Below the pieces are notes generated by a model, which had not been told where the DNA came from, did no database searches, and saw only the letters and a list, made by a program, of their open reading frames with translations. A DNA stretch of 64,000 nucleotides from contig CAYVGC010000006.1 of NCBI GenBank assembly GCA_964449815.1, forward strand, positions 8,817 to 72,816. Direction: 5' to 3'. The translations under genes were made by a program, and so were the position numbers. This document shows, piece by piece, positions 1 through 64,000 of the stretch; the stretch's first letter is position 1, and each line of letters starts with the position of its first letter. The stretch is from an uncultured Bifidobacteriaceae bacterium. Its GTDB lineage: Bacteria > Verrucomicrobiota > Verrucomicrobiia > Limisphaerales > UBA11358.

Positions 1-470
1 ATTGCATGGTGGCGAGTTAGATATTCCGTCAGGCGATTGTTGCTGCGCTGCCATAGCGGCTCGCCACCGACATCATTGTCAACCTCACGCAAACGGAGGT
101 CGAGTCCATTGGCACGTTTGGCCTGCTCCTTTGGGAACGAAGGCAGTCCCTTGTGGTGAGAATAGGCTGCTACCGCCGCTTCCGTGCATAGAGGAAACAG
201 ATGAGCCGATGCCGCATCCCAATGCAACAAGCCGTGATTGGTCTGACGGTTGTGGGCCAGCACATCCTGAAAAACATCGTCCAGTTTGCCAAGGTCGTGA
301 TAATGCGCGGCCATCTCCAGAACATCGAGAAACCCGTCACGCCATCTGGGACAGTGCGTTGTGGCTTCACGACCGAAGCGTATAGCCAGCGAGATGACAT
401 TACCAACATGGTAACGATACCACTGCTCAGGTGCGCCATTGCGGGCGCTATGGGCGAGCGGCTCGCTCAC
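1..470 (-). CDS. cas3: Cas3-type HD nuclease domain protein, N-terminal 156 codons only (partial, continues beyond window start)
   Basis: Manual minus-strand translation; this ORF is not in the supplied track. It reads VSEPLAHSARNGAPEQWYRYHVGNVISLAIRFG...LEMAAHYHDLGKLDDVFQDVL...NHGLLHWDAASAHL...AAYSHHKGLPSF, with no stop codon down to position 1. The LAHS / H-x-x-x-V / HDLGK / HH pattern is that of Cas3 HD domains. The GTG at 470-468 overlaps the cas7 TGA at 469-467. Confidence 0.7.
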   Translation of the reverse strand, partial: MSEPLAHSARNGAPEQWYRYHVGNVISLAIRFGREATTHCPRWRDGFLDVLEMAAHYHDLGKLDDVFQDVLAHNRQTNHGLLHWDAASAHLFPLCTEAAVAAYSHHKGLPSFPKEQAKRANGLDLRLREVDNDVGGEPLWQRSNNRLTEYLTRHHA

Positions 471-1459
471 AGCAATGCGTAGTCGGTATAAATGCCGACG
501 TCATTCCAAGTCAAAGACTTGTCGCCTTGTTTTCGCACGACGTTGCCTTTGATCTCATCCCAAGTCGGAATCTGGTAATCCGCGCGAGAAGTGCTTGGCT
601 TCTCTGGATCATCCCCTTTCCGGACAAGCTTGAGTGCATCCAGCAACGCGAAATCCGAAAACGAACCGAGCTGGTCTTTGTGCTCGACGGCATGGGCATG
701 GATTAACTCGACTTGGGTGCGGACTGTCGAAGGATTGTCGCGGTAAGCGTGTTTCAGCAAATTAAGCATCAGCCGCACATCGTCACCAGTGCAGCCGGTT
801 TTCCGAGCCTGCGTCGGGTTGACGAAGAATGGCACAGTGTAGATGCCGTGCTCGACAAACTTCATGGCCTGCGGAGCAAAACCGCGATCCTTATCTCCTT
901 CCACGCCTGGTTTGTTCGTCCAAGTCTCGAAGCGAACTCGGACGGGCGCAACAGAAACGCCAACTCCAAAGTGGGCAGCGCCGGCTCGAATAGCTCTGTC
1001 CATAATTTTCCTTCGATCCTCAACCGTAAGCTTCTTGCCGGTTTCCTTCTCCAGCTTCTTCACACCCTCGTCCACAGCTTCCTTTCCCTCCAAGAACGTG
1101 CTGCCGAACAACCGTGCATCCCAGTAATCCTGTTGAAAGCGCCCGTCTGCGAGCTTCTTGAAAATTTCTTCCCGATCACGGTCGCGCTTTTCGAGAATGT
1201 CGAACCGGGCGTCCTCACCCAATGAGAGTCGTTGCTTCATCTCCTGCCAGATCAGCCCCTCCTTGTCAGAGACCAATTCGCGCAATTTGCGTTTGACCGA
1301 AACGGGCGAAATCTCGCCGCGATCATCCGGGCGCTGGCGAGGAAAACCTGCGTTGTCTGGGTCGCCGTTGGGGTTTGAGTCACGGACCTCGATGACGAGG
1401 AGTCCGGTGATGCGGGGAATATTGGAGTCGAGCATGGTTTGTTTTTCTTTTGCGTTCAT
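467..1459 (-). CDS. cas7: CRISPR-associated Cas7, subtype I-C (Csd2 family)
   Basis: N-terminus GLLVIEVRDSNPNGDPDNAGFPRQRPDDRGEISPVSVKRKLRELV carries the Csd2/Cas7c NPNGDP signature. It sits directly downstream of the cas8c-like gene. Confidence 0.85.
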   Translation of the reverse strand: MNAKEKQTMLDSNIPRITGLLVIEVRDSNPNGDPDNAGFPRQRPDDRGEISPVSVKRKLRELVSDKEGLIWQEMKQRLSLGEDARFDILEKRDRDREEIFKKLADGRFQQDYWDARLFGSTFLEGKEAVDEGVKKLEKETGKKLTVEDRRKIMDRAIRAGAAHFGVGVSVAPVRVRFETWTNKPGVEGDKDRGFAPQAMKFVEHGIYTVPFFVNPTQARKTGCTGDDVRLMLNLLKHAYRDNPSTVRTQVELIHAHAVEHKDQLGSFSDFALLDALKLVRKGDDPEKPSTSRADYQIPTWDEIKGNVVRKQGDKSLTWNDVGIYTDYALL

Positions 1460-1464
1460 AATTT

Positions 1465-3708
1465 TTATTCGTTGTTGGTTTCAGAGGTTGCGGTTTCTTC
1501 GTCGCCGGACACGTCGGCAAGATAACCGAGCATGAGTTGAGCTTTGGAGATGTCGTCCAGATGTTCCACTTTGCCCAATTGCTCCAGATTTTTCGTAATA
1601 CTGGGTTCGCAATGGGACATCGCTTTGAGAATCCGGGTTGCCTCGCCAGCATCCTCGCCGCGATAGGTTGTAGCCCAGCCTTTGTAGGGCTGAATGCGCG
1701 TCGCCAACTGGCGGAGCGCACGCGCTGGATTATCCAGCGCGGTGTTGAAGACCGCATTGCCCAAGAGTTCCGTTGGCGCGCTGATCTTCCCTTTTTCGCG
1801 GTCTTTCTCCGACGTGCGAACCCATTTGCAGTAGTGAAAATGCAACTTGTCAGCGAGCGCCAGCAGTTGCCCGATTTGGTAGAGGGTGTCTTTCATAAAG
1901 GTTTCGTGGTGTTGATCCAACAGGTGAAGGAAAATGCCTGTGAGTGCGACCGCCTTGAGCACGTCGCGGCGAGCTTCTTTGCTCAAAGGCCGCAGTTTTT
2001 CGAGCCATTCGAGTTCTCTGTCTCGCCGCGTGACTTTGAAGATCGCCGCTCGCGCGAAAACGGGCCGCATCCGAACCAAGAGCGTGTTCAATCCGAACCG
2101 AGCTTTCCTGGTTTGGAGCGGTGGTCCAGCGAGGAAAATATCCAAAGCATCGTCCCGCGAGAGCGACACCACTAAGTAGGATGACAAACCTTCCTTGGCG
2201 TCTGTTTTCCACACTTGATTCAAGACGAGCGCCACGTCCATCGGTCCAGGCACAATGCGGAACTTCTCGATGCGTCGTTTATTCTCCGTGACCCGTGTCG
2301 TGAGTCTGACTGGCGGGCAATTCTTTGCTCCTGCCTGCCACGATTTGGCTGCGGCATTGAGTTCGTGAACGGTGAGGCTGCGGTTGAGTCGCAGTTGTTT
2401 GTTGGCTGCGTCCACCTCGCCGATAGCGAAAAGCCGGATCAAAGCGTCCGGGGTCTTGGCTTCACGAGCGTCGAGTGTTTCAAGGATCAGTCTTGTTTTC
2501 TCTCCGTAGTCTGCACCAATGAAGTCACGGGCCGTCTCACCGAACACATCCACGTAACGGTCATCTGCGAGCGGCTCATCTTCGAGATACGCAACGAGTA
2601 GCTGCTTTTTGTCGCCGGGCAGGAGACGGCAAGTTTTGCCAGAAGCCACTCGGCCACCCAAGGCGACCAATGCAGCGTCATCGCCGGCCAGAGTGAAGAT
2701 GGCGGCAGACAGGCGATGGACATTCTCCGGGGAGACAACGAAAGTGCGCGTGTCTCCCAGCCCGTAGCGGAAAAAGCACTTTGCTTCGGCGGTGTTGTTG
2801 GAAAACAACTTGGTGTTTCCAAGCACGGACAGTTTTGGTTCGGGAAACTTCGGAGGCAACGAGCACTCTTTCCCGGTGTAGGCATCGCGCACGAGAGTGG
2901 GCGGCTCGGGTGAAACGGCCTTCTTCTTACGCGTCGCCGGCGAAGTCTTGCCGCGAGTCTCCCTGTCGTATGCCGGCGGGTCGGTCTCCAGAAAAAACTT
3001 GTTCAACGCCCGACTGGTGCGCGAATCAGCAACCGGAAATGTGCCTAAATCCGCAACGGCGAGATCAAAATAAACAGGCAGTTTGCGGTCGGTAAAGAGC
3101 CATTCGGCGAACAAAACCGCATCGGCTGAGGTGATGTCTCCGTCTTGTTTTACGAGCAGGTTTACGAGTTGCTCGGTCAATGCTTGCGGTTCAAGTCGCG
3201 CAGCCGAGACAACCTCGACCAGCTTTTTGAACACAGCCAGTTCATCCCCTGCTTGCGCAAGATCCCCTTGAAGCCATCCGACCAATTCATGAAGGGATCG
3301 TTTTGCTTGCTGCTTCTGTTTGTCCAACAATTCAACCGGCTTGGAACGGGCAAATCGTTTTTTTGTGAAACGCTTGAGTGAAGCAACGTCTGGCAACTTG
3401 CGACGTAGCGTCTTGAATTGCTCAGTCAATTTCTTTTCCCACTTTTCGACCCCGGTAAATCGGAATCGCCGCAAGGGCGTAGGCAGATTGAAACCGGGGA
3501 ACGCCGCGCCTTCCGAACCGTGACACACACGCAAAAGACTCCCTGCGTCACGGATAACGGAGAGCCTCGTCGGCATCCCGTCCGCACTCAGTTGTATAAG
3601 CAGGACCTGATCGTTCTTGCCCATCGGATCGAGATGGGGATGCAGTTCGATTGGCCTTACACCGCACCGCTCCAGCGCAGTCGCCGCCAGATAAAGTTCA
3701 TTGAGCAT
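1465..3708 (-). CDS. cas8c: CRISPR-associated large subunit, Cas8c (Csd1)-like, 747 aa
   Basis: Lies between cas5c and cas7c. The central LFSNNTAEAKCFFRYGLGD...VSPENVHRLSAAIFTL and the C-terminal AQLMLGYLA resemble Csd1 features. I moved the start to the ATG at 3708 (MLNELYLAA), because the track ORF's N-terminal 105 codons overlap cas5. Confidence 0.65.
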   Translation of the reverse strand: MLNELYLAATALERCGVRPIELHPHLDPMGKNDQVLLIQLSADGMPTRLSVIRDAGSLLRVCHGSEGAAFPGFNLPTPLRRFRFTGVEKWEKKLTEQFKTLRRKLPDVASLKRFTKKRFARSKPVELLDKQKQQAKRSLHELVGWLQGDLAQAGDELAVFKKLVEVVSAARLEPQALTEQLVNLLVKQDGDITSADAVLFAEWLFTDRKLPVYFDLAVADLGTFPVADSRTSRALNKFFLETDPPAYDRETRGKTSPATRKKKAVSPEPPTLVRDAYTGKECSLPPKFPEPKLSVLGNTKLFSNNTAEAKCFFRYGLGDTRTFVVSPENVHRLSAAIFTLAGDDAALVALGGRVASGKTCRLLPGDKKQLLVAYLEDEPLADDRYVDVFGETARDFIGADYGEKTRLILETLDAREAKTPDALIRLFAIGEVDAANKQLRLNRSLTVHELNAAAKSWQAGAKNCPPVRLTTRVTENKRRIEKFRIVPGPMDVALVLNQVWKTDAKEGLSSYLVVSLSRDDALDIFLAGPPLQTRKARFGLNTLLVRMRPVFARAAIFKVTRRDRELEWLEKLRPLSKEARRDVLKAVALTGIFLHLLDQHHETFMKDTLYQIGQLLALADKLHFHYCKWVRTSEKDREKGKISAPTELLGNAVFNTALDNPARALRQLATRIQPYKGWATTYRGEDAGEATRILKAMSHCEPSITKNLEQLGKVEHLDDISKAQLMLGYLADVSGDEETATSETNNE

Positions 3709-4351
3709 GGTTGGCCCTCCCTTCTCGATATTCGAGGACACCGTTGCGAACTTGCTGCGGATAATATGTCTCACGACCGCGCTGGCCCTGTTGAGGCCGG
3801 TCGAACACTGTCCAAAGCATCGCGGGGATTTCGTGGTGTTCCGACTCGCACGGGCGCGTGCCGTCGCGAAACAAGCCAAAGTAATCCGGAACAAATTCCT
3901 TCCAGCCCAAGCAAGGCGTGTGAAACCAGCGGCCTCGTTCCAAACGCCGATTGAAGACGTCAGCGTAGGCATGCGGGGAGCAAGTGCCGTCAGGAGAATC
4001 CGCCGGCTCTCCATTCGGCCCACGATTCCAGTCTGCCTGCGCGTAAAGGCGATAGCGCACGTTTATCAGCACTTGAGCGAAGATTTGTTTTGCGGCGTTC
4101 TTCTTCATCGCACCGGTGTCGCGCAGCGGCCCGCCATAGTTGAAAGCATAAGAATGGAATTGCACAGGCGCGCAGATTTCACAGCGAGTCGGACACACGT
4201 TCACGGACTTCCAACGCACTACAGCCTCGAACAGTCCTTTGGCCGCGCTAAATGTTGGCGCTGCGTAGGAAACCGGGTTTGGCAGTGTGTCAGGTCGCGT
4301 CCAAAGCGCGGTCGGGCCGGAGATTTCGAGTTGAATGGGATATGGTTTCAT
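3698..4351 (-). CDS. cas5: CRISPR-associated Cas5, subtype I-C (Cas5d, pre-crRNA-processing type)
   Basis: LEISGPTALWTRPDT...PVSYAAPTFSAAKGLFEAVVRWKS and RRLERGRWFHTPCLGWKEFVPDYF match the Cas5d pattern (RR..G..f..P.LG.rEF). Confidence 0.8.
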   Translation of the reverse strand: MKPYPIQLEISGPTALWTRPDTLPNPVSYAAPTFSAAKGLFEAVVRWKSVNVCPTRCEICAPVQFHSYAFNYGGPLRDTGAMKKNAAKQIFAQVLINVRYRLYAQADWNRGPNGEPADSPDGTCSPHAYADVFNRRLERGRWFHTPCLGWKEFVPDYFGLFRDGTRPCESEHHEIPAMLWTVFDRPQQGQRGRETYYPQQVRNGVLEYREGRANHAQ

Positions 4352-4593
4352 AAATCATGCAGAAATCCGACCAGCTTGGCTTCATTGGCTATGTTAAATG
4401 GCGTGGTGAATTGCCCGGCAAGTTCGGCGACATTGGACAAATGCGTGGCCAGTGGCTGCCATTGGCCAGAAGATTCTGGTAGTGGTGTCCCATTTTCACC
4501 GACCGCAGTGTGCGCGTAGAATTTCACACGTTTCCCTTTAACCTGAAATTGAATGTGTCTTGGTAAATCGCCACCGTCCTGATGACAAGCCAA
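4348..4593 (-). pseudogene. Cas3 N-terminal stub, terminating inside the HD motif (probable deletion remnant)
   Basis: (R)VKFYAHTAVGENGTPLPESSGQWQPLATHLSNVAELAGQF...EAKLVGFLHDL-stop is a canonical Cas3 N-terminus up to the HD of HDxGK. The track start at 4593 is a TTG; a GTG at 4527 (VKFYAHT) is the more Cas3-like start. The stop TGA overlaps the cas5 ATG (TTATGA). Confidence 0.6.
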
Positions 4594-5473
4594 ATTTGTT
4601 ACAATTTTTCATATCTGCGAAAACCTTAACAAAGGGGGTAGGACAAATGCGGTCCAACCCTTAATCTATTTTCAGATTTTTTTGGCCGAAAATTTCACAG
4701 GCATTTTCCAAGTGGTTGACATCGCACGCCGGTTGAATGTGGCGGCAGACAACGGCCTTTCACCGCCGCTTCGCTTTGTTGAAATGCCGCTGACTGCCTT
4801 GCAGGTGATGGCCTGACTCCGTCTGGTTCAGATGGCTTCACTCCACTGCTCTCCGCGTGACCACGCGACCATTGCCCGCCTGATCACACTCCGTTTGGTT
4901 TCGTTCCGCCATCTGAATCCGGCGGAGACAGCCCGGGAGGGCGCGCGGCTTCGCCCGCCCAAACTCAAAGCAATAGGCCGCTAGGCTGCGCCACGGCCAA
5001 GACATCGGCATTAGCCGTGAGACCGGCCAGCTTTCGCTCATTCCGCTAATCTTCCGCTGCATTCCATTTCGCTCCAGAGCGCTACAATCACAAAACTGTC
5101 AGGCCTCACTGACCAAACCAATTTTAGTCTGACCACCGCCGGTTTGGTTTCCGCTGCGCTCCACCCAAACCAACGGGCGTCAGAGCCGGCAAGATTTGTG
5201 CCTTCGGCGACTCTGCGAGGCCAAGAGAGTTTTGGTTGGTGTTTTTGACATGGCACGTTTTGTTGATAAGCTGGGGCCGTCAGGGTCTCACCGTAAGCCG
5301 CTTGCTGCTCCGCCATCTTTTTCAAGTTTTTTAATTCCCGTTGTCACGGGGCGCTTTTTTCCCGGCGACGCACAGGGCATGGGCCACGCCAGCGCCCCGG
5401 CTATCGGGTAACGCCGAAACTTTCGCTGTCATGCCCCATGCACGCCGGAAAAAAACCGAGGTCAGTTCAAAAA

Positions 5474-5926
5474 ATGGCTCCGCGAGGGATGAAGCAAGCG
5501 GCATACGGCGAGACACGGACGGCGATCATCAAAAAAAAGCTTATGAAAAACAAAATATCAATTGAAGCAGCGGCTCCAGCAAACGCCAGCCAGCCATCAT
5601 CATTCAAGGCGGCTAAACAAACCGGTTTTGTCAGGCATTGCGCCAATCGCCGGTTGCCCACGGAAAAAGTCTTGAATTGCTTGCGAACGCAGTTGCCGAG
5701 TCAGTATGAATTGGCGGAGGTGGTCGGCAAATGGGTTTGGTTGGACGTTTCGCCCGCCCGCAAGCCCGGTCTGGCCAGTGTGCTTTGGACTTTGGGCTTC
5801 CATTGGAACCAGCGGCGCGGTGTCTGGCAGCATCCGTGCGGCAGGTTTGACCCGCTTGGCAGCCATCCCACCGACCCCCGCGCCAAGTATCGCTGCTATT
5901 TTCCCGCCGACATGCAGCCCGCGTGA
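5474..5926 (+). CDS. Hypothetical protein with Trp-rich C-terminal motif, possibly mobile-element associated
   Basis: C-terminal ELAEVVGKWVWLDVSPARKPGLASVLWTLGFHWNQRRGVWQHPCG looks protein-like and conserved, and recalls small plasmid/phage-borne domains (from memory, unverified). The start could be 5438 or 5474. Confidence 0.45.
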   Translation: MAPRGMKQAAYGETRTAIIKKKLMKNKISIEAAAPANASQPSSFKAAKQTGFVRHCANRRLPTEKVLNCLRTQLPSQYELAEVVGKWVWLDVSPARKPGLASVLWTLGFHWNQRRGVWQHPCGRFDPLGSHPTDPRAKYRCYFPADMQPA

Positions 5927-6109
5927 ACCAAAAACCGCCATGAACATTTCACCCATTATGGCACTGGCACTGTCAGTGAAACTGTCAGTCAGGGCTAACG
6001 CCGATAGCCGAAAATTCTGGCGGATTAACCCGAATAGTCTTTAATTTCCCCAACGATTTGCTAAATTCCATTTATCTGAATCAATGCAACAGACTGTGCC
6101 CATCTGTGG

Positions 6110-6763
6110 CTAAAACAGTTTTGGCTCCGGCTGCTTGATCGGCGCGAAGCTTCTCCGGTGGATTGGACATGCGCCGAATTGCGCAATTGCCGCCAGATGC
6201 TTCGCCGTGCCGTAGCCTTTGTGCCCGGCAAAACCGTATTCGGGAAACTGCGCGTGAAATTCCAGCATCAGCCGGTCGCGCGTGACCTTGGCCAGCACGC
6301 TCGCGGCGGCGATGGAATAGCTCCGCGCATCGCCCTTAACGATGGCCGTCTGCGGCACACGCAGGGTTTTCACGGGGCGGCCGTCCACGAGCGCGTGCGG
6401 CGGCAGCGGATTCAATTTTGCCAGCGCATCGTTCATCGCGCGATGCGTGGCCTGCAAAATATTGATCTCGTCAATCACCGCCGCGTCCACCTCGGCGATG
6501 CCGAATTCGATTTCGCCGCAGGTGGTGATGAAGGCGAAAAACCTTTCACGCTGCGCGGCGGTGAGCTGCTTGGAATCGTTCAAGCTGGTGAGTTCAGCGG
6601 GCAGACCCGTTTTCGCCCAGCGCGGCGGCAGGATGGCGGCGGCGGCAACGACCGGCCCGGCGAGCGGCCCGCGTCCGGCCTCGTCCACGCCCGCGACGCG
6701 CGCGACGCCCTGCTGCCAGAGGGCGCGCTCGAATTCAAAACTGATGGGGAATTTAACGGGCAT
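6110..6763 (-). CDS. rnhB: Ribonuclease HII
   Basis: VAGVDEAGRGPLAGPVVAAA and DSKQLT motifs; typical length. Confidence 0.9.
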   Translation of the reverse strand: MPVKFPISFEFERALWQQGVARVAGVDEAGRGPLAGPVVAAAAILPPRWAKTGLPAELTSLNDSKQLTAAQRERFFAFITTCGEIEFGIAEVDAAVIDEINILQATHRAMNDALAKLNPLPPHALVDGRPVKTLRVPQTAIVKGDARSYSIAAASVLAKVTRDRLMLEFHAQFPEYGFAGHKGYGTAKHLAAIAQFGACPIHRRSFAPIKQPEPKLF

Positions 6764-6965
6764 GGAATCAACGCTGCGGAAATTGACAACTCAGGGAGTC
6801 GTTTGCGCCGGATTATTGGTTGAGGTTATGGCCATTAAATTTGTTCTTCCCGTTGATCATTTGTTTGCGGGCTTGAGCCTACCGCCTTTCCAAAACCTTG
6901 TCGCCACGATTTTCAGCACCATCGGCGCGGAGTTGCAGGCGAATGAAACGCCGCCGGCTGGGAAG

Positions 6966-8354
6966 TTACGGCGTTTTGAATGTCAGCTTGATCACGGTGG
7001 CGTAGGGATCAACCGTTTCCGGTCGGTCGAACGTGAGCGTGGTGACGTTGCCGGCGACATCGCTCGTGAGTTTCAGGCCCTCCAGTTTTGAATCCAGCAG
7101 CTCTGCTTTGTCAAATTCGCCGCGGGCAATTTTGACGGTCCGGGTCACGCCCGCCGCGGGCCAGGTGAGGACATGGAGGTAAATGCTGCGATCCTTCTTC
7201 GTCGCATAACAGTTGAAATCAGCCTGCGGTTCAATCACGCATTCCGGCGCGGGCGTGGTGCCGTAAATGGCTTCGCCGTTGACGTCGAGCCACACGCCGA
7301 TGGTGTTGAGCAGGGCGACGTGTTCGGCGGGAAATTCCCCGGTCGCCGTGGGGCCGACGTTGAGCACGAAGTTCCCGCCCTTGCTCGTGGAGTCAATCAG
7401 GTTGCGGATCAACACGGCGGCTGAACGATAATTCGTCGCGCCTTTGACCCAGCCCCAGTTGTCGTCGGCGGTGTCGGTCATCACCACTTCAAAGTAGCGG
7501 CTTTGGCGCGAGCCTTTCAGTTGGTTTTCCGGCGTGGCGTAATCGCCGTCGGTGGACGACGCTCCGCGTCCGCAACGGTCGTTGACCAGGACATTGGGGT
7601 TGAGCGCACGCAGGCAGGCATAAAGCTCCTTGGCGTGGTCGAGGTCGGTGGACCATTGGCCGTTCACATACCAGAAGTTGTCGAACCAGATCATCGGAAT
7701 GTCGCCATATTGCGTCATGAGTTCCTTGAGCTGGGCGAACATATAATCATGGTAGGAGGTAAATTTTGGATCCATCACCTCGGCGGCGCTCCAGTCGCCG
7801 ATGGAATAGTAGAGGCAGAAAGCGATGCCTTGACGGTGGCATTCATCCGCGAGTTCCCTGATGACGTCGTGCGCGAACGGCGTTGAATCCACGACATTGT
7901 AGCGCGTGGTGGCGGTGCGGAACATGGCAAACCCGTCGTGGTGCTTGGTGGTGACGATGACGTATTTCTGGCCCGCGCGCTTGATCAGGCTGACCCACTG
8001 GCGCGCATTGAAGTTGGTGGGGTTGAACGCGCCGCCGACCTCGGTCTGGTATTCCTTCCACGGAATCACCATGTGGCGCTCGCCGAGGCCCATGATTTGT
8101 TCCGCCGGATCATAAGGACCTTTTCCGTGATAATAACCACCGAGCTGGGAATAGAGTCCGAAATGGATGAACGCGCCAAACTTGGCGTCGCGGAACCATT
8201 TGCCGCGCGCGTCGTCAAGACAGCCGCGTTCCGCCCACACCCGCTCCTGAACGGTGTTCGTTGACGCCGGGGCGTCGGCGGCAACCGCCGTTGAACCTGA
8301 TTTCCAGACCGCCAGCAGGGCGGCCAGCAAAATCCAAAGTGAATTAAGTCTCAT
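6966..8354 (-). CDS. Alpha-L-fucosidase (GH29), secreted
   Basis: FGAFIHFGLYS, TTKHHDGFAMF and LYYSIGDW motifs. Signal-peptide-like start MRLNSLWILLAALLAV chosen at 8354. Confidence 0.8.
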   Translation of the reverse strand: MRLNSLWILLAALLAVWKSGSTAVAADAPASTNTVQERVWAERGCLDDARGKWFRDAKFGAFIHFGLYSQLGGYYHGKGPYDPAEQIMGLGERHMVIPWKEYQTEVGGAFNPTNFNARQWVSLIKRAGQKYVIVTTKHHDGFAMFRTATTRYNVVDSTPFAHDVIRELADECHRQGIAFCLYYSIGDWSAAEVMDPKFTSYHDYMFAQLKELMTQYGDIPMIWFDNFWYVNGQWSTDLDHAKELYACLRALNPNVLVNDRCGRGASSTDGDYATPENQLKGSRQSRYFEVVMTDTADDNWGWVKGATNYRSAAVLIRNLIDSTSKGGNFVLNVGPTATGEFPAEHVALLNTIGVWLDVNGEAIYGTTPAPECVIEPQADFNCYATKKDRSIYLHVLTWPAAGVTRTVKIARGEFDKAELLDSKLEGLKLTSDVAGNVTTLTFDRPETVDPYATVIKLTFKTP

Positions 8355-8783
8355 GCAAAAAGTATCCTTGGGGAAAAATGGTGTTGGCCAGGCCTTATAA
8401 ATTTTGAAAACCCCTGGCGGTTTTTGAACCAAACATCGTCAAAGCGGCGGCGGGTGCCGCCGGCTCTCACCAGAAAGATCACGGCTTTTTATTTTCTCAA
8501 CCTGCTCTGGCATCTCTGGTTCGCATGTCATTTTCAATAAGTTTACCGGCAGACCACCAGGCTGCCAACCTGAATCACGCCAAAACCAAACCGCCCCTTC
8601 AAGCTGTCCTGGCAGAGCAGCCACGGACGGAAAGAATAGCGCCGCATTTTTCGCCGGCCTAAATCCCAACAGCGACTTTTCGTTTGTCCGCGTGCGTTTT
8701 TGGCCGATTTTAAGCTGCATGAGTTTCCGCAATTGACATGGCCAGACTGGTTGTCATCATGAAAGGCGTTCCTGCGTCCATTC

Positions 8784-9257
8784 ATGTTTCCCATGCTCCA
8801 AAAAATCTCGAAAAAAAATATCGTCCTGCGCGGCGGCCGGTTTGCCATCGCCGCCTCCACCTACAATCCGCGTTATGTGGACGCGATGGTGCGCGCGGCA
8901 AAAGCTGAAATTCTCCGCGCCGGCGGCGCCGTCCAGATCGTCCGCGTGCCGGGCGCGTATGAAATCCCCGTCGTTGCCGCCCGGCTGGCGCGCGCAAAAA
9001 TTTTCTCCGGCATCATTTGCCTGGGCGTCATCCTGCGCGGCGCGACGACGCACGCCCAGCATATCGGCGAGGCTGTGAGCAACGCGCTGGTGCAAATCCA
9101 GATCCAGCATGAGGTGCCGGTCATCCACGAAGTGCTGCTGCTGGAAAACGAGCAGCAGGCGAAGGAACGCTGCCTGAGCCGGACGCACAATCGCGGCACG
9201 GAGGCCGCGCAGACGGCGTTGGCGATGGCGCGCGTGATGAAAAGTTTGCATGGCTGA
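8784..9257 (+). CDS. ribH: 6,7-dimethyl-8-ribityllumazine synthase
   Basis: FAIAASTYNPRYVDAMV...VPGAYEIPVVAARLA...IICLGVILRGATTHAQHI is a typical RibH core. Confidence 0.88.
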   Translation: MFPMLQKISKKNIVLRGGRFAIAASTYNPRYVDAMVRAAKAEILRAGGAVQIVRVPGAYEIPVVAARLARAKIFSGIICLGVILRGATTHAQHIGEAVSNALVQIQIQHEVPVIHEVLLLENEQQAKERCLSRTHNRGTEAAQTALAMARVMKSLHG

Positions 9258-9271
9258 TGTTTTGAGGCAGA

Positions 9272-9505
9272 TTGCGGCGGATGCCCTATCTGCCAATTGT
9301 CATCGTTCTGGCGTGCGCGGTTTTCTTCCACCGCGCGGCGGAGTTTGAGAATGAATCCACGCTGCTCTGGACCGGCCTGTCGGTTTTGATTTCAACTGTG
9401 ACGCTGTTCTATTTCCGGTGGGGGATTCTGGGAGCATTGCTTGGACAGGCCGGCCTGCTGGCAGGCATCACCATTTTCCGGCTGTGGCGCAGCCGCGACT
9501 TGTGA
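9272..9505 (+). CDS. Small hypothetical membrane protein
   Basis: 77 aa with 2-3 hydrophobic helices; no recognisable family. Confidence 0.35.
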   Translation: MRRMPYLPIVIVLACAVFFHRAAEFENESTLLWTGLSVLISTVTLFYFRWGILGALLGQAGLLAGITIFRLWRSRDL

Positions 9506-9570
9506 AACATTTTACAATCGGCTTGCCGGTGCTGCGGCCAGATGCTACTTTCCTTCCGCTGCTTGAGCTT

Positions 9571-10269
9571 ATGAAAAAATCTCTTTTGCTCCTTTTGCTG
9601 GGAGTTTTTGCCGCGCTGCAACCGGCCCGCGCGGGTGACATCACCGGCACCATCACCTTGAAAGGCACGCCGCCCGCCGAGCGCGAGTTGACCCCCATCA
9701 AGGACGACCCGAATTGCTCGGCCATGTATCCCGGCGCGCTGCCGACAACGCATTTTTACGTCGTCAGCTCCGGCGGCGGTCTGGCCGACGTGATTGTGTC
9801 GCTCAAAGGCATTTCGGGCAAATCCACCGGCGCGAGTGCGGCTCCGGTCGTGCTGGATCAGAAAGGCTGCCTGTATGTGCCGCAGATTCTCGCCATTCAA
9901 ACCGGCCAGAAAGTCATCGTGAAAAATTCCGACCCCTGCGTCCACAACGTCCACACCAAGCCGGCGGCCAACACCGAGGCCAACCAGGTGCAGATGCCCG
10001 GCGGCGCGGATCTGACCTTCACGTTCGACCAGCCGGAGCCGTTCCTGAAATTCCAGTGCGACGTGCATCCGTGGATGTTCGCCTGGGTCAGCGTGTTTGA
10101 TCATCCGTATTTCGCCGTGAGCGACAAGGACGGCAAGTTCACCATCAAGAACGTCCCGCCCGGCAAATACACGCTCGAAGCCGCGCACCGCAAGCTCGGC
10201 ACGCAAACCGCCGAAATCGAAGTGAAGGACGACGGCGCGGCGCAGAGCTTCGCCTTTGAAGTGAAATAA
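9571..10269 (+). CDS. Secreted cupredoxin-like / carboxypeptidase-regulatory-like domain protein
   Basis: Signal peptide MKKSLLLLLLGVFAALQPARA, then VKNSDPCVHNVH...FQCDVHPWM (a Cys/His/Met copper-site-like pattern) and a KDGKFTIKNVPPGKYTLEA beta-sandwich. It directly precedes the cox genes. Confidence 0.5.
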   Translation: MKKSLLLLLLGVFAALQPARAGDITGTITLKGTPPAERELTPIKDDPNCSAMYPGALPTTHFYVVSSGGGLADVIVSLKGISGKSTGASAAPVVLDQKGCLYVPQILAIQTGQKVIVKNSDPCVHNVHTKPAANTEANQVQMPGGADLTFTFDQPEPFLKFQCDVHPWMFAWVSVFDHPYFAVSDKDGKFTIKNVPPGKYTLEAAHRKLGTQTAEIEVKDDGAAQSFAFEVK

Positions 10270-10320
10270 ATTTTCCGCCCGCCAGCGACCGCTGCGCGAA
10301 AAATCCGCAGCGGTCTTTTT

Positions 10321-11316
10321 TTGAACATGAACAACAAATACCATCCCGCGCTGTTTTGGTTCGCCGTGCTCAACGTCGTTGCCACAACCTTGCTCATCGG
10401 TCTCGGCGGTCTCGTCACCAGCCACGAGGCCGGCATGTCCGTGCCAGACTGGCCGACCACCTATGGCTACAACATGTTCCTGTTTCCCGTGGACAAGTGG
10501 GTCGGCGGCATTTTCTACGAGCATTCGCACCGCCTGCTCGCCTCGCTGGTCGGCCTGCTGACCACGGTTCTGGCCGTCTGGCTCTGGCTCAAAGATCCGC
10601 GCAAATGGCTGCACTGGCTGGGCATCGCGGCCTTTTTGCTGGTCATCGCGCAGGGCGTTCTCGGCGGCCTCCGCGTCCGCTGGCAGATGGACTGGCTCGG
10701 CGTCCCGCACGGCGCGGTCGCGCAAACTTTTCTGGTGCTCACCTGCGCCATCGCCCTGTTCACCAGCCGCTGGTGGCAGAATTCGGAAACCGAAAAACAA
10801 ATTCCCGTTCCGCGCGGCCTGCGCCGCCATGTGCTTTACGTCACGCTTTTGATTTTTGTCCAGCTTGTCATTGCCGCGACGATGCGGCATCAGCACGCCG
10901 GCCTGGCCATCACGGATTTCCCGCTCGCCTACGGGAAAATCTGGCCGGCCACGACGCCGGAAGCCATCGCAAGCTACAACGCCCATCGTCCGCCCGGCAC
11001 CATCGGCAATCCCATCACGGCGTTGCAAGTGAACCTGCAAATGATCCACCGCCTCGTCGCCTACGCCATTCTTCTCGGCGTCGCGGCGGCGGCGATGCTC
11101 GCGCGGAAAAAACTCGGCGGCGGCGACTGGCTGACCAGATTCGCCTTTTTCTGGCTGGGGCTGCTCGCGCTGCAAATCATCCTCGGCGCGGCGACCATCT
11201 GGTCGAACAAGGCGGCGGACGTGGCGACCGGCCACGTCATGGCCGGCGCGCTGGCGCTGCTCGCCGGTTCGCTGTGGTGGCTCGTGGCCGCGCGGCGCAC
11301 GCGGCTGGCGGAATAA
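10321..11316 (+). CDS. ctaA: Heme A synthase (COX15/CtaA family)
   Basis: LGGLVTSHEAGMSVPDWPTTYGYNMFLFP...YEHSHRLLAS; polytopic membrane protein. Confidence 0.85.
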   Translation: MNMNNKYHPALFWFAVLNVVATTLLIGLGGLVTSHEAGMSVPDWPTTYGYNMFLFPVDKWVGGIFYEHSHRLLASLVGLLTTVLAVWLWLKDPRKWLHWLGIAAFLLVIAQGVLGGLRVRWQMDWLGVPHGAVAQTFLVLTCAIALFTSRWWQNSETEKQIPVPRGLRRHVLYVTLLIFVQLVIAATMRHQHAGLAITDFPLAYGKIWPATTPEAIASYNAHRPPGTIGNPITALQVNLQMIHRLVAYAILLGVAAAAMLARKKLGGGDWLTRFAFFWLGLLALQIILGAATIWSNKAADVATGHVMAGALALLAGSLWWLVAARRTRLAE

Positions 11317-11448
11317 AGGCTTTGCCGACGCAACCCAGGGAATATCCCGGCCAAAGTTTCCGGCAAACAGCATTGACAGATTTTGCCATCGCATGACAAA
11401 ATAGGGTGAATTAGGCGTGGTTCTAACCACAAAAATTTTACCAGAAGA

Positions 11449-12354
11449 ATGAAATTATCGGCGACGGCGGCATTAAATTCAACCGAGGATTTTGACAAAA
11501 GCTGGACGGCGGTCTTCGCGGACCTCGTCAAGGCGCGGCTCACCGCGCTCGTGCTGCTCACCACCTTCGTCGGGTTTTATCTCGGCGAAACTGGCAGCGT
11601 GAACTGCCTGCTGATGTTTCACGCGCTGTCCGGCACGGCGCTGGTCGCGGCCGGCGCGGCCGCGTTGAACCAACTGCTTGAACGCGATTACGACGCCAGG
11701 ATGCGCCGCACGGCCAGCCGCCCGCTGCCGTCGGGCCGTTTGCAGCCGGCGGCAGTTGCCATTTTCGGCGGTGTTTGTTCGGTCGCCGGTTTGATTTATC
11801 TCGCCGTGGCGGTCAACCCGCTCACCAGCGTCGTCGGCGCGGTGACTTCCATCAGCTATCTTTTCATTTACACGCCGCTGAAGCGCGTGACCTGGGCCAA
11901 CACGCTCGTCGGCGCGATTCCCGGCGCGCTGCCGCCGCTCATGGGCTGGACCGCCGCGCGCAACGAATTGAGCGGCGAAGGCTGGACGCTGTTTGCGCTG
12001 GTGGCGTTCTGGCAGATCCCGCATTTCATGGCCATTGCGTGGCTTTACCGCGAGGAATACGCCAAGGCCGGTTTCATCATGCTGCCCAACATTGACGCCG
12101 ACGGCAGCCGCACGGCGCAGCACGCCGTCGGCAACACGGTCGCGCTGTTCATCGTGAGCCTCTGCCCGTTTTTGCTGAAAATGAACGGTCAAATTTACCT
12201 CGCGACGGCGATGATCTTGGGTGCGGGATATTTTTGGTGCGCGGTGCGGTTTGCGCGGCAACTGACCCCGGCGCGCGCCCGGCAGCTTTTTCTGGCCTCG
12301 ATCATTTACCTGCCGCTGCTGCTGGCGGCGATGGTTTGCGACAAGGTGAAATGA
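11449..12354 (+). CDS. ctaB: Protoheme IX farnesyltransferase (heme O synthase)
   Basis: UbiA-family motifs (NQLLERDYDARMRRTASRPLPSG) and its position next to ctaA/ctaD. Confidence 0.88.
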   Translation: MKLSATAALNSTEDFDKSWTAVFADLVKARLTALVLLTTFVGFYLGETGSVNCLLMFHALSGTALVAAGAAALNQLLERDYDARMRRTASRPLPSGRLQPAAVAIFGGVCSVAGLIYLAVAVNPLTSVVGAVTSISYLFIYTPLKRVTWANTLVGAIPGALPPLMGWTAARNELSGEGWTLFALVAFWQIPHFMAIAWLYREEYAKAGFIMLPNIDADGSRTAQHAVGNTVALFIVSLCPFLLKMNGQIYLATAMILGAGYFWCAVRFARQLTPARARQLFLASIIYLPLLLAAMVCDKVK

Positions 12355-12358
12355 ATTT

Positions 12359-14233
12359 ATGGAAGCGACGGTTCAACAATTTCCGCCATATCGCGAATCC
12401 GAACTGCGGCATGGCCACGGCGAGCACGAGCACCACGAGCCGGGCTTCTGGAACAAATACATTTTCTCGACCGACCACAAGGTCATCGGCATCCAATACG
12501 GATTCACCGCGCTGTGCTTCATGCAGTTCGGATTTTTCCTGATGATGCTGATGCGCTGGCAGATTGCGCATCCGGGCGTGCCGGTGCCGCTCGTCGGGCC
12601 GCTGCTGGAAAAAATTCTCGGCACGCCGGCGGCGGGCGGCGCAATTTCACCCGACCTTTACAACTCCTTCGGCGCGATGCACGGGACGATCATGGTCTTC
12701 CTTGGCGTGGTGCCGCTGGCGTTCGCGGCGTTCGGCAACTACGTTGTGCCGCTGATGATCGGCGCGCCGGACATGTGTTTCCCGCGCATCAACATGGCAA
12801 GCTACCATGCGTTTTTCCTCGGCGGCGTGGTGATGCTGGTGAGCTTTTTCATCCCCGGCGGCGCGGCGCAGGCGGGCTGGACTTCGTATTCGCCGCTGGC
12901 TACCACCATTCCAACCAACGGCCAGGCGTTTTGGATCATCGGCATGGTGCTGCTCATCACCTCGTCCCTGCTCGGCGCGGTAAATTTCATCGCCACCATC
13001 ATCCAGCTTCGCGCGCCCGGCATGACGTGGATGCGCCTGCCGTTTTTCGTCTGGGCGCAGTTCGTGACCGCCTTCATTTTGCTGCTCGCGTTTCCGCCGT
13101 TGGAAGCCGCCGGCGTTTTGCAGTTGATGGACAACCTCGCACACACGAGTTTTTTCCTGCCAACCGGTCTTGCGGTGGGCGGCCAGCTTGCCGACCGGAG
13201 CGGCGGCGGCAGTCCGCTGCTGTGGCAGCACCTGTTCTGGTTCCTCGGCCACCCGGAAGTTTACGTCTTGATTCTGCCGGCGATGGGCATCGTCGGTGAA
13301 GTCATCGCCAACAACACGCGCAAGCCGCTGTGGGGCTACAAATCGCTCGTCTATTCGGTGCTGTTCGTCGGTTTCCTGTCGTTCATCGTCTGGGCGCACC
13401 ACATGTATCTGACCGGCATGGGCCAGAAAATCGCCACGTTTTTCCAGGCCACGACGATGATCATCTCGATCCCGTCCGTCATCATTTTGACGTGCATGTT
13501 CCTGTCGCTTTGGGGCGGCTCCATCCGCATCAACACGCCGATGCTGTTCGCTCTTGGCTTCCTGCCGATGTTCGGCATCGGCGGGTTGACGGGCCTGCCG
13601 CTGGGCCTGGCGGCGAGCGATTTGTATCTGCATGACACCTATTACATCATCGCGCATTTCCATTACGTCGTCGCGCCGGGAACTATCTTCGCGCTGTTCG
13701 CCGGCGTGTATTTCTGGTTCCCGAAAATGACCGGACGCAAATTGAATGAATTCTGGGGCCGCGTGCATTTCTGGTGTTCGCTCGTCTTCATGAACCTCGT
13801 GTTCATGCCCATGTTCGCGCAGGGCATCAAGGGCATGTTGCGCCGCATGAGCGACGGCGCGGTGAACTACTCCGCCGCGCGCGTGCCGAACGCCATTGAC
13901 GCGCTGCCCGGCACCGTGATGGAACTCAACCAGTGGATTCTCTGGGCGGCCATCGCGCTGGGCCTCGCGCAGATTCCGTTCATCATCAATTTATTTTGGA
14001 GCATCAGCCACGGCGAAAAAGTGAACAGCGACAATCCGTGGAGCGCGACCACGCTCGACTGGCAGACACCCACGCCGCCGCCGCACGGAAATTTCGCGCA
14101 CGAACCGCATGTCGTCCGCGGGCCTTACGAATACAGCGCGCCCGGCCACGCCACCGATTTCACGCCGCAAAACGAAGCTGAAGAAAACCGGAAAGCGGAA
14201 AGCGGAAAGCGGAAAGAAGAACCGGCATGCTAA
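12359..14233 (+). CDS. ctaD: Cytochrome c oxidase subunit I
   Basis: Canonical heme-copper oxidase subunit I sequence (WFLGHPEVYVLILP, HFHYV). The Lys/Glu-rich C-terminal tail is encoded by the heptamer repeats. Confidence 0.95.
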   Translation: MEATVQQFPPYRESELRHGHGEHEHHEPGFWNKYIFSTDHKVIGIQYGFTALCFMQFGFFLMMLMRWQIAHPGVPVPLVGPLLEKILGTPAAGGAISPDLYNSFGAMHGTIMVFLGVVPLAFAAFGNYVVPLMIGAPDMCFPRINMASYHAFFLGGVVMLVSFFIPGGAAQAGWTSYSPLATTIPTNGQAFWIIGMVLLITSSLLGAVNFIATIIQLRAPGMTWMRLPFFVWAQFVTAFILLLAFPPLEAAGVLQLMDNLAHTSFFLPTGLAVGGQLADRSGGGSPLLWQHLFWFLGHPEVYVLILPAMGIVGEVIANNTRKPLWGYKSLVYSVLFVGFLSFIVWAHHMYLTGMGQKIATFFQATTMIISIPSVIILTCMFLSLWGGSIRINTPMLFALGFLPMFGIGGLTGLPLGLAASDLYLHDTYYIIAHFHYVVAPGTIFALFAGVYFWFPKMTGRKLNEFWGRVHFWCSLVFMNLVFMPMFAQGIKGMLRRMSDGAVNYSAARVPNAIDALPGTVMELNQWILWAAIALGLAQIPFIINLFWSISHGEKVNSDNPWSATTLDWQTPTPPPHGNFAHEPHVVRGPYEYSAPGHATDFTPQNEAEENRKAESGKRKEEPAC

Positions 14234-14331
14234 AATTACCTATGGCAAAACTCGAAAATCCTTTTTCAAAAAATTTGCAAACGACGGCGGGCTTGACAGC
14301 GGAATTTCCGTTTTCCGTTTTCCACTTTCCG
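14189..14331 (+). repeat. Inverted heptamer arrays: 4x CGGAAAG (14189-14216) versus 4x CTTTCCG-like units (14304-14331)
   Basis: Read directly. The left arm is a perfect 4x tandem CGGAAAG inside the ctaD 3' end. The right arm is ATTTCCG TTTTCCG TTTTCCA CTTTCCG, ending 10 nt before the ctaE ATG at 14342. Confidence 0.8.
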
Positions 14332-14341
14332 CTTTTGTAAC

Positions 14342-15145
14342 ATGGATATTCCCTACACCGTTGAACACCGGCCGGACACCGGCATTTACAACGCCAAGCT
14401 CGGCATCTGGCTGTTCCTGGCGTCCGAAGTGATGCTGTTCGGCGGGCTTTTTTCCGCCTACATTCTGCTGCGCGTCGGCGCGGACCAGGGCATGTGGCCG
14501 CACGGCTGGCTCGATGTCCGGCTCGGCACCGTCAACACGCTGCTGCTCGCGCTCTCGGCCATCACCACGCTGCTCGCGTGGGCGGCGTGCAAGGTGCGCG
14601 ACTTCGGCAAATTCAAATTTTTCCACGCCTGCACCATTTTGCTGGCGCTGACATTCCTCGGCATCAAATCCTACGAATATCACGACAAATGGATTCATTA
14701 TGAAATCCAGTTGACCAGCGGAAATTTTGCCGATGGACATCTCGTTGAGAAATCGAAGAACTTTGACCTCGCCAAAAAAACCGGCACCGTCACGCTGCAC
14801 GGCCGCATGGTTGAAGACCGCCGGGAACTGATGGATTTGCGCACGCCGTCAGCACAGGCGGCGAAGCTCGATGAAATCACCATCGCCGCGGCTGACATCA
14901 GGAAAATGGAAAACTACGGCCCGAAGCACAACACGTTCACCGCGATTTATTTCACGCTCACCGGCCTGCATGCGCTGCACATTCTCGGCGGCACGCTCGT
15001 CATTTTTTACTTGTGGGCCTTTGGCAAAACCATGTGGCGGCGTGATCCCGAACGCTTCACCAACCGCATCGAAGTCTCCGGCTTGTTCTGGCACTTCGTG
15101 GACTTGGTCTGGATTTTTCTGTTTCCTGTGCTTTATTTGACCTGA
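14342..15145 (+). CDS. ctaE: Cytochrome c oxidase subunit III
   Basis: FTAIYFTLTGLHALHILGG and FWHFVDLVWIFLF motifs. Confidence 0.9.
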   Translation: MDIPYTVEHRPDTGIYNAKLGIWLFLASEVMLFGGLFSAYILLRVGADQGMWPHGWLDVRLGTVNTLLLALSAITTLLAWAACKVRDFGKFKFFHACTILLALTFLGIKSYEYHDKWIHYEIQLTSGNFADGHLVEKSKNFDLAKKTGTVTLHGRMVEDRRELMDLRTPSAQAAKLDEITIAAADIRKMENYGPKHNTFTAIYFTLTGLHALHILGGTLVIFYLWAFGKTMWRRDPERFTNRIEVSGLFWHFVDLVWIFLFPVLYLT

Positions 15146-15477
15146 TGATTAACATGAGCGAATCCGAACAGCCTGTCAGCCTGAAGAGCTGCATCCGCCT
15201 TTGCGCGGTCGTTTTTCTCGTCGTTGTCTGCACCACCTCCGCGATGATCGCCACGTCGTTCTCGCACCTTGGCGAGGGCTGGACGTTGAAAGTCGCGCTC
15301 ATCCTCGCCATCGCCGTGGTGAACGCATTCCTTGTCGCCGGCCATCTGATGCACCTGCTTTCCGAGAAAAAGCTCGTCTATGCCGTGCTCGCCTTCACCG
15401 TGTTTTTTTTCATCGGCCTGATGGGACTGACCGTCTGGGCCACGAACGGTTTTCCGCCCGGCACGGTTTTCCACTGA
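15145..15477 (+). CDS. Cytochrome c oxidase subunit IV (prokaryotic COX4 family)
   Basis: 110 aa, three TM helices, NAFLVAGHLMHL motif; the start overlaps the ctaE stop. Confidence 0.7.
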   Translation: MINMSESEQPVSLKSCIRLCAVVFLVVVCTTSAMIATSFSHLGEGWTLKVALILAIAVVNAFLVAGHLMHLLSEKKLVYAVLAFTVFFFIGLMGLTVWATNGFPPGTVFH

Positions 15478-15483
15478 ATTAAA

Positions 15484-15669
15484 ATGTCGCTCAAAGCCTT
15501 TCATCTCATTTTTGTGACGCTGCTGGCCGCGCTGTCGTTCGGCTGCGCGGCATGGGCGTTTCAAACCGGCAGCGTGCCTGGCGGCGCGATGGGAATCACC
15601 GCCGGCATTTTTGTGATCGTGTATGGGGTTTATTTTTTGAAGAAACTGAAAAACGTCAGCTACCTGTGA
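15484..15669 (+). CDS. Small hypothetical membrane protein (2 TM)
   Basis: 61 aa, hydrophobic, embedded in the cox operon. Confidence 0.4.
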   Translation: MSLKAFHLIFVTLLAALSFGCAAWAFQTGSVPGGAMGITAGIFVIVYGVYFLKKLKNVSYL

Positions 15670-15926
15670 AATTCCTCCGCACAATTTTATTGCCCGCGTT
15701 TGCCGCGTTTGCGCCGGCGAAAGTTTCCGCCTGCGCCGCCTGCTACGGCGGCAACGTGGATTCGCCGATGACCGACGGCATGAACTGGGCCATCCTCACC
15801 TTGGGCGTCACCGTCGCCACGGTGCTGGGCGCGTTCCTGACCTTTTTGATTTACGCCATCCGCAAGAGCGCGGCGCTCACCGCCGCCGCCGAACAAAAAA
15901 ATCCTCCTGAAGCCTCAAACGCATGA
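15666..15926 (+). CDS. Small hypothetical membrane-anchored protein (signal peptide plus CAAC motif plus C-terminal TM)
   Basis: The GTG at 15666 overlaps the upstream stop (GTGA). Sequence VKFLRTILLPAFAAFAPAKVSACAACYGG...ILTLGVTVATVLGAFLTFLIY. The end overlaps the ctaC start. Confidence 0.4.
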   Translation: MKFLRTILLPAFAAFAPAKVSACAACYGGNVDSPMTDGMNWAILTLGVTVATVLGAFLTFLIYAIRKSAALTAAAEQKNPPEASNA

Positions 15927-16696
15927 AAAACTGGTTTGCCCATAACGTCCTCGGCCTGCCCGAACTCGCCTCGTCCAACGGCCAGGCTGTGGATGACCTC
16001 ATGGTTTATGTCCACTGGCTGATGCTGGTGCTGTTCGTCGGCTGGATCATTTATTTCGGCTATGTGCTGTTCCGTTTCAACTCGGTGCGCCACACAAAGG
16101 CCAGCTACGAAGGCTCCAAGAGCAGGATTCCCAGCTATGTCGAACTGGCCATTGTCGGCATCGAAGCCGTGCTGCTGCTCGGCATCGCCGTGCCGCTCTG
16201 GGCGAAAAACGTGCAGCAATTTCCCAAGCCTGAGGACGCCACCGTCATCCAGATCATGGCGCAACAGTTCGCTTGGAACGCCCGCTATCCCGGCCTCGAC
16301 GGAAAATTCGGCCGGCAGGACATGAAGCTCATTGCCAGCGACAACGTCTTTGGCGTGGACCCCGCCGATCCCGCCGGCAAGGACGACGTGCAGGTGCTCA
16401 ATGAAATCCACGTCCCCGTCAACAAACCCGTGCTGATTTATTTAAGCTCCAAGGACGTGATCCATTCGCTGAAACTCGTCGCCATGCGCATCACGCAGGA
16501 CGCCATTCCCGGCCTGCGGATTCCCTGCACCTTCACGCCCACGAAGATCGGCCGCTACCAGATTGAATGCGCGCAGCTCTGCGGCAACGGCCACGCCGCG
16601 ATGGCCGGCGGCTTCCTCGTCGTGCAAAGCCCGGCCGACTTCGCCGCGTGGCTGAAATCCAAATCTGCTTCCGCCGCGCCCGCCAGTTTTGAATGA
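15923..16696 (+). CDS. ctaC: Cytochrome c oxidase subunit II (CuA cupredoxin domain, no fused cytochrome c)
   Basis: Two N-terminal TM helices and the CuA motif HSLKL...CAQLCGNGHAAM. Confidence 0.88.
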   Translation: MKNWFAHNVLGLPELASSNGQAVDDLMVYVHWLMLVLFVGWIIYFGYVLFRFNSVRHTKASYEGSKSRIPSYVELAIVGIEAVLLLGIAVPLWAKNVQQFPKPEDATVIQIMAQQFAWNARYPGLDGKFGRQDMKLIASDNVFGVDPADPAGKDDVQVLNEIHVPVNKPVLIYLSSKDVIHSLKLVAMRITQDAIPGLRIPCTFTPTKIGRYQIECAQLCGNGHAAMAGGFLVVQSPADFAAWLKSKSASAAPASFE

Positions 16697-16804
16697 GCGG
16701 CGATGGAAATCGGTTCAAGCCCGACGCTTCCGGGGCAAGCGGATTTCCAATGCCTTTCGAGGACGGGCAGGATTGCCTGACAGCGGCTTCCGGCCAGGCG
16801 TTGA

Positions 16805-17290
16805 TTAATCCCTGAAATTTACAAACTGCACTGCCGCGGGAAATTCCCTGGCGCGCATGGCGGCGATGACGGCCTGCAATTCGTCGCGGCTCTTGCTGTT
16901 CACGCGCACCTCGTCCCCCTGGATCTGCGTCGTCACCTTGAACTTGCCGTCGCGGATGAAGCCGGTGATCTGCTTGGCCACGGCGCTCTCGATGCCCTGC
17001 TTGATCTTGATGCTCTGCCGCGCGTGGCCGAGCGGCGAAACGTCCGGGGCGCATTGTTCCACGCTCTTGAGGCTGATGCCACGCTTGGCAAGCCGGCCGA
17101 TGACAATTTCATTAAGCGTGGTGACTTTGAACTGGTCTTCGGCGGTGAGCTTGATTTCGGTTTTCTCCAGCACGATTTCCCATTTGCTTGCTTTGAAGTC
17201 AAAGCGGTTGGCCAGTTCTTTTTTGGCCTGGTTGACGGCGTTTTCGATTTCCATCGAGTTGACCTGCGAAACTATGTCGAATGAAGGCAT
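16805..17290 (-). CDS. yajQ: YajQ-family nucleotide-binding protein
   Basis: MPSFDIVSQVNSMEIENAVNQAKKELANRFDFK is the canonical YajQ N-terminus; 161 aa. Confidence 0.88.
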   Translation of the reverse strand: MPSFDIVSQVNSMEIENAVNQAKKELANRFDFKASKWEIVLEKTEIKLTAEDQFKVTTLNEIVIGRLAKRGISLKSVEQCAPDVSPLGHARQSIKIKQGIESAVAKQITGFIRDGKFKVTTQIQGDEVRVNSKSRDELQAVIAAMRAREFPAAVQFVNFRD

Positions 17291-17470
17291 GGCGGGAGTT
17301 TGGAAAATTCCCGGAAAAAGAAAAGACCGAATCGCGCGCCATCAGCCGGGCCGGGTGTCGCGGCTAATCCGGTCGCGCGGCCCGACCTGCCTTTCGCTGC
17401 CGGGTCCGATCCGGTGGTTCTGAAAACCTTCGCTGGCAAAACCTCCGGCAAGCGCCTACCCTCCCAGTTC

Positions 17471-18658
17471 ATGAGCGAAAGCCTGCAACTTACCATCCTC
17501 ATGCCCTGCTTGAACGAGGCGGAAACGATTGCCAGATGCATCGAAAAGGCCAGGCTCGGCCTCGAACGCGCCGGCGTGTCCGGCGAAATTCTCATCGCCG
17601 ACAACGGCAGCACCGACGGCTCGCAGGCCATCGCCGAGAAACTCGGAGCCCGCGTCGTGGTGGTGGCGGAAAAAGGCTACGGCAACGCCCTGCGCGGGGG
17701 CATTGCGGCGGCGAAGGGCAGGTGGATTCTCATGGGTGACGCCGACGACAGCTACGATTTCTCCGAGGCCGACCGGTTTGTCAGAAAATTTCGGGAAGGT
17801 TGCGACCTGGTCATGGGTTGCCGCCTGCCCGTTGGCGGCGGCACCATCCTGCCAGGCGCGATGCCGTGGAAAAACCGCTGGCTCGGCAATCCCATTCTTT
17901 CCTTTGTTGGCCGGCTTTTTTTCAAATGCCCCGCGCATGATTTTCACGCCGGGCTGCGCGCCTTCACCAAGGACGCGCTGGAGAAAATGGACCTGCAGAC
18001 CACCGGCATGGAGTTCGCCTCCGAAATGGTCATCAAGGCCACGCTCAAAAAATTCAAGATCGCCGAGGTGCCCATCACGCTGCACCAGGACGGCCGCTCC
18101 CGCCCGCCGCATTTGAAACCGTGGCGCGACGGCTGGCGGCATCTGCGTTTCATGCTCATCTACTCGCCGCGCTGGCTGTTTCTCGTGCCGGGGCTTTTGC
18201 TGTCCACCCTGGGAGTTGTTTTTTCCACGGCGCTGGCGGTGAAGGACATTCCGCTGGGCGGGGTTCAATTAAACGTCGGCACGCTGATGATGGCGTGCAT
18301 GGCGGTCATCGTCGGCTTTCAACTGGTGGCGTTTGCGTTCTTCACCAAGGTGTTTGCCATCGCCGAAGGGCTGCTGCCGGAAGACCCGAAGCTGACGCGC
18401 GTGTTCAAAACCTTCACGCTGGAAAAAGGCATCGTGGTCGGCTTGCTGGCATTGCTGGCGGGACTGGCCGTGTTTTCGCGTGCGCTCTGGCTCTGGCAAC
18501 AGGCCCATTTCGGCCTGCTGCCGTCCACCGAGGAAAACCTGCGGCGGCTGATTCCGGCGGCGACGCTCATCGTCCTCGGCATCCAGACGATTTTTTCCAG
18601 CTTTTTCATGAGCGTGCTCGGCCTGCGGACCGTGACCCGCAAGCCGCCTGCGCTGTAA
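17471..18658 (+). CDS. Glycosyltransferase family 2 with C-terminal transmembrane domain
   Basis: LTILMPCLNEAETI...IADNGSTDGS...MGDADDSYD (GT-A DxD) followed by about 4 TM helices. Start moved to MSESLQ at 17471. Confidence 0.8.
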   Translation: MSESLQLTILMPCLNEAETIARCIEKARLGLERAGVSGEILIADNGSTDGSQAIAEKLGARVVVVAEKGYGNALRGGIAAAKGRWILMGDADDSYDFSEADRFVRKFREGCDLVMGCRLPVGGGTILPGAMPWKNRWLGNPILSFVGRLFFKCPAHDFHAGLRAFTKDALEKMDLQTTGMEFASEMVIKATLKKFKIAEVPITLHQDGRSRPPHLKPWRDGWRHLRFMLIYSPRWLFLVPGLLLSTLGVVFSTALAVKDIPLGGVQLNVGTLMMACMAVIVGFQLVAFAFFTKVFAIAEGLLPEDPKLTRVFKTFTLEKGIVVGLLALLAGLAVFSRALWLWQQAHFGLLPSTEENLRRLIPAATLIVLGIQTIFSSFFMSVLGLRTVTRKPPAL

Positions 18659-18660
18659 GG

Positions 18661-19260
18661 ATGAAATCATTGCCGGGCGGAAACAAACCCGTTAACCTGC
18701 GCCAAGTTTTTATGACCCCGGTTGACAACACCCTGCAACGCTGGCGCATCAACAAGGCCGCGCAGCACATCGCGCCCGGGTCCCGCGTGCTGGACATCGG
18801 CAGCGCCGACGGCGCGCTGTTCAAGGCGCTGGGTGACAAACTCCGCAGCGGGCTGGGCGTGGATCCCGACTTGCCGGCCGACCGGGATTTGGGCCGCTGC
18901 CAGCTCAAGTCCGGATTTTTTCCTGACGCCATCCCCGCCGGCTGCGAACCGTTTGATGTCATCACCATGCTCGCCGTGCTGGAACATTTTCCCGACCCGA
19001 TGTATGCGACCTTGGGCGCAGACTGCGCCCGCTTTCTAAAACCAAACGGCCGGATGATCATCACGGTGCCATCGCCCATGGTGGACCATATTCTCACGGT
19101 GTTGAAATGGTTCCGGCTGATTGACGGCATGTGCCTCGAAGAGCATCACGGCTACGACACCAAACGCACCCGGACGGTTTTCGCCCCGCACTTCCGGCTC
19201 ATCCGCCACCGGCGGTTTCAGCTTGGCCTGAACAATCTGTTCGTCTTCGAAAAAGTTTGA
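18661..19260 (+). CDS. Class I SAM-dependent methyltransferase
   Basis: VLDIGSADGALF (motif I) ... ITMLAVLEHFPDP ... LKPNGRMIITVP. Confidence 0.75.
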   Translation: MKSLPGGNKPVNLRQVFMTPVDNTLQRWRINKAAQHIAPGSRVLDIGSADGALFKALGDKLRSGLGVDPDLPADRDLGRCQLKSGFFPDAIPAGCEPFDVITMLAVLEHFPDPMYATLGADCARFLKPNGRMIITVPSPMVDHILTVLKWFRLIDGMCLEEHHGYDTKRTRTVFAPHFRLIRHRRFQLGLNNLFVFEKV

Positions 19261-19540
19261 ACGGGCGCCGTGCGGCCGGCTTGCCGACGAGAAATGATCC
19301 GGAGTCGTGGGCGCGGCTCAATCAGGGCGCGCGGTGCCGCTGGCTCATTAAGTTTAGCGCATAATTGCCTTGCACCTTGGCATTGCCCTGAATTCGGAAA
19401 GACGTTTCCAAATGTCGGATTGGACGAAGTTTTTTACCTTGGGTTAGATTTTATTCCCGTGACTGCGTTTCCCTCTCGACAGTTCCGTCCACATTTTCGC
19501 AGGCTGGTTTTTTCACGGTAATTTTGTAAACTCCGCAAAA

Positions 19541-20314
19541 TTGCAAACCGCAACTGAACAAAAATTCCGCATCGGCTCCGTGCATTACCTGAATGCCGCG
19601 CCGCTCACGCGCGGCCTGAACAGTGAAATCATTTTTACCACGCCCGCCAAGCTCGCCGAAATGCTCCGGCGCGACGAGTTGGATGCCGCGCTCGTCAGCG
19701 TCACCGAGGTTCTGCTCACCGACCGCTACGACATCCTCGACGACATCGCCATCGCCTCGCTCGGCGAAGTTTACAGCGTGCTGCTGGCACATAAAAAACC
19801 GCTGGCCAAGGCCCGGGAAATATTCTGCGACACCGCGTCGCTCACCAGCGTGAACCTGTTGAAAGTCCTGCTGGCCGAGCGCGGCTTGAAACCGGAGTTC
19901 AAGCCGCTGGAAAATTATGCCGCCGCCGTGGAAAAGGATTTTGTCCTGCTCATCGGCGACCGGGCGATTGAATTCCAGCGCGCCCCGCACGCGCACGAGA
20001 TTTTTGACCTCGGCTCGGCGTGGCTGGAACTGACGCGACTGCCCTTTGTTTATGCCGTCTGGGCGCTGCGGCGCGGCATTGAGAACCGCGGGCTGCGCCG
20101 CGAACTCAAGGAGGCGAAGCGGTTCGGCCTCGAAACGCTCGACAACATCATCGAGACGCGCGAGGAATTCGACGAGGCTTTCCGGCGCGATTATTTCGAG
20201 TGGCACATCCACTACCACCTCGGCGAGGATGAAAAACGCGCCCTCGCCCGGTTCAGCGAGCTGCTCTGCAAGCACAATCTCGGCCCCGTGTTCGCGCCGA
20301 AGTATGTCGCCTGA
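19541..20314 (+). CDS. mqnA: Chorismate dehydratase (futalosine pathway, MqnA family)
   Basis: FRIGSVHYLNAAPLTRGL N-terminus, about 257 aa, periplasmic-binding-protein-like fold pattern typical of MqnA. Confidence 0.7.
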   Translation: MQTATEQKFRIGSVHYLNAAPLTRGLNSEIIFTTPAKLAEMLRRDELDAALVSVTEVLLTDRYDILDDIAIASLGEVYSVLLAHKKPLAKAREIFCDTASLTSVNLLKVLLAERGLKPEFKPLENYAAAVEKDFVLLIGDRAIEFQRAPHAHEIFDLGSAWLELTRLPFVYAVWALRRGIENRGLRRELKEAKRFGLETLDNIIETREEFDEAFRRDYFEWHIHYHLGEDEKRALARFSELLCKHNLGPVFAPKYVA

Positions 20315-20338
20315 TCACCGCCCGGCTTCAGTTGGAAA

Positions 20339-21949
20339 TTACTCTCTCGCCGTCTGCACCGGCCGCGCGGCGAGCGGAAAATTTTTGTTCGTCTCGCCAA
20401 AATAATTCGCCGACCAGTCGTTCTGGAAAAGCACCACGGGGTTTTTGCCGATGTCGTAGGCGAGCCGCGCCCCGGTCGGCAGCGAAAGCGCGTCAAGTTC
20501 TTCTTCCTTGATGTCTGTCGGCAGCCAGCGGACAACACTCCACGGCGCGGCTTCGAGGCGCGATTCCGCGCCGTATTCGCTTTCAAGGCGAAATTGCACG
20601 ACCTCGAATTGCAGCGGGCCGACGGCGGCCAGCAGCGGCGTTTTGATGGACGAATGGCGAAGACAAAGTGTCTGGATGACGCCTTCCTGCAAAAGCTGCT
20701 CCAAGCCTTGACGAAATTGTTTGTATTTCCCCGGGTTCGGATTGTGCAGATACGAAAATGCCTCCGGCGTGAAACGCGGGATTTCCTTGTAAAGAATTTT
20801 TGGATCGGTCGTCAGCGTGTCGCCGATGCCAAAACTGTCGTGTCCGACGAGGCCGATGACGTCGCCGGGATACGCCTCGTCCACGGTCTCGCGTTCATTG
20901 CCGAAAAGTTTGTGCGAGCTGGAGAGCCGCACTTTTTTCTCGGAGCGCGAATGATGCACCGTCATGTCACGCTCAAATTTGCCGGAGCAGACGCGGACGA
21001 ACGCGATGCGGTCGCGATGGCGTGGATCCATGTTCGCCTGGATCTTGAAGATGAAACCGGAAAATGCGGGATTCTCCGGTGAAATTTCGATGCCGCCCAT
21101 CACGCGCGATTTCGGCGCCGGTGAATGTTTCAAAAAACCGTCGAGCAGCAGTTGCACGCCGAAATTGTTCACGCCGCTGCCGAAAAAAACCGGCGTGCTT
21201 TTGCCGGCGAGCACGGCGGCATCGTCGAAGACTTCGCCGGCGTGTTCGAGCATTTCCAGTTCCTCGACGGTTTTATGAAACGTCTGGCCGCTGATCCTTC
21301 CGCGGATTTCCGGGTCGTCAATGCCGCCGACGGACACCGGCGCGCGATATTTGCCGCCGACGGTGCGGTCGAAGAGATGAAACTGCTTCACCTGCCGGTC
21401 ATAAACACCTTGAAAATCAATGCCGTCGCCAATCGGCCAGTTCACCGGGAACGCACCGATGCCGAGCACGCGCTCCAGTTCGTCGAGCAGCTCCAGCGGG
21501 TTTTTCATCGGCCGGTCGCACTTGTTCATGAACGTGAATATCGGCACGCCGCGCTGACGGCAGACCTCGAACAGCTTGCGCGTCTGCGGCTCGATGCCTT
21601 TCGCGGAATCAATCACCATGACGACCGAATCCACGGCGGTCAGCACGCGATAAGTGTCTTCGGAAAAATCCTTATGGCCGGGCGTGTCGAGCAGATTGAT
21701 GCGGTAGCCGTCGTAATCAAATTGCAGCACGGTCGAGCTGATGGAGATGCCACGTTTTTTTTCCAGCTCCATCCAGTCGGAAGTTGTGGCGCGCTGGTTC
21801 TTGCGCGCCGTCACGGAGCCGGCAAGCTGCACCGCGCCGCCGTAAAGCAGCAGCTTTTCCGTCAACGTGGTTTTGCCCGCGTCCGGATGCGAAATGATGG
21901 CGAACGTGCGCCGCCGCTGGATTTCTCTGGCAATGCTCACAAAGCGCAC
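20339..21949 (-). CDS. prfC: Peptide chain release factor 3
   Basis: RRRTFAIISHPDAGKTTLTEKLLLYGGAVQLAGSV...NLLDTPGHKDF. Confidence 0.93.
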   Translation of the reverse strand: MRFVSIAREIQRRRTFAIISHPDAGKTTLTEKLLLYGGAVQLAGSVTARKNQRATTSDWMELEKKRGISISSTVLQFDYDGYRINLLDTPGHKDFSEDTYRVLTAVDSVVMVIDSAKGIEPQTRKLFEVCRQRGVPIFTFMNKCDRPMKNPLELLDELERVLGIGAFPVNWPIGDGIDFQGVYDRQVKQFHLFDRTVGGKYRAPVSVGGIDDPEIRGRISGQTFHKTVEELEMLEHAGEVFDDAAVLAGKSTPVFFGSGVNNFGVQLLLDGFLKHSPAPKSRVMGGIEISPENPAFSGFIFKIQANMDPRHRDRIAFVRVCSGKFERDMTVHHSRSEKKVRLSSSHKLFGNERETVDEAYPGDVIGLVGHDSFGIGDTLTTDPKILYKEIPRFTPEAFSYLHNPNPGKYKQFRQGLEQLLQEGVIQTLCLRHSSIKTPLLAAVGPLQFEVVQFRLESEYGAESRLEAAPWSVVRWLPTDIKEEELDALSLPTGARLAYDIGKNPVVLFQNDWSANYFGETNKNFPLAARPVQTARE

Positions 21950-22089
21950 AGGATAGCAGAGAACCGGCAGCGGACAAGGCGGGAAGCGAAGCTGCTCTGG
22001 AATAGCCGGCTGGAAGATGCGTGGCTGCAGATTTTTCCCGCGGTGGTTTTTTCAAAAAAGGCTCGCCCGGCCTGCGCTGATTTCCGACG

Positions 22090-24054
22090 ATGCGCCGCAT
22101 GAGTTTGGATTCCAGCCCGCCGGCGAACGCCGCAGAAAAGTCCGCCGGCGATTTTGACCTGCCGCTGAAAAATTTCGCCGGCACGCCCGAACAAATCGAG
22201 CGGCAATGGTTCGAGCAGGTTTATCGCGGGCGCGGCGACTCGATGAAGCAGCTCACCTGGCGCGCGGTGCTCATGGGCTCGGCGCTCGGCGCGGTGCTGT
22301 CGCTCACCAACCTTTACATCGGCTTGAAATCCGGCTGGGCCATGGGCGTCGCCATCACCGCGTGCATTTTGTCTTATGCCATCTGGACCACCTTCGTGAA
22401 AATCGGCCTCGCCAAAGTGCCGATGACCATCCTCGAAAACAACTGCATGCAATCCTGCGCCAGTTCGGCGGGCTACTCGACCGGCGGCACGCTCATCTCC
22501 GCCTTTGCGGCGTTCATCATGTTGAACGGCCATGCGCTTTCACTGCCGCTGACGTTCGCCTGGGTTTTCTTCCTGGCCATTCTCGGCGTCACGATGGCCG
22601 TGCCGATGAAAAAGCAGATGATCAACATTGAACAGCTCCGGTTTCCCAGCGGCGTGGCGGCGGCGGAAACCCTGCGGGCGCTGCATTCGCACGGCGAAAA
22701 AGGGATGCGCGCGGCCAAAGCGCTTGGCATCGCGGGACTGCTCGCGGCGATTGATAATTTCTGGCACGACGGCTTTGCCGTGCTCGACGGTTTCTTGCTG
22801 AAGTCATTTCACATCGCCTCCAATTTCAACGCCTTTTCCAGCGACACCCTTTGCGTCAAATTCAATGCCGTCGTCTTTGGCCCGGCGTGGGTGGGGCGGA
22901 CGGTGCTGTTCAGTTGGGAGCCGATTTTCATCGCGTCCGGCGCGATCATGGGCATGCGCGTGTGCCTCAGCATTCTCTTCGGCAGCATCGTGTGCTGGAT
23001 GGCTTATGTGCCGTGGTTGCAGCACGCGGGGCTTATCACGCACGCGGGCTTTCGCGACTGCGTGCAATGGGCGCTTTGGCCGGGTGCGTCGTGCATGGTC
23101 TTCGCCAGCCTGCTGGATTTTATTTTGCAATGGCGGACTTCGCTCCGGGCTTTTCGCGATCTTGGCAAAATGTTTTCGCCGAAATCAAAAACGCCCGGCG
23201 AAATGGACGCCATCGAAACGCCGATGTCCTGGTTTGCCGCCGGCCAGCTCCTTTCGCTGGTCGCGCTCGCGTTGCTGGCGCACGCGTCCTTCGGAATGCC
23301 GTATTGGCAAAGCGCGCTGGCCGTGGTGATGTCCTTTGCGCTGGCGCTCGTGGCCTGCCGTGTCACCGGCGAGACGGACACCACGCCCATCAGCGCGATG
23401 GGCAAGGTCACGCAACTGGCTTTCGGTGCGCTCAATCCTGGCAACATGAACGTGAACCTGATGAGCGCGAACATCACCGCCGGCGCCGCCGGCTCGTCCG
23501 CCGACCTGCTGACCGATCTGAAAAGCGGCTACCTGCTCGGTGCCAATCCGCGCAAACAATTCATCGCGCAGTTCGCCGGCATTTTCATCGGCACCGTCGT
23601 CAGCGTGTTTGCATTCACGCTCATCGTAAACAAGCCCGAGGTCATCGGTTCGGATCAATTTCCCGCGCCCGCCGCGCAGACGTGGGCCGCCGTCGCGCAG
23701 GCCTTGAGCAAGGGTTTTGAGGCGCTCGCCCCGGCGAAGATCTGGAGCATCGTCCTCGGCGGCGCGGCGGGCATGGTGTTCGCCATTCTGCCGGTGATCT
23801 TTCCCGAACAGAAAAAATATCTGCCATCAGCGTCCGGTTTCGGGCTGGCGTGGATTTTTCAATGGTATTATGGCGTGCTGTTTTTCCTGGGCGCGGTCCT
23901 CGCCTGGTGGTTCCAGAAAAAATCGCCGGCGAAGGCGGAGGAATTCACCTTCCCCGTGGCGTCCGGCGTGATGGCCGGCGGCGCGCTGATGGGCGTGGCG
24001 ATCATTTTCTGGCAGAACGGCCCGGAGATGCTGCGGAAATTTTTAGGGCACTAA
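22090..24054 (+). CDS. OPT-family oligopeptide transporter
   Basis: 654 aa polytopic protein. QLTWRAVLMGSALGAVLSLTNLYIGLKSGW is a typical OPT N-terminus. Confidence 0.8.
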   Translation: MRRMSLDSSPPANAAEKSAGDFDLPLKNFAGTPEQIERQWFEQVYRGRGDSMKQLTWRAVLMGSALGAVLSLTNLYIGLKSGWAMGVAITACILSYAIWTTFVKIGLAKVPMTILENNCMQSCASSAGYSTGGTLISAFAAFIMLNGHALSLPLTFAWVFFLAILGVTMAVPMKKQMINIEQLRFPSGVAAAETLRALHSHGEKGMRAAKALGIAGLLAAIDNFWHDGFAVLDGFLLKSFHIASNFNAFSSDTLCVKFNAVVFGPAWVGRTVLFSWEPIFIASGAIMGMRVCLSILFGSIVCWMAYVPWLQHAGLITHAGFRDCVQWALWPGASCMVFASLLDFILQWRTSLRAFRDLGKMFSPKSKTPGEMDAIETPMSWFAAGQLLSLVALALLAHASFGMPYWQSALAVVMSFALALVACRVTGETDTTPISAMGKVTQLAFGALNPGNMNVNLMSANITAGAAGSSADLLTDLKSGYLLGANPRKQFIAQFAGIFIGTVVSVFAFTLIVNKPEVIGSDQFPAPAAQTWAAVAQALSKGFEALAPAKIWSIVLGGAAGMVFAILPVIFPEQKKYLPSASGFGLAWIFQWYYGVLFFLGAVLAWWFQKKSPAKAEEFTFPVASGVMAGGALMGVAIIFWQNGPEMLRKFLGH

Positions 24055-24749
24055 AGCCCGGGGCCGTCATCTGAAATCTTTTCAGACATGTGTGTTCATC
24101 GCCCCTCATTCGACTGCCTTAAACTGTCCTTGCCCACTGCTTTAATTGCGGAGAATAGGTTCATAAGAAAAGTCAGGCGCGCACAAGTTCAAGGATTGAT
24201 TTTCAATGCGAACGCAAGGTCGCACGGCCGTTCATCCGGCGGCGTGAGCTGCAGTCCGTTTTCGGCGCGGATGAATTTCAAGTTACCGCGCGCCGGCCGA
24301 TCCTTCAGACAACCTTCAATCCATGACGGTCCGCGACCTGCTCACCATGACCTGCGGCCCACGACACTGAGCCGAAGGCGGTCAACGGAACCCCGTCGGC
24401 AAAGCAGTTTTAAGCCCATCCAGTTCTGCACAAGTCTGGCACCCATTTCCAATACAATACTTTGGGCAGCAACACCCTCTCGGTTAAACTGTTGCCTGCG
24501 TTTCAAGCCGAGGCGCTGCCGGAGGATGCCGCCGGACGGGAAAGGCCAAAGCAAGTGATCGCCAATCTGGAAGCCCACCCGGCAAAGAAGGAAAAATGAC
24601 TGGGGCCGTTCTCATTGGGACTTGCCGTGCCTCAACCGGCCAGAACAACTGGCGCTGCTCGCCGGATGCCATTTGCAGGAATAGGCTGATTCCAATTCGT
24701 CCTGTTATGCGGTCATCACAGTTTTTAGGGTTGAGGTTAAATCGGGCTT

Positions 24750-25880
24750 TCAAACCGTATTCTTCTGGCCGGAAATGCACGCGGTCGGCCTCGCCAGATG
24801 AGAAGTATTTTGAACGGTTTCAATCATGGCAAGGATGTTTGCCAGCGGTGTGCCTGCTTGGACGTTATGGCAGGAACAACAAATGAAGCCCTCCCGACCG
24901 GAGCCCAAAGTTTCCAAGCAATGACGCACCTCGCGGCGGACATCGTCTGGAGTGCCGCGCGGGAGGGCAAACTGATTATCCACGCCGCCGTGGAAGACGA
25001 CGCGATGGCCGAACTCACGTTTGAGTGCTGCCAGTTCCATTCCCGGACAGGCGTGTTGAATCGGGTTGAGCACGTCAACACCACAGTCAAGTATCGGCCC
25101 CAGCAGCGGCCGCGCAGCCCCGTCAGTGTGGTAAAAAACCTGCAAGCCATGCGCGTGAATCAAATCGCACCAGCGCTTCAGCCGTGGTTGCAAATGCCGC
25201 ATCCACAAGGCGGGCGACATCAACAGTGAAGTCTGTCCAGCGATGTCGTCGCTGATGAAAACGAGATCCAGCGACTGGCCGGCACGGGCGAAGAAACGGC
25301 GCATCATTTCGGTCTGGATGGACTCCACACGGTCAAGAATCGCGTCCACCAGTTCCGGTGCTTCCATCAAATCCATCAGGGACTGCTCAAGCCCGCGCAA
25401 CTGGCAGTAAATTTCAAAAAATGAAACCCACGGTCCGATCACGGCAAAGTGTTTCGCCGCCCGCTGCGCCTTGGCCACCGCGCGGTCATAATCAAAACGG
25501 TCCGCGTTCGGCCACCACGGATAATCTGCCAGCGACTCCGGAGTGTCGTAACCTGCCAGCGGCGCGGAGCCAAATTCAGCGTAATGTGCGGCTCCAGCCT
25601 GAATCTCTTTGAGAGGCACGCCCCACATCGTGCGGCTGGCGCCGTCTTCGGCACCTGCGCCGGACTGTCCTCCGGCGCGTTCCCCGGCGGCGGTCTGATA
25701 ATCCATGAACACCCAGACAATTTTGTCGAGGCCCAGCGCCTGATACATCGCGAGGTCGTCCGCGACTGCACAATGCTGCCGCAAGAGCGCGCCAATCTCC
25801 GACGTATGCCAGAGATCCACCGGCAGACGGTCCACCGGTTGACGGTTGAGAACGGCTAAAATACGTTCGCGTGGAGTCAT
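24750..25880 (-). CDS. Uroporphyrinogen-decarboxylase-family (URO-D/MtaA-like) protein
   Basis: MTPRERILAVLNRQPVDRLPVDLW N-terminus and C-terminal FICCSCHNVQAGTPLANILAM, typical of URO-D-like methyltransferase/decarboxylase folds. Start moved to 25880. Confidence 0.65.
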   Translation of the reverse strand: MTPRERILAVLNRQPVDRLPVDLWHTSEIGALLRQHCAVADDLAMYQALGLDKIVWVFMDYQTAAGERAGGQSGAGAEDGASRTMWGVPLKEIQAGAAHYAEFGSAPLAGYDTPESLADYPWWPNADRFDYDRAVAKAQRAAKHFAVIGPWVSFFEIYCQLRGLEQSLMDLMEAPELVDAILDRVESIQTEMMRRFFARAGQSLDLVFISDDIAGQTSLLMSPALWMRHLQPRLKRWCDLIHAHGLQVFYHTDGAARPLLGPILDCGVDVLNPIQHACPGMELAALKREFGHRVVFHGGVDNQFALPRGTPDDVRREVRHCLETLGSGREGFICCSCHNVQAGTPLANILAMIETVQNTSHLARPTACISGQKNTV

Positions 25881-26000
25881 AGGGTTAAACTTATCGGATT
25901 TTCGCTGCTTGCCCGGCCCGACGGCACCACCTTCGCAGCCCACGAGCGAACGCACGGCGGTGACGGCGCGCACCAACGATCAGCCGCGCACGATCCAACT

Positions 26001-27248
26001 TCACTTGGCGTTGGTAAAAACGGCTTTGACCGCGTCGAGATACGCCATGCCGTGAACCGAGTCCGGTTCCAGATAGCTGCCTTCCGTCCATTCGTTCCAG
26101 CAATTCAAGTTGAGGATGCGCAGGCCGTTGGTCTCGGCGAGCAGGCGTTGCCTGGCCAGTTCCAGGGCGGCGCGGAAATTTTCCGGCGTGTTGTCCTTGA
26201 TGGTGTTCATGAACGGGTAGCCGGAATTATCGAAGGTTTGGGACTGGTCGGCACGTGGACTGGGATCCCATCCCATCGTCACATTCGGAATGTAAGGGAC
26301 GCCAAATTTTGTCGCCGCGTTGGACCAGTAGTTGAAATATTCATCGCGGACGAAATTGTATCCGGTCTGCTGCTCCGGCAAGTTCGCGTGATGGATCCAA
26401 ACATAGGAAGTGGCGGAATCAAAGCCGAGGTTGCGGACCAGTTGGGCCGGGTCGGCCACGGTTTTTTCCGACGGCAAAATGGTCTGCCCCCACACGACCG
26501 CATTCAGGTGCAGGCCCGGCAGGCCGGCGGCAACCGCCCGGGCACGAAACGCGTCCAACGCGCTGCGCGTGGCTTCCACCGAGCCGAAGCTGGCAAGCAG
26601 ATTGCCCAGATCGTAAAACGAGAAATAGGGTTTGCCGTCAATGCGCCAGTAGTTCGTGCGGCTAAAATAATCCCGGATGAGATGGTTGCAGATTTTATCG
26701 AACGCGGCGGGCGTCACGCGGCCCGGATAAAGCGTCTTGTGCGGGTCGCCGCGATGAAAGGGCTGGATGTCCTGCCAGTCATGGTTCGCCCACATGAAGG
26801 CGAACTGGAGCCGCGCATTGTTGGTCGCCTGCAAAAATCCACGGTCAATCGGCCGATCCAAAAATGGACCGTCGTTGTAATAATACCAGTCGAAGATGAA
26901 CGCGCTGATGCCGTAGTCGGCGGCCGCGTTGATTTTATTGGCCATGACCGCCGGATCAGATTCGTCCTGGTAGCCCCACAAGGGCACATGCGGCTGCTGG
27001 TGTCCGGCAAATCGCGGCTTCGCATTCCTGACCAGTTCCCATTCAGACCAGTCCGCACCCTTGGTCTTCACGTTGCGCGGGTCGCCGGGATGGTAATTGC
27101 CAAAATAATAACTGACCACGGTGACGGGACGGGTGGCGGGGGAGGCGTTGGTGGCGTCGGCCCCCAAAAGCCTGGTGGCGGCAGTCGTGACAGCCAGCAA
27201 CATCATGGTTAGGAAAAAATGGGCACGGGAGGGTTTGATGGATTTCAT
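26001..27248 (-). CDS. GH99-like / WbsX-family glycoside hydrolase, secreted
   Basis: VVSYYFGNYHPGDPRN...PLWGYQDESDPAVM...YGISAFIFDWYYY...FMWANHDW. Signal peptide from MKSIKPS at 27248. Confidence 0.65.
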   Translation of the reverse strand: MKSIKPSRAHFFLTMMLLAVTTAATRLLGADATNASPATRPVTVVSYYFGNYHPGDPRNVKTKGADWSEWELVRNAKPRFAGHQQPHVPLWGYQDESDPAVMANKINAAADYGISAFIFDWYYYNDGPFLDRPIDRGFLQATNNARLQFAFMWANHDWQDIQPFHRGDPHKTLYPGRVTPAAFDKICNHLIRDYFSRTNYWRIDGKPYFSFYDLGNLLASFGSVEATRSALDAFRARAVAAGLPGLHLNAVVWGQTILPSEKTVADPAQLVRNLGFDSATSYVWIHHANLPEQQTGYNFVRDEYFNYWSNAATKFGVPYIPNVTMGWDPSPRADQSQTFDNSGYPFMNTIKDNTPENFRAALELARQRLLAETNGLRILNLNCWNEWTEGSYLEPDSVHGMAYLDAVKAVFTNAK

Positions 27249-27597
27249 GGCGCTGCTGTATGTTGATCGAGAACAGCCACGGTTGACAGTGAAAAGATCC
27301 CAGCGGCGAATGGGCTTTTCGTCAAACGTGCTCCCAGCCGGATACGAAATTCCTGCCGCGCAAAGCCTGCTTGCCCGCGACGGAAATCCCGTTTTAGAAG
27401 CGGGCATGAGCGGTTTTTCTTCGTGGTTGGCCACTGATCTTGGCCAGCTTCAAGTTTCTTCTGGAACCCGGCGAACGCTGGAAACCGCCCTTCGTTACAT
27501 CGCTTGTCAAAGCAGTGGTGACTTGAGGAATAATGTTCAAGCCTTATTCACTAAATTCATTTTCTGTCTGACGTTGCTGGCGTTGCAATCCATGAAC

Positions 27598-30138
27598 TCA
27601 CTGATTGCTCTGCGGATCAAAAAACAAGCCGCTCCAGACCGCATTATCGCCGCGCACATGATTCACCCGGACGCGCACCGATTGCCGGCAATCGTAAACG
27701 GCATAGACTCCCCCGGTGAAGTCAGAATAAACCCGGGTCGGCGCGATCAGTTTCCGGGTTTCCAGATCAAACAGCTCCACCGACTGGCGCCGGCCCTTAC
27801 GATCGAGATCCACAAAGTAAAGCGCCAGCTGGTATTCCGCGGGTTGTCTCAGCGCGACATCCACCACGAGACACTGCTGGCAGGCGGCGGGATTGCCGCA
27901 GTAGAACACACCGCGACAGCGCGCCGCGCCATTCGTCGGGTCCTGGGCCAAAGCCCGGAGGTCGGTCGGCCCGGACCAATCACCGGTGCGCCCCTGGCGA
28001 CGGGTGACTGCGGACACGTAGTCCGGAAGCTGGACGCGATCCTTGCCCGCTTCATCAGCACAAAATAAAACGCTGCCATCCAATCCATATTTTCCGCCCC
28101 AGTTGCCGCCGGTGGTGCGGTCTTCCTTCACGAAAGTCGTGGGGAACTGCCATGGCCCATCAGTGAAAGTCGGGGTCTTGCCGGAATAGGCCACCTTGAT
28201 TTCATAGGTGCCGGGCTGCACGTCGTTGAAAATCACAAAGTCCCGGTTGGTGTCCGCCCCGCCAATTCCCGGAACGGAATGGAAGACGCCATTTTTCCAA
28301 GCCAGCTTGCCGTTGATGCGGATGTTTTTGATGTTTTTTTCCACCGTGGGAATGCCGATGCGACCGGTGGTGCCTGCGGGCGCAGTAAGACTGGCCCTGC
28401 CTTGGGCGACATCAAAGGCGGCGCGAATGGTTCCCTTGGGCGTGGGCACCGCGCCGGACACGGAAGTCAGCGTCCGTCCGAGATGGGGAAAAACATCGTA
28501 GGTCGCGAAGCCGGGGGTGACGGGTTTGATGCCCAGGGTTTCCTCGGTCAGCCACTTGGTCACTCCGGCGCCCCAAGGATGACAGAGACTGGTGTAACCG
28601 GACTGGCAGTTTGGAACGGCGTCATTATGGCCGAGCACCTGCGCCCAAGCGGGCCAGAAGGTTTCAAAAAAACTGGTGCCGCCATATTCAATCTGGCCGC
28701 CCCAATCGTCGTGAATGGAAGCGAGGGCTTCGTCGTAACGGTTCATCCGGGCCATCGCCTGGATGATGAAATACTCGTTGAATGGGGAAAACGACAGGCG
28801 CGTGGCGCGATCGCCAAATTCCCGGTCGAAAAGCCGCGCCTGTTCGGTCGGCGTGGTGAAACCGGCATTGACCAAATCGGCGGCCGCGTGCAGTCCGAAA
28901 CGATCCAGCCATTGGCCTTTCGCCCGCAATTCCGCGATGCGCTGGTCGGCAATTTTCTGGAAGGATTCGCCCACGGCGGTTTCGCCAATGAAATTCATGC
29001 CCTGGGCAAATTCGCGGCAGGCCCGGATGAACAACATGCGATAGGCGTTCTTGGTTTCGGGCGTCGAGTTGGGATCTTCAAAACCCGCGCCCAGCCGTTC
29101 ATCCCAGCCGTAAAACGCGATCTGGGGATCGGCATAAACCTGGTTGGCATGTGCCAGCTTGGCCTGCACGTTGGGGGCATACTGCCGAAGCGCGGCCGTG
29201 TCGCCGCTGTAACGGTAGTAGTCCATCAAGCTCAAAATCCAGCAGAGCGAATAGCTTTCAATGCCGTTGTCCAACTTGGCGGTGCGGTCGAGATTGGCCT
29301 TCACAAAATCGCGGTTGCCAAAGGCGGCGAGCGCCGCCGCCTGCGCCGGATACGAATCGCCGGTCCAGGAGATGCGGTCGCTCCGTTCCATCAGGATGGC
29401 GCCAAAGCAATCCGGGAGCAGGTTTAACTTTACGCCATAAGCGCCGGTATACCAGATGCGCGTGAGTTCCGGATCGCTACAGGCAAAGCTGCCTTCGTAG
29501 TTGGCCGGCTTGATCTGGCAGACCAGCCGCACCGCCGTGATATGCCACGGCTGGTCAAAGGTGCGGACATGGATCCAGCCGAACCGCACCCCTTCATACA
29601 AGCTTTCGTTTAATTCCAGACGATAGGTCCGGCCATATTTGACCGGGGCCTTGGTTTTCACCGGGTTCTGCGCGCCGGCATTCACAATCGCCGGCTCGTT
29701 GTATTCGCTGATGCTCATTTCCACCGAGCCGGAAAAATCAGGACTATCGAATTCCAGCCAGGCGGCGCTCTCAACTCCGAAATCAAACCGAATTGAACCG
29801 GTGCCACTAACCAGCATCTGGCAATGTTCATTGGTGACAGAGTTAAGATTTCTGAAAGAATCCGGCGGGTCTGCTGATACGGCCACCGGCCCAAGCAGGT
29901 AGGTTTGCAATCCATCCCCAGCCTGCGGATTTGCCCAACGAAAATGAGCCAGCGGATCGGGCGATCCGGAGACAATCAAGTTTGAAAAAACGCCGCCGGA
30001 AAGCACTGGATACGGTTCGCTGATGGGGGAACTCCCTGCGAGCAGCCGGGCGTTGGAAGCCATCAAGACTGCGTTGGGCCATGACATCAGGCCGGTGGCG
30101 AAGGCCAATAATATAACGAATGACTTGGGTGGTTTCAT
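27598..30138 (-). CDS. Alpha-L-rhamnosidase-like six-hairpin glycosidase (GH78-like) with extra C-terminal domain, secreted
   Basis: MERSDRISWTGDSYPAQ, SLCHPWGAGVTKWLTEETLGIKP and VPTPKGTI resemble the GH78 catalytic (alpha/alpha)6 domain. Start moved to MKPPKSF at 30138. Confidence 0.6.
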   Translation of the reverse strand: MKPPKSFVILLAFATGLMSWPNAVLMASNARLLAGSSPISEPYPVLSGGVFSNLIVSGSPDPLAHFRWANPQAGDGLQTYLLGPVAVSADPPDSFRNLNSVTNEHCQMLVSGTGSIRFDFGVESAAWLEFDSPDFSGSVEMSISEYNEPAIVNAGAQNPVKTKAPVKYGRTYRLELNESLYEGVRFGWIHVRTFDQPWHITAVRLVCQIKPANYEGSFACSDPELTRIWYTGAYGVKLNLLPDCFGAILMERSDRISWTGDSYPAQAAALAAFGNRDFVKANLDRTAKLDNGIESYSLCWILSLMDYYRYSGDTAALRQYAPNVQAKLAHANQVYADPQIAFYGWDERLGAGFEDPNSTPETKNAYRMLFIRACREFAQGMNFIGETAVGESFQKIADQRIAELRAKGQWLDRFGLHAAADLVNAGFTTPTEQARLFDREFGDRATRLSFSPFNEYFIIQAMARMNRYDEALASIHDDWGGQIEYGGTSFFETFWPAWAQVLGHNDAVPNCQSGYTSLCHPWGAGVTKWLTEETLGIKPVTPGFATYDVFPHLGRTLTSVSGAVPTPKGTIRAAFDVAQGRASLTAPAGTTGRIGIPTVEKNIKNIRINGKLAWKNGVFHSVPGIGGADTNRDFVIFNDVQPGTYEIKVAYSGKTPTFTDGPWQFPTTFVKEDRTTGGNWGGKYGLDGSVLFCADEAGKDRVQLPDYVSAVTRRQGRTGDWSGPTDLRALAQDPTNGAARCRGVFYCGNPAACQQCLVVDVALRQPAEYQLALYFVDLDRKGRRQSVELFDLETRKLIAPTRVYSDFTGGVYAVYDCRQSVRVRVNHVRGDNAVWSGLFFDPQSNQ

Positions 30139-30295
30139 GGAATGCCGGAAGTATGGCCCAAACGCCGCCGGAAAGCAAAAGATGGCCGGCTTTTTCGTGA
30201 AATCACGCGCGCAAACAATCACCTGCTCCAGACTGGTCAGCTTGCGCTCGCGGGCGTCCGGCGCCCGGACGGTGAACGTGGGGATGCCAGTTTGA

Positions 30296-31276
30296 TTACC
30301 AGAAAGCCACACTGGAGTAGTCATCTTCGCGCTCGTTCCAGCTCATGGATTTGTGGTTCGGATTCTCGTCCGGCGACGTCCATCCAAAGTGCTCAAATGT
30401 CACTTTGATCCCCCGATTGAACACGATTGGATCGTTGAGATGCCAGCGATAGGCGCTGTAATGCGCATCGTTTCGCGCCAGACAACGCTCCACTCCGCTG
30501 CGCACTGCCGGGCCAGCGTTTTGGCGGAGGTGGTTGGGCATCCGTCCGGAGAGCCGCAAGGCTTCGCACGTCCGCAAACCGGTGAACGCTTCAAACATCA
30601 TTTGCCAGCCGAGCGTCTCGGCGCGGGTGTCGGCAAACATCAGCGCGGCGATTTCATGGAGCGCCGCGGTGTCATGCGGCATGAACTCCCGGCAGTGCCG
30701 GACATTTTTGGCGCAGCAATAGCGCGGACGCCGGAAGTTAAGCGGGTTTTGCCGGATGAGGTCGCACCGCATGGCCCAGAGGACGGCGTTGCTCAAGGTG
30801 TTGAATTCCATGTCCACGGCCCGGTCGCCGCGTCCTTTCGTGGCGTGCTTCCGCCGCCACTCATGGTAGCGGTCGCACTCAACGAGACAGATTTCAGTGG
30901 CCTGGACTTTGTCCCAGAACTTCAACAGCACGGAACAATTCCGCTTTTCCAATTCCAGGGTGCGGCCAAGGCGGGGTTGTTTCTGCCGGTCGGGATAACC
31001 ATCTTTTTGGTATCGGCGGAGAATATCGCCTAAGGTCACGGCGGCGGGTTCGCTTTTCACCAAGAGGGCATGGCTGACCCCGGCCCGACGACGATGCAAT
31101 TCCTCGCGGGCGTGTTTCAAATTGGCGGTGTCGAGTGACCGCCAGGTGCGCCGGCCTTTGATGCTGGGGCGTTCAAAATCAACGCCGTTGGAGATGTTGC
31201 GGTAGAGGCCGGTTTCAACGAATTGGAATCGGGAAACGGCTACCCCTTTTTTGACTGGACGGATTTCTTTCTTCAT
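30296..31276 (-). pseudogene. Chimeric ORF: the first ~240 residues of a tyrosine integrase fused to the C-terminal ~60-80 aa of a DUF2961 (GH172-like) protein
   Basis: The integrase part runs to box I (LGWQMMFEAFTGLRTCEALRL); the downstream catalytic H-x-x-R/Y region is missing. The tail HYSAYRWHLNDPIVFNRGIKVTFEHFGWT...EDDYSSVAFW is a DUF2961-type C-terminus. It lies adjacent to the tRNA 3' end. Confidence 0.6.
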
Positions 31277-31402
31277 GTTGCATTTTTCGTTTGGCAACGA
31301 TTTGCAACTGAATTTCTGAAGCGTTTTTCCAGTGGTGAACTACAAACTGGACCACAGCGACTCTGTCTGCGGAGGCGGGCGTGAGAAACACCGCGTAAAA
31401 TA

Positions 31403-31479
31403 TGGTGCACCCATCAAGAGTTGAACTTGAAACCTGCTGATCCGTAGTCAGCCGCTCTATCCAATTGAGCTATGGGTGC
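31403..31479 (-). tRNA. tRNA-Arg (anticodon ACG), CCA encoded
   Basis: The reverse complement GCACCCATAGCTCAATTGGATAGAGCGGCTGACTACGGATCAGCAGGTTTCAAGTTCAACTCTTGATGGGTGCACCA folds as a cloverleaf: 7-bp acceptor stem GCACCCA/TGGGTGC, anticodon stem GCTGA/TCAGC and loop CTACGGA. Confidence 0.9.
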
Positions 31480-31616
31480 AACCGTTATTGACAATTTTAC
31501 GGCTATTTAGACTGTTTTCGTTTGAATGTGTGCCACTTTTTACGCTACTGCTACGGCATGAAACGACTTGACACAGCTTGCGTCGCCGCGCAACTCAAAA
31601 TCGAGTTGTTTTTCTC

Positions 31617-32007
31617 ATGCCGACGGCAAGTTATCAGAAAATCTTCGATGACCGCAAGCGCAGAGTGCGCGGCTTGTGGTGGAGCCTGGCTGGTCTTTCC
31701 GTGGCGGATGCCAGCACGGGCGCAAGTCCGTCCAGCGCGTCCGGCTTGATTCCGCCGAGGCCGCGTTGTTCTGCAAACTTTGCAAAAAAACCGGCACGAC
31801 CATAATCTGCCCGTGCTCAAGCACAGTCCACGCCTCACAATTATTGGTCTGAAAACCTTAAATTTTATGACGTGGCCAAAGCCGCCAAACAACCGCAAGA
31901 CTTTGCGGGCGAAGCGTTGCGCCTGCGACCGGTGGTTGAAACATCTCGGCGCACTTCAGCTCAATGAAATCACCCGTGTCCACTTGAACACCTTCATTGC
32001 CAAATGA
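31617..32007 (+). pseudogene. Frameshifted, truncated N-terminal fragment of a second tyrosine integrase
   Basis: MPTASYQKIFDDRKRRVRGLW (frame 1), then after a frameshift ...NLPVLKHSP...RKTLRAKRCACDRWLKHLGALQLNEITRVHLNTFIAK-stop. This matches the usual integrase N-terminal/SAM-like layout. No catalytic domain follows. Confidence 0.5.
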
Positions 32008-32254
32008 CAGGTGGCGAAGCTCTAGCCGCGCTCCTCATTCCATTTCCAGCGCACAGAGTGGGATGAAAATTGGCCAGATCATTTTTGAATCCAGTCCAGC
32101 AAGTTTGCGCGGATATTTCTCATGTCATCCGCCTGTGCCATGAAGGAATTCGTGCGCGCGCCCCACCCGCGACCAAAATGGAAACGCCGACAATGACAAG
32201 GATGAGGATGGTGGCAATCACATTTTTCAAACCGGCGAGTCGGCACACATCATT

Positions 32255-34609
32255 CTATTTCGACCCACCGAAGTTGCGCTCAAAAAAATCCTCCAGCCGG
32301 CGCCTGCCGTATTCGGTGGACAACACGCCGTGGCCCTGGCCGGGCATGATGAACAGCTCGAAATTTTTGTCCGCCTTCACCAGCGCGTTCACCACCTGCA
32401 TCGTGCTCGCCGGGTCCACGTTCTTGTCCATTTCGCCGGCCATGAGCAGCAGCTTGCCGCGCAGCTTGTGCGCGTCCGTCACGCACGAACTGCGCGCGTA
32501 GCTGTCGTCCACCGGCCAGCCCATCCACTGCTCGTTCCACCAGATTTTGTCCATGCGATTGTCGTAGCAGCCGGAGTCCGCCACGCCGGCCTGATAAAAA
32601 TCGCCGTGATCCAGCAACCCGCGCAACGCGTCCTGTCCGCCCGCCGACGTGCCGTAAATGCCCGCGCGCGACAAATCCATCGCCGGAAATTTTTTCGCCG
32701 CCGCGCGCAGCCACAAAATGCGGTCGGGAAAACCGGCGTCGCGCAAATTTTTCCAGCAGACATCGTGAAACGATTTCGAGCGGTTCGCCGTGCCCATGCC
32801 GTCCATCTGCGCGACGATGAAACCATCGTCCGCGAGCCTTTGTTGCTGGTAGGTCGTGTGAAAATTTTTCGGCGTGAACGAATCCTGCGGCCCGGCGTAA
32901 ATGTCCTCGATGACCGGATATTTTTTCTTCGGATTGAAATTTTTCGGAAACCAGAGCGCGCCGTAAATGTCCGTCACGCCGTCGCGCGCCTTCGCCACGA
33001 ATGCCTGCGGCATGGCCACCTTGCCTACGACCTCGGCAACTTCCAATTGGCAAATCAATTTACCATCGGCGCAGCGGCGCAAATCCGTGACCGGCGGCGC
33101 GTCCACGCGCGACCAGGTGTCCACGACATATTTCCGGTCGGGCGAAAACTGCGCGGTGTGCGTGCCGTCGCCGCCGGTGAGAACCGTCAGGCCGGTGCCG
33201 TCGAAATTCACGCGGCAGAACTGGACAAAATATGGATCCTGCCCCGGCACGATGCCGCCGGCCTGAAACCAAATCTGCCGGTTCGCGCGGTCCACGAAAT
33301 CCACGCCGCGCACCACCCATTCGCCCTTGGTGATCTGATTTTTCCCCGCGCCGGGTTTGGCGTCGTAAAGATAAAGATGATTCCAGCCGTCGCGCTCGGA
33401 CATCCAAATAATTTCGCCGGTGTCATCCAAGTATTCGCAGAAAAATTTGCCGGAATAATCAATGAACGTTTTGCTCTCCTCGTCAATGATCGGTTTCACC
33501 GCGCCGGTCTGCGCGTCCACAGCGAGAATGCGCAGCACCTGGTGCCCGCGCTGGTTGAACTGAAACGTGAACCGCGACGAATCCTTGTCCCAGCGCAGGT
33601 CGTCAATGCTCCACGGATTTTTGAACAGTTCGTCGCTGACAGGAATTTCATTTTTCGTTTCAATGTCAAACAAGTGCGGCTTGCGGATCGGCACGTTGTC
33701 GCCCGGTTTCAAATACGGATACGACTCCAGCTTCGGCTGAAGCTGGTCTTCCGGCGACGATTCGATGAGATAAACCCGGCGGTCCGTGCCGGGCTGATGG
33801 CGCATGGCGACGACATGCTTCGAGTCCGGCGACCAGAACACTTCCGGCGTAGGCGTGGCGGGATCGCGCTGGTCATATTCCATTTCGATGGCGCGATTGG
33901 CTTGCTCGTTGCGGGCGTAGGAATTGGTGGCACAACCGTCGGTCGTGAGTTGCGTTTCGTTGGTCGTGCCGAGTTCGCGGAGAAACAAATTGGAATCGCG
34001 CACGAACACCGTCCATTTGCCATCAGGCGAATTGTCCCCGCGCGCGGCAGCGTCGCGACGAAAATTTGCGTTGCGCGGACCACGGCGGCGCGGGCCGTCC
34101 GGCTGGCGACCGTCAATGATCGCCACGCCCGGCATATCCTCGGCTTCAAAGACGGCGATGTTGTTGGAGTTCGCCGACGTCACGAGCCACACGTGGCCGA
34201 CGAAAGTGTGTTGCGTGTGCTTTTCGCCGGCGGAGATGCTGCCGTAGGGCACGCGGCTGCCGCCGGAGTCAATCCAGAACAGCTTCACCGTTTCGCCAAG
34301 CCGGTTTTCAAACGTCACGTCCGTGTCCACCGCGCTTTCGCGCGACGGATGCGGCGCTCGCAGCACCGGCAGCGAACCGTCACCGGAATTTTCCCGATGC
34401 GACGCCGTCTGCCGCGCGCCGGTTTCGGCGTTGATGGTGACGAACTCCGACTTGCCGTTTGGCAGATTCACGCGATACCAAAACTGGTTCGTCGCGCCGT
34501 CCGCACCCGCGAACCAGTGCGGCTCGACGTGGTCGCGAAAGACTTTTTGCGCCACGCCGGAGCTGACCGAGCAAGAAACGAATGCGAGCGCAAAAAAGAA
34601 TATTCTCAT
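32255..34609 (-). CDS. S9-family serine peptidase, dipeptidyl-peptidase IV-like
   Basis: N-terminal beta-propeller region plus C-terminal alpha/beta hydrolase with GTSAGG (G-x-S-x-G-G) and ...DKNV...GQGHG. Confidence 0.8.
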   Translation of the reverse strand: MRIFFFALAFVSCSVSSGVAQKVFRDHVEPHWFAGADGATNQFWYRVNLPNGKSEFVTINAETGARQTASHRENSGDGSLPVLRAPHPSRESAVDTDVTFENRLGETVKLFWIDSGGSRVPYGSISAGEKHTQHTFVGHVWLVTSANSNNIAVFEAEDMPGVAIIDGRQPDGPRRRGPRNANFRRDAAARGDNSPDGKWTVFVRDSNLFLRELGTTNETQLTTDGCATNSYARNEQANRAIEMEYDQRDPATPTPEVFWSPDSKHVVAMRHQPGTDRRVYLIESSPEDQLQPKLESYPYLKPGDNVPIRKPHLFDIETKNEIPVSDELFKNPWSIDDLRWDKDSSRFTFQFNQRGHQVLRILAVDAQTGAVKPIIDEESKTFIDYSGKFFCEYLDDTGEIIWMSERDGWNHLYLYDAKPGAGKNQITKGEWVVRGVDFVDRANRQIWFQAGGIVPGQDPYFVQFCRVNFDGTGLTVLTGGDGTHTAQFSPDRKYVVDTWSRVDAPPVTDLRRCADGKLICQLEVAEVVGKVAMPQAFVAKARDGVTDIYGALWFPKNFNPKKKYPVIEDIYAGPQDSFTPKNFHTTYQQQRLADDGFIVAQMDGMGTANRSKSFHDVCWKNLRDAGFPDRILWLRAAAKKFPAMDLSRAGIYGTSAGGQDALRGLLDHGDFYQAGVADSGCYDNRMDKIWWNEQWMGWPVDDSYARSSCVTDAHKLRGKLLLMAGEMDKNVDPASTMQVVNALVKADKNFELFIMPGQGHGVLSTEYGRRRLEDFFERNFGGSK

Positions 34610-34615
34610 CGCGAA

Positions 34616-36937
34616 TTATTTTTGCACCAGCGCGTCGCCGACGTAAATGCGGTAATCCTTGATGCGCCCGCCGCCTTCGCCCTGGCGCGGGACGTAGCGG
34701 AAACCGGAAATTGTCTGCGACTGGCCGAGGTTCAAAATCAGCCGGTGCGGATGATTCGGCGAGGCGTTCTTCCATTCCGTGTGCCAGAAATTCGCCGTCT
34801 GGCCGTCAATCGCGTTTTCCGCCGAGCCGTCCTCGGCCGTGCGCTCCTCGCTGTCCACGTAGGCAATCGTCCAGCCGTTGTGGCTGATCGCATTGCCGGC
34901 GGCATCAAGCAAATCCAATTCGGCGACGGCGGCGTAGGGCTTGCCGTCCTGGGCGTTCAGCGATTCGAGGCAGAAAAATTTCCCGGTGGCTGGCGCGGCG
35001 AACTTGATTTCCTGCGTGTCCGCGCCCGGCGCAAACGTGCCGCTGTGAACCGGCGTCGCGGAATCGAGATTCAACTTCACCACGGGCCGATGCGTCTGGG
35101 CGAAATCCTTTTCAGGATGCAATTCGTCGAGCACCGGTTTTTCGAGGCCGGCGACGGTGTGCTTCTCCGAGCCAATCGTGTCGAGAATTATGATTTCATT
35201 TTCGCCGGCGTGTAACCAGCAGCCGGGCGCGTAGGCTGTTTGCGTCGGACCGATGTTCCAATAACGGCCCAGGCAATGGCCGTTGACCCACACATCGCCC
35301 TTGCCCCAGTTGTGCAAATCCAAAAACGTGTCGCCGGCCTTTTCCAGCGTGAATGTGCCGCGCCAGAACGCGGGAGCGTTCGCCTCCGGTTTTGCGCTAG
35401 TGAATTTCAAGCCTGCCAGCATCTTGTCATCGAGCGGCAGATTGAAAATTTCCCAGCCTTTCAAAACTTCGCCGGCCAGCTTCACCGGCGCAATCAACCC
35501 TTTGCGGTCGGCCATTTCCGGGCCGAAGTTGATGCGGCCTTGCGGCTCGACAAGGATGTCAAGTTGCGCTTCCTGCGCGCGTTCCGGCGAAGTGATTTGC
35601 GCCTTTGCGCTACGACGATCCAAAATGCCGACGCGTTTGCCATCAAGAAAAACGCAGCCGAAATCGTGGATGGCCACGGCTTCCAGCGTCGCTGCCGCGC
35701 CCGCAGGAATTTTGATGCGATACAAAATGCAGCCATAGCCCTGGTCGTAGGCTTCCATGTTGCGCGGTGTTTCGTCTTTCACCGCCGCCGGAAGATTTTC
35801 AAAAATCGGCGCGACTTCTTTCAATTCTACCGGCGCAAACGATACGACAGGATTTTGCGCGGGCGGTTCCGGCAATTTTTCGCCGGGCAGAAGATATTTT
35901 GCGAACAGCTCGCGTGTCTGGAAAAATTTCGGCGTGGCCCAGCCGGCTTCGCTGATCGGCGCGTCGTAATCGTAGCTGGACGTGTCCGGCTTGAACGGCC
36001 GGTCGCACCCGGACCACAGCCCGAACGTCGTGCCGCCATGCGCCATGTAAATGCTGAACGACGCGCCCATGTCGAGCATGAGTTTCAAGTTGGGCAGATA
36101 ATTTTCCGGTTTGCCGAGGTGATGTGGCTGGCCCCAAGTGTCAAACCAACCAGGATAAAATTCACTGCAAATCAACGGACCGGTCGGCTGGATTTTGCGC
36201 ACTTTCGCAAAGTTTTTTTCCACGTCGCTGCCAAAATTTCCCGCCTGAAACAAGTTTGTGAGCAGTCCGTTACGCATCATGTCCGGCGGATTGCATTCAA
36301 ACAGTGGCACGTCAAAACCCGCGTCCACCAAAGCTTTTCTGATTTCATCCATGTAGCCGGCGTCCTTGCCGTAGAAGCCGTATTCGTTTTCCACCTGCGC
36401 CATGATGATCGGGCCGCCGTGCGTGATTTGCAGCGGGCCGAGCACGCGGCCAACTTCTTTCAAATAGGATTTCACGGCGTTGATGTAGCGCGGATCGCGG
36501 GTGCGGAGCTGGATGTCGTCGCTTTTCAACAGCCACCACGGCGTGCCGCCCATTTCCCATTCGGCGCAGGCATACGGGCCGGGCCGCAGAATCACCCACA
36601 AGCCTTCCTCCTGCGCGATGCGGCAAAACTGCGCGTCGTCGGCCTGGCCGGTCCAGACGTATTCGCCGGGCTTTGGCTCGTGCAAATTCCAAAACAGGTA
36701 GGCGCAGACTGTGTTCAAACCCATTGCCTTGGCCATCTGCAAACGGTGCCGCCAGTATTCCATCGGCACGCGCGCGGCGTGGATTTCGCCGCAGCGGATT
36801 TGCAAACGCTGGCCGTCCAGCAGAAAATCATTCGTGCCAATGGCGAAGGTGTGCGTGGCGGAAATGTCCGCAGCGTGCGAGGTAACGACAAAGGCGTAAG
36901 CCAGCGCCGCTAGAATCGAAGCAAGTTTCGGTTTCAT
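34616..36937 (-). CDS. Beta-galactosidase (GH35) with C-terminal F5/8 type C (discoidin) domain, secreted
   Basis: RCGEIHAARVPMEYWRHRL, QVENEYG and the C-terminal AIDGQTANFWHTEW...ISGFRYVPRQ. Start moved to MKPKLAS at 36937. Confidence 0.85.
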   Translation of the reverse strand: MKPKLASILAALAYAFVVTSHAADISATHTFAIGTNDFLLDGQRLQIRCGEIHAARVPMEYWRHRLQMAKAMGLNTVCAYLFWNLHEPKPGEYVWTGQADDAQFCRIAQEEGLWVILRPGPYACAEWEMGGTPWWLLKSDDIQLRTRDPRYINAVKSYLKEVGRVLGPLQITHGGPIIMAQVENEYGFYGKDAGYMDEIRKALVDAGFDVPLFECNPPDMMRNGLLTNLFQAGNFGSDVEKNFAKVRKIQPTGPLICSEFYPGWFDTWGQPHHLGKPENYLPNLKLMLDMGASFSIYMAHGGTTFGLWSGCDRPFKPDTSSYDYDAPISEAGWATPKFFQTRELFAKYLLPGEKLPEPPAQNPVVSFAPVELKEVAPIFENLPAAVKDETPRNMEAYDQGYGCILYRIKIPAGAAATLEAVAIHDFGCVFLDGKRVGILDRRSAKAQITSPERAQEAQLDILVEPQGRINFGPEMADRKGLIAPVKLAGEVLKGWEIFNLPLDDKMLAGLKFTSAKPEANAPAFWRGTFTLEKAGDTFLDLHNWGKGDVWVNGHCLGRYWNIGPTQTAYAPGCWLHAGENEIIILDTIGSEKHTVAGLEKPVLDELHPEKDFAQTHRPVVKLNLDSATPVHSGTFAPGADTQEIKFAAPATGKFFCLESLNAQDGKPYAAVAELDLLDAAGNAISHNGWTIAYVDSEERTAEDGSAENAIDGQTANFWHTEWKNASPNHPHRLILNLGQSQTISGFRYVPRQGEGGGRIKDYRIYVGDALVQK

Positions 36938-38193
36938 TTTTTTTCTTGGTAAGCATGGTCGGCGGGAATGTCCACCCCAGACCAGATTTTTTTCTGCGTC
37001 CACGGCTCGGCCGGCGCAGTCCAAAACGGATCGTCCGCCGGCAAGCCGAGTTGCAGCATTCCGCACAGGCAGAGGTAAAGACTACCGGTGGAAATATAAT
37101 TTTCACGGATGTTCGGCTGATGGCCGACCGCGCCGACTTGCAGCCAGCCTTGCGCGTCGAACGTTTCCGGTGCCTCAATCATGCGGCGGATGACGGCGGT
37201 GAGCGCGCCGCGCACGGCGGCGGGTTTTAATTCGGGTGGCAGTTCGCGTTGCAATGCCACGTCCGCGAGCAATTGAAACGCGCCAAAACGATACGCGCTG
37301 GAACGGCCGATGACCGGAAAAGTTCCTTCTGGCGAAATCAGCCGTTCCTGCACGACGGCGTAACGCCGCGCCCGCGCCAGAATTTTCGGATACGAATCGC
37401 CGAGCGGTTTTTTTTCCCCCGCGCAGACGCGCAGGACTTCGAGCAGCATCGGCTGGATGACGTAGCTGTTGTAATAATCCCAGTGATATTCCGCACCGTC
37501 GCCGTAGGAGCCGTCGCCGACATACCATTGCTCGTGACGCTGGACGGCGTATTCGATGGGCTTCAAATCGCATTCACCGGTAAATCGCCAGAGTGCGGCT
37601 TCAATCGTCGCGGAAAACAGGAGCCAATTATTTTCGCCGGGTTTGATGACGCGGGAAGATTTCAGCGCGGCGACAACGTTGCTGCGCTGCTGCGAATCCA
37701 GCTTGCCCCAAAGTTGATTCGGCGCTCGCAACAGGCCGAGCGCAAGAAACGCCGTGTCCACGACTGGCTGGCCGCCTTTGCTGAAATTCATGAAATCCGG
37801 TGAATGCGGATCGGTCGCGTTGGCAAGCGATTGGATCGTGAGATCAATGAAATGTGCGCGCACCTTTCCCTCGACTGAATCGTCCGGGCCGAGTTCCAGC
37901 CACGGCGCGATGCCGGCGAGCGTGCGGCCGAATGCTTCCAGCGGCGCAAAATTGGTGCGGGTGCGTTCCCAATCGTGCGCGGGAATGGAGGTTTTCAATT
38001 TTCCCTCAGCCAGCGCCGACAATACCGGCTCGGCGATGCGCGTAAGCGTTTCAACCTGGAAAGCGCGGTCGTCCGCGCCGGTTTGCGCGGGGCAGGCGGC
38101 CGCAAAAAAGATTGCCGCCGACGCCGCGCAAAATTTCGCCGGAACATTTTTCAAAAACGCGGCAGGCTGGAGGCTGGGCGGGCGAAAATTCAT
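36934..38193 (-). CDS. DUF2264-domain protein
   Basis: Overall pattern (ATDPHSPDFMNFSKGGQPVVDTAFLALGLL..., YVGDGSYGDG...) recalled as DUF2264, a family common in glycan-utilisation loci. Start chosen at 38193. Confidence 0.55.
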   Translation of the reverse strand: MNFRPPSLQPAAFLKNVPAKFCAASAAIFFAAACPAQTGADDRAFQVETLTRIAEPVLSALAEGKLKTSIPAHDWERTRTNFAPLEAFGRTLAGIAPWLELGPDDSVEGKVRAHFIDLTIQSLANATDPHSPDFMNFSKGGQPVVDTAFLALGLLRAPNQLWGKLDSQQRSNVVAALKSSRVIKPGENNWLLFSATIEAALWRFTGECDLKPIEYAVQRHEQWYVGDGSYGDGAEYHWDYYNSYVIQPMLLEVLRVCAGEKKPLGDSYPKILARARRYAVVQERLISPEGTFPVIGRSSAYRFGAFQLLADVALQRELPPELKPAAVRGALTAVIRRMIEAPETFDAQGWLQVGAVGHQPNIRENYISTGSLYLCLCGMLQLGLPADDPFWTAPAEPWTQKKIWSGVDIPADHAYQEKK

Positions 38194-38209
38194 GGTGCGG
38201 GCCGGAAGA

Positions 38210-41107
38210 TTAGCGCACGAACGCGGCGCGGCGCAAGACCCGCCGGTCATCTGGCGGGTTTTCTTGAAGCAGTCGGACCGGGCCGAACAAACCGGCGGGC
38301 TCCAGCGGCGTTTTGGCCGTGAGCTTGCGGATGTTGGTGCGGGTAAAACGCTGGGCCGGCGGCAGGCTGGCGTCGCCGATGATGCGGTTCGGCCAGAAAT
38401 CTACGACCTCGATCTGCAATTTGTTTTCGCCGGGCTTGACCGCAGCCGTCACATCCGCGCGAAACGGCGGACACCACAAGGTGCCGCACGACTGGCCGTT
38501 CACTTTCACCTCGGCCAGTTCGCGCACGCCGCCGAGGTCGAGAAACAATTTTGATTCGTGATTCGTGATCCGTGATCCGGCTGACAGATCGAACGTCTTT
38601 TCATAAACCGCCGTGCCGGAATAAAATTTGATCCCGGCTTCGGGGCGCGTCGGCCAGCTCACGAGCGAATCAAATTGTGCGCTTTCCGGCCCGCCCCATT
38701 TCGGGTCGAAATGCACCGTCCACGCGCCGGAAATTTCCTGAACCGGGTTCAATTCGAGGCTGTTTGACTTGGCCGCCGCCGGATGCGCGACTGACGGTTC
38801 GCGGAAGACGACGAACCACGAGCCGCACGGGTCAAAATCCAGCGGCAAAAACGTGCGCCCGGCTTTCTCCTCGTAAGCGACGGCGAATTTGCGTTCACCG
38901 GTCACGGCATTCCAGAGCTCCGGCGCTTTGCCGGTCACACGGAACGCGACCGTCGCGCGCGCGGAAAGATTCGTGCGGCTGGCGACGAAATAAATTTCTG
39001 CGTCTCCGGTGGTGCGGTGGATGTAATCGAAGTCGCCGCTGTCCGCCTGGAATTCGCAATCGGGGGCGACGCCGTCGGCCCGCAACATTTCCCGCGCCGT
39101 TTTGCCGGTGATGACGCGGCCCCTGCCGGATTTGCCGTCCCACAATTCGCCGGCGATTTTTTGCACCTCGGCATCCGTGGCGGCAATATTTTCCAGCGTT
39201 TCGCCGCGCGCCGGTCTGGGGCCGATGACGGTGGCGCCGGCGTTCACGAGTTCGAAAATTTTCTGCAGCACCGGCAGTGAAATCACGTCGCGGCCGGGCA
39301 GCACGAGCACGCGATAATTCATGCCGTCGGGCAGAAAAATTTTTCCGTCGTGAACGCTCGCATGTTCGATCAGCGCTTCGGCGGTGATGACATCGTAATC
39401 ATAGCCGGGTTCGCAATGCGCCGGGTCGGAGCGTTTGTATTGCGTGAAATTCGGGACGTGGTCGCCGTAATAATACAAAACGTCGGCGCTGAAATTCCCC
39501 TGTTGCAACAAAAACTGGCAGCGGTCAAGGTAGCTGAAGAAGGGCGCGGATTTTTCCCACCACGTCACTTTGGGATTCAAATGCGTGCCGGCAAAGTATT
39601 GCTGGCCGGGAATGCCCGTCTCGTCCGGCGAACAGACAAAGGCGTGCCAGACGAGCACATTCAACCCTTCGCACAGCGCCTTGTCGAACGCCGGCTTGAG
39701 GTTGGACCAAATGGACTCCTGCCAGTGCGGCCCGATGTCGGTGAAACCTTCTGCAAAAACAAATTTGCGGCCGCAGGTGTGCGCGGCGCTCGCGGGCTGC
39801 TTGACGAAAAAACGGTTCGCGTCGCCGATGCGATGTTCCCATGACCACGCCCAGAACTCGCTCATCGGCGCGTCGTCCCAGCCGAGGCAGCGCTGCGCGT
39901 CAATCGGCACGGCGTGCGGCCCGCCGCTTTCTGGGTGGATGCCGATGCCGTGCTGGTGCGCATTGTCGCGGAACAGCCGGTAGTGGTTGTCAATCGCCAG
40001 GTCGCCGAGCGTCTTGCGATAATCAAAAAGAAAACGGTCGCTCTCTTCGCGGCTGTTGACGATGCGTCCGGCCAGCACCGGCAGCCACGGCAGCAGATCG
40101 TAGCCGTGACGTTTTTGAAATTCCCCGCGCAGCGTCGGCGTCCAGTTGGCCAGTTCGATTTCCCAACTGTCGGTGTGCAGATACTTCAAAGTTTTTCCGG
40201 CGAGCGGCCCGGCGTCGGCGATCAGCGGCTCGACGATTTGGTTCCAGTAATTTTGAAATGCGGTGGCGCTGTAAACGTCAATCGCATAGCCGCCCCAGCC
40301 GTCGCTGCTGGTTGAAACATAGGAATGATCGCCAATCGTGCAACCAAACCGGAGGATTTGCCATTCGCCGGCGGGCGCGGCCCAGCGCAGCACGCCGTCA
40401 CGGTCGAGCTTTGCACTCAAGTCCGAAACATCCGCCGCGTCGGCGTCCTGCTCGCCGGCCGTGGCGGGAATTTCCGCGAACAGCGGCGACGAATCCGGCG
40501 TGGAAAACGGCTCCAGCGAGGCCTGCAACGCCTTCTGCTTCCAGTTTTGCAGCGGCGCGTGGACGGGAGAATTTTTGATGCGATAGGCGACGACGGCGGT
40601 GTCGCGGTAGAAATTGTCGCGCGCCTTTGGTTGCGACAGTCTGATCACAAGATTTGTGCCGCCAGTGATTTTTGTTTCCGACCAGACATATTTTTCCCCG
40701 GCATCTTCCTGGCTGACGACGTCCGGCGGGCCGCCGAGGTTCCAGCCGCTCTGGATGTTCAGGCTGATTTCAAGTCCGAGCCGGCTGGCTTCGCGGAGCG
40801 TGTGTTTGTATAGCTCACGCCACTCCGGCGTGAAAAAAGCCGGGCCGTGCGGCACGGGATCGTTGCCTTCCTGCGCCGCGCCGTTCGCGTCAAAAATCAC
40901 CGCTCCGCCAAAACCTTTGGCTTTCATCTGTTCGAGGTCGTGCGTGATGGAAGCCTTGGTGACATTGCCGTTGAGCCACCACCAGTAGGCGCGGAGGCGT
41001 GCTTCGTTCGGCGGATTTTCCCAGCCGGTTTCAAGGGTGGATTCCGCCCGCAAAAAAAACTGGCCCAAGCCAAGCAGCAGGCTGGCGCAAAAAAAAATTG
41101 TCTTCAT
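38210..41107 (-). CDS. Large secreted glycoside hydrolase, GH106-like (putative alpha-L-rhamnosidase family)
   Basis: N-terminal ENPPNEARLRAYWWWLNGNVTKASITHDLEQMKAKGFGG and a C-terminal galactose-binding-like LAEVKVNGQSCGTLWCPPFRADVT. Start moved to MKTIFFC at 41107. Confidence 0.55.
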   Translation of the reverse strand: MKTIFFCASLLLGLGQFFLRAESTLETGWENPPNEARLRAYWWWLNGNVTKASITHDLEQMKAKGFGGAVIFDANGAAQEGNDPVPHGPAFFTPEWRELYKHTLREASRLGLEISLNIQSGWNLGGPPDVVSQEDAGEKYVWSETKITGGTNLVIRLSQPKARDNFYRDTAVVAYRIKNSPVHAPLQNWKQKALQASLEPFSTPDSSPLFAEIPATAGEQDADAADVSDLSAKLDRDGVLRWAAPAGEWQILRFGCTIGDHSYVSTSSDGWGGYAIDVYSATAFQNYWNQIVEPLIADAGPLAGKTLKYLHTDSWEIELANWTPTLRGEFQKRHGYDLLPWLPVLAGRIVNSREESDRFLFDYRKTLGDLAIDNHYRLFRDNAHQHGIGIHPESGGPHAVPIDAQRCLGWDDAPMSEFWAWSWEHRIGDANRFFVKQPASAAHTCGRKFVFAEGFTDIGPHWQESIWSNLKPAFDKALCEGLNVLVWHAFVCSPDETGIPGQQYFAGTHLNPKVTWWEKSAPFFSYLDRCQFLLQQGNFSADVLYYYGDHVPNFTQYKRSDPAHCEPGYDYDVITAEALIEHASVHDGKIFLPDGMNYRVLVLPGRDVISLPVLQKIFELVNAGATVIGPRPARGETLENIAATDAEVQKIAGELWDGKSGRGRVITGKTAREMLRADGVAPDCEFQADSGDFDYIHRTTGDAEIYFVASRTNLSARATVAFRVTGKAPELWNAVTGERKFAVAYEEKAGRTFLPLDFDPCGSWFVVFREPSVAHPAAAKSNSLELNPVQEISGAWTVHFDPKWGGPESAQFDSLVSWPTRPEAGIKFYSGTAVYEKTFDLSAGSRITNHESKLFLDLGGVRELAEVKVNGQSCGTLWCPPFRADVTAAVKPGENKLQIEVVDFWPNRIIGDASLPPAQRFTRTNIRKLTAKTPLEPAGLFGPVRLLQENPPDDRRVLRRAAFVR

Positions 41108-41389
41108 GGGCGCGGTTTGATTGCCGCCAAGCCGTGCGCCCCGAAATGCGGCAAAAAAATTCGCGCGGCCAAACTGGCCGGCGGCGGGGGGCAGAAAAAC
41201 ATGGATGGCATGAGCGTGATAAATGGTGCGTCTGGATGTTGGCTGCCGCCGAAAATAGCGGACGGACGAAAATTTAACATCCCGTATTTGAGGGATGGAG
41301 GCCGGAGTTCGAGCGGAACCAGCCGGCTTGCGCTTGCCAAGCGGCGGCGGCTGTGAGAACAATTCGACATCACGTCCGCAACCATTCAC

Positions 41390-42844
41390 ATGTCCCGGCT
41401 CCAAAAGACATTCCGCCGCCGTTCGCCAGCGGGGCGGGCGGGACGCTGGGTGCGAAGGACGCTGCTGGCGCTCGCGCTGCTCCCGGCGCCGGTTTTCGGC
41501 GCGGACACTCCACCGGCCAGCACCAATTGGATTTTTGAGGCGACCAATCAGCTTGGCCAGTGGATCTGGGACACGAACACGCTGGACAAACAGACGTGCC
41601 GGTTTTGGAAGTCATTCGAAATTCCCCGCCATGCCAGAATTGCCGGCGCCATTTTGCGCATCACGGTGGACAATGGCTATTCGCTCTATCTGGACGGGCG
41701 TGAAATCGGGCGCGGAAGCGACTGGCGGACGGTGACGGAATACGATGTGACCCGGCTGTTAAATCCCGGACGTCACAGCCTCGCCGTCGAAGGTTTCAAC
41801 GACCGGCTGGAGGCGGGATTGATTTTTGGGTTTAACATCCAACTGGCGGACCAGCGCGTCATCGAAATCGTCTCGGATGATTCGTGGCTGGTTGTGCCCG
41901 GTTCGCTGCGCGGTTGGACCGGCCGGAAAACCGCCTTGCCAGACTGGCACCACGCCATTGTGTTCGGCGCGATTCATCATCATCCGTGGGAAAACTGGCC
42001 GTTTGGTCTCACCACCGAACCGGCCTTGCTGCCCATCACGGTGCATTTCTGGCAGGCCGGCTGGTTTCAACTTTCAGTGCTGGCGCTGCTGCTGCTGGCC
42101 ATCGGCGGCTGCGTCTGGCTCCGGACGCAGCTTTCGCTTCAGGCGCGTTCGCAACGGCTGCTGCAATCCGAACGCGTCCGCATCGCACGCGACATCCACG
42201 ACGACCTGGGCGCACAGCTCACCCAACTGGTGCTGCTCGGCGAGGTGGCGCAGCGCGAACAGCCGGAAAATTCATCGGTGCGCACGCAGTTCAACCAGAT
42301 TTGCACCCTAGCGCGCGAACTGTCGCACGGCATGGACGAGGTGGTCTGGGCGGTCAATGCCCGCCGCGACACCTTGCGCGATTTTGCGAGCTACGTCTGC
42401 AAATACGCGCAGGTTTTTTTGAACCCCACGCCCATCCGCTGCCGGCTGGATGTCGAGCCGGAACTGCCGGCCACCGTGTTTGACCTGCCGCTGCGGCGAA
42501 ATTTGTTTCTCGCGGTCAAGGAGGCGTTGAACAACGCGGCCAAGCATTCCGGCGCGGCGGAATTATTCCTGCGAATTTATCGGGCCGACCGGAAACTGGT
42601 CGTGACGGTCGAGGACGACGGCCGCGGGTTTGACCCCGCGCAGTCGGGCGGCGAACGCAACGGCATGGCCAACATGACCCAGCGCATGAATGAGATCAGC
42701 GGCGGCTGCGAATTGTTCAGCCGGCCCGGCGGCGGCTGCCGCGTGGTCTTCACCGTGCCGCTGGACCACCAAGCCCGACGCGGCTGGCTCAACTGGTTCC
42801 GTCGCCGGCCCGGAGCGGACGCGGCAACCACGCAAATTCAATGA
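41390..42844 (+). CDS. Sensor histidine kinase (HisKA_3/NarX type) with extracytoplasmic galactose-binding/rhamnosidase-N-like domain
   Basis: H-box RIARDIHDDLGAQLTQL and HATPase LAVKEALNNAAKHS...DDGRGF. The N-terminal RITVDNGYSLYLDGREIG...YDVTRLLNPGRHSLAV sits between a signal anchor and a TM helix. Confidence 0.8.
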   Translation: MSRLQKTFRRRSPAGRAGRWVRRTLLALALLPAPVFGADTPPASTNWIFEATNQLGQWIWDTNTLDKQTCRFWKSFEIPRHARIAGAILRITVDNGYSLYLDGREIGRGSDWRTVTEYDVTRLLNPGRHSLAVEGFNDRLEAGLIFGFNIQLADQRVIEIVSDDSWLVVPGSLRGWTGRKTALPDWHHAIVFGAIHHHPWENWPFGLTTEPALLPITVHFWQAGWFQLSVLALLLLAIGGCVWLRTQLSLQARSQRLLQSERVRIARDIHDDLGAQLTQLVLLGEVAQREQPENSSVRTQFNQICTLARELSHGMDEVVWAVNARRDTLRDFASYVCKYAQVFLNPTPIRCRLDVEPELPATVFDLPLRRNLFLAVKEALNNAAKHSGAAELFLRIYRADRKLVVTVEDDGRGFDPAQSGGERNGMANMTQRMNEISGGCELFSRPGGGCRVVFTVPLDHQARRGWLNWFRRRPGADAATTQIQ

Positions 42845-43503
42845 AGCAAATTATTTCCAGCCCGGCCGGAACGGCGGTCAGAGTGTTCCTGGTGGAAGAC
42901 AAGCCCGGCGTGCGCGACAGTTGGGTGAAACTCATCAACTCGCTGCCCGGCTTTGCCTGCGCGAACACCTGCGCGTCCGGCGAAGAGGCGCTGCGGCTCA
43001 TCCCGGCGGCGAATCCCGACGTGGTGCTGATGGATATTTTTCTGCCCCGCATGTCCGGCATCGAATGCACGGCGCGGTTGAAATTGCAGCTGCCGAAGCT
43101 GCAGATTCTGATTTTGACCGCCGTGGAGGACGATGAACTGGTTTTCATGGCGTTGGAGGCGGGCGCGGACGGCTACCTGCTCAAGCGCACCACGCCGGAA
43201 AATTTGCGCGGGGCCATGCTGGACGTGCTGGGCGGCGGCGCGCCGATGACGAGCGAAATCGCGCGGCGCGTGGTGGAATCTTTTCGCCGCGCGAGCAGGC
43301 ACCTGAAGCCCGCCATGCATCTGACCACGCGCGAAGAGGAGGTTTTGATCCTGCTTTCCAAGGGCTACTCGAACAAGGAAATCGCCAGCCAGCTTTCGAT
43401 TGGCACCGAAACGGTGGGCAGCCATCTCAAACACATCTACGAAAAAATGCACGTCCGCTCGCGCGCCGAGGCCGTGGCGCGCTACATGACGAGCAAGGCC
43501 TGA
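42841..43503 (+). CDS. Response regulator, NarL/LuxR family
   Basis: REC domain (VVLMDIFLPRMSG) plus LuxR HTH (LTTREEEVLILLSKGYSNKEIASQLSIGTETVGSHLKHIYEKM). The start overlaps the kinase stop. Confidence 0.9.
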   Translation: MKQIISSPAGTAVRVFLVEDKPGVRDSWVKLINSLPGFACANTCASGEEALRLIPAANPDVVLMDIFLPRMSGIECTARLKLQLPKLQILILTAVEDDELVFMALEAGADGYLLKRTTPENLRGAMLDVLGGGAPMTSEIARRVVESFRRASRHLKPAMHLTTREEEVLILLSKGYSNKEIASQLSIGTETVGSHLKHIYEKMHVRSRAEAVARYMTSKA

Positions 43504-43658
43504 CCGCCCCCCCCTGAAAAAGGTTTTCAGCGTTTCAGCCTTTAATCTGAGCTTTGCGCTTTTCAAAAAGTTGTCCGCGCCGGGAGAGCCTTCCTCGCGC
43601 CAGCCAGGCTGGTTCAACACCGCTCGACAAAGCGTTTTGCCCGCGCCATCCTGACGGC

Positions 43659-44273
43659 ATGGCATTTGAAATGGAATCCGCCTCGCCGCTGGACTCGCTC
43701 TGGCAAGAATACGCCCGCGTCTTCCTCGACTGGGACGACCTCACGCTCGGCCGCTGGCTCGCGCAGACGCTCGGCCAGTTCGAAGGCCGCGCGTGGCGGC
43801 TCTCGCATCCGCTCGTCGGCGCGTATCGCCTCGCGGCCAAGATCGCGCACGACCGCCAGATCTGGCACAAGCGCCTCGCCACGGCGCCCGCCGCCTACGC
43901 GGAATCGCCGTGCTGCCGCGCGCCGTTCCTGCCGCTGCTCACGCGCGACGTGCGCACCGAGGGCCTCATCTGCGAGCATTGCAACGAAATCCTCGTGCCG
44001 TTCGACGAAATCCCCGCCGAGCTGCGCGATCCGCTCGCCGCCTGGGCGCAGCAATACGAGCCGGTTCACGCCGTCGCGCACTGGGACGACCGCCAGCGCA
44101 AGCGCGCGGTAAATTATGATGACGCCTTCGAGCAGGCGGCGAGGCAGGCGGAACAATTGCTGACTCTCGCCGGCCGCGAATTCGCGCCGAAGCTGCTGGA
44201 TGCCTATGCCGCCGTGATTTGGGAGGATCAGGACGAATGTCTGGAAGTGCGGCCCGAAGACGTGGCGGTGTGA
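43659..44273 (+). CDS. Hypothetical protein with CC...CxxC putative zinc ribbon
   Basis: Coding-like ORF with no family recognised. Start chosen at MAFEMES. Confidence 0.4.
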   Translation: MAFEMESASPLDSLWQEYARVFLDWDDLTLGRWLAQTLGQFEGRAWRLSHPLVGAYRLAAKIAHDRQIWHKRLATAPAAYAESPCCRAPFLPLLTRDVRTEGLICEHCNEILVPFDEIPAELRDPLAAWAQQYEPVHAVAHWDDRQRKRAVNYDDAFEQAARQAEQLLTLAGREFAPKLLDAYAAVIWEDQDECLEVRPEDVAV

Positions 44274-44363
44274 TGGAATTTGCGATTTCGGATTCGCGAT
44301 TTACAAATCCGTTCACCAGTTGGACATGCCGCGCAAATCGTATATCGTAAGCCGAAAATTGTG

Positions 44364-45032
44364 ATGAAGTTCATTTTCAAATGGCTGCTGCGGCTGGTCG
44401 TGCTGGCCGTCGTGCTGGCCGTGGTTTTGTTCCTGTCGCTCGACTCCATTTTGCGCGTCGTGATCCAGCACAACATCCGCGCGCAGACCGGCATGGAGGC
44501 GGAGATCGGGAAATTCCATTTCGGCCTCACCCAGCCCGTGGTGGAAATCAAAGACCTCCAGCTTTTCAATTCGGCGGAGTTCGGCGGCACGCCGTTTTTG
44601 AACCTTCCCGAAATCCACGTCGAATACGACCGCGCCGCGCTGGCAAAACGTGAGATTCACCTCACGCTGCTGCGCTTCAACCTCGGCGAACTCGACATCG
44701 TGAAAAACGAGGCCGGCCAGACGAACCTGTTCGCGCTGGGCATGGCCGTGCCCATGCAAAAAAACATCACCACCAGCCAGGGGCTGGATGAAATCAAAAA
44801 ACGAACCGGCCTGGATTTCAAGGGCATTGACGTGCTGAACGTCTCCGTCGGCACGGCAAAATACATTGATCTCCAGAACCCCAAAAACAACCGCGGACAA
44901 AAAATCGGGATTGAAAACCAGGTCATCAAAAATGTGCGGACGCCCGCCGACCTCGCAGGACTGGCCGTGCTGGTCGCCTTGCGCAGCGGCGATTTCTTCG
45001 GTTCACTGGTTGCGCCAGCAGGCTTGAAGTGA
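44364..45032 (+). CDS. Hypothetical membrane-anchored protein (AsmA/DUF748-like N-terminus)
   Basis: N-terminal TM helix MKFIFKWLLRLVVLAVVLAVVLFL, then a beta-rich region. Confidence 0.45.
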   Translation: MKFIFKWLLRLVVLAVVLAVVLFLSLDSILRVVIQHNIRAQTGMEAEIGKFHFGLTQPVVEIKDLQLFNSAEFGGTPFLNLPEIHVEYDRAALAKREIHLTLLRFNLGELDIVKNEAGQTNLFALGMAVPMQKNITTSQGLDEIKKRTGLDFKGIDVLNVSVGTAKYIDLQNPKNNRGQKIGIENQVIKNVRTPADLAGLAVLVALRSGDFFGSLVAPAGLK

Positions 45033-45085
45033 CCCCTGCGGAGTTTTGACTTTTTCGAGTGTGGATTTTTTCCTAATCTCGCCGC

Positions 45086-46162
45086 GTGCATCGTGACCTC
45101 CTCAAATCCGTTTCGCGCCTCGTCGTGAAATTCGGCACCGGCGTCCTCACCGACAGCCGGAAGCTGATTGATCCGGCGCAATTGGAGCAGCTCGTCGCGC
45201 AAATCGCCGCGCTGAAAAAGGCCGGCAAGGAAATCGTGCTGGTGACTTCGGGCGCCGTTGGCGCGGGCATGGGCGCGCTCGGCTATGAATCGCGCCCCAC
45301 CGACCTCGCGGAAAAACAGGCCTGCGCCGCCGTCGGCCAGTCGCGGCTCATGACGGCCTACGACAAACTTTTTGCCGCGCATGGACTCGTGGTCGCGCAG
45401 GTGCTGCTGACGCACGACGACCTCGAACATCACGAGCGCCATCTCAACGCGCGCAACACGCTCGTCACGTTGCTCCATCGCGGCGTCGTGCCCATCATCA
45501 ACGAAAACGACGCGGTGTCGTTCACTGAAATCAAATTCGGCGACAATGACAAGCTGTCCGCGCTGGTCGCGTCGCTGCTGCCGGCGGATTTGCTGGTGAT
45601 TTTGACGACGGTGGACGGCGTGATCGAAAATTTCGGGAAGAAAAATCCCAAAACGCTTTCGGTCATCGAAAAGGTTGATTCCACGATTGAAAAAATGGCC
45701 GGCGGCACGACCAGCGTGACAGCGGTGGGCGGAATGAAATCGAAAGTTGAGGCGGCGAAAATCGTCATGCGCTCCGGCATCCCGCTCGTCATCGCGTCCG
45801 GCAAAAAGAAAAGCGTGCTTATCAAAATTCTGGACGGCGCGGACGAGGGCACGCTCTTTGTGGCGCAGCCGAACAAGCTGCAAGGCCGCAAACGCTGGAT
45901 TGCATTTTTCCATCATCCGCAAGGAGCGCTGTTTGTGGACGACGGCGCGAAGAAGGCGTTGCGCGAAGCCGGCAAAAGCTTGCTGCCGCCCGGCGTTGCG
46001 CGCTGCGAAGGCGGATTCGCGGCGGGCGACGTGGTTCGCATCTGCGACCTGGACGGCATGGAATTCGCGCGCGGCATCGCCAAGTTCAGCGCCGAGGAAA
46101 TCCGCGCCAGAAAACTGGCGCGCGTCGAGCTGGTGCACCGCGACGATCTGGTGATTTTGTGA
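45086..46162 (+). CDS. proB: Glutamate 5-kinase (with PUA domain)
   Basis: VVKFGTGVLT...VLVTSGAVGAG...IINENDAVS...FGDNDKLSA. Confidence 0.92.
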   Translation: MHRDLLKSVSRLVVKFGTGVLTDSRKLIDPAQLEQLVAQIAALKKAGKEIVLVTSGAVGAGMGALGYESRPTDLAEKQACAAVGQSRLMTAYDKLFAAHGLVVAQVLLTHDDLEHHERHLNARNTLVTLLHRGVVPIINENDAVSFTEIKFGDNDKLSALVASLLPADLLVILTTVDGVIENFGKKNPKTLSVIEKVDSTIEKMAGGTTSVTAVGGMKSKVEAAKIVMRSGIPLVIASGKKKSVLIKILDGADEGTLFVAQPNKLQGRKRWIAFFHHPQGALFVDDGAKKALREAGKSLLPPGVARCEGGFAAGDVVRICDLDGMEFARGIAKFSAEEIRARKLARVELVHRDDLVIL

Positions 46163-46252
46163 ACCGCCAAGGCACAAGGAACACCAAATAAAAAATTCAA
46201 ACAGAAATCCTGGGGGAATTTGTGAACTTGGTGTCTCGGTGGTTAAATTAAA

Positions 46253-46912
46253 ATGAAAAAACAACCTGCGATAAACGATCTGCTCAAAGTCATGGCGCAA
46301 CTGCGTTCGCCAAAAGGCTGCCCGTGGGACCGCGAACAGTCGCACCTGACGCTGCGCCGCCACGCGATTGAGGAAGTCTATGAACTGATTGACGCCATCG
46401 AGGCACGCGACGATCACGAGATGGCCGAGGAACTGGGCGACCTGCTGTTGCAGGTGGTTTTCCACTGCCAGCTCGCGCGCGAGCGCGGCGCGTTTGATTT
46501 TGAAAAGGTCACGCGGCAGCTCGTGGACAAATTGATCCGCCGGCATCCGCACGTTTTCGGCACGACGAAAGTAAGAGACGTGGACGAGGTCTGGGCGAAC
46601 TGGGAAAAAATCAAGCGCGCGGAAAAACAAGGCACGCAGCGGGAACGCAAATCCGCCTTCGACGGGATTCCCCAATACCTGCCCGCGCTGCTCCGCGCCG
46701 AGAAGCTGGTAAAAAAGGCGCATAAGGCGAACGCGCTTCTGGACGGCCCGCCGCCGCGAAAACTCACGCAAGCCGGACTGGCAAAGGAGCTGTTTGCCCT
46801 CGCCTCGTTCGCGCAGTCGCGCGGCTGGTGCGCGGAGGAACTGCTGGCCGGTGAAATCAAAAAGCTGGAGCGGAAGTTGCGAAAGCAGGAAAGCTCGGTG
46901 AAATTCGCGTAG
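46253..46912 (+). CDS. mazG: Nucleoside triphosphate pyrophosphohydrolase MazG
   Basis: LRSPKGCPWDREQSHLTLRRHAIEEVYELIDAI...ELGDLLLQVVFH. Confidence 0.88.
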   Translation: MKKQPAINDLLKVMAQLRSPKGCPWDREQSHLTLRRHAIEEVYELIDAIEARDDHEMAEELGDLLLQVVFHCQLARERGAFDFEKVTRQLVDKLIRRHPHVFGTTKVRDVDEVWANWEKIKRAEKQGTQRERKSAFDGIPQYLPALLRAEKLVKKAHKANALLDGPPPRKLTQAGLAKELFALASFAQSRGWCAEELLAGEIKKLERKLRKQESSVKFA

Positions 46913-46925
46913 CCAATTCATTTTT

Positions 46926-47201
46926 ATGCGCAAACAAACCAAAACACCTTGGCCGTCTTTGAGCGCCTTGTGGTCGTTGTTTTGGCGAGCAGTGCTGCTG
47001 ACACCGTTTGCACTGATTGTCGGGGTCATTTGGCTGATGCTGATATTATTGCCATTCTGTGAAATTATTTACCTGATTAACCACGATTGGCTTTGGGCTT
47101 CGGTTTTGCCTCCCATATGGCTAGGGCTGTTCTTTTTAGTGCGTTCAAAACGGTTTAAGGCTGACCGCAGGGATTTTCCGAACGAACAGGAAAATATTTA
47201 A
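46926..47201 (+). CDS. Small hypothetical membrane protein
   Basis: 91 aa, two hydrophobic helices, visibly lower GC than its neighbours. Confidence 0.35.
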   Translation: MRKQTKTPWPSLSALWSLFWRAVLLTPFALIVGVIWLMLILLPFCEIIYLINHDWLWASVLPPIWLGLFFLVRSKRFKADRRDFPNEQENI

Positions 47202-47229
47202 GCCGGCCGGCTTTGCTGAAAATCAGGCA

Positions 47230-47257
47230 TTGACAGTTCCCCGAAATCTGGTTTAAT
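47230..47257 (+). promoter_or_regulatory. Candidate sigma70-type promoter for rplU-rpmA-obg
   Basis: TTGACA (47230-47235), a 16-nt spacer, then TTTAAT (47252-47257), about 25 nt upstream of the rplU ATG. Confidence 0.45.
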
Positions 47258-47281
47258 TCCCGACCCTTTGCGGGAAAATTT

Positions 47282-47593
47282 ATGTATGCCGTCTTAGAAA
47301 CTGGTAGCAAGCAGTATCGTGTCGCCGCCGGCGACAAGCTCGAAATCGAACGCCTTGAAGTCGAGGCGGGCAAGCCGGTCACGTTCGACCGCGTGCTGCT
47401 CGTCAACAACGACGGCAAGCTCTCCGTCGGCGCGCCCACCGTCACCGGCGCCACCGTCGTGGCGGATGTCGTCGAGCACAAGCGCGGCGAGCACAAGCTC
47501 ACGTTCAAGATGAAACGCCGCAAGGGCTATCACAAGACCATCGGCCACCGTCAGGAGCTGACGGTCGTAAAAATCACCGCAATCAACGCTTAA
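47282..47593 (+). CDS. rplU: 50S ribosomal protein L21
   Basis: [23 protein letters not shown]... Confidence 0.95.
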
Positions 47594-47598
47594 CATTT

Positions 47599-47859
47599 AT
47601 GGCACATAAAAAAGGTCAGGGCAGCGTCAAGAACGGACGCGACAGCGTCAGCAAACGCCTCGGCGTAAAAGAATTTGGCGGCCAGTTCGTCACCGCCGGC
47701 AGCATCCTCGTCCGCCAGCGCGGCAGCAAGTTCGTCGCGGGCAAGAACGTCGGCACCGGTCGCGACTGGACGTTGTTCGCGCTCACCGACGGCAAAGTGC
47801 TGTTCGACAAGGAAAGCAGCCGCATCAACATCGTCGCCGAGGCGACGGCGAAGAATTAA
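47599..47859 (+). CDS. rpmA: 50S ribosomal protein L27
   Basis: [24 protein letters not shown]... Confidence 0.95.
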
Positions 47860-47970
47860 GCGAGCCGTCGTTTTCAGGCGAGGCCAGACGCCTCGCCTTT
47901 TTTATTTTAGGCAGCGACGGACTTGACAGCATCCGTTTGGAAAACCCGGCCGGCCCTGTCCGCAAACATC

Positions 47971-49167
47971 ATGTTCATTGACGAAATAAAAATCTACGCC
48001 CGCGCCGGCCACGGCGGCAAGGGCAGCGTCGCCTTCCACCGCGAGGCGTTCGTGCCCAAGGGCGGCCCGAGCGGCGGCAACGGCGGGCGCGGCGGCAGCG
48101 TGATCTTGCAGGCCGACCACGACCTGAACAATCTCCTCCAGCAGTATTACGTCCCCCGCCTGCTCGCGCCGGACGGCGATCACGGCATGGGCAAGGGCAT
48201 GGACGGCCTCGCCGGCAAAGATCTGATCGTCAAGGTTCCCTGCGGCACGCTCGTCTGGCAGCTCAAGGACACCACGCCGCCCATCGAAATCAGAATGAAG
48301 AAGGATGACGACGAGGATGAGGCCGAGGAGACCCAGCCGGTGATCGGCAGCGGCATGGGCAGACGGCCGCTGCTGCGCACCTCGCGCGGCCAGACGGCGA
48401 TGGAAATTGATTTGAACGAGGAGGCCGGCCCCGGCGGGCAGGCCGCCGTTGAGAACGCCGGCAAAGGCGAGCTTGTCGCCGATCTCACCACGCATGGCCA
48501 GCAGTTTGTTTTGTGCAAGGGCGGGCGCGGCGGGCTGGGCAACCGGAATTTTGCCACCGCGCGCCATCAGACGCCCCGTTTCGCCCAGCCGGGCGAGCCG
48601 GGCACCGAGGGCGAATATCTTTTGGAGTTGCGCATCATGGCCGAGATCGGTCTCGTCGGCTATCCGAACGCCGGCAAGTCCACTTTGCTCGCGGCAATCT
48701 CCAAGGCGCGCCCGAAAATCGCCGCGTATCCGTTCACCACGCTCACGCCGCAGATCGGCATTCTGGAATACGCCGACTGGAGGCGGCTCACCGTCTGCGA
48801 CGTGCCGGGACTCATCGAGGGCGCGAGCCAGAACGTCGGCCTCGGCCACGAATTCCTCCGCCACATTGAGCGCTGCAAAATTCTCGTGCTGCTGCTCGAC
48901 ATGGCCGGCACCGACGGCCGCGAGCCGTGGGACGATTACAAGCAGCTCCTCAAGGAACTCGAACTTTACGACCCCGAACTGCTCAAACGCCCGCGCCTGG
49001 TCGTCGCCAACAAGATTGACGAGGCCGCCGCCGAGGAAAAGTTGAAGCAGTTCAAAAAGAAAATCAAAAAGGTTTCGCTGCTGCCCATCTCCGCCGCGTT
49101 CGGCGCCGGCATGGATAAATTCAAGCAGACCATCCGCGAGGCCGTCGAGGCGGTGGCGGCGGATTGA
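47971..49167 (+). CDS. obg: GTPase Obg/CgtA (with an insertion in the N-terminal Obg fold)
   Basis: MFIDEIKIYARAGHGGKGSVAFHREAFVPKGGPSGGNGGRGG...GLVGYPNAGKSTLL...DVPGLIEGA. Start moved to 47971. Confidence 0.92.
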   Translation: MFIDEIKIYARAGHGGKGSVAFHREAFVPKGGPSGGNGGRGGSVILQADHDLNNLLQQYYVPRLLAPDGDHGMGKGMDGLAGKDLIVKVPCGTLVWQLKDTTPPIEIRMKKDDDEDEAEETQPVIGSGMGRRPLLRTSRGQTAMEIDLNEEAGPGGQAAVENAGKGELVADLTTHGQQFVLCKGGRGGLGNRNFATARHQTPRFAQPGEPGTEGEYLLELRIMAEIGLVGYPNAGKSTLLAAISKARPKIAAYPFTTLTPQIGILEYADWRRLTVCDVPGLIEGASQNVGLGHEFLRHIERCKILVLLLDMAGTDGREPWDDYKQLLKELELYDPELLKRPRLVVANKIDEAAAEEKLKQFKKKIKKVSLLPISAAFGAGMDKFKQTIREAVEAVAAD

Positions 49168-49557
49168 TGGATGCCGGCGTGCGCTCCGGGCGCATCGCGT
49201 CGGGACGCGGGGCCGATGGGCTGGCAACCGAAGCCGTCAGCGGACTTTCCGCCCTGCCTGCCGGCGGCGCGGCTGCCCTTCTTCCTGAAAAAAATCGGAT
49301 GCTCCCCCTGGCCAACTGGCTGCTGAAACGCTGGTTTAAGCCAGCGCCCGTTAAATCACCTGAAATCTCGACAAATCCGGCAGTATTTAGGCTGCGATCA
49401 GGCCCTTGAGATTTTAGATCATGGGTTTCAAAACATACACCGGACATTGCTTCTATTACAAAAATAGCATTTCAAAGTTATTTTTGCATGATTTTTACAT
49501 TTTATCGCCAATCAAACTCGATTTAACGCAAATGCGAGGTGAGGTCAGGTAAGAAAT

Positions 49558-49746
49558 ATTCTTCACGTTGTCTCGTTTATTCTTTGCAAATATCATATTT
49601 ATCTTAGATCAGATAAATAGATTCTTTTCAAATAATAAATTATTCCTAAAGTATGTTAAAATGTTCTTTTGCCAGGTCATAATTTTCCTGTTAAAGATAA
49701 AACTATTCTTTTTAAACATCTGATTATTAGTTTAAGGTGGTATTTT
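49558..49746. repeat. Degenerate 42-bp tandem repeat array inside an AT-rich island, each unit starting (A/G)TTCTTT
   Basis: Units start at 49579, 49621, 49663 and 49705: ATTCTTTGCAAATA / ATTCTTTTCAAATA / GTTCTTTTGCCAGG / ATTCTTTTTAAACA. An extra ATTCTTCAC lies at 49558 (-21). By hand alignment, A vs B is 27/42 identical and B vs C is 22/42. Confidence 0.7.
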
Positions 49747-49795
49747 GTTCCTAAAATGCTTGACAGATAAGGGCGGCGGTGCGAGAAGATGAGGT

Positions 49796-50176
49796 ATGAA
49801 TACGTCTGATTCGCCGGCAAGCACGACTGGAACCCTGGCATCTGCGCCGGCGGCTTTGCCGGATGCGTCGGGCGCGGCGGCGGGGCCGGGTTTGATCAAG
49901 ATCAGGCACTTGAGCCGCGTGCTCAACGGCCAGGCGCGCTGGCGCATCCTGCGCGAACTGGCCAAAGGGGAGGCCTTGCCGGTGAAAGAGCTGGCACTGC
50001 GGGCGGGCTGCCCGGCGGCGAGCGCCTCCAAGCACATGCTGCTGCTCAAAAAGGCGGGCGTGGTGACGGTGGGCTACGGCCGGCTCTACAAACTGTCGCC
50101 CCACCTGCAACCGGAGCCGGGCTGCCCGCGGCTGGACCTGGGACATTGCATCCTCAAGCTGGATACGAAGTGGTGA
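49796..50176 (+). CDS. ArsR/SmtB-family winged-helix transcriptional regulator
   Basis: ARWRILRELAKGEALPVKELALRAGCPAASASKHMLLLKKAGVVTVGYGRLYKL. Confidence 0.7.
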   Translation: MNTSDSPASTTGTLASAPAALPDASGAAAGPGLIKIRHLSRVLNGQARWRILRELAKGEALPVKELALRAGCPAASASKHMLLLKKAGVVTVGYGRLYKLSPHLQPEPGCPRLDLGHCILKLDTKW

Positions 50177-50226
50177 ACCCCCGGCGAGGCCGGGGCCGGG
50201 ATGAGGCGGCTGAGATCAAAGGAAAA

Positions 50227-50826
50227 TCAGCGGCTGCTCCCGTCGTCGCCGGCAATTTTGATTTCCAAAAACCGCATCACGGTGTCGCCATGCTTGAGCA
50301 TTTTGGCCTCCGTCCACGGCGCGGCCAGCTCCAGCGTGTCGCGTTTCGTGTGGCCGAGGACAAATCTGCCGCCCGGCGCGAGCAGTTCCGGCAGACTTTT
50401 GTCGTCGAGCAACTGCTGTGCGAAAGAAGTGGAGCGCCGGTTCACATTTTTCTCACCATAGGGCGGATCGGCAAGGACCAGGTCGAACTGCCGTCCGCTT
50501 TCCGCCAGTTGGTTCAGCACCGGGAAAACATCCTGCGTGCGGACCTCCAAAATGCCGTCGTAGCCCGCCGCGAGGGCGTTGCTGCGGATGAATTCCGCGT
50601 GGCGGTGCGATTTTTCGACGCACATCACGGAAGCCGCGCCGCGGCTCAGACATTCCAGGCTCAACGCGCCGCTGCCGGCGAAGAGTTCCAGCACCCGCGC
50701 GCCCACGACGCGGGCGCCGAGCGAGTTGAAGACCGCCTGCTTGACAAGATCAGGCGTCGGACGGACGTCGAGTCCTTTCGGGACTTTCAAAATCCGCCGC
50801 GCCGCGTGGCCGCCGGTGATGCGCAT
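50227..50826 (-). CDS. rsmD: 16S rRNA (guanine966-N2)-methyltransferase
   Basis: MRITGGHAARRILKVPKGLDVRPTPDLVKQAVFNSLG...DLVLADPPYG. Confidence 0.88.
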   Translation of the reverse strand: MRITGGHAARRILKVPKGLDVRPTPDLVKQAVFNSLGARVVGARVLELFAGSGALSLECLSRGAASVMCVEKSHRHAEFIRSNALAAGYDGILEVRTQDVFPVLNQLAESGRQFDLVLADPPYGEKNVNRRSTSFAQQLLDDKSLPELLAPGGRFVLGHTKRDTLELAAPWTEAKMLKHGDTVMRFLEIKIAGDDGSSR

Positions 50827-50909
50827 GATTTGTTAAATCGGTAAATGGTGATTGGTCGCACCGTGAATTGGTTTCCGATGCCACGGTGCAACCATCAAAC
50901 GAATCATGT

Positions 50910-51683
50910 TTATTGAAAAATCTCCGAGAAGAAATCTTTCATGGCCTGCCACGAACGCCGGTCGGCCTTTTCGTTGTATTTCGCGCCGGGATTGCTGAAG
51001 CCGGGGTCGGGCTGCGTGAAGGCGTGGACCGCGCCGCCGTAAAACGTGATCTGCCAGTCCACCTTCGCGTCGCGCATTTCACCCTCAAACGCGGCCAGGT
51101 CTTCCGGCTTTTGAAACGGATCGTCCGCGCCGGCGAGCACGAGCATTTTGCATTTGATGTTTTTGCCGTCCGCCGGCGCCGGCGAATCCAGGCCGCCGTG
51201 GAAGCTGGCCACGCCGGCAAGCTCCGCGCCGCTGCGCGCGAGTTCGATCACCGCCGTGCCGCCAAAACAATAACCGATGGCCGCGACGCGCTGCGGGTCC
51301 ACGAGTTCGTTTTTCTTGAGCACGTCCAGGCCGGCGTTCACGCGGGCGCGCAAAAGCTGCCGGTCCGTCTTGTATTTCGTGGCTTCGGCGCCGGCGTCAG
51401 CGACGTTTTGCGGGCGGACGCCCTTGCCGTAGATGTCGGCGCAGAAAGCGACATAGCCGAGCGACGCGAGCTGCTGCGCACGATGCTTTTCGTAACCGGT
51501 CAGGCCCAGCCATTGATGCACGACCAATACGCCGGGCCGCCTGCCGGCGGTGGAATCGTCATAAGCCAGATAACCTTCGAGCACCGCGCCACCCTGCTTG
51601 TATTCAACCGGCCCGGTCACCAGTTTGGCCTTCACTGAAACCGCGCCGATCAGCGCCAGAAAAAGTGGAATCATGTTTTTCAT
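50910..51683 (-). CDS. Dienelactone hydrolase family protein, secreted
   Basis: PGVLVVHQWLGLTGYEKHRAQQLASLGYVAFCADIYGKG...GYCFGG. Signal-peptide start chosen at 51683. Confidence 0.8.
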   Translation of the reverse strand: MKNMIPLFLALIGAVSVKAKLVTGPVEYKQGGAVLEGYLAYDDSTAGRRPGVLVVHQWLGLTGYEKHRAQQLASLGYVAFCADIYGKGVRPQNVADAGAEATKYKTDRQLLRARVNAGLDVLKKNELVDPQRVAAIGYCFGGTAVIELARSGAELAGVASFHGGLDSPAPADGKNIKCKMLVLAGADDPFQKPEDLAAFEGEMRDAKVDWQITFYGGAVHAFTQPDPGFSNPGAKYNEKADRRSWQAMKDFFSEIFQ

Positions 51684-51952
51684 AACAACCCATTCATAAA
51701 CTGCAAACCGGGTGAACGCCAGCACCGTTTGATCCGAAAAACTCTCCCCGCGCCGGAGCACCTGGGCGTTTGAACCAGGCCCAATCCGTTTCGTCGAGCG
51801 GACGGATGGACGGCTGCCCGGCCTGGTTATCCGCACCGAATCCGACGCCCTGCCCGGCCCCGGCCCGCCGTCCTTGGAATTTCTCCCGCTCGAACCTGGC
51901 AAATAACCGTCTTTTTGCTTTTCCTTTTTTCATCCGGCGTCATCTTGTCCGC

Positions 51953-52801
51953 GTGGAACTCACCACCGCAGAAATCCGCCGCGCCGTCCGCCGCGCGCTC
52001 GCCGAAGACATCGGCGGCGGCGACGTGACCACGCTCGCCACCGTTCCGCCAAACGCGAGGTCCATCGCGCTCATGCGCGCACGCGAACCGCTCGTCGTCG
52101 CGGGAATCCAGTTTGCGGAAATGGCGTTTCGCGAGCTGTCCTCAAAAATCGAAATGAAAAAAATCGCGGGCGACGGTGCAGGCGTCAAAGCCGGCGACAC
52201 GCTGCTGAAAATTTCCGGTTCGTCGCGCGCCATTCTGAGCGCTGAACGGGTGGCGTTGAATTTTGTCCAGCGGCTTTCCGGCATCGCCACGGCCACCGCG
52301 CAGTTTTCTGAAGCCGTGCGCGGCACAAAGGCAAAAATTCTCGACACGCGCAAGACCACGCCCGGCTGGCGCCGGTTTGAAAAATATGCCGTGGCCTGCG
52401 GCGGTGGGAAAAACCACCGCCTCGGATTGTTTGACATGGTGCTCATCAAGGACAACCATCTTGTCGCCTTGCAAAACGAAAAGCCGAACGCCATCGCCGC
52501 CGCCGTTTTGCGGGCGCGCAAGAAATTTCCAAAGCTGGAAGTCGAAGTTGAAGCCGACACGCTGGAACAAGCCGCCCAAGCCGCCGCTGCGGGCGCGGAT
52601 GTCATCCTGCTCGACAACATGCCGTCCGCGCAGTTGCGTCGGGCCGTGAAAATCGTCCACGGCCGTGCGCAAACGGAGGCCAGCGGCGGCGTGAATCTGC
52701 ATACCGTCCGCGCCATCGCATTGACCGGCGTGGATTTGATTTCCGTCGGCGCGATCACGCATTCCGCCCGTGCCGTGGACATCGGCCTGGATTTTGCATG
52801 A
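51953..52801 (+). CDS. nadC: Nicotinate-nucleotide pyrophosphorylase (carboxylating)
   Basis: ILDTRKTTPGWRRFEKYAVACGGGKNHRLGLFDMVLIKDNH...LLDNM. GTG start at 51953 chosen to give a typical length of about 282 aa. Confidence 0.88.
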   Translation: MELTTAEIRRAVRRALAEDIGGGDVTTLATVPPNARSIALMRAREPLVVAGIQFAEMAFRELSSKIEMKKIAGDGAGVKAGDTLLKISGSSRAILSAERVALNFVQRLSGIATATAQFSEAVRGTKAKILDTRKTTPGWRRFEKYAVACGGGKNHRLGLFDMVLIKDNHLVALQNEKPNAIAAAVLRARKKFPKLEVEVEADTLEQAAQAAAAGADVILLDNMPSAQLRRAVKIVHGRAQTEASGGVNLHTVRAIALTGVDLISVGAITHSARAVDIGLDFA

Positions 52802-53775
52802 CGACTGACGCCAAAATTCTTTCCGCGTTGCGCGCCAGCCCCGACGGCGTTTCGGGCACGCAGCTTGCGGAGCAGCTGGCCATCAGCCGGGCCGCGATCT
52901 GGTCGCGCATTGAAGAGTTGCGCAAAGCGGGCTTTGCCATCGAGGCGGGTCCGCACTTTGGCTACCGACTGGTGGATGAACCCGACGCGCTGCTCGCGGA
53001 TGACTTGCTGGCGCGCCTCGGCGAAACCAAAGTGGTCGGCCGCGACATCCGCGTGTTCGAGGAAACCACTTCCACAAACGATGTGATCGAAAAGCTCGCG
53101 CGGGACGGCGTGAAGGAAGGCGCCGTGGTGTTCGCGGAATCGCAGACCAAAGGCCGCGGGCGGCTCGGCCGGAAATGGATGTCGCCGACGCACAAAGGAC
53201 TTTGGTTTTCCGTGCTGCTGCGGCCCGATTTGCGGCCGCAGGAAACGACGCAGTTGACCGTCGCCTCGGCCATCGCGCTGCACCGCGCCATCAAAACGGT
53301 CACCGGCCTGTCAGCGGAGATCAAATGGCCGAATGATTTGCTCGTCGGCGGGAAAAAAGTCGTGGGCATCCTCACCGAGATGAGCGCGGAAGTGGATCGC
53401 GTCCGTCACGTCATCCTTGGCATCGGCGTGGACGTGAACCAGGACGCGAACGCGTTTCCCGCGGAACTCCGCAAGACCGCCACGTCGCTGAAAATTGAGT
53501 CTGGCCGGGAAATTTCCCGCGCGGAACTGGCCACGGAAATTATGCGGGAACTGGATCTGGATTACGCGCGGATCTGCGGCGGAAAATTTTCCCAGGTGGC
53601 GGACGAATGGGAAACCCTCTGCGCGACCATCGGCAAAAAAGTTTCGGTGCAGATGGGTTCGCGGCTGATTCGCGGCTGCGCCGAGGCGCTGGACGACGAC
53701 GGGGCGCTGCTCGTCCGCACGGAACACGGCCATCTGGAACGCGTCATCGGCGGCGACGTCACTCTGGAAAAATGA
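52798..53775 (+). CDS. birA: Bifunctional biotin-[acetyl-CoA-carboxylase] ligase / repressor BirA
   Basis: N-terminal HTH (GTQLAEQLAISRAAIWSRIEELRKAG) and QTKGRGRLGRKW. Confidence 0.9.
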   Translation: MTTDAKILSALRASPDGVSGTQLAEQLAISRAAIWSRIEELRKAGFAIEAGPHFGYRLVDEPDALLADDLLARLGETKVVGRDIRVFEETTSTNDVIEKLARDGVKEGAVVFAESQTKGRGRLGRKWMSPTHKGLWFSVLLRPDLRPQETTQLTVASAIALHRAIKTVTGLSAEIKWPNDLLVGGKKVVGILTEMSAEVDRVRHVILGIGVDVNQDANAFPAELRKTATSLKIESGREISRAELATEIMRELDLDYARICGGKFSQVADEWETLCATIGKKVSVQMGSRLIRGCAEALDDDGALLVRTEHGHLERVIGGDVTLEK

Positions 53776-54518
53776 TCCTGCTTTTTGACATCGGCAACAC
53801 GCACACGCATGTCGGCCTGGCAAACGGCCGGCGCGTGCTGCGACAGACGGACATTCCGACGCTGACGTGGTTTGGCGGCGGCGCAAGGCCGCGCGTGGAA
53901 AAATTTGTCGGCGCGATAAAAGTCGAGGGCGTGGTCTTGTGCAGCGTGGTGCCGCGCGCGACGCCGCGCGTGCGCCAGGCTGTCCGCGCCATCTGGAAAC
54001 AGGAGGTGCTGGAACTCACGCCGGAAACCTTGCGCGGGGTGGGCATTGACTATGCGCGTCCAGATTCCATTGGCCAGGACCGTCTGGCCAACGCCGTGGC
54101 GGCCCGGCGGCGTTTCGGCGCGCCGGTGGTGGTGGTGGATTTCGGCACGGCGGTCACGTTCGACGTGGTGGACCGCGCCGGCAATTACATCGGCGGCATC
54201 ATCGCGCCGGGGCTGGCGGCGATGACGGATTATTTGCATGAAAAAACCGCGCAACTGCCGAAGATAAAAATCCGCGAGATCCAATCCGTCGTCGGCAAAA
54301 GCACGGAGGCGGCGATGCTGGTCGGCGCGGTGCATGGCTACCGCGGCCTCGTGCGCGAATTGATCAGCGAATTGAAGCGCGAACTGGGCGCGAAAAACCT
54401 GCCGGTGGTCGCCACGGGCGGCTACGCCAAATTGATCGCCGCAAAACTGCCGGAAATTTCCGCCGTCGCGCCGGACTTGACGCTGGAAGGGCTGCGGCTG
54501 GTCTGGCTGGCAACCTGA
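53772..54518 (+). CDS. coaX: Type III pantothenate kinase
   Basis: MILLFDIGNTHTHVGL...VVDFGTAVTFDVV. The ATG overlaps the birA TGA. Confidence 0.9.
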   Translation: MILLFDIGNTHTHVGLANGRRVLRQTDIPTLTWFGGGARPRVEKFVGAIKVEGVVLCSVVPRATPRVRQAVRAIWKQEVLELTPETLRGVGIDYARPDSIGQDRLANAVAARRRFGAPVVVVDFGTAVTFDVVDRAGNYIGGIIAPGLAAMTDYLHEKTAQLPKIKIREIQSVVGKSTEAAMLVGAVHGYRGLVRELISELKRELGAKNLPVVATGGYAKLIAAKLPEISAVAPDLTLEGLRLVWLAT

Positions 54519-54597
54519 CGCAGGCACGCTTGCACGCGGGCGGGCGGGCTGATTTTTTGGCGGCAGTTTGCCGCCGGTGTGCTTACAATCGCCGCGC

Positions 54598-55101
54598 ATG
54601 AAACGCCTCGGACCGCCCGACTCGCATCACCTCGACGCCGCCGTCGGGTGGCTGGGCTTGGGATGCGCGGACGATGCGCGCGACGAGCTGAGTCAGATTT
54701 CGGCGGAAAACCAAAATCATCCCGACGTGCTAGAAGCGCGCTGGATGCGGTGCGTGCAGGATCAGCATTGGCAAGCCGCGATTGAGATTGCCGAACTCGA
54801 ATTGAAATCCGCCCCCGGCAATGCCGGCGGCTGGCTGCATCGCGCCTATGCCCTGCGACGGGTGAATGGCGGCGGCCTGCCAAAGGCCTGGGACGCGTTG
54901 CTGCCGGCGGCGAAGAAATTTCCCGAAGAACCAGTTGTCGCCTACAACCTGTCGTGTTACGCCTGCCAGTTGCAGCAGCTCGACATCGCGCGCGAATGGT
55001 TGCAACGCGCGGTCAAGGCCGGCGACAAAGAGGCCATCAAAAAGATGGCCCTGGCCGACGACGACCTGCGCCCGCTTTGGACTGAAATCAAGAAACTGTG
55101 A
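54598..55101 (+). CDS. Hypothetical helical-repeat (TPR-like) protein
   Basis: Alpha-helical repeat pattern; no family recognised. Confidence 0.4.
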   Translation: MKRLGPPDSHHLDAAVGWLGLGCADDARDELSQISAENQNHPDVLEARWMRCVQDQHWQAAIEIAELELKSAPGNAGGWLHRAYALRRVNGGGLPKAWDALLPAAKKFPEEPVVAYNLSCYACQLQQLDIAREWLQRAVKAGDKEAIKKMALADDDLRPLWTEIKKL

Positions 55102-55107
55102 AACGAC

Positions 55108-56013
55108 ATGACCCGGAACAAAATTAAATCTCCTCACTCCGTCCTGCCCGCCGGCGCACGGCCTGGCCGGAAACGGCGCTCGCGAAGCGACGCTTCGGAC
55201 CCGGTCGCGGATTGTGCGGACGTCCTGAACGTGTCCAATCTCCACGTTGAACGCAACGGCACGGTGATTCTGGACAACCTTTCCTGGCGCGTGCGGCGCG
55301 GGGAACATTGGGTCATTCTCGGTGCAAACGGTTCGGGGAAAACTTCCTTGTTGAGCGCGCTCACCGGTTATCTGATGCCCACGGCCGGGGAAATTTCTTT
55401 GCTGGGCGAGACTTACGGGCAGTTTGACTGGCGCGAACTGCGCAAGAAAATTGGTCTGGTCAGCTCGTCCGTGCGGCAGATGATGGCGGACGACGAACCG
55501 GCGCTGGCAACCGTCGCGAGCGGCAAATACGCGATGATTGATTTCTGGGGACGCCTGACGCGCCGCGAAAAGGCCCAGGCCCGGGAGCGGTTGCGACAGG
55601 TCGAGTGCGGCCACCTGGCCGAACGTCCGTGGCGCGTGCTGTCACAAGGCGAACGGCAGCGGGTGCTGATTGGCCGGGCGCTCATGGCCAAGCCGCGCGT
55701 GCTGATTCTCGACGAGCCGTGCGCCGGGCTGGATCCCGCCGCGCGCGAACATTTCCTGCAATTCCTCCAGCGGCTCGGCGTGAAAAAGCAATCACCAACG
55801 CTGATTTTGGTGACACATCACGTCGAGGAGATCATGCCGGTGTTTTCGCATCTGCTGGTGCTGCAAAGTGGTCGCGTGCTGGCCGCCGGCACCAAGGCGG
55901 ACGGGTTGAACTCCAAGAATCTTGCCACCGCGTTCGGCGCGCAGATTCAATTGCAGCAGACCGGCGGCCGTTTTGCGCTGAGGGTAAGGCTCAAATCGCG
56001 CGCGATGATGTGA
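55108..56013 (+). CDS. ABC transporter ATP-binding protein (stand-alone, ModF-like)
   Basis: Walker A GANGSGKTSLL, signature LSQGERQRV, Walker B LILDEP. No permease gene is adjacent. Confidence 0.8.
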   Translation: MTRNKIKSPHSVLPAGARPGRKRRSRSDASDPVADCADVLNVSNLHVERNGTVILDNLSWRVRRGEHWVILGANGSGKTSLLSALTGYLMPTAGEISLLGETYGQFDWRELRKKIGLVSSSVRQMMADDEPALATVASGKYAMIDFWGRLTRREKAQARERLRQVECGHLAERPWRVLSQGERQRVLIGRALMAKPRVLILDEPCAGLDPAAREHFLQFLQRLGVKKQSPTLILVTHHVEEIMPVFSHLLVLQSGRVLAAGTKADGLNSKNLATAFGAQIQLQQTGGRFALRVRLKSRAMM

Positions 56014-56112
56014 GGTTGTTGGCGTCGGCCACAACTGCAGCCGGTTCTTTCAAGCAGGCGCACAGCAAATTCCGTTCATCTACCAACTCGAATGGATGGC
56101 CGCTAAAAAACA

Positions 56113-56150
56113 GGTCTTGACCCAGGAATTTCGGATTTCAATTCCAGACC
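56113..56150. terminator. Hairpin between convergent genes (possible bidirectional terminator)
   Basis: GGTCT...GGAATT-tcggatttc-AATTCC-AGACC, lying between the ABC ATPase (+) and the ROK gene (-). Confidence 0.3.
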
Positions 56151-57188
56151 TTAACCCTGGCTGTGATACAGCGCCACGAGCGCCGCACCGATGGCCTGCG
56201 ACAGGTCGCCCAGAACGGCGGGGACAATTTTGAGGGTGTCGCGCTGTTGTGGCCAGAGATAAGGCCGGGCCGACTCGCGGATGAGGCGCAGGTAACGCTC
56301 GCGGAATTCCGGCGTGGTCGCTTCGTGATCCATCAGCCCGCCGCCGATGACAAAGATGCCAGGATCAAGCGCCATCGCCAGATTCGCGACGTGCAGGCCC
56401 ATCACCCGCGCCTGAAAATCGAATATTTCCACGGCGAGCGGATCGCCTTTCTGCGCGCGGCCGCGAAGTGAAAGCACTTTCTCTTTGATTGGCGCATTGG
56501 ACCTGGCGAATTCGTGGTCGGGATATTTTAATAATTTTTCCGCCAGCAGATATGGCAGCCCGGAAATGGTCGTGTAAGCTTCCACACAGCCCCAGTTGCG
56601 ACCGCAGCCGCAGGGAAACGGTTTGCCGGTGACGCCAAGCAGGTGCAACGGCGCGGGCATGTGGCCGGCTTCCATTCCCGCGAGCGTGTCGCCGTCCAGC
56701 GAAAGTCCATCCGCGCCGATGAACGCCGCGCCGAGGCCGGAGCCGGGCATGAGCATGGCGACAGAGGCGCGCGTCTTGCCGCGCGCAATCTGCGCCTCGG
56801 CCACGCCGCCGTAATTGCCGTCGTTGCCCACAACGAGCGGCACCGCATGGCCAAGCTGCTGCGCCAGCGCCGCGCTGTAATCCGCATGCACGTCCCAGCC
56901 GCAGAAACTGGCCGGCAGGTTCGGCGATTTGCCGAAGACGCCGTAGCGTTCGTAAGGTCCGGGAATCGCCAGGCCGACGCCGTGAACCTGCGACCATTGC
57001 AATTTATTTTGCGCGAGAAATTCGCCGATGCCAGCGATCCAGCCGCTGATGACGGCCTCGCGGCCATTTTCAGAATTGGTCGGGAGTTGCAGCAATTTGG
57101 TGGAAACCGCCTCGCCGTTTTCCCGGACGGCGGAAAACTTGGTGGTGGTCGCGCCGCTGTCCGTGCCGATGAAAATGTTTTGGCTCAT
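56151..57188 (-). CDS. ROK-family sugar kinase / glucokinase-like protein
   Basis: MSQNIFIGTDSGATTTKF...VVGNDGNYGGVAE...CGCGRNWGCVEAY (ROK Zn motif). Only the C-terminal 345 aa of the 697-aa track ORF is used. Confidence 0.8.
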   Translation of the reverse strand: MSQNIFIGTDSGATTTKFSAVRENGEAVSTKLLQLPTNSENGREAVISGWIAGIGEFLAQNKLQWSQVHGVGLAIPGPYERYGVFGKSPNLPASFCGWDVHADYSAALAQQLGHAVPLVVGNDGNYGGVAEAQIARGKTRASVAMLMPGSGLGAAFIGADGLSLDGDTLAGMEAGHMPAPLHLLGVTGKPFPCGCGRNWGCVEAYTTISGLPYLLAEKLLKYPDHEFARSNAPIKEKVLSLRGRAQKGDPLAVEIFDFQARVMGLHVANLAMALDPGIFVIGGGLMDHEATTPEFRERYLRLIRESARPYLWPQQRDTLKIVPAVLGDLSQAIGAALVALYHSQG

Positions 57189-57266
57189 GATTGAACCCGT
57201 TAAATTGCGGACAACCATTTCAAAGGCAAGAATTATTCGCGTTTCCTTGCTCAAGTCGTTTAAGCT

Positions 57267-58301
57267 TTGCAGCCCGTGACGCAACCCGAAACATTTTCCG
57301 CGCTGCTCCGAGCGCCCGCTCCGGTGCTGGCGCTCGCGCCGATGCAGGACGTGACGACCCTGCAATTCATGCGCGTCCTTGCGCGCTACGGCGGGCCGGA
57401 TGTTTATTGGACGGAATATTTCCGCGTCCACGGCGAGTCGCACCCGGAAAAATGGATTCTCGATTCCATCACCAAGAATCCGACGGGCCGGCCCGTCGTC
57501 GCGCAGTTGATCGGCAACGACATTCCCGCGCTCGTCCGCACGGCCAAGCTGCTCCAGAAACTTCCTGTCGCCGCGATTGACCTGAACCTCGGCTGTCCCG
57601 CGCCGATTGTGTATCGCAAATGCGCCGGCGGCGGGCTGCTGCGCGCGCCGGAAAAAATTGACGCCATCCTCGGCGCGCTGCGCGACGCGGTGACGATTCC
57701 GTTCACGGTGAAAACGCGCCTCGGCTTCGATTCGCCCGCCGAGTTCGAGGGACTGCTGCCGGTTTTTGCCAGACATCCGATTGATCTGCTCACCGTCCAC
57801 GCGCGCACCGTGGCGCAGATGTATCGGCCCGGCGTGCGCTATGACTTGATTGCGCGCGCGGCCGGGGAATTGCGCTGCCCGGTGATATTGAATGGCAATG
57901 TTTTCAGCGCGGTGCAGGCGCAACAATTGTTGACGCAAACCGGCGCGCGCGGTTTGATGATCGGGCGCGGCGCGATCCGCAATCCCTGGCTGTTCGATCA
58001 AATCCGGCAACAGCTTCACGATGAAAAAATTAAATTGCCGACGGGCCGCGACGTGCTGGCTTACCTCCGCGAACTGTGGAACAGCGAAATCACGCCCGGC
58101 GGGCACGAAGCGGCGCAGGTGCAGCGGATGAAGAAATTCATGAACTTCATCGGCGAAGGCGTCGGCGAAACATTTCTGCACGACATTCGTCGCGTGGAGA
58201 CGACGGCCGATTTCTGGCGCGTGTGTGAAAAGTTTCTCGGCCACGACGAACCGCTGGCGCTGGAACCGGTGCCGGCTGCAAACAAGGATGACCTGCCGTG
58301 A
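57267..58301 (+). CDS. tRNA-dihydrouridine synthase
   Basis: LAPMQDVTTLQFMRV...IDLNLGCPAPIVYRKCAGGGLL...TVHART. Confidence 0.85.
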   Translation: MQPVTQPETFSALLRAPAPVLALAPMQDVTTLQFMRVLARYGGPDVYWTEYFRVHGESHPEKWILDSITKNPTGRPVVAQLIGNDIPALVRTAKLLQKLPVAAIDLNLGCPAPIVYRKCAGGGLLRAPEKIDAILGALRDAVTIPFTVKTRLGFDSPAEFEGLLPVFARHPIDLLTVHARTVAQMYRPGVRYDLIARAAGELRCPVILNGNVFSAVQAQQLLTQTGARGLMIGRGAIRNPWLFDQIRQQLHDEKIKLPTGRDVLAYLRELWNSEITPGGHEAAQVQRMKKFMNFIGEGVGETFLHDIRRVETTADFWRVCEKFLGHDEPLALEPVPAANKDDLP

Positions 58302-58999
58302 AAACTCCCGTTTTGATTTGGCGAAGGAGGCGAACGTTTTTCATCACCGGCACGGACACGGGCGTGGGCAAGACGGTTTTGACCGCGCTGCTCGCGCAGT
58401 TTTTACGCGGACGCGGCGGGCGCGTCGCCGCGCTCAAGCCGGTTTGCTCCGGCGGCCGCGAAGACGCCATTGCGCTCCGCCACGCGCTGGGACACACGCT
58501 CCCGCTGGACGAAATCAATCCGTGGCATTTCCGCGCGGCCATCGCGCCGGGGCTCGCTGCGCGGCTTGAAAAGCAGCCGGTGAAACGTGCGTCCGTCCTC
58601 GTGCGGCTTCGCGCCATGCAGAAAAAATTCGACGTGACGCTGGTGGAAGGCGCGGGCGGGCTTTTGAGCCCGCTGGGCGAAAATTTTGACGCGCGTGATT
58701 TGATGACCGCCCTGCGGGCGTTGCCCATCATCGTTGCGCCCAACAAACTGGGCGCGGTGAACCACGTCCGGCTGACGCTGGAAGCGCTGCCGAAACCTCT
58801 TCGGGCCAAGGCCAGGGTGGTTTTGATGTGCCCGCCGGAACCGGATCCGGCCACCGCGTCAAATGCAAAATTGTTGCAGGCCTTTTTGCCGTGTGGAAAA
58901 TTGTTCAAGCTGCCTTGGTTCGGAAGAAATTTTTCCGCCGCCGAAATTCTGAAAAAACCGCAGGCAAAACGGACGCTGACCGGGCTGTTGCGGATTTGA
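58298..58999 (+). CDS. bioD: Dethiobiotin synthase
   Basis: FFITGTDTGVGKTVLTALL...LVEGAGGLLSPL. GTG start. Confidence 0.85.
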   Translation: MKTPVLIWRRRRTFFITGTDTGVGKTVLTALLAQFLRGRGGRVAALKPVCSGGREDAIALRHALGHTLPLDEINPWHFRAAIAPGLAARLEKQPVKRASVLVRLRAMQKKFDVTLVEGAGGLLSPLGENFDARDLMTALRALPIIVAPNKLGAVNHVRLTLEALPKPLRAKARVVLMCPPEPDPATASNAKLLQAFLPCGKLFKLPWFGRNFSAAEILKKPQAKRTLTGLLRI

Positions 59000-59217
59000 G
59001 TCTCACCGGCGAAGAGTCGTCGCGGGCGAGCGCAGCCGGGCGGCTCGCGGTGGATGATTGCTGCTCAGGGCCAGAAACTGGACCGTCATTTCAACAGCAA
59101 AAAAACCTGCGGCGCCAGCGGGATTGCTATTGCCGACGGTTTGTCGGTTGGCATAGATTGGACAGTGTCAAACGAACATGGCTTAAGCGGCGTGAGTCGT
59201 GATGATTTGCCAGCAAA

Positions 59218-60786
59218 ATGAACAATATCAACAACACATCGGTGCTCTTCCGGTCGCTGATCGTTTATGCGGTCTGCGTGCCGCTGGCCATCTTTGTGGG
59301 CTACACGCTCACCAACCCGCTGGATTACCAGTCCGTCGGGTTTATTGGCGTGCTGATGGCCTTTCTGGTTTTTCCACTGTTGATGAAATGGCATTATCCC
59401 CTGTTGATCTTCAGTTGGGCCTGTCCCGTTACGCTGTTTTTTTTGCCAGGCCACCCCAACCTCTTTCTCCTGATGGTGCTGGCAAGTTTAAGCATTTCGG
59501 TGGTGGAACGGATCTTGAACAAGGAACAACCTTTTGTGTCCGCCGGAGGCGTCAGATGGCCCTTGATTGCCCTGCTGGCCGTGGTTCTCATTACAGCGGA
59601 ACTGACCGGTGGCTTTGGTTTTCGATCCATGGGTTCCACAGTCTATGGAGGCAAGAAATACGCGATGCTGATCATCGGCATCTTGAGCTTTTTTGCCATC
59701 AGCGCCCGGCCCATTCCCAAGCAGCACGCCAACCTGTATATCACGCTCTATTTTGCCGGCTCCTTTTTCAACTTCATTTCGGATTTGTATCCCGTTGTCC
59801 CGGACCCTTTGCATTTCATCTACCTGTTTTTCCCGATGTCTGATCGCGAGATGGACCCATTCGGCAATATTCACCTGGAGTTTGGGGTGACCCGGCTGCT
59901 TGGGATCGCCGGCACGGCAGGCGCGGTGTTTTACTGGATGCTGGCCCGGCATGGCATCCGCGACCTCTTTCTTTCCGGCAAACCCTGGCGGCCGCTGGTG
60001 CTCGGCCTGGCCTTCATATTTATTTTCTTGGGTGGATTTCGCTCATCAATCATCGAGGCGCTGATAGTTTTCGGGCTGATCTTCTATTTGGAAAAACTGC
60101 ACCGCACCGGCATGATGCTGGTGGTGGTCATGGCGGGCATCATGGGGGGTGCGCTCTTGGTGCCGCTGGCGTCGCACCTGCCTTATACCTTTCAACGGTC
60201 GCTGGCCTGGCTGCCCCTCGAAATAGACCAGGACGCCCGGATGGATGCCGAAGGCTCCACGCAATGGCGGCTGGATATTTGGGAAGCCTTGTTGCCGGAG
60301 GTTCCGAAATATTTAATGCTGGGCAAAGGATATGCCTTTTCGGCAGAAACGTTTGAAGAGTCAATGGGACGTGGTGCCACCTTTCAGAAGATCATTGACC
60401 CCTCGGAGAATCCCCTGGCCCTTTCCAGCGATTTCCACAGCGGACCGTTTTCCGTGGTGATCACCTTTGGCATCTGGGGGGTGCTGGCCTGGCTCTGGTA
60501 TTGGGCGGCGGGATTCTGGGTGGTCTGGCGCAATTACCATTACGGCGATCCGGCCATTCGCCACATAAACCTGTTCCTGTTCGCCATGTTTGTGTCCAGG
60601 GTTTTTGGGTTTCTCTTTATTTTCGGCGGCATCGTGGAAGATGTGGCCAACTTTGCCGGCATCATTGGTTTGAGCCTTGCCATGAATCATGGCGTGATGC
60701 GGCCGCAGTCGCAGCCCCAGACCGGTTCCGTCGCCACCACCAACCCGCGTTTCGCCATCCCGTCCCGGCCAGCCTTCCAGCGTTAG
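59218..60786 (+). CDS. O-antigen ligase/polymerase-like polytopic membrane protein
   Basis: About 12 TM helices with a large periplasmic loop (EGSTQWRLDIWEALL...GKGYAF), typical of the Wzy_C/O-antigen ligase family. Confidence 0.6.
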   Translation: MNNINNTSVLFRSLIVYAVCVPLAIFVGYTLTNPLDYQSVGFIGVLMAFLVFPLLMKWHYPLLIFSWACPVTLFFLPGHPNLFLLMVLASLSISVVERILNKEQPFVSAGGVRWPLIALLAVVLITAELTGGFGFRSMGSTVYGGKKYAMLIIGILSFFAISARPIPKQHANLYITLYFAGSFFNFISDLYPVVPDPLHFIYLFFPMSDREMDPFGNIHLEFGVTRLLGIAGTAGAVFYWMLARHGIRDLFLSGKPWRPLVLGLAFIFIFLGGFRSSIIEALIVFGLIFYLEKLHRTGMMLVVVMAGIMGGALLVPLASHLPYTFQRSLAWLPLEIDQDARMDAEGSTQWRLDIWEALLPEVPKYLMLGKGYAFSAETFEESMGRGATFQKIIDPSENPLALSSDFHSGPFSVVITFGIWGVLAWLWYWAAGFWVVWRNYHYGDPAIRHINLFLFAMFVSRVFGFLFIFGGIVEDVANFAGIIGLSLAMNHGVMRPQSQPQTGSVATTNPRFAIPSRPAFQR

Positions 60787-60814
60787 CCGAGGAAATGGAA
60801 CCGAGGGATTCTGT

Positions 60815-61810
60815 GTGAAGCCCAAACTGCTCATCCTTGAACTTTGGGGTCTGGGCGACCTGGTGATCGCCACCCCGTTCATCCGGGCGGCGGCGGAAAA
60901 ATTTGCGGTGACGCTGCTGGCCAAACCATTCGCTCAGGAAATGCGTCCGCGCCTCTGGCCGACGGTGGAAGTGGTGCCGTTCACCGCCCCGTGGACGGCG
61001 TTTGCGTTCCGTTCCAAATACAGCCTCTGGCGCTGGCCGTGGCTGGAAATGCTGCGCCTGCGCCGCGAACTGCGGGCGGAAAAATTTGACTGCGCCGTTT
61101 CCGCCCGGTGGGATCCGCGCGACCATTTCCTCCTGAAAACCGTCGGCGCCCGCGAACGGCTCGGTTTTTCGCGGCTGAAAAGCCAGGGCCTTCTCACGCA
61201 GCCGCTCATGCGGCCCGACCCGCTCGCGCACCGCAGCGAATACTGGCGCACCGCCGGCCACGCGCTGGGCCTGCAGTTGCCGGCCCGCGAAAAAATTGTT
61301 CCGCCGGCCCGTGAACCATCGGCCAGTGCGTTGATCCACAGCGGGGCACGCCTGCCGGCCCGCGTCTGGCCGCTGGAAAATTTCCAGGGTCTCGCCGCCC
61401 GGCTGCGCGGGAAAAACCTCGCCGTGCAAGTGGCCTGCGACCCCAACCAGCTCGGCTGGTGGCGGCAGCATGGCGAAAATGCCGCCTGCCCGCGCAACGT
61501 GGGCGAACTGTGGGCGTTGATTGACCGCGCCGGAATTTTCATCGGCAACTGCTCCGGCCCCGGCCACCTCGCGGCCATCTGCGGCGTCCCGACCTTCACC
61601 ATCTATGGTCCGTCGTTGCACGAATGGTGGGTGCCGATGCATCCGGGGGCGGAAATTTTCGAAGGCCGCGCCTGTCCTTACAAGCCGTGCGCAGACTATT
61701 GCCGCTACGCCACGCCGTTCTGTTTGGAGCAGGTGCCGGTGGACGAGGTCTGGCCGCGCGTGGAAAGATTCATTGCGGCCCGGCTCACGCCGCTTCAAAA
61801 TTCAAAATAA
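60815..61810 (+). CDS. Glycosyltransferase family 9 (heptosyltransferase-like)
   Basis: KLLILELWGLGDLVIATPFIRA N-terminus and GNCSGPGHLAAICGVPTFTIYGPS. Confidence 0.75.
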   Translation: MKPKLLILELWGLGDLVIATPFIRAAAEKFAVTLLAKPFAQEMRPRLWPTVEVVPFTAPWTAFAFRSKYSLWRWPWLEMLRLRRELRAEKFDCAVSARWDPRDHFLLKTVGARERLGFSRLKSQGLLTQPLMRPDPLAHRSEYWRTAGHALGLQLPAREKIVPPAREPSASALIHSGARLPARVWPLENFQGLAARLRGKNLAVQVACDPNQLGWWRQHGENAACPRNVGELWALIDRAGIFIGNCSGPGHLAAICGVPTFTIYGPSLHEWWVPMHPGAEIFEGRACPYKPCADYCRYATPFCLEQVPVDEVWPRVERFIAARLTPLQNSK

Positions 61811-61813
61811 AAC

Positions 61814-63745
61814 ATGCTGAACGCGGTCCGCATCTGGATTCTGCTTTCCACCTGGCTCGTCAGCGCGGGCTGGATTCTGTCGGCGCTGCACCAGTTGAAC
61901 CGGGTAGGTTATGGCGTGGCGTTTGCCCTCACGGGAACCGTGGCGATTTGTTGGTGGGGAAAAAACAAATGGCCGGCCCTGCAAATGCCGCCGGCGGCAT
62001 GGCATAAATTCCGCCGCCGTTTCAAACGTCCCGCGCCCCTGCTGTTTTTGGTGCTGGTCTTAATGTCCCTTGTTTCGGGCATTCTTTACGCGCCCTACAA
62101 TCCAGATACAAATTCCTACCGGTTTCCGCGCATGTTGCATTGGCTGGGACAGGGGCAATGGCACTGGATTCACACTGCGGATATGCGGATGAACGTGGCC
62201 GGCTGCGGATATGAATGGCTCCTTGCACCGGTCCTGCTTTTTACCCGCACGGACCGGTTTTTGTTTCTGATCAACTGGGTGTCTTATCTCATGTTGCCGG
62301 GATTGATGTTTTGTTTTTTCAAGCTTATAGGGTTGCGGCTCCGGGTGGCCTGGTGGTGGACTTGGCTGTTGGCTTCCGGGTGGTGCTACGTTCTGCAATC
62401 GGCTTCGGTGGTGAACGACGCGCTGCCGGTTATTTATGCGCTGGCCGCCGTGGTGCTCGCCATGAGGATCCGTCGAACAGGAAGAACAATGGACTTTTGG
62501 TTTTCGCTGCTGGCGGCCGCCTTGCTGACCGGCGTCAAACAAACCGGCATTCCACTCGCCGGGCTCTGGCTGCTGGCCGTCTGGCCGCACCGGCGCATCG
62601 CGTGGGCCAACCCGAAAACCTTTTTTGTGATCGCCTCTTTAGGCCTGTTGGTGTCAGGCGTTCCGACAATTGTTTTCAACTGCATGCATACCGGCAGCTG
62701 GTCCGGGGTCTCGGCTTTGCAGGCTGAGGATCCGGGGTGGCGCCTTCAATTGAATTCTCCATTCTGGGGAATTGTCGGGAATTCCTTCTGCCTTCTGGTG
62801 CAAAACCTGCTGCCGCCGTTTTTTCCGTGGCGCGGCGCCTGGAATCATGCCATGGATGATTTTGTGGCGACTCCGTTCGGCACCCATTTCAACTCCTTCG
62901 AGTTTTTCGGCCATGTGAGTCCCGGCATTTCAGAATCATCCGCCGGCATCGGACTGGCAATTGTATTTATGACCTTGATTTCGATTGGCGCGGCCCGAAC
63001 ATTTACCGCCGCACGCCAAATAAAATGTTCGCCGCTTCAACTTGGTTTGCGGGTGTGCCCATGGTTTTTGCTGGTCCTCTTCATGGCCAAAGTTGGATTC
63101 GCCCAAAATGCGCGGCATCTGGCCACCTATTACATTTTCTTTTTCCCGTTGCTGCTCGCACATGCCGGCCACGAAAAACTGGTGAGACAGCAGTGGTGGC
63201 AAATAATCACCCTGCTGTGCATCTCGTTTTCCGCCGGGTTGCTGGTCGTAAACACAGCCCGTCCGCTGTTTCCGGCGGTGGCGGTCATGCGACAATTAGC
63301 CGCCGGGCATCCGCATTCCAAAATCATCGCCGCTTTGCATGACGCTTACATGGCTCCCAACTCGCTTCGGAACGCCGAGCGGCAAATCGAGGAAAAAGTC
63401 CCTCCCAGCGAGCCGCTGGTGGGTTATGCGGGGCTTTGGAACACACAATTAGAGCCGGCCTTGTGGCGGCCTTTGGGAGCAAGACGGGTCGAAGATGTCT
63501 TGAACACAGATTCGCCGGAACAACTGCTCCAGCAAGGCATTCATTATGTGGTAATTGAGAATTATCCGAGCTTGGATTGCCAGAACATCAGTGAATGGAT
63601 GGCGCGGTATCACGCCAGTTTAACCGCTGAATTCATGTATCAAGATAAGGGCCGCGACAGTTCCCAATCCCATGTTTACATGATGCGGTTGGATGGCAAG
63701 CCATCCTCCCAAGGTGTCACAGCCGGTTCCACCACACCGCCGTAG
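61814..63745 (+). CDS. Large polytopic membrane protein, possibly a GT-C-type glycosyltransferase
   Basis: 643 aa, more than 10 TM helices, a soluble C-terminal domain, and LPS-type genes as neighbours. Confidence 0.45.
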   Translation: MLNAVRIWILLSTWLVSAGWILSALHQLNRVGYGVAFALTGTVAICWWGKNKWPALQMPPAAWHKFRRRFKRPAPLLFLVLVLMSLVSGILYAPYNPDTNSYRFPRMLHWLGQGQWHWIHTADMRMNVAGCGYEWLLAPVLLFTRTDRFLFLINWVSYLMLPGLMFCFFKLIGLRLRVAWWWTWLLASGWCYVLQSASVVNDALPVIYALAAVVLAMRIRRTGRTMDFWFSLLAAALLTGVKQTGIPLAGLWLLAVWPHRRIAWANPKTFFVIASLGLLVSGVPTIVFNCMHTGSWSGVSALQAEDPGWRLQLNSPFWGIVGNSFCLLVQNLLPPFFPWRGAWNHAMDDFVATPFGTHFNSFEFFGHVSPGISESSAGIGLAIVFMTLISIGAARTFTAARQIKCSPLQLGLRVCPWFLLVLFMAKVGFAQNARHLATYYIFFFPLLLAHAGHEKLVRQQWWQIITLLCISFSAGLLVVNTARPLFPAVAVMRQLAAGHPHSKIIAALHDAYMAPNSLRNAERQIEEKVPPSEPLVGYAGLWNTQLEPALWRPLGARRVEDVLNTDSPEQLLQQGIHYVVIENYPSLDCQNISEWMARYHASLTAEFMYQDKGRDSSQSHVYMMRLDGKPSSQGVTAGSTTPP

Positions 63746-64000
63746 GCTTGGGCACGGCAATGGTCACGCGCCGCTCCGGACTTTGCCGGGTGTAGATCGC
63801 ATAGCTCGTCGCCGCGAGTCGGAAATGCCCCGCACGCAGCCGGCGCAGCCGATGGCTTAAAATCCACAGCGGCCGGAGCAGCCGCAGCCAGGCCGGAACC
63901 ATCCTGCGGGTCTCCATTTTTTCGCGGATGGCGTTTGGCTTGAGATTCATGTTGGCGCCGGTGTCCGCAAAAACCGAGGTGAACGTGTCGCACACGGCCA
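63717..64000 (-). CDS. Hypothetical protein, C-terminal part (probably continues beyond window end)
   Basis: The open frame reaches the window edge. No family recognised. It overlaps the end of the previous gene by 29 nt. Confidence 0.25.
   Translation of the reverse strand, partial: AVCDTFTSVFADTGANMNLKPNAIREKMETRRMVPAWLRLLRPLWILSHRLRRLRAGHFRLAATSYAIYTRQSPERRVTIAVPKPTAVWWNRL

What the first reader, a model, noticed from the sequence alone, without database searches (positions are those of the whole stretch)
1..4593. Non-canonical type I-C-like CRISPR-Cas operon: cas3 stub / cas5 / cas8c / cas7 / second HD (cas3-like) gene, with no adaptation genes or array in view
Seen: five minus-strand ORFs are packed with operon-style junctions. 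The stub (4593 or 4527 to 4348) joins cas5 (4351-3698) through an ATGA overlap. cas5 overlaps cas8c-like (3708-1465) by 11 nt. A 5-nt gap separates cas8c from cas7 (1459-467). cas7 joins an HD-domain ORF (470 to beyond 1) through a GTGA overlap. Established: canonical subtype I-C is cas3-cas5c-cas8c-cas7c-cas4-cas1-cas2 plus an array, with Cas5c acting as the pre-crRNA RNase. Here the upstream cas3 is reduced to its first ~60-80 codons, and the position normally held by cas4 is taken by a different Cas3-type HD gene. Inference: this is one of three things. It could be a I-C Cascade that lost its own nuclease-helicase and is co-transcribed with a foreign cas3. It could be two tandem type I modules. 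Or it could be a rearranged I-C variant with the effector nuclease at the 3' end and no adaptation module. The region also looks lower in GC than the housekeeping genes to its right, which fits horizontal acquisition.
Basis: partly seen in the sequence, partly recalled or inferred. Interest (0 to 1): 0.8.

Follow-up and report, generated by a model that had tools for sequence, protein, structure and literature searches.

The report
Complete type I-C CRISPR-Cas, cas3-last order
The window cuts through an ordinary, complete type I-C CRISPR-Cas immune locus from a lineage whose normal gene order puts cas3 after cas7, and the upstream "cas3 stub" is a leftover from an older canonical I-C effector cassette that this one replaced.

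Summary
The five minus-strand ORFs and their junctions are exactly as described. Metagenome contigs that are 100% identical to the window over 11.5 kb extend it to the left. The HD ORF is a full 761-aa Cas3. It is followed by a ParE toxin-antitoxin pair, cas4, a DUF6429 gene, cas1 (Cas1c), cas2 and a 15-repeat array with a I-C-type repeat. So the locus is complete and the "no adaptation module" reading is wrong. The order cas5-cas8c-cas7-cas3-cas4-cas1-cas2 holds in essentially all of about 60 related loci from many phyla, so cas3 is cognate, not foreign. The large subunit matches a Cas8c profile (E 4e-105) and the D. vulgaris Cas8c fold. The stub is a real Cas3 N-terminus. Its full-length relatives head canonical I-C loci. 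One such locus shares near-identical repeats and 69-89% identical Cas4/Cas1/Cas2 with this one, but only 22-28% identical effector proteins. The stub is therefore best read as a scar of effector-cassette replacement. Related stubs range from intact to eroded to absent. dN/dS is below 1, but that is confounded by possible recombination. This is a new member of a known kind, of modest interest.

The parts
1..470 (-). 5' 156 codons of cas3 (HD domain). The gene continues left of the window to a 761-aa HD+helicase Cas3.
   Evidence: cas3_HD 1e-7. The full gene in the identical contig L002 10990-13275 hits cas3_HD 5.7e-13, cas3_core 6e-23 and PADLOC Cas3c 5e-99. HD motifs, Walker A and DEAH box are intact.
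467..1459 (-). cas7 (Csd2-like backbone subunit), 330 aa
   Evidence: Pfam Cas_Cas7 2.1e-39. TIGR02589 Csd2 scores 98.5 bits, below the cut-off of 182. PADLOC Cas7b/Cas7c 9e-40 / 3e-30.
1465..3708 (-). cas8c large subunit, 747 aa, divergent. The C-terminal ~140 aa from the invariant Met605 (ATG at 1896) is a candidate internally translated Cas11c.
   Evidence: No Pfam or NCBIfam hit. PADLOC Cas8c PDLC01562 4.4e-105 over the whole profile. 7 of 27 homologues hit Pfam Cas_Csd1. AF2 model pLDDT 86. Top Foldseek PDB hits are D. vulgaris I-C Cas8c, prob 1.00, and the C-terminus matches Cas11c chains. M605 is invariant.
3698..4351 (-). cas5c (Cas5d-type), 217 aa. Presumed pre-crRNA endonuclease, since no cas6 is in the locus.
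   Evidence: Pfam Cas_Cas5d 5.7e-9. TIGR01876 scores 43.8 bits, below the cut-off of 85. PADLOC Cas5c 1.1e-24. PDB Cas5c chains 3vzi, 8g9t and 7kha at 1e-13 to 5e-9.
4348..4527 (-). cas3 5' stub. The conserved 59-codon core runs from GTG 4527 to TGA 4348; the longest ORF starts at TTG 4593. It ends LHDL*, and its stop overlaps the cas5 ATG. It is a relic of a canonical I-C cas3.
   Evidence: PADLOC Cas3c N-terminus 4e-8. 31 short homologues were found. The profile search also finds full-length ~750-aa Cas3 proteins, and these head canonical I-C loci. The breakpoint lies inside the Leu codon of HDLGK.
4528..4664 (-). Conserved 'head' upstream of the stub. Probably the promoter/leader of the cas operon, with two short inverted repeats.
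   Evidence: 83.5% nt identity to the region upstream of the degraded stub in canonical locus L081. It is conserved in L018, L079 and L026. No sigma-70 consensus hit on the minus strand, so promoter function is inferred.

Best explanation

The full locus, read on the minus strand, is: head/promoter, cas3 stub, cas5c, cas8c (with an embedded candidate cas11c), cas7, cas3, [61-aa ORF + ParE toxin], cas4, [DUF6429], cas1c, cas2, and a 15-repeat CRISPR array.

It belongs to a deep, widespread I-C lineage in which cas3 normally follows cas7.

Inferred mechanism, from established I-C biology:
- Cas5c cuts the pre-crRNA at the base of the repeat hairpin, leaving the 11-nt ...GGAUUGAAAC handle.
- Cas5, Cas8c, Cas7 and Cas11c assemble on the crRNA into Cascade.
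- Cascade recruits the HD-helicase Cas3 to degrade target DNA.
- Cas1, Cas2 and Cas4 acquire spacers.

The stub is not a working nuclease. It is the first 59 codons of a canonical-type I-C cas3. It was left behind when the 'cas3-last' effector cassette replaced the canonical effector genes inside a I-C locus. The old promoter head, the adaptation genes and the repeat type were kept. The stub probably still supplies the operon's translation start region, because its stop overlaps the cas5 start. The peptide itself is most likely dispensable.
For: Shown:
- The window is 100% identical over 11,459 bp to contigs L001-L003, which carry the rest of the locus.
- Cas1 passes the Cas1c cut-off (408 vs 385 bits). 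Cas4, Cas2 and a full Cas3 are present.
- The array has 15 identical 37-nt repeats, GTCGCCCCGGTCAATTGGCCGGGGCGCGGATTGAAAC, with 34-36-nt spacers and a 10-bp hairpin plus unpaired tail.
- The order cas5-cas8-cas7-cas3-cas4-cas1-cas2 holds in essentially all informative loci among 69 relatives.
- Cas8c profile and fold matches.
- Full-length relatives of the stub (P0152, P0172, P0189) head canonical cas3-cas5-cas8c-cas7-cas4-cas1-cas2 loci.
- The first 173-181 nt of the L081 cas3 are 88% identical to the stubs of L026 and L012.
- L081 shares Cas4/Cas1/Cas2 at 69/75/89% and the same repeat apart from the loop with the window locus. Its Cas3/Cas5/Cas7 are only 28/28/22% identical, and Cas8 is not alignable.
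- Identity along the locus is mosaic between relatives.
- Stubs form a series from intact, through frameshifted or shortened, to absent, with at least four different 3' junctions.
- L081 itself has a decayed copy of the window-type stub.
- L011 and L012 carry an extra cas5 fragment after the stub.

Inferred: the promoter role of the head, translational coupling, and the enzymatic activities.
Against: - Cas5 and Cas7 score below the NCBIfam I-C cut-offs. Cas8 has no Pfam, NCBIfam or PDB sequence hit. The effector module is therefore very divergent from characterised I-C systems.
- No protospacer was found for three spacers in viral contigs. Activity and PAM are untested.
- Stub pN/pS is 0.18-0.47 in close pairs (dN/dS 0.11-0.51 across all pairs), with saturated synonymous sites. 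Five or more loci share the identical junction CATGATTT|ATGAA. A purely neutral relic of single origin would not look like that. The relic reading needs repeated origin, or recombination with functional cas3 genes.
- No promoter consensus was found upstream.
Confidence: 0.8

Rival explanations
1. The stub is a functional small gene, not a neutral scar. It could be a leader ORF kept open to deliver ribosomes to cas5 through the ATGA overlap. Or it could be a 59-aa Cas3-N-terminus-derived peptide that acts on Cascade or Cas3.
For: - Intact 59-codon ORFs with a conserved start position and the identical junction occur in L002, L018, L079, L026 and L020, although pS reaches ~0.7.
- pN/pS is 0.18-0.47, significantly below neutral in several pairs.
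- Many database stubs end exactly at HDL* while being only 50-60% identical.
- There is an RBS-like AAGGGA before GTG 4527.
Against: - About half of the related Verrucomicrobiota-type loci have no stub, and many have frameshifted or shortened ones.
- There are several different junction types.
- A canonical locus carries a decayed copy.
- Close full-length cas3 relatives exist (88% nt). The low dN/dS can therefore be inherited from, or refreshed by, functional genes.
- The fragment lacks HD motifs III-V, so it cannot be a nuclease.
Confidence: 0.18
2. One reading: a I-C Cascade that lost its own Cas3 and now depends on a foreign (I-B- or I-G-like) cas3 co-transcribed downstream.
For: - The best NCBIfam hit of the full Cas3 is the I-G model, though partial and far below the cut-off.
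- The upstream cas3 is indeed destroyed.
Against: - The best PADLOC hit is Cas3c, 5e-99.
- The same Cas3 lineage directly follows cas7, usually with a 4-nt overlap, in about 60 loci from many phyla, most with no stub at all.
- The stub belongs to a different, canonical I-C lineage that is only 28% identical in Cas3. It is therefore the intruded-upon gene, not this Cascade's former partner.
Confidence: 0.03
3. One reading: two tandem type I modules, or an adaptation-less, array-less derived system such as a transposon- or regulator-type Cascade.
For: Nothing beyond the truncated view that the window gives.
Against: - The extension shows a single Cascade gene set, one intact cas3, cas4-cas1-cas2 and an array with perfectly conserved repeats.
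- No Tn7-type genes were called in the 20-kb locus.
Confidence: 0.01

Closest known systems
Canonical subtype I-C (Dvulg) CRISPR-Cas, e.g. Desulfovibrio vulgaris, Bacillus halodurans, Neisseria lactamica
   Same: - Cas8c fold and profile, Cas5c without Cas6, and Csd2-type Cas7.
- A fused HD-helicase Cas3, a stand-alone Cas4, Cas1c and Cas2.
- A repeat of the GTCGC...hairpin...ATTGAAAC type.
   Different: - The gene order is cas5-cas8c-cas7-cas3, not cas3-cas5-cas8c-cas7.
- Effector proteins are only 22-28% identical to a neighbouring canonical I-C locus and fall below the NCBIfam I-C cut-offs.
- Cas8c is longer, 747 aa against 584-612.
- The repeat is 37 nt, with a longer stem.
- A toxin-antitoxin pair and a DUF6429 gene are inserted in the operon.
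Subtype I-B (cas6-cas8b-cas7-cas5-cas3-cas4-cas1-cas2)
   Same: - cas3 follows the Cascade genes and precedes cas4-cas1-cas2.
- Cas7 also hits I-B/I-C shared Cas7 profiles.
- The fourth Foldseek hit is a I-B Cas8.
   Different: - No cas6.
- cas5 comes first and is of the Cas5c type.
- The large subunit matches Cas8c, not Cas8b.
- Cas1 is Cas1c (408 bits) and only 154 bits to Cas1b.
Shuffling of effector and adaptation modules in CRISPR-Cas evolution. This is a general principle from the Makarova/Koonin classifications, cited from my own knowledge. Module shuffling is mentioned for type III in PMC12669027.
   Same: An effector cassette has been exchanged while the adaptation genes, repeat and locus head were kept.
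   Different: The exchange here is between two deeply divergent lineages of the same subtype. It has left a physical scar, a cas3 5' stub, and in L011/L012 also a cas5 fragment. The scar marks the breakpoint to within one codon.

Membership tests
CRISPR-Cas subtype I-C | Cas8c (Csd1) large subunit, the subtype signature | tested here: met
   PADLOC Cas8c profile PDLC01562 4.4e-105, covering 1-656 of 658. The top three Foldseek PDB hits are D. vulgaris Cas8c, prob 1.00. 7 of 27 homologues hit Pfam Cas_Csd1. The protein itself has no Pfam, NCBIfam or PDB sequence hit.
CRISPR-Cas subtype I-C | Cas5c-type Cas5 and no Cas6 in the locus | tested here: met
   Cas5c/Cas5d profiles 1e-24 to 3e-11. Solved Cas5c chains 1e-13. 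No Cas6 family appears among the genes called in the 20-kb locus. Catalytic residues and RNase activity were not tested.
CRISPR-Cas subtype I-C | Csd2-type Cas7 | tested here: inconclusive
   Pfam Cas_Cas7 2e-39. The best NCBIfam hit is Csd2, but at 98.5 bits against a cut-off of 182. The best PADLOC hit is a shared I-B/I-C Cas7 model.
CRISPR-Cas subtype I-C | Single-chain Cas3 with an N-terminal HD nuclease and an SF2 helicase | tested here: met
   761 aa with HD 20-193, helicase core 263-581 and the Cas3 C-terminal domain. PADLOC Cas3c 5e-99. Motifs are intact.
CRISPR-Cas subtype I-C | Cas11c made from an internal start within cas8c | tested here: inconclusive
   Met605 is invariant in 27 homologues. 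The C-terminal region matches Cas11c chains 8dex_J (prob 0.99) and 7kha_K. There is no clear RBS upstream. Translation was not tested.
CRISPR-Cas subtype I-C | Adaptation module of Cas4, Cas1c and Cas2 | tested here: met
   Cas1c TIGR03640 scores 408.4 bits, above the cut-off of 385. Cas4 TIGR00372 scores 122 bits and PADLOC Cas4c 1e-65. Cas2 scores 68.8 bits.
CRISPR-Cas subtype I-C | I-C-type repeat: GTCGC..., GC-rich hairpin, 3' ...ATTGAAAC handle | tested here: met
   15 identical 37-nt repeats with a 10-bp stem at -22.6 kcal/mol. The same repeat family occurs in canonical I-C loci L080 and L081.
CRISPR-Cas subtype I-C | Typical operon order cas3-cas5-cas8c-cas7-cas4-cas1-cas2. This is typical of the subtype, not a formal criterion. 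| tested here: not met
   cas3 lies between cas7 and cas4, here and in about 60 related loci.
CRISPR-Cas subtype I-C | DNA interference with a 5'-TTC-type PAM | tested here: inconclusive
   Three spacers gave no exact match in viral contigs.
CRISPR-Cas subtype I-B | Cas8b large subunit and Cas6 endonuclease | tested here: not met
   No Cas6. The large subunit matches Cas8c; Cas8b appears only as a weak fourth fold hit.
CRISPR-associated transposon or adaptation-less derived type I system | Loss of cas3 and/or cas1-cas2-cas4, and linkage to Tn7-like genes | tested here: not met
   An intact cas3, cas4, cas1, cas2 and an array are present. No transposition genes were called.

The most novel reading that the evidence does not exclude
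The cas3 5' stub may be more than debris. In one reading it is a conserved 'landing pad'. Together with the shared adaptation genes and repeat, it would let two very different I-C effector cassettes (canonical, and cas3-last) replace one another by homologous recombination. In the other reading it is an exapted 59-aa Cas3-N-terminus peptide or leader ORF that controls Cascade expression or Cas3 recruitment. Either reading would explain the identical junction and the dN/dS below 1 across highly diverged stubs.
Probability: 0.15. Interest if true: 0.55.

Novelty: new member of a known kind. Interest (0 to 1): 0.3.

Why it matters
The locus itself is a standard adaptive-immunity system and needs no new biology. 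Two points have some value.

First, a large and phylogenetically broad I-C lineage has cas3 last and effector proteins so divergent that curated Pfam and NCBIfam I-C models miss Cas8c and under-score Cas5 and Cas7. Annotation pipelines may therefore under-call it.

Second, the stub gives an unusually precise physical record of effector-module replacement. Two cassettes at about 25% protein identity serve the same repeat and the same adaptation genes. That implies the two Cascades are compatible with the same crRNA, and it suggests frequent turnover of interference modules, perhaps under anti-CRISPR pressure.

Tried and rejected
- Pfam, NCBIfam and a PDB profile search with the Cas8 protein or its alignment found nothing. 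Assignment needed the PADLOC Cas8c profile and a fold search.
- A tblastn search of Cas8 against plasmids gave no match.
- The promoter scan found no minus-strand sigma-70 site upstream of the stub.
- Three spacers gave no exact hit in viral contigs, so there is no PAM.
- No repeat-like element and no Rfam family was found in window 1-6500.
- Literature searches found no description of the cas3-last I-C order or of cas3 stubs. This is absence in the searched library only.
- I considered that the stub plus the downstream cas3 might be one gene split by an inserted Cascade cassette. I rejected this because the downstream Cas3 has its own complete HD domain, including HDLGK.
- I considered programmed frameshifting that would fuse the stub to Cas5. 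I rejected it because there is no slippery site and the junctions vary.
- I first read the dN/dS below 1 as proof of selection on the peptide. I downgraded this after finding close full-length cas3 relatives and several junction types.
Full report
**Observation.** The ORF list and direct translation confirm every coordinate and junction in the finding.
- The stub runs from 4593 or 4527 to 4348 and ends FLHDL*.
- cas5 is at 4351-3698 and shares an ATGA overlap with the stub.
- A 747-aa ORF at 3708-1465 overlaps cas5 by 11 nt.
- A 5-nt gap follows.
- cas7 is at 1459-467.
- An HD ORF starts at GTG 470 with a GTGA overlap and leaves the window.

Family searches give Cas5c/Cas5d, Cas7 (Csd2 is the best NCBIfam hit, but below its cut-off) and cas3_HD for the last ORF. 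They give a weak Cas3 N-terminus signal for the stub and nothing for the large ORF in Pfam or NCBIfam. The PADLOC library gives a full-length Cas8c match (4.4e-105), and Cas3c N-terminus hits for the stub (4e-8). The window holds no array and no repeat-like sequence. GC is 0.551 in 1-4593 and 0.595 to the right of rnhB.

**Extension to the left.**
- An exact-sequence look-up of Cas7 found 17 metagenome contigs. L001-L003 (about 123 kb each) are 100% identical to the window over the whole 11,459-bp overlap.
- In L002 coordinates (window = 11460 - L002), the HD ORF is a complete 761-aa Cas3 at 10990-13275. It has HD, helicase core and Cas3 C-terminal domains and intact motifs.
- After it come a 61-aa ORF and a ParE/RelE toxin (13329-13807), cas4 (13809-14417) and a DUF6429 ORF (14421-14660).
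- Next are cas1 (14665-15774; Cas1c at 408 bits, cut-off 385) and cas2 (15783-16073).
- The array lies at 16261-17300. It has 15 identical 37-nt repeats, GTCGCCCCGGTCAATTGGCCGGGGCGCGGATTGAAAC, and 34-36-nt spacers.
- The repeat folds into a 10-bp hairpin followed by an unpaired ...GGAUUGAAAC tail, the I-C pattern.

The locus is therefore complete. The apparent lack of adaptation genes is an edge effect of the window.

**Is cas3-after-cas7 local or general?**
- Cas8 has 111 homologues, mostly from Verrucomicrobiota metagenome bins.
- A scan of one genome per species with an alignment of 27 homologues returned 69 loci.
- I annotated these with the window-locus proteins. Essentially every informative locus has cas5-cas8-cas7-cas3-cas4-cas1-cas2.
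- The loci come from Verrucomicrobiota, Latescibacterota, Planctomycetota, Acidobacteriota, Bacillota, Omnitrophota, Spirochaetota, Desulfobacterota and Syntrophorhabdus aromaticivorans UI.

The order is thus the norm of a deep lineage, and this Cas3 is the cognate nuclease.

An AlphaFold model of Cas8 (pLDDT 86) has the D. vulgaris I-C Cas8c as its three best PDB matches (prob 1.00). Its C-terminus matches Cas11c chains. Met605 is invariant and may be the internal Cas11c start, but no RBS is evident.

**What the stub is.**
- The conserved unit is 59 codons, from GTG 4527 to the TGA that overlaps the cas5 ATG.
- A word-indexed search found only short proteins of 55-131 aa.
- An exhaustive profile search found 1485 hits. 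Most of the top 150 are short, but several are full-length Cas3 proteins of about 750 aa.
- Three of those, P0152, P0172 and P0189, all head canonical cas3-cas5-cas8c(Csd1)-cas7-cas4-cas1-cas2 loci.
- The first 173-181 nt of the L081 cas3 are 88% identical to the stubs of L026 and L012.

Against the window locus, L081 shows two very different levels of similarity.

| Component | Similarity, window locus vs L081 |
|---|---|
| Cas4 / Cas1 / Cas2 | 69 / 75 / 89% aa identity |
| CRISPR repeat | same, apart from the loop |
| Cas3 / Cas5 / Cas7 | 28 / 28 / 22% aa identity |
| Cas8 | not alignable |

Comparing junctions places the breakpoint inside the Leu codon of HDLGK. Intact cas3 reads CATGAT TTGGGGAAA. 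The window reads CATGATTT|ATGAAACC, which is the cas5 start.

The simplest reading is that the cas3-last effector cassette replaced the canonical effector genes of a I-C locus. The locus head, the first 59 codons of cas3, the adaptation genes and the repeat type stayed.

**Further signs of cassette turnover.**
- The window locus is 87-91% identical in nucleotides to L012 from cas5 to cas3, but only 67-74% in the adaptation genes.
- Against L018 it is about 76% identical in the head-stub-cas5 stretch (the 177-nt stub core alone is 90%) and again from cas3 to the array, while cas8 and cas7 barely align.
- L024 and L015 match only the 3' two-thirds of cas3.
- L011 and L012 carry a partial cas5 of the other type between the stub and the current cas5.
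- L081 has a decayed copy of the window-type stub with the same conserved head, followed by an antitoxin/Fic pair and then its intact cas3.
- The head (window 4528-4664) is conserved across variant and canonical loci and contains two short inverted repeats.

**Is the stub functional?**

*Against function:*
- Of the 36 closer loci (L011-L046), 30 had a placeable cas5; 17 of those show no stub. The others form an erosion series.
- Complete 59-codon matches are in L018, L020, L026 and L012, with L032 and L025 near-complete. A seventh, L079, could only be judged on cas5.
- Frameshifted, shortened or displaced copies are in L011, L013, L021, L022, L028, L030, L034 and L039.
- At least four 3' junction types exist.

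*For function:*
- Five loci share the identical junction while synonymous sites are near saturation.
- pN/pS is 0.18-0.47, significantly below neutrality in several pairs.

Full-length functional cas3 genes lie within 12% nucleotide distance of some stubs, and the same junction types recur on different stub backgrounds. Repeated truncation, or recombination within the 177-nt homology, can therefore produce the same signal. A three-taxon decomposition gives omega of about 0.2-0.4 on the stub branches and about 0.16 on the functional branch, from very few substitutions (derived).

I therefore favour a scar that may still serve as the translation-initiation region of the operon. I leave roughly one chance in five that the ORF or peptide is itself selected.

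**Comparison and verdict.** The system meets the tested I-C criteria. These are Cas8c, Cas5c without Cas6, a fused Cas3, the Cas4/Cas1c/Cas2 adaptation module and the repeat type. It differs in gene order and in strong divergence of the effector module. It is not I-B (no Cas6, no Cas8b), not a CAST and not adaptation-less.

Searches of the held literature found no description of this order or of cas3 stubs. However, an existing Cas8c profile already captures the family. I therefore rate it a new member of a known kind.

Interference activity, PAM, transcription and translation of the stub remain untested. Three spacer searches found no protospacer.

Noticed in passing
L002 13329-13807 and 14421-14660 (left of the window; identical contig): A 61-aa ORF plus a ParE/RelE toxin sits between cas3 and cas4. 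A DUF6429 ORF sits between cas4 and cas1. Both recur in L018, and the 61-aa ORF also in L024, L026 and L036. So a toxin-antitoxin pair and a small unknown gene are embedded in the cas operon.
   Followed up: partly
L011 8793-10011 and L012 8793-10011: Between the stub and the full cas5 there is a second, partial cas5 of the other Cascade type. This looks like a nested scar from a further cassette replacement.
   Followed up: partly
L081 8623-9652: A canonical I-C locus carries a degraded copy of the window-type stub with the same conserved head. Next comes a 70-aa ORF plus a Fic-domain gene, and only then its intact cas3. The Fic module is 66% nt similar to the slot between cas3 and cas4 in L026.
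   Followed up: partly
window 4985-6115; L004 5275-6439: Contig L004 has the same CRISPR-Cas island, but homology to the window stops at about 6115, the stop codon of rnhB. Different genes follow (sugar nucleotidyltransferase, epimerase, methyltransferase). A 37-nt stretch (window 4985-5021) is matched twice. The island therefore occurs in two genomic contexts.
   Followed up: partly
window 5438-5926 (+): A 162-aa ORF with no family hit lies between the cas operon head and rnhB. It travels with the island in L004.
   Followed up: no
L001/L002 16406-16547 versus L005: Spacer 3 (AATAAAATCAATGGTTTTTGAACGTAAAAATAAA) is duplicated in tandem in L001 and L002 but single in L005. The array is polymorphic between samples.
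   Followed up: no
window 4528-4664 (-): The conserved head contains GGAC-N8-GTCC and GAACAA-N8-TTGTCA inverted repeats. They are shared by variant and canonical loci and are possible regulator binding sites.
   Followed up: partly
window 1465-1896 (-): Met605 of Cas8c is invariant in 27 homologues, and the downstream ~140 aa match Cas11c structures. This is a candidate internal start for a small subunit.
   Followed up: partly
L037 4095-8952: A messy region lies upstream of a cas3-last locus. It holds cas5 fragments, a canonical-type Cas5 N-terminus fused to a variant Cas5, a 429-aa ORF with no family assignment here, a cas3 with an internal deletion whose N-terminus matches the stub, and an unannotated 139-aa ORF on the opposite strand.
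   Followed up: partly
L070 8917-9264, L051 9101-9214, L067 8406-8531: Distant members of the cas3-last lineage (Cas8 about 25% identical) also have truncated cas3 HD fragments just upstream of cas5. The same kind of scar may therefore have arisen independently.
   Followed up: no

Follow-up and report, generated by a model that had tools for sequence, protein, structure and literature searches.

A cas3 gene downstream of cas7 in a divergent type I-C-like CRISPR locus of Verrucomicrobiota

Composition of the locus and the frame at the window edge

The DNA analyzed here (the window) is a stretch of 64,000 nucleotides, positions 8817-72816 of contig C6, and its left end falls inside a CRISPR-Cas locus that was followed in positions 1-14000 of the same contig in the same assembly (L002). 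The features of the locus are listed below.

Window 4348-4527, minus strand: stub of 59 codons, a cas3 relic; its stop codon overlaps the cas5 ATG (ATGA)
Window 3698-4351, minus strand: cas5 (Cas5c-like, 217 aa); Pfam Cas_Cas5d 6e-9, PADLOC Cas5c 1e-24
Window 1465-3708 (start probable), minus strand: cas8c (large subunit); PADLOC Cas8c 8e-105, profile positions 1-656 of 658
Window 467-1459, minus strand: cas7 (type I-C-like, 330 aa); Pfam Cas_Cas7 2e-39, PADLOC Cas7b and Cas7c 9e-40 and 3e-30
Window 470 to L002 7001 (C6:7001-9286), minus strand: cas3, 761 aa; matched by Pfam, PADLOC and TIGR01596
L002 6947-6762, minus strand: putative antitoxin, 61 aa
L002 6777-6469, minus strand: ParE-family toxin; Pfam 1.8e-20
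L002 6530-5859, minus strand: cas4; Pfam and PADLOC
L002 5743-4502, minus strand: cas1; Pfam and PADLOC
L002 4493-4203, minus strand: cas2; Pfam and PADLOC
L002 4015-2976: CRISPR array, 15 identical 37-nt repeats

The order of the locus is stub-cas5-cas8c-cas7-cas3-(antitoxin/ParE)-cas4-cas1-cas2-CRISPR array. This is not the canonical I-C order cas3-cas5-cas8c-cas7-cas4-cas1-cas2, as cas3 is found between cas7 and cas4. Judged from the sequences, the locus is a type I-C system by gene content, and I-C profiles are the best matches of its Cas5, Cas1, Cas2 and Cas4. Because the NCBIfam models for Cas5c (43.8, cut-off 85) and Cas7c (98.5, cut-off 182) both score under their curated cut-offs, the system is regarded as a divergent branch of I-C. 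Every sizeable open reading frame (ORF) from the stub to the array could be assigned, and the locus-level search found no Cas6 among them; Cas5 would act as the processor of pre-crRNA in this system. The cas7 gene is 91% identical to that of a related locus, L021. For cas8c, the longest ORF begins with a GTG at 4023 and overlaps cas5 by 326 nt. Since the Cas8c profile aligns from residue 106 of this ORF onward, translation probably begins near 3708, which leaves an 11-nt overlap with the end of cas5.

On the cas strand the repeat of the array is GTCGCCCCGGTCAATTGGCCGGGGCGCGGATTGAAAC (37 nt). It has the form GTCGC, stem-loop, ATTGAAAC, which we take to resemble that of I-C repeats, and the Rfam CRISPR-DR9 model matches this strand with 26-30 bits, under its gathering score of 45. 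The spacers are mostly unique. At L002 3692-3833, two successive repeat-spacer units are 100% identical, and the duplicated spacer is AT-rich (TTTATTTTTACGTTCAAAAACCATTGATTTTATT, plus strand).

The part of cas3 that lies in the window was first noticed as an unlisted frame. The first-pass annotation had reported 156 stop-free codons on the minus strand from a GTG at 470, and translation of window positions 470-3 recovers the same 156 residues without a stop. With open ends switched on, the ORF lister gives the frame as '3..470 - 156aa GTG,3open'; it was missing from the ORF track because ORFs that leave the window are unlisted by default. The gap in the track thus stems from where the window ends and says nothing on the gene itself. 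The three track ORFs covering this stretch (2-385+, 170-439- and 201-482+), which had been dismissed as implausible other frames, are present and gave zero family matches in a Pfam search. Beyond the edge the frame continues uninterrupted to C6:7001 (L002 7001-9286, minus strand) for a total of 761 codons, with 1,816 bases of the gene to the left of the window. The 156 codons inside the window take in the greater part of the HD domain, which occupies about residues 7-190 of the full protein. A chance frame can be dismissed because these 761 codons are open in the assembly and are conserved from end to end in many genomes.

The GTG start codon of cas3 (470-468) shares bases with the TGA stop codon of cas7 (469-467), the junction reading ctGTGAgc with an overlap of 4 nt. 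In a DNA alignment of 11 junctions, the CTGTGA sequence is common to the window, L021 and L019. In most other relatives the junction is longer by a 15-nt insert, yet an in-frame GTG still sits on the cas7 stop, and most of the 11 junctions have such a GTG. The same 4-nt overlap appears in the gene calls of L019, L037, L038, L039 and L040. By these comparisons the stop/start overlap is a conserved feature of the family. It is unlikely that the true start of cas3 lies elsewhere, which would leave neither overlap nor coupling with cas7. Such a displaced start would be in keeping with the lack of an evident Shine-Dalgarno-like sequence upstream of the GTG and with the gene callers' choice, in two relatives (L015 and L017), of a cas3 start 8-14 nt past the cas7 stop. 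However, sequence conservation begins at residue 3 (EPLAHSA), and in the 16-member alignment the homologues called at 759-761 amino acids start at the same position as the GTG, in addition to the called overlaps and to the GTG retained in relatives with the insert. Promoter and terminator scans of window positions 1-5300 gave nothing above shuffled expectation. The overlap itself is therefore confirmed in relatives, and translational coupling of cas3 to cas7, which the first-pass annotation had put forward together with it, may be its consequence.

The stub upstream of cas5 and the toxin-antitoxin slot

The stub encodes 59 amino acids, VKFYAHTAVGENGTPLPESSGQWQPLATHLSNVAELAGQFTTPFNIANEAKLVGFLHDL followed by a stop codon, and ends in LHDL directly after an HD dyad. 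Over its whole length it resembles the Cas3 of a canonical-order locus of the same bacterial order (L005; 57% identity, residues 8-63, E 2e-19). By this similarity the stub is a relic of a canonical type I-C cas3, of which it preserves the opening 59 codons. The possibility that it is a piece or duplicate of the locus's own cas3 was rejected, as the two have no significant similarity.

Homologous stubs with 51-85% identity are found upstream of cas5 in L015, L021 (genome G042), G012 and G046. In G047 a stub homologue is present and cas5 itself has been lost. Among the other relatives examined, stubs are absent or degraded, and a 57-aa ORF upstream of cas5 in L039 was rejected as a homologue. 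The stub remains open at constant length in relatives in which it is only 51-57% identical and the remaining operon is about 90% identical. This suggests either that it has been kept as a leader ORF and promoter region of cas5 or that recombination has swapped it.

Two relatives display further rearrangements in this region. In L021 (5376-6130), whose operon is about 90% identical to that of the window, the stub ends with HDLGKSDF and a stop. After it comes a second, truncated cas5 of 185 amino acids, which is 66% identical to the Cas5 of the window and resembles the cas5 of the L017 subclade; a complete cas5-cas8c-cas7-cas3 set then follows. This arrangement resembles the trace that a swap of effector modules between subclades would leave. 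In L017 (about 4860-5800; also in L018), a PIN/FitA-like toxin-antitoxin pair lies upstream of cas5 and has a copy of the stub's opening codons ('IKLM[D/E][F/Y]YAHT...') on either side, which suggests that the cassette was inserted with target duplication.

A second site of variation is the boundary between cas3 and cas4. In L002 (6469-6947, minus strand), the 61-aa putative antitoxin and the ParE-family toxin occupy this slot in the orientation of the cas genes. The same slot holds a reversed ParE in L015, PemK/MazF in L017, an AbiEii-like gene in L019, a Phd antitoxin with small ORFs in L039 and two small ORFs in L038; L037 and L040 have nothing in it.

A decayed copy of the locus is found in L035 (G047:C1:405000-410000) and in L027. 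The stub of this copy is 85% identical to that of the window. The copy has no cas5 and, of cas8c, just a 3' piece; its cas7 is intact, and a ParE/antitoxin pair lies upstream of the stub. Its cas3 is interrupted after about 165 residues; the part with codons 264-761 is found 50 kb away, on the opposite strand.

The predicted Cas3 protein

The frame at the window edge almost certainly begins a complete cas3 gene, whose 761-aa product consists of an HD nuclease, an SF2 helicase and a C-terminal region and would be the effector nuclease-helicase of this type I-C-like locus. With the full protein, the Pfam models DEAD (35.7 bits, cut-off 26), Helicase_C (31.9, cut-off 23.5), ResIII (33.6, cut-off 22.5) and Cas3-like_C_2 (51.3 bits, cut-off 27) all pass. 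The best PADLOC model is Cas3c (5e-99, 331 bits, residues 5-712), followed by Cas3b models (1.5e-73). Among the NCBIfam models, TIGR01596 (cas3_HD) scores 49.3 bits over residues 20-193, above its curated cut-off of 43.45, and TIGR01587 (cas3_core) scores 81.5 bits, under its cut-off of 102.45. This shortfall counts against the assignment, as do the sub-cut-off Cas5c and Cas7c scores, a Cas3c score lower than that of canonical-order proteins, and the unusual gene order. A profile built from 16 family members matches solved type I-C Cas3 structures in the PDB over residues 25-594 (8zns, 3e-52; 8g9u, 5e-50), with the HDLGK and CLVDAD motifs in register with the solved chains of NlaCas3, the Cas3 of Neisseria lactamica. 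A single-sequence search against the PDB finds the same two entries with the helicase part alone (residues 177-592, about 1e-36).

The residues expected of both active sites are retained. In an alignment of 16 homologues at 59-93% identity, ten residues of the HD region are invariant in 16 of 16 members: H7, H21, H58, D59, H83, H105, H106, D186, D188 and H189. The same picture emerges from a second alignment, which covers the HD region of 16 loci. In the helicase region, the Walker A motif GTGKT (267-271) has invariant G267, G269, K270 and T271 and a nearly invariant T268; the DEAH box (384-387) has invariant D384, E385 and H387 and a nearly invariant A386; and in motif VI, QIAGRASR (571-578), Q571, A573, G574, R575 and R578 are invariant. 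In two close homologues, P0003 and P0114, 18 additional residues stand behind AAHHHR in the RecA1 region (alignment columns 357-374; GERIEIDEKTGVERVVST in P0003); the Cas3 of the window and most of the family do not have them.

In NlaCas3, the ligands of the two metals in the active site are H8, H25, H52, D53, H118 and H119 (PMC11417383). The contexts of these ligands occur in the same order in the Cas3 of the window: AHS (H7), a histidine of helix 1 (H21), HDLGK (H58, D59) and HHxGL (H105, H106). The HD dyad (H58, D59) is aligned directly to NlaCas3 by the family profile, and by motif context H7, H21, H105 and H106 would be the counterparts of H8, H25, H118 and H119. The stub upstream of cas5 has counterparts of the first four NlaCas3 ligands and lacks the His-His pair; because it ends before this pair, it is unable to form an HD site. 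The earlier proposals that the edge frame carries an HD signature of the Cas3 type, and that this gene rather than the stub is the nuclease of the locus, are both upheld.

Structure prediction, which had been proposed alongside profile searches of the full protein, was carried out and contributed nothing. AlphaFold2 with the alignment of 16 close relatives gave a mean pLDDT of 56.7 and a pTM of 0.35 for the full protein, and 63.4 (pLDDT) for the HD domain (residues 1-200) with the close-relative alignment. A Foldseek search of the full model against the PDB returned generic SF2/DEAD-box helicases alone (TM about 0.2), and the HD-domain model had no match with E < 1, with a few HD-superfamily hydrolases among its insignificant hits. 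These models are poor and carry no weight, and the evidence from sequence profiles is decisive without them. The assignment to Cas3 rests on profiles, motifs and genomic context, from which metal-dependent nuclease and ATP-dependent 3'-5' helicase activities can be predicted.

It is very unlikely that this cas3 looks intact and is in fact non-functional or decaying in a locus heading for loss. The decayed copy in the close relative G047 (L035), with its missing cas5, its remnant of cas8c and its broken cas3, speaks for this reading, as do the toxin-antitoxin modules and the relic stub, which show past rearrangement of the locus. However, in the locus of the window no cas gene is shortened and no catalytic residue is lost, and the array consists of 15 identical repeats with spacers that are mostly unique. 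It is extremely improbable that the gene encodes a stand-alone HD nuclease (Cas3'') or a new HD fusion whose helicase is encoded elsewhere or absent: the window shows the HD part alone, and the 156-aa fragment matches HD-only profiles (PADLOC Cas3 effector_G3, 2e-12), but the same frame runs without a stop into the helicase core and the C-terminal region, and the homologues have the same length and architecture. The probability of a non-Cas HD phosphohydrolase that merely adjoins cas7 is close to nil, since the generic Pfam HD model, at 20.8 bits on the 156-aa fragment (cut-off 22), is outweighed by Cas3-specific profiles, the locus context and the match to solved type I-C Cas3. Whether a helicase or another domain followed the HD part had been left to the sequence left of the window, and that sequence settles it as HD plus SF2 helicase, in an uninterrupted frame with the HD residues kept and with Cas3 as its family. 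A false lead is thereby removed: the locus is not without a nuclease, and the gene is neither HD-only nor a novel fusion.

Gene order, relatives and proposed function

A protein search recovered more than 120 clusters of homologues with 59-91% identity to the complete Cas3, almost all of 752-784 amino acids (about 760), and most of these homologues begin where the window's Cas3 does. Where named, they come from metagenome-assembled genomes of Verrucomicrobiota, and many are already labelled 'CRISPR-associated endonuclease/helicase Cas3' (JGI) or Cas3 (NCBI). The gene is thus an ordinary cas3 of a family that public annotation already names as such.

The position of cas3 after cas7 is a fixed trait of this family, as this order was found in nine of nine relatives inspected (L015, L017, L019, L021, L037-L040 and G012). 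Other families of the same bacterial order have Cas3 homologues of about 31% identity encoded directly before cas5 (G031, G027, G033, G040, G011 and G025). These canonical-order I-C loci (for example, L005 from G031) share with the window the gene set cas3, cas5, cas8c and cas7, and Cas3c and Cas5c are likewise their best-matching profiles. The two groups differ in how strongly they match. For instance, canonical-order Cas3 proteins of this order score 650-702 bits with Cas3c, in contrast to 331 bits for the Cas3 of the window, and with Pfam Cas_Cas5d the canonical-order loci reach 83-144 bits, compared with 34-50 in the window's clade. Given profile scores of about half the canonical values and an order shared among relatives, the system of the window belongs to a divergent and well-populated branch of I-C whose gene order is fixed and distinct. 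A literature text search for this order (cas8c-cas7-cas3 and similar) found no papers, and a broader search gave nothing relevant.

In the classification of Makarova et al., the type I-B order is cas6-cas8b-cas7-cas5-cas3-cas4-cas1-cas2. As in type I-B, cas3 of the window lies past the Cascade genes and directly ahead of cas4-cas1-cas2, and Cas3b profiles are its second-best matches. Unlike type I-B, the locus has no cas6, the large subunit matches Cas8c (8e-105), and cas5 heads the Cascade genes instead of following cas7. Among the closest known counterparts is NlaCas3 of the type I-C system of N. lactamica (PDB 8ZNS alone, 8G9U bound to Cascade; PMC11417383), which has the same HD domain, two RecA-like domains and C-terminal domain. 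The counterparts of its six metal ligands are invariant in the window's Cas3 family, whereas outside the motifs the HD domain is strongly diverged. The proteins also differ in length (761 amino acids, compared with 854 in the 8ZNS chain and 771 in the 8G9U chain) and in gene position, as the gene of the window stands after cas7 and not before cas5.

By analogy with the type I-C paradigm and the work on NlaCas3, Cas5, Cas8c and Cas7 would form Cascade with the crRNA and open an R-loop on a matching target flanked by a PAM. Cascade would then bring in the predicted Cas3 via Cas8c. The HD site would nick and degrade the displaced strand, and the helicase would move in the 3'-to-5' direction on ATP, reeling in the DNA. 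At the level of expression, ribosomes ending cas7 may restart at the cas3 GTG by means of the stop/start overlap, which would tie the synthesis of Cas3 to that of Cascade.

A more far-reaching reading, which we consider doubtful, is that the clade is a distinct and undescribed I-C sub-variant. In such a sub-variant, a xenologous cas3 with a divergent HD domain would have settled after cas7, the original cas3 would persist, reduced to a leader ORF of 59 codons that is coupled to cas5, toxin-antitoxin modules that stabilize the locus would have landed recurrently between cas3 and cas4, and the conserved overlap would tie Cas3 to Cascade synthesis. On the preferred reading of a divergent I-C branch with an ordinary cas3, the gene order, the relic and the toxin-antitoxin cassettes are variations on well-known themes. 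The finding is mildly useful for CRISPR biology, as it describes a populous I-C branch in Verrucomicrobiota in which cas3 is placed behind cas7, the two sharing a conserved overlap of 4 nt, and in which a relic of the canonical cas3 is accompanied by frequent toxin-antitoxin cassettes between cas3 and cas4.

Follow-up and report, generated by a model that had tools for sequence, protein, structure and literature searches.

The minus strand at the start of the window (the whole stretch of DNA analysed, 64,000 nucleotides) carries a series of CRISPR-associated genes headed by a short cas3-like ORF at positions 4348 to 4527, hereafter the stub. The stub is followed by cas5' (3698 to 4351, 217 aa), cas8' (1465 to 3708, 747 aa), cas7' (467 to 1459, 330 aa) and the first 156 codons of a second cas3, cas3' (1 to 470), which runs past the window start. 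The cas5' product, for which we found 1258 homologues, matched the Cas5c model at 43.8 bits, below its cut-off of 85, and Pfam Cas_Cas5d at 36.7 bits, while cas7' matched Pfam Cas_Cas7 at 136 bits and the Csd2 model at 98.5 bits, again below the cut-off of 182. The putative large subunit encoded by cas8' matched none of the family models searched and had zero detectable similarity to Cas8c/Csd1. The GTG start of cas3' overlaps the cas7' stop (GTGA), and the part of its product encoded in the window matches the HD domain, with the motifs AHS, HYHDLGK and SHHKG readable.

The same locus is present on a longer contig, L001, which agrees with the window at each of the 5,300 positions compared. There cas3' is intact, encodes 761 aa and lies directly after cas7', with HD, DEAD/ResIII, Helicase_C and Cas3-like_C_2 domains, the motifs GTGKT and DEAH, and a cas3_HD score of 49.3 bits, above the cut-off. 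The full order on L001 is stub, cas5', cas8', cas7', cas3', a 61-aa ORF, ParE, cas4, DUF6429, cas1, cas2 and array; no CRISPR array was found inside the window, the array lying beyond the window start (L001 19150–20192). An earlier note on this DNA had suggested a Cascade without its cognate nuclease, a claim that the adjoining cas3' contradicts: from its gene content the interference system is evidently not nuclease-less, a functional cas3 of its own being predicted beside it. The same note had seen motif-level similarity only between the stub and a downstream HD ORF, and rightly so, as that ORF is the second cas3 beginning at window position 470, only 28% identical overall to the cas3 lineage that gave the stub.

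The longest ORF at the stub runs from a TTG at 4593 to 4348 on the minus strand and would encode 81 aa. We consider GTG 4527 the likely true start, giving 59 codons and the stop TGA (4350–4348), because every homologue, whether stub or full-length Cas3, starts at the same position, and because a purine-rich AAAGGGAAA lies 4 nt upstream. The translation, VKFYAHTAVGENGTPLPESSGQWQPLATHLSNVAELAGQFTTPFNIANEAKLVGFLHDL and then the stop, contains HD motif I (His6) and motif II (His57-Asp58) only, and ends one residue past motif II. A tblastn search of the window with the full-length canonical Cas3 of locus L010 aligned residues 1–59 at 86% identity (E=1e-27), a likeness far beyond chance, and this bears out, on the minus strand, the earlier reading of the ORF as a Cas3 N-terminus that ends at the HD motif and whose stop overlaps the cas5 ATG. 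The NCBIfam cas3_HD profile matched the stub in register over profile positions 1–42 of 178 at 16.8 bits, below its cut-off of 43.45, a Pfam scan of the stub gave 0 matches, and the peptide covers less than 25% of the HD domain. Both the SF2 helicase core (Walker A, DEAH) and the C-terminal domain fall outside its 59 codons, leaving it with neither the complete HD motifs I–V passing cas3_HD nor the helicase core of a functional Cas3. It is nevertheless collinear with residues 1–59 of full-length Cas3, shares the same start codon and leader and, together with that upstream leader, has about 85% DNA identity to the intact cas3 locus of L010. The stub is evidently a genuine 5' fragment of a canonical type I-C cas3, cut one codon after the HD dyad.

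Upstream of the stub, positions 4528 to 4660 (minus strand) hold a 5' leader and probable promoter region that appear to come from the resident cas3 and are common to canonical and variant relatives. Homology of this leader to loci L015, L017 and L019 begins at L001 9692–9693 (window 4659–4660), and to L080 at L001 9677 (window 4675). A promoter scan found no sigma-70 consensus upstream of the stub on the minus (coding) strand, and an Rfam scan of window positions 4200–6200 matched 0 families. The flank farther upstream (4661 to 5326, minus strand) has about 86% identity to L010, the closest canonical locus, and forms part of the conserved flank to the left of the swapped cassette; overall, L001 9026–10000 matches L010 1–973 at 85.8%.

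The stub's closest relatives are the N-termini of Cas3 proteins of 737–774 aa encoded at the head of canonical operons, which pass the curated cut-offs for Cas5c, Cas8c/Csd1 and Cas7/Csd2 (L010 passes all three). Among canonical Verrucomicrobiota relatives, these N-termini are 76–86% identical to the window stub, whereas the neighboring Cas5c is only 25–28% identical to cas5' and Cas7 only 22–25% identical to cas7' (a combined range of 22–28% against the window proteins). The cas5' gene is therefore not the native partner of the stub, contrary to the earlier suggestion that the native coupling between cas3 stop and cas5 start had been kept. Canonical and variant loci have the same repeat class, GTCGCCCC...GGATTGAAAC (a 37-nt repeat ending GGATTGAAAC), which suggests that the two kinds of effector module are interchangeable on a shared repeat class.

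Homology to canonical cas3 breaks off sharply at the end of the stub. The junction DNA reads CTG CAT GAT TTA TGA, in which the cas5' ATG (4351–4349) and the stub TGA form a 4-nt ATGA stop/start overlap; with the left putative recombination breakpoint, this overlap occupies 4348 to 4352 on the minus strand. Canonical cas3 homology ends after ...CTGCATGATTT, the last homologous base being window 4352. Aligned with L010, L001 is about 85% identical up to ...CATGATTT and random thereafter (84% identity 5' of the junction vs 22% 3' of it), and the blastn match ends at L001 10000. Homology then returns at the stop codon of the downstream cas3', and on the right flank ParE is 95% identical in aa, cas4, cas1 and cas2 are 74–89% identical in aa and the repeats also match. 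Alignment to intact I-C cas3 loci, a check proposed in the earlier note, thus places the left breakpoint at window 4352 and the right one at the cas3' stop, a pattern of cassette replacement rather than of the in-frame deletion of cas3 first supposed. A second locus with stub and cassette, L037, has flanks 95–98% identical to the canonical loci L036 and L038 (89–96% to L038 alone) around genes unrelated to theirs, and appears to be a very recent cassette replacement. In both comparisons (L001 with L010; L037 with L036 and L038) homologous flanks and sharp breakpoints enclose unrelated DNA.

We found the identical junction motif CATGATTTATGAARCC in 17 loci: L001–L008, which are the same sequence on eight contigs from seven JGI, ENA and Logan samples, and nine further loci that have diverged. 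The two sides of the junction evidently have discordant histories, as the synonymous divergences suggest: between L001 and L015 dS is 0.20 for the stub and 1.99 for cas5', and between L001 and L037 it is saturated for the stub and 0.53 for cas5'. Such discordance is consistent with a junction that travelled by homologous recombination, the stub acting as its left homology arm. The stubs also appear polyphyletic, the best match of five of the seven intact ones being a full-length Cas3 and not another stub; for the remaining two (L001 and L080) the top match is likewise full-length and a stub comes second. On grounds of parsimony, this distribution would be explained if the junction originated once and was then spread homologously. 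Independent recurrent breaks at the HD codons were considered and rejected, since the junction does not differ by a single nucleotide and since short donor-type tracts lie just 5' of it.

Traces of exchange in the other direction and of repeated exchange were present as well. Reverse scars, in which cas5' fragments lie upstream of a canonical cas3, were found in L107, L109, L078, L091 and L093, and nested stubs in L092, L051, L069, L104 and L105. In L095/L026 there is a second apparent HD-motif junction, where another cas3 lineage comes after the stub; in a hand alignment, judged by eye, it resembles the junction described above with a degenerate cas5' fragment behind it, a later layer.

We suggest that the 59-codon ORF is very probably a recombination scar, the 5' end of a resident cas3 left behind by an effector-module swap. 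The swap would have replaced the remainder of cas3 together with cas5c, cas8c and cas7c (about 5.5 kb) by an incoming divergent I-C-like cassette of about 6.2 kb, in the order cas5'-cas8'-cas7'-cas3' and reaching exactly from the cas5' ATG to the cas3' stop codon. Retained on the left would be the upstream region, the cas3 leader and the first 59 codons, and on the right the small ORF/ParE pair, cas4, cas1, cas2 and the CRISPR array with its I-C repeats. The junction ...CAT GAT TT|ATG AAA CC... probably arose once, and homologous recombination may then have carried it from one Verrucomicrobiota I-C locus to another, the stub providing the left arm and the adaptation genes the right; such spread would leave stubs nearer to the local full-length cas3 than to each other although they have one common junction. 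The stub would now provide a promoter, a leader and a start codon inherited from cas3, the ATGA overlap may hand ribosomes to cas5' by termination-reinitiation, and interference would be carried out by the divergent Cascade with the downstream Cas3'.

The fate of the stub differs among lineages. Of nine variant loci that were sampled by their Cas5' without regard to the stub, one has an intact stub, four have a degenerate one and four have none, and in six of the 12 variant lineages selected by their stubs the stub is frameshifted or truncated. The distant cas3-last systems L103 and L108 have otherwise the full gene set and lack the stub. At columns conserved in full-length Cas3, the stubs deviate at 32 of 392 sites and full-length proteins at 26 of 978 (3.3-fold, p=2e-5), a test of relaxed constraint that is biased by common descent and by the way the columns were chosen; one shared Leu-to-Phe change makes up seven of the deviations. 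Pairwise Nei-Gojobori dN/dS, a form of the dN/dS check that the earlier note had proposed, is about 0.22–0.28 among stubs, about 0.25 among full-length N-termini and about 0.25 between stubs and full-length genes; the stubs do not exceed full-length Cas3, and the value is uninformative on 59 codons with pervasive recombination, where purifying selection on the peptide would give the same figure. We therefore set dN/dS aside as a test of peptide function, because the histories of stub and cas5' differ.

Selection on the stub peptide seems unlikely, since stubs are intact, decayed or absent depending on the lineage and since reverse and nested scars occur. What conservation there is was probably acquired mostly inside functional cas3 genes, given that the stubs are polyphyletic and their synonymous divergence is decoupled from that of cas5'. 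The 6-kDa peptide, having HD motifs I and II only, could not make up an active site of Cas3, and is most likely functionless by itself. The stub probably survives as a promoter-bearing leader ORF and possibly couples cas5' translation through the ATGA overlap. In many loci with decayed stubs we saw by eye no obvious Shine-Dalgarno sequence before cas5', so that coupling may not be needed.

A stronger version of this idea gives the stub two jobs, being kept open both as a leader ORF from which ribosomes reach a cas5' without a Shine-Dalgarno sequence and as a portable left homology arm; we think this improbable. If true, the effector module would be an exchangeable cassette with the stub and the conserved adaptation genes as its homology arms. 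Co-occurring Verrucomicrobiota strains could then flip repeatedly between two Cascade/Cas3 types on one array, for example under anti-CRISPR pressure, and such flips would have left behind the layered and reverse scars.

Less probable still is that the stub is a small protein gene under purifying selection, for example one whose product mimics the Cas3 N-terminus and controls how Cas3' is recruited or Cascade assembled. At least seven diverged lineages (54–84% aa identity to the window stub) keep the frame open between a common start and stop, the ORF turns up as proteins of 55–91 aa in 31 protein clusters, and every intact stub keeps His6, His57 and Asp58; these observations, like a pairwise dN/dS of about 0.25, are what such a gene would show. 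They are outweighed by the polyphyly of the stubs, most of which are nearest to a local full-length Cas3, by their decoupling from the adjacent cas5' in synonymous divergence, by their loss, truncation or frameshifting in most of the variant loci sampled independently and their absence from L103 and L108, by the surplus of changes at sites that real Cas3 conserves, and by the small share of the HD domain that the peptide covers. The earlier note had named the same short ORF under purifying selection in many genomes as a finding that would point to a genuine small gene and refute the deletion: the ORF does recur, but its conservation is no sign of such a gene, being explained by repeated recombination with functional cas3, and the stub is decayed or absent in many lineages.

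The reading of a near-total in-frame deletion of cas3 that kept the native coupling and left a Cascade binding without cutting has very little to recommend it next to the scar. The stub is truly a cas3 5' fragment ending at the HD motif, and some canonical relatives (L013, L081, L082 and L094) do have, by their coordinates, a 4-nt overlap between cas3 stop and cas5c start. However, a complete cas3' with HD and helicase motifs follows cas7', the identities of cas5' and cas7' to their canonical counterparts are as low as given above with none between cas8' and Cas8c, cas3-last loci without any stub exist, and of the roughly 45 loci whose stub-type ORF is complete or long enough to judge, none continues into cas5'. 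A simple internal deletion in an ancestral cas3-cas5'-cas8'-cas7' operon was likewise rejected, a full-length stub-type cas3 never being followed by cas5' and cas3-last loci occurring without the stub.

We give almost no credence to an assembly or binning artefact, that is, a chimeric join of cas3-bearing and cas5-first contigs at a short repeat: all data are metagenomic assemblies and canonical and variant loci do co-occur in samples (L001 and L013 both come from Ga0181529), but the junction is identical on the eight contigs from seven samples and recurs in diverged form in the nine further loci, the loci bearing it include long-contig MAGs of 70–555 kb, and flanks and cassette diverge coherently among loci. 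Equally negligible is programmed −1 ribosomal frameshifting at ...GAT TTA TGA that would fuse the stub to Cas5' as an HD-motif extension, for although cas5' is read in the −1 frame with respect to the stub, with an overlap of 4 nt between the ORFs, a canonical slippery heptamer is absent, Cas5' conserves its own ATG and an unchanged N-terminus in loci with a decayed stub or none, and an ATGA stop-start overlap is an ordinary sign of adjacent operon genes.

The stub, leader, adaptation genes and repeat class of the window locus are those of canonical type I-C loci (cas3-cas5c-cas8c-cas7-cas4-cas1-cas2), with which it also has in common the lack of cas6 and a Cas5-family protein as the first Cascade gene. 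The window locus differs in that Cas5' and Cas7' fall below the I-C cut-offs, Cas8' is unrecognisable, and cas3' comes last instead of first, so that I-C-like variant seems its best description. Gene remnants are familiar at the borders of cassette replacements, for example where alternative cas operon variants occupy one Escherichia coli chromosomal site. Like them, the window stub combines conserved flanks, abrupt loss of homology, a truncated first border gene and decay in some lineages; it differs in its open frame, in a stop that overlaps the next start and in its apparent repeated use as a homology arm.

Shuffling of CRISPR-cas modules, in which adaptation and effector modules evolve semi-independently, is well described (Koonin and Makarova 2019, PMC6452270; Makarova et al. 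2025, PMC12669027), and the window locus is an example in having one adaptation module and array with alternative effector modules. It differs in that the exchange appears to lie within one subtype, to be resolved to the nucleotide, to go in both directions and to leave layered 5' gene remnants; our search of the searchable literature returned the general concept of module shuffling, but no account of such cas3 stubs or of the cas3-last I-C variant. Type I derivatives that truly lack Cas3, namely the CAST systems I-F3/I-B2 and the HNH-bearing I-E2/I-F4 (PMC12669027), resemble the window locus superficially, in a Cascade operon without a full cas3 at the usual place, but the window locus has its complete cas3' right after cas7'. 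A tempting mis-annotation as a Cas3-less, binding-only system is thereby corrected to a complete, predicted interference-competent one. The case also cautions that a short ORF conserved in many genomes is alone no proof of a functional small gene, the conservation here apparently being borrowed from cas3 by recombination.

The stub itself is ordinary, while the recurrent module swapping that it appears to record is moderately interesting. It can serve as a nucleotide-resolution marker for effector-module exchange inside one CRISPR subtype, and the scars suggest repeated exchanges, going either way, between canonical and cas3-last I-C modules in the Verrucomicrobiota of peat and soil. These loci thus offer a natural system for asking what drives effector turnover, for which anti-CRISPR pressure is a candidate, and how well diverged Cascades can work with a shared array. 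The two kinds of module have repeats, adaptation genes and probably the promoter region in common, and both alleles were found in the same metagenome.

The window's minus-strand operon begins with a short cas3-like ORF, the stub (4527..4348), followed by cas5' (4351..3698; Cas5 family, 217 aa), a large-subunit gene, cas8' (3708..1465; 747 aa, without a family match), cas7' (1459..467) and an HD-domain ORF, cas3', whose GTG start at 470 overlaps the cas7' stop and which runs off the window. We found the same locus on L001, a 123-kb JGI bog-metagenome contig which matches the window without a difference over the 5,300 positions compared. On this contig the HD ORF is complete and encodes a 761-aa Cas3 that carries HD, ResIII/DEAD, Helicase_C and Cas3-like C-terminal domains, so the system is not Cas3-less, and the earlier note's proposal of a Cascade without its cognate nuclease is contradicted; we class the locus as I-C-like, a variant in which cas3 comes last. 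Beyond the window start, L001 continues with a 61-aa ORF and a ParE-family toxin gene (16221-16699), cas4, a DUF6429 gene (17313-17552), cas1, cas2 and a 15-repeat array.

That a short Cas3-like ORF ends over the cas5 start, as first noticed, is borne out: the product has 59 residues ending ...EAKLVGFLHDL, and its TGA (4350-4348) overlaps the cas5' ATG (4351-4349). The longest version (4593..4348, minus strand) has a TTG start and 81 aa; the GTG at 4527, with AAAGGGAAA just before it, is most likely the true start; all homologues, short and full-length, share the opening (M/V)K(Y/F)YAHTA at this position. Residues 1-59 of the full-length Cas3 of a related locus are 86% identical to the translation of 4527-4351 (E=1e-27), so that, on this alignment, we judge the Cas3 likeness to be beyond chance.

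When we searched proteins with the stub as query, all 31 clusters recovered consisted of short sequences (55-131 aa). DNA-level retrieval with the stub alignment gave 91 loci, in most of which the match is the N-terminus of a 737-774-aa Cas3 heading a canonical I-C operon (cas3-cas5c-cas8c-cas7-cas4-cas1-cas2), most of them from MAGs of Verrucomicrobiota (Limisphaerales, Opitutaceae, Chthoniobacterales). L010 is the closest canonical relative, and its Cas5c, Cas8c/Csd1 and Cas7/Csd2 all score above NCBIfam curated cut-offs. Canonical Cas5 and Cas7 share only 22-28% identity with the window's proteins, and between canonical Cas8c and Cas8' we detect no similarity; identity to the L001 counterparts is 74-95% for ParE, Cas4, Cas1 and Cas2. 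Because the ParE pair also occurs in L010 at 95% aa identity, we count it as part of the conserved right flank, outside the swapped cassette. A few relatives of the stub or Cas3 N-terminus occur in bins outside Verrucomicrobiota, namely a MAG labelled Formivibrio (L084), Castellaniella (L096), Gammaproteobacteria (L098) and Bryobacteraceae (L099), which could reflect horizontal transfer or mis-binning; L084 is a 3.8-kb contig with a decayed stub and cas5'/cas8'.

In blastn, L001 and L010 are 85.8% identical over 975 nt ending at L001 10000 (window 4352), show no homology across the effector genes, and match again at 83% from L001 16162, 5 bases before the cas3' end, across both the adaptation genes and the repeats. 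Compared base by base, the two sequences agree at 84% of positions as far as ...CTGCATGATTT and at 22% beyond it; past the junction the canonical gene reads GGGGAAATAC (HDLGKY) and the window reads ATGAAACC (cas5'). The right border is formed by the coinciding stop codons of cas3' and canonical cas7. Because the homology borders fall there, the swapped segment runs exactly from the cas5' ATG to the cas3' stop, and it replaced cas3 codon 60 through the cas7 stop. These comparisons demonstrate the origin of the stub and its breakpoints, and we consider it very probable that the stub is a recombination scar of effector-module replacement. The suggestion of a near-total in-frame cas3 deletion that kept the native cas3-stop/cas5-start pair thus survives in part: the stub is a cas3 remnant, and the cas5 beside it, by its low identity to canonical Cas5, is not the native one.

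Upstream of the stub, at window 4661-5326, ~800 nt are ~86% identical to L010, and neither an Rfam family nor a convincing ORF was found there; a plus-strand 162-aa ORF (5438-5926) adjoining this region had no match in Pfam or NCBIfam. A further contig, L002, carries an identical CRISPR-cas locus and ~1.8 kb of upstream flank, beyond which it encodes methyltransferase and sugar-nucleotide genes, and L001 RNase HII, fucosidase and others. The two contigs cease to match at the border of the RNase HII gene (window ~6115, L001 8237), so either the CRISPR-cas island occupies more than one genomic setting or one of these contigs is chimeric.

The junction CATGATTTATGAARCC is present in 17 loci, among them lineages (L025, L037, L040, L100) in which the stub shares just 54-65% identity with that of the window. 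Stub and cassette histories are discordant: between L001 and L015, dS is 0.20 for the stub and 1.99 for cas5', and between L001 and L037 or L040 the stub is saturated and cas5' dS is 0.53 or 0.72, respectively. Five of seven intact stubs are nearest to a full-length Cas3 N-terminus and not to another stub; the L001 and L080 stubs also match a full-length Cas3 best, with a stub second. The resulting recombination mosaic is clearest in L037, where canonical flanks surround a cas5'..cas3' cassette: on the left, 216 nt match canonical L036 and L038 at 95.8%, with a few donor-type bases in the final ~30 nt 5' of the junction; on the right, the flank matches L036 at 95-98% and L038 at 89-95%. On grounds of parsimony, we infer that homologous recombination may later have carried a single original junction into further canonical I-C loci, with crossovers probably within the stub and within the adaptation module. 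The two kinds of locus, canonical and variant, co-occur in the same metagenomes (L001 with L013 in Ga0181529; L037 with L021, L023 and L047 in Ga0182027). Both use the same 37-nt repeat class, GTCGCCCC-variable stem-loop-GGATTGAAAC, as seen on comparing L001 19153-20192 with arrays in L013, L015, L017, L038, L081, L082, L092, L100 and L102-L104. This shared class accounts for the viability of module swaps, and it implies that two proteins as different as Cas5c and Cas5' act on one kind of repeat.

These operons carry a palimpsest at their 5' end. Reverse scars, cas5' fragments directly upstream of the full-length cas3 heading a canonical operon, are nearly full length in L107 (7001-9839) and L109 (7001-10173), at up to ~195 residues, and 30-60 residues long in L078 (9777-9872), L091 (9400-10186) and L093 (9773-9967). 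L091 has stub, cas5' fragment and full cas3 in series, its stub and current cas3 5' end being 84% identical duplicates. Nested or tandem remnants also lie 5' of cas5' in L092 (10001-10725), L051 (377-1971), L069 (1095-1392), L104 (8565-9000) and L105 (6295-7000): a frameshifted stub and an almost complete older cas5' precede the current cas5' in L092, and two stubs of unequal length succeed one another in L069, L104 and L105. Such nesting suggests several successive replacements at one site. The stubs of L095 (10001-10560) and L026 (339-860) end ...LLHD(F)-Q(I/T)QNHQ(T/L)-stop, a conserved tail that, in a by-eye hand alignment, may be a degenerate cas5' start or fragment; within ~25 nt lies a different, third cas3 lineage, MRLEAHPGQSLADHL...LLHDLGKAEEEF, whose related L078 protein has 845 aa.

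Decay of the stub is evident in other lineages. Frameshifted, truncated or internally deleted stubs occur in 6 of 12 stub-selected variant lineages (L041, L048, L051, L069, L084, L092); among nine variant loci sampled via Cas5', independently of stub presence, the stub is intact in one (L100), degenerate in four (L102, L104, L105, L107) and absent from four (L103, L106, L108, L109). In alignment columns with at least 90% conservation among full-length Cas3, stubs deviate 3.3x as often as full-length proteins (32/392 vs 26/978; Fisher p=2e-5, a test affected by ascertainment and shared ancestry). The peptide covers less than one quarter of the HD domain, and Cas3 HD structures establish that the metal site requires later His/Asp motifs too. 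This damage and absence, the excess deviations and the small HD coverage point to a dispensable peptide. Pairwise dN/dS is ~0.25 whether stubs are compared with one another, stubs with full-length sequences or full-length sequences among themselves, and it is uninformative about selection on the peptide, because most stub divergence arose inside functional cas3 genes. The variant locus of L080 (10001-12235) is decaying: it keeps an intact stub with the standard junction, but all that is left of cas5' is MKPYP, joined in a fusion to part of cas8'; cas3' has been truncated, and the ParE pair has been relocated upstream.

The stub may now act as an inherited promoter, leader and start, and ribosomes terminating on it could reinitiate on cas5' at the ATGA overlap; such a leader-ORF and translational coupling role is a plausible prediction. 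By eye, cas5' lacks an obvious Shine-Dalgarno in junction-bearing loci, and GGAG or GAGGA is present in several loci without a stub; as support for coupling this is mixed, since many loci whose stub has decayed have no obvious Shine-Dalgarno before cas5' either. No sigma-70 consensus promoter was detected for the stub operon.

Truncated genes bordering a replaced cassette are a known kind of object. It is an established principle that CRISPR-cas loci exchange their effector and adaptation modules (PMC6452270). We therefore rate the stub by itself as of an already known kind; the moderately interesting part is the evidence for repeated, bidirectional, nucleotide-precise swapping of effectors within one subtype. 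We found no description of the cas3-last I-C-like variant in the 2025 classification text (Makarova et al. 2025, PMC12669027); with 1258 Cas5' homologues at E <1e-10, it is widespread.
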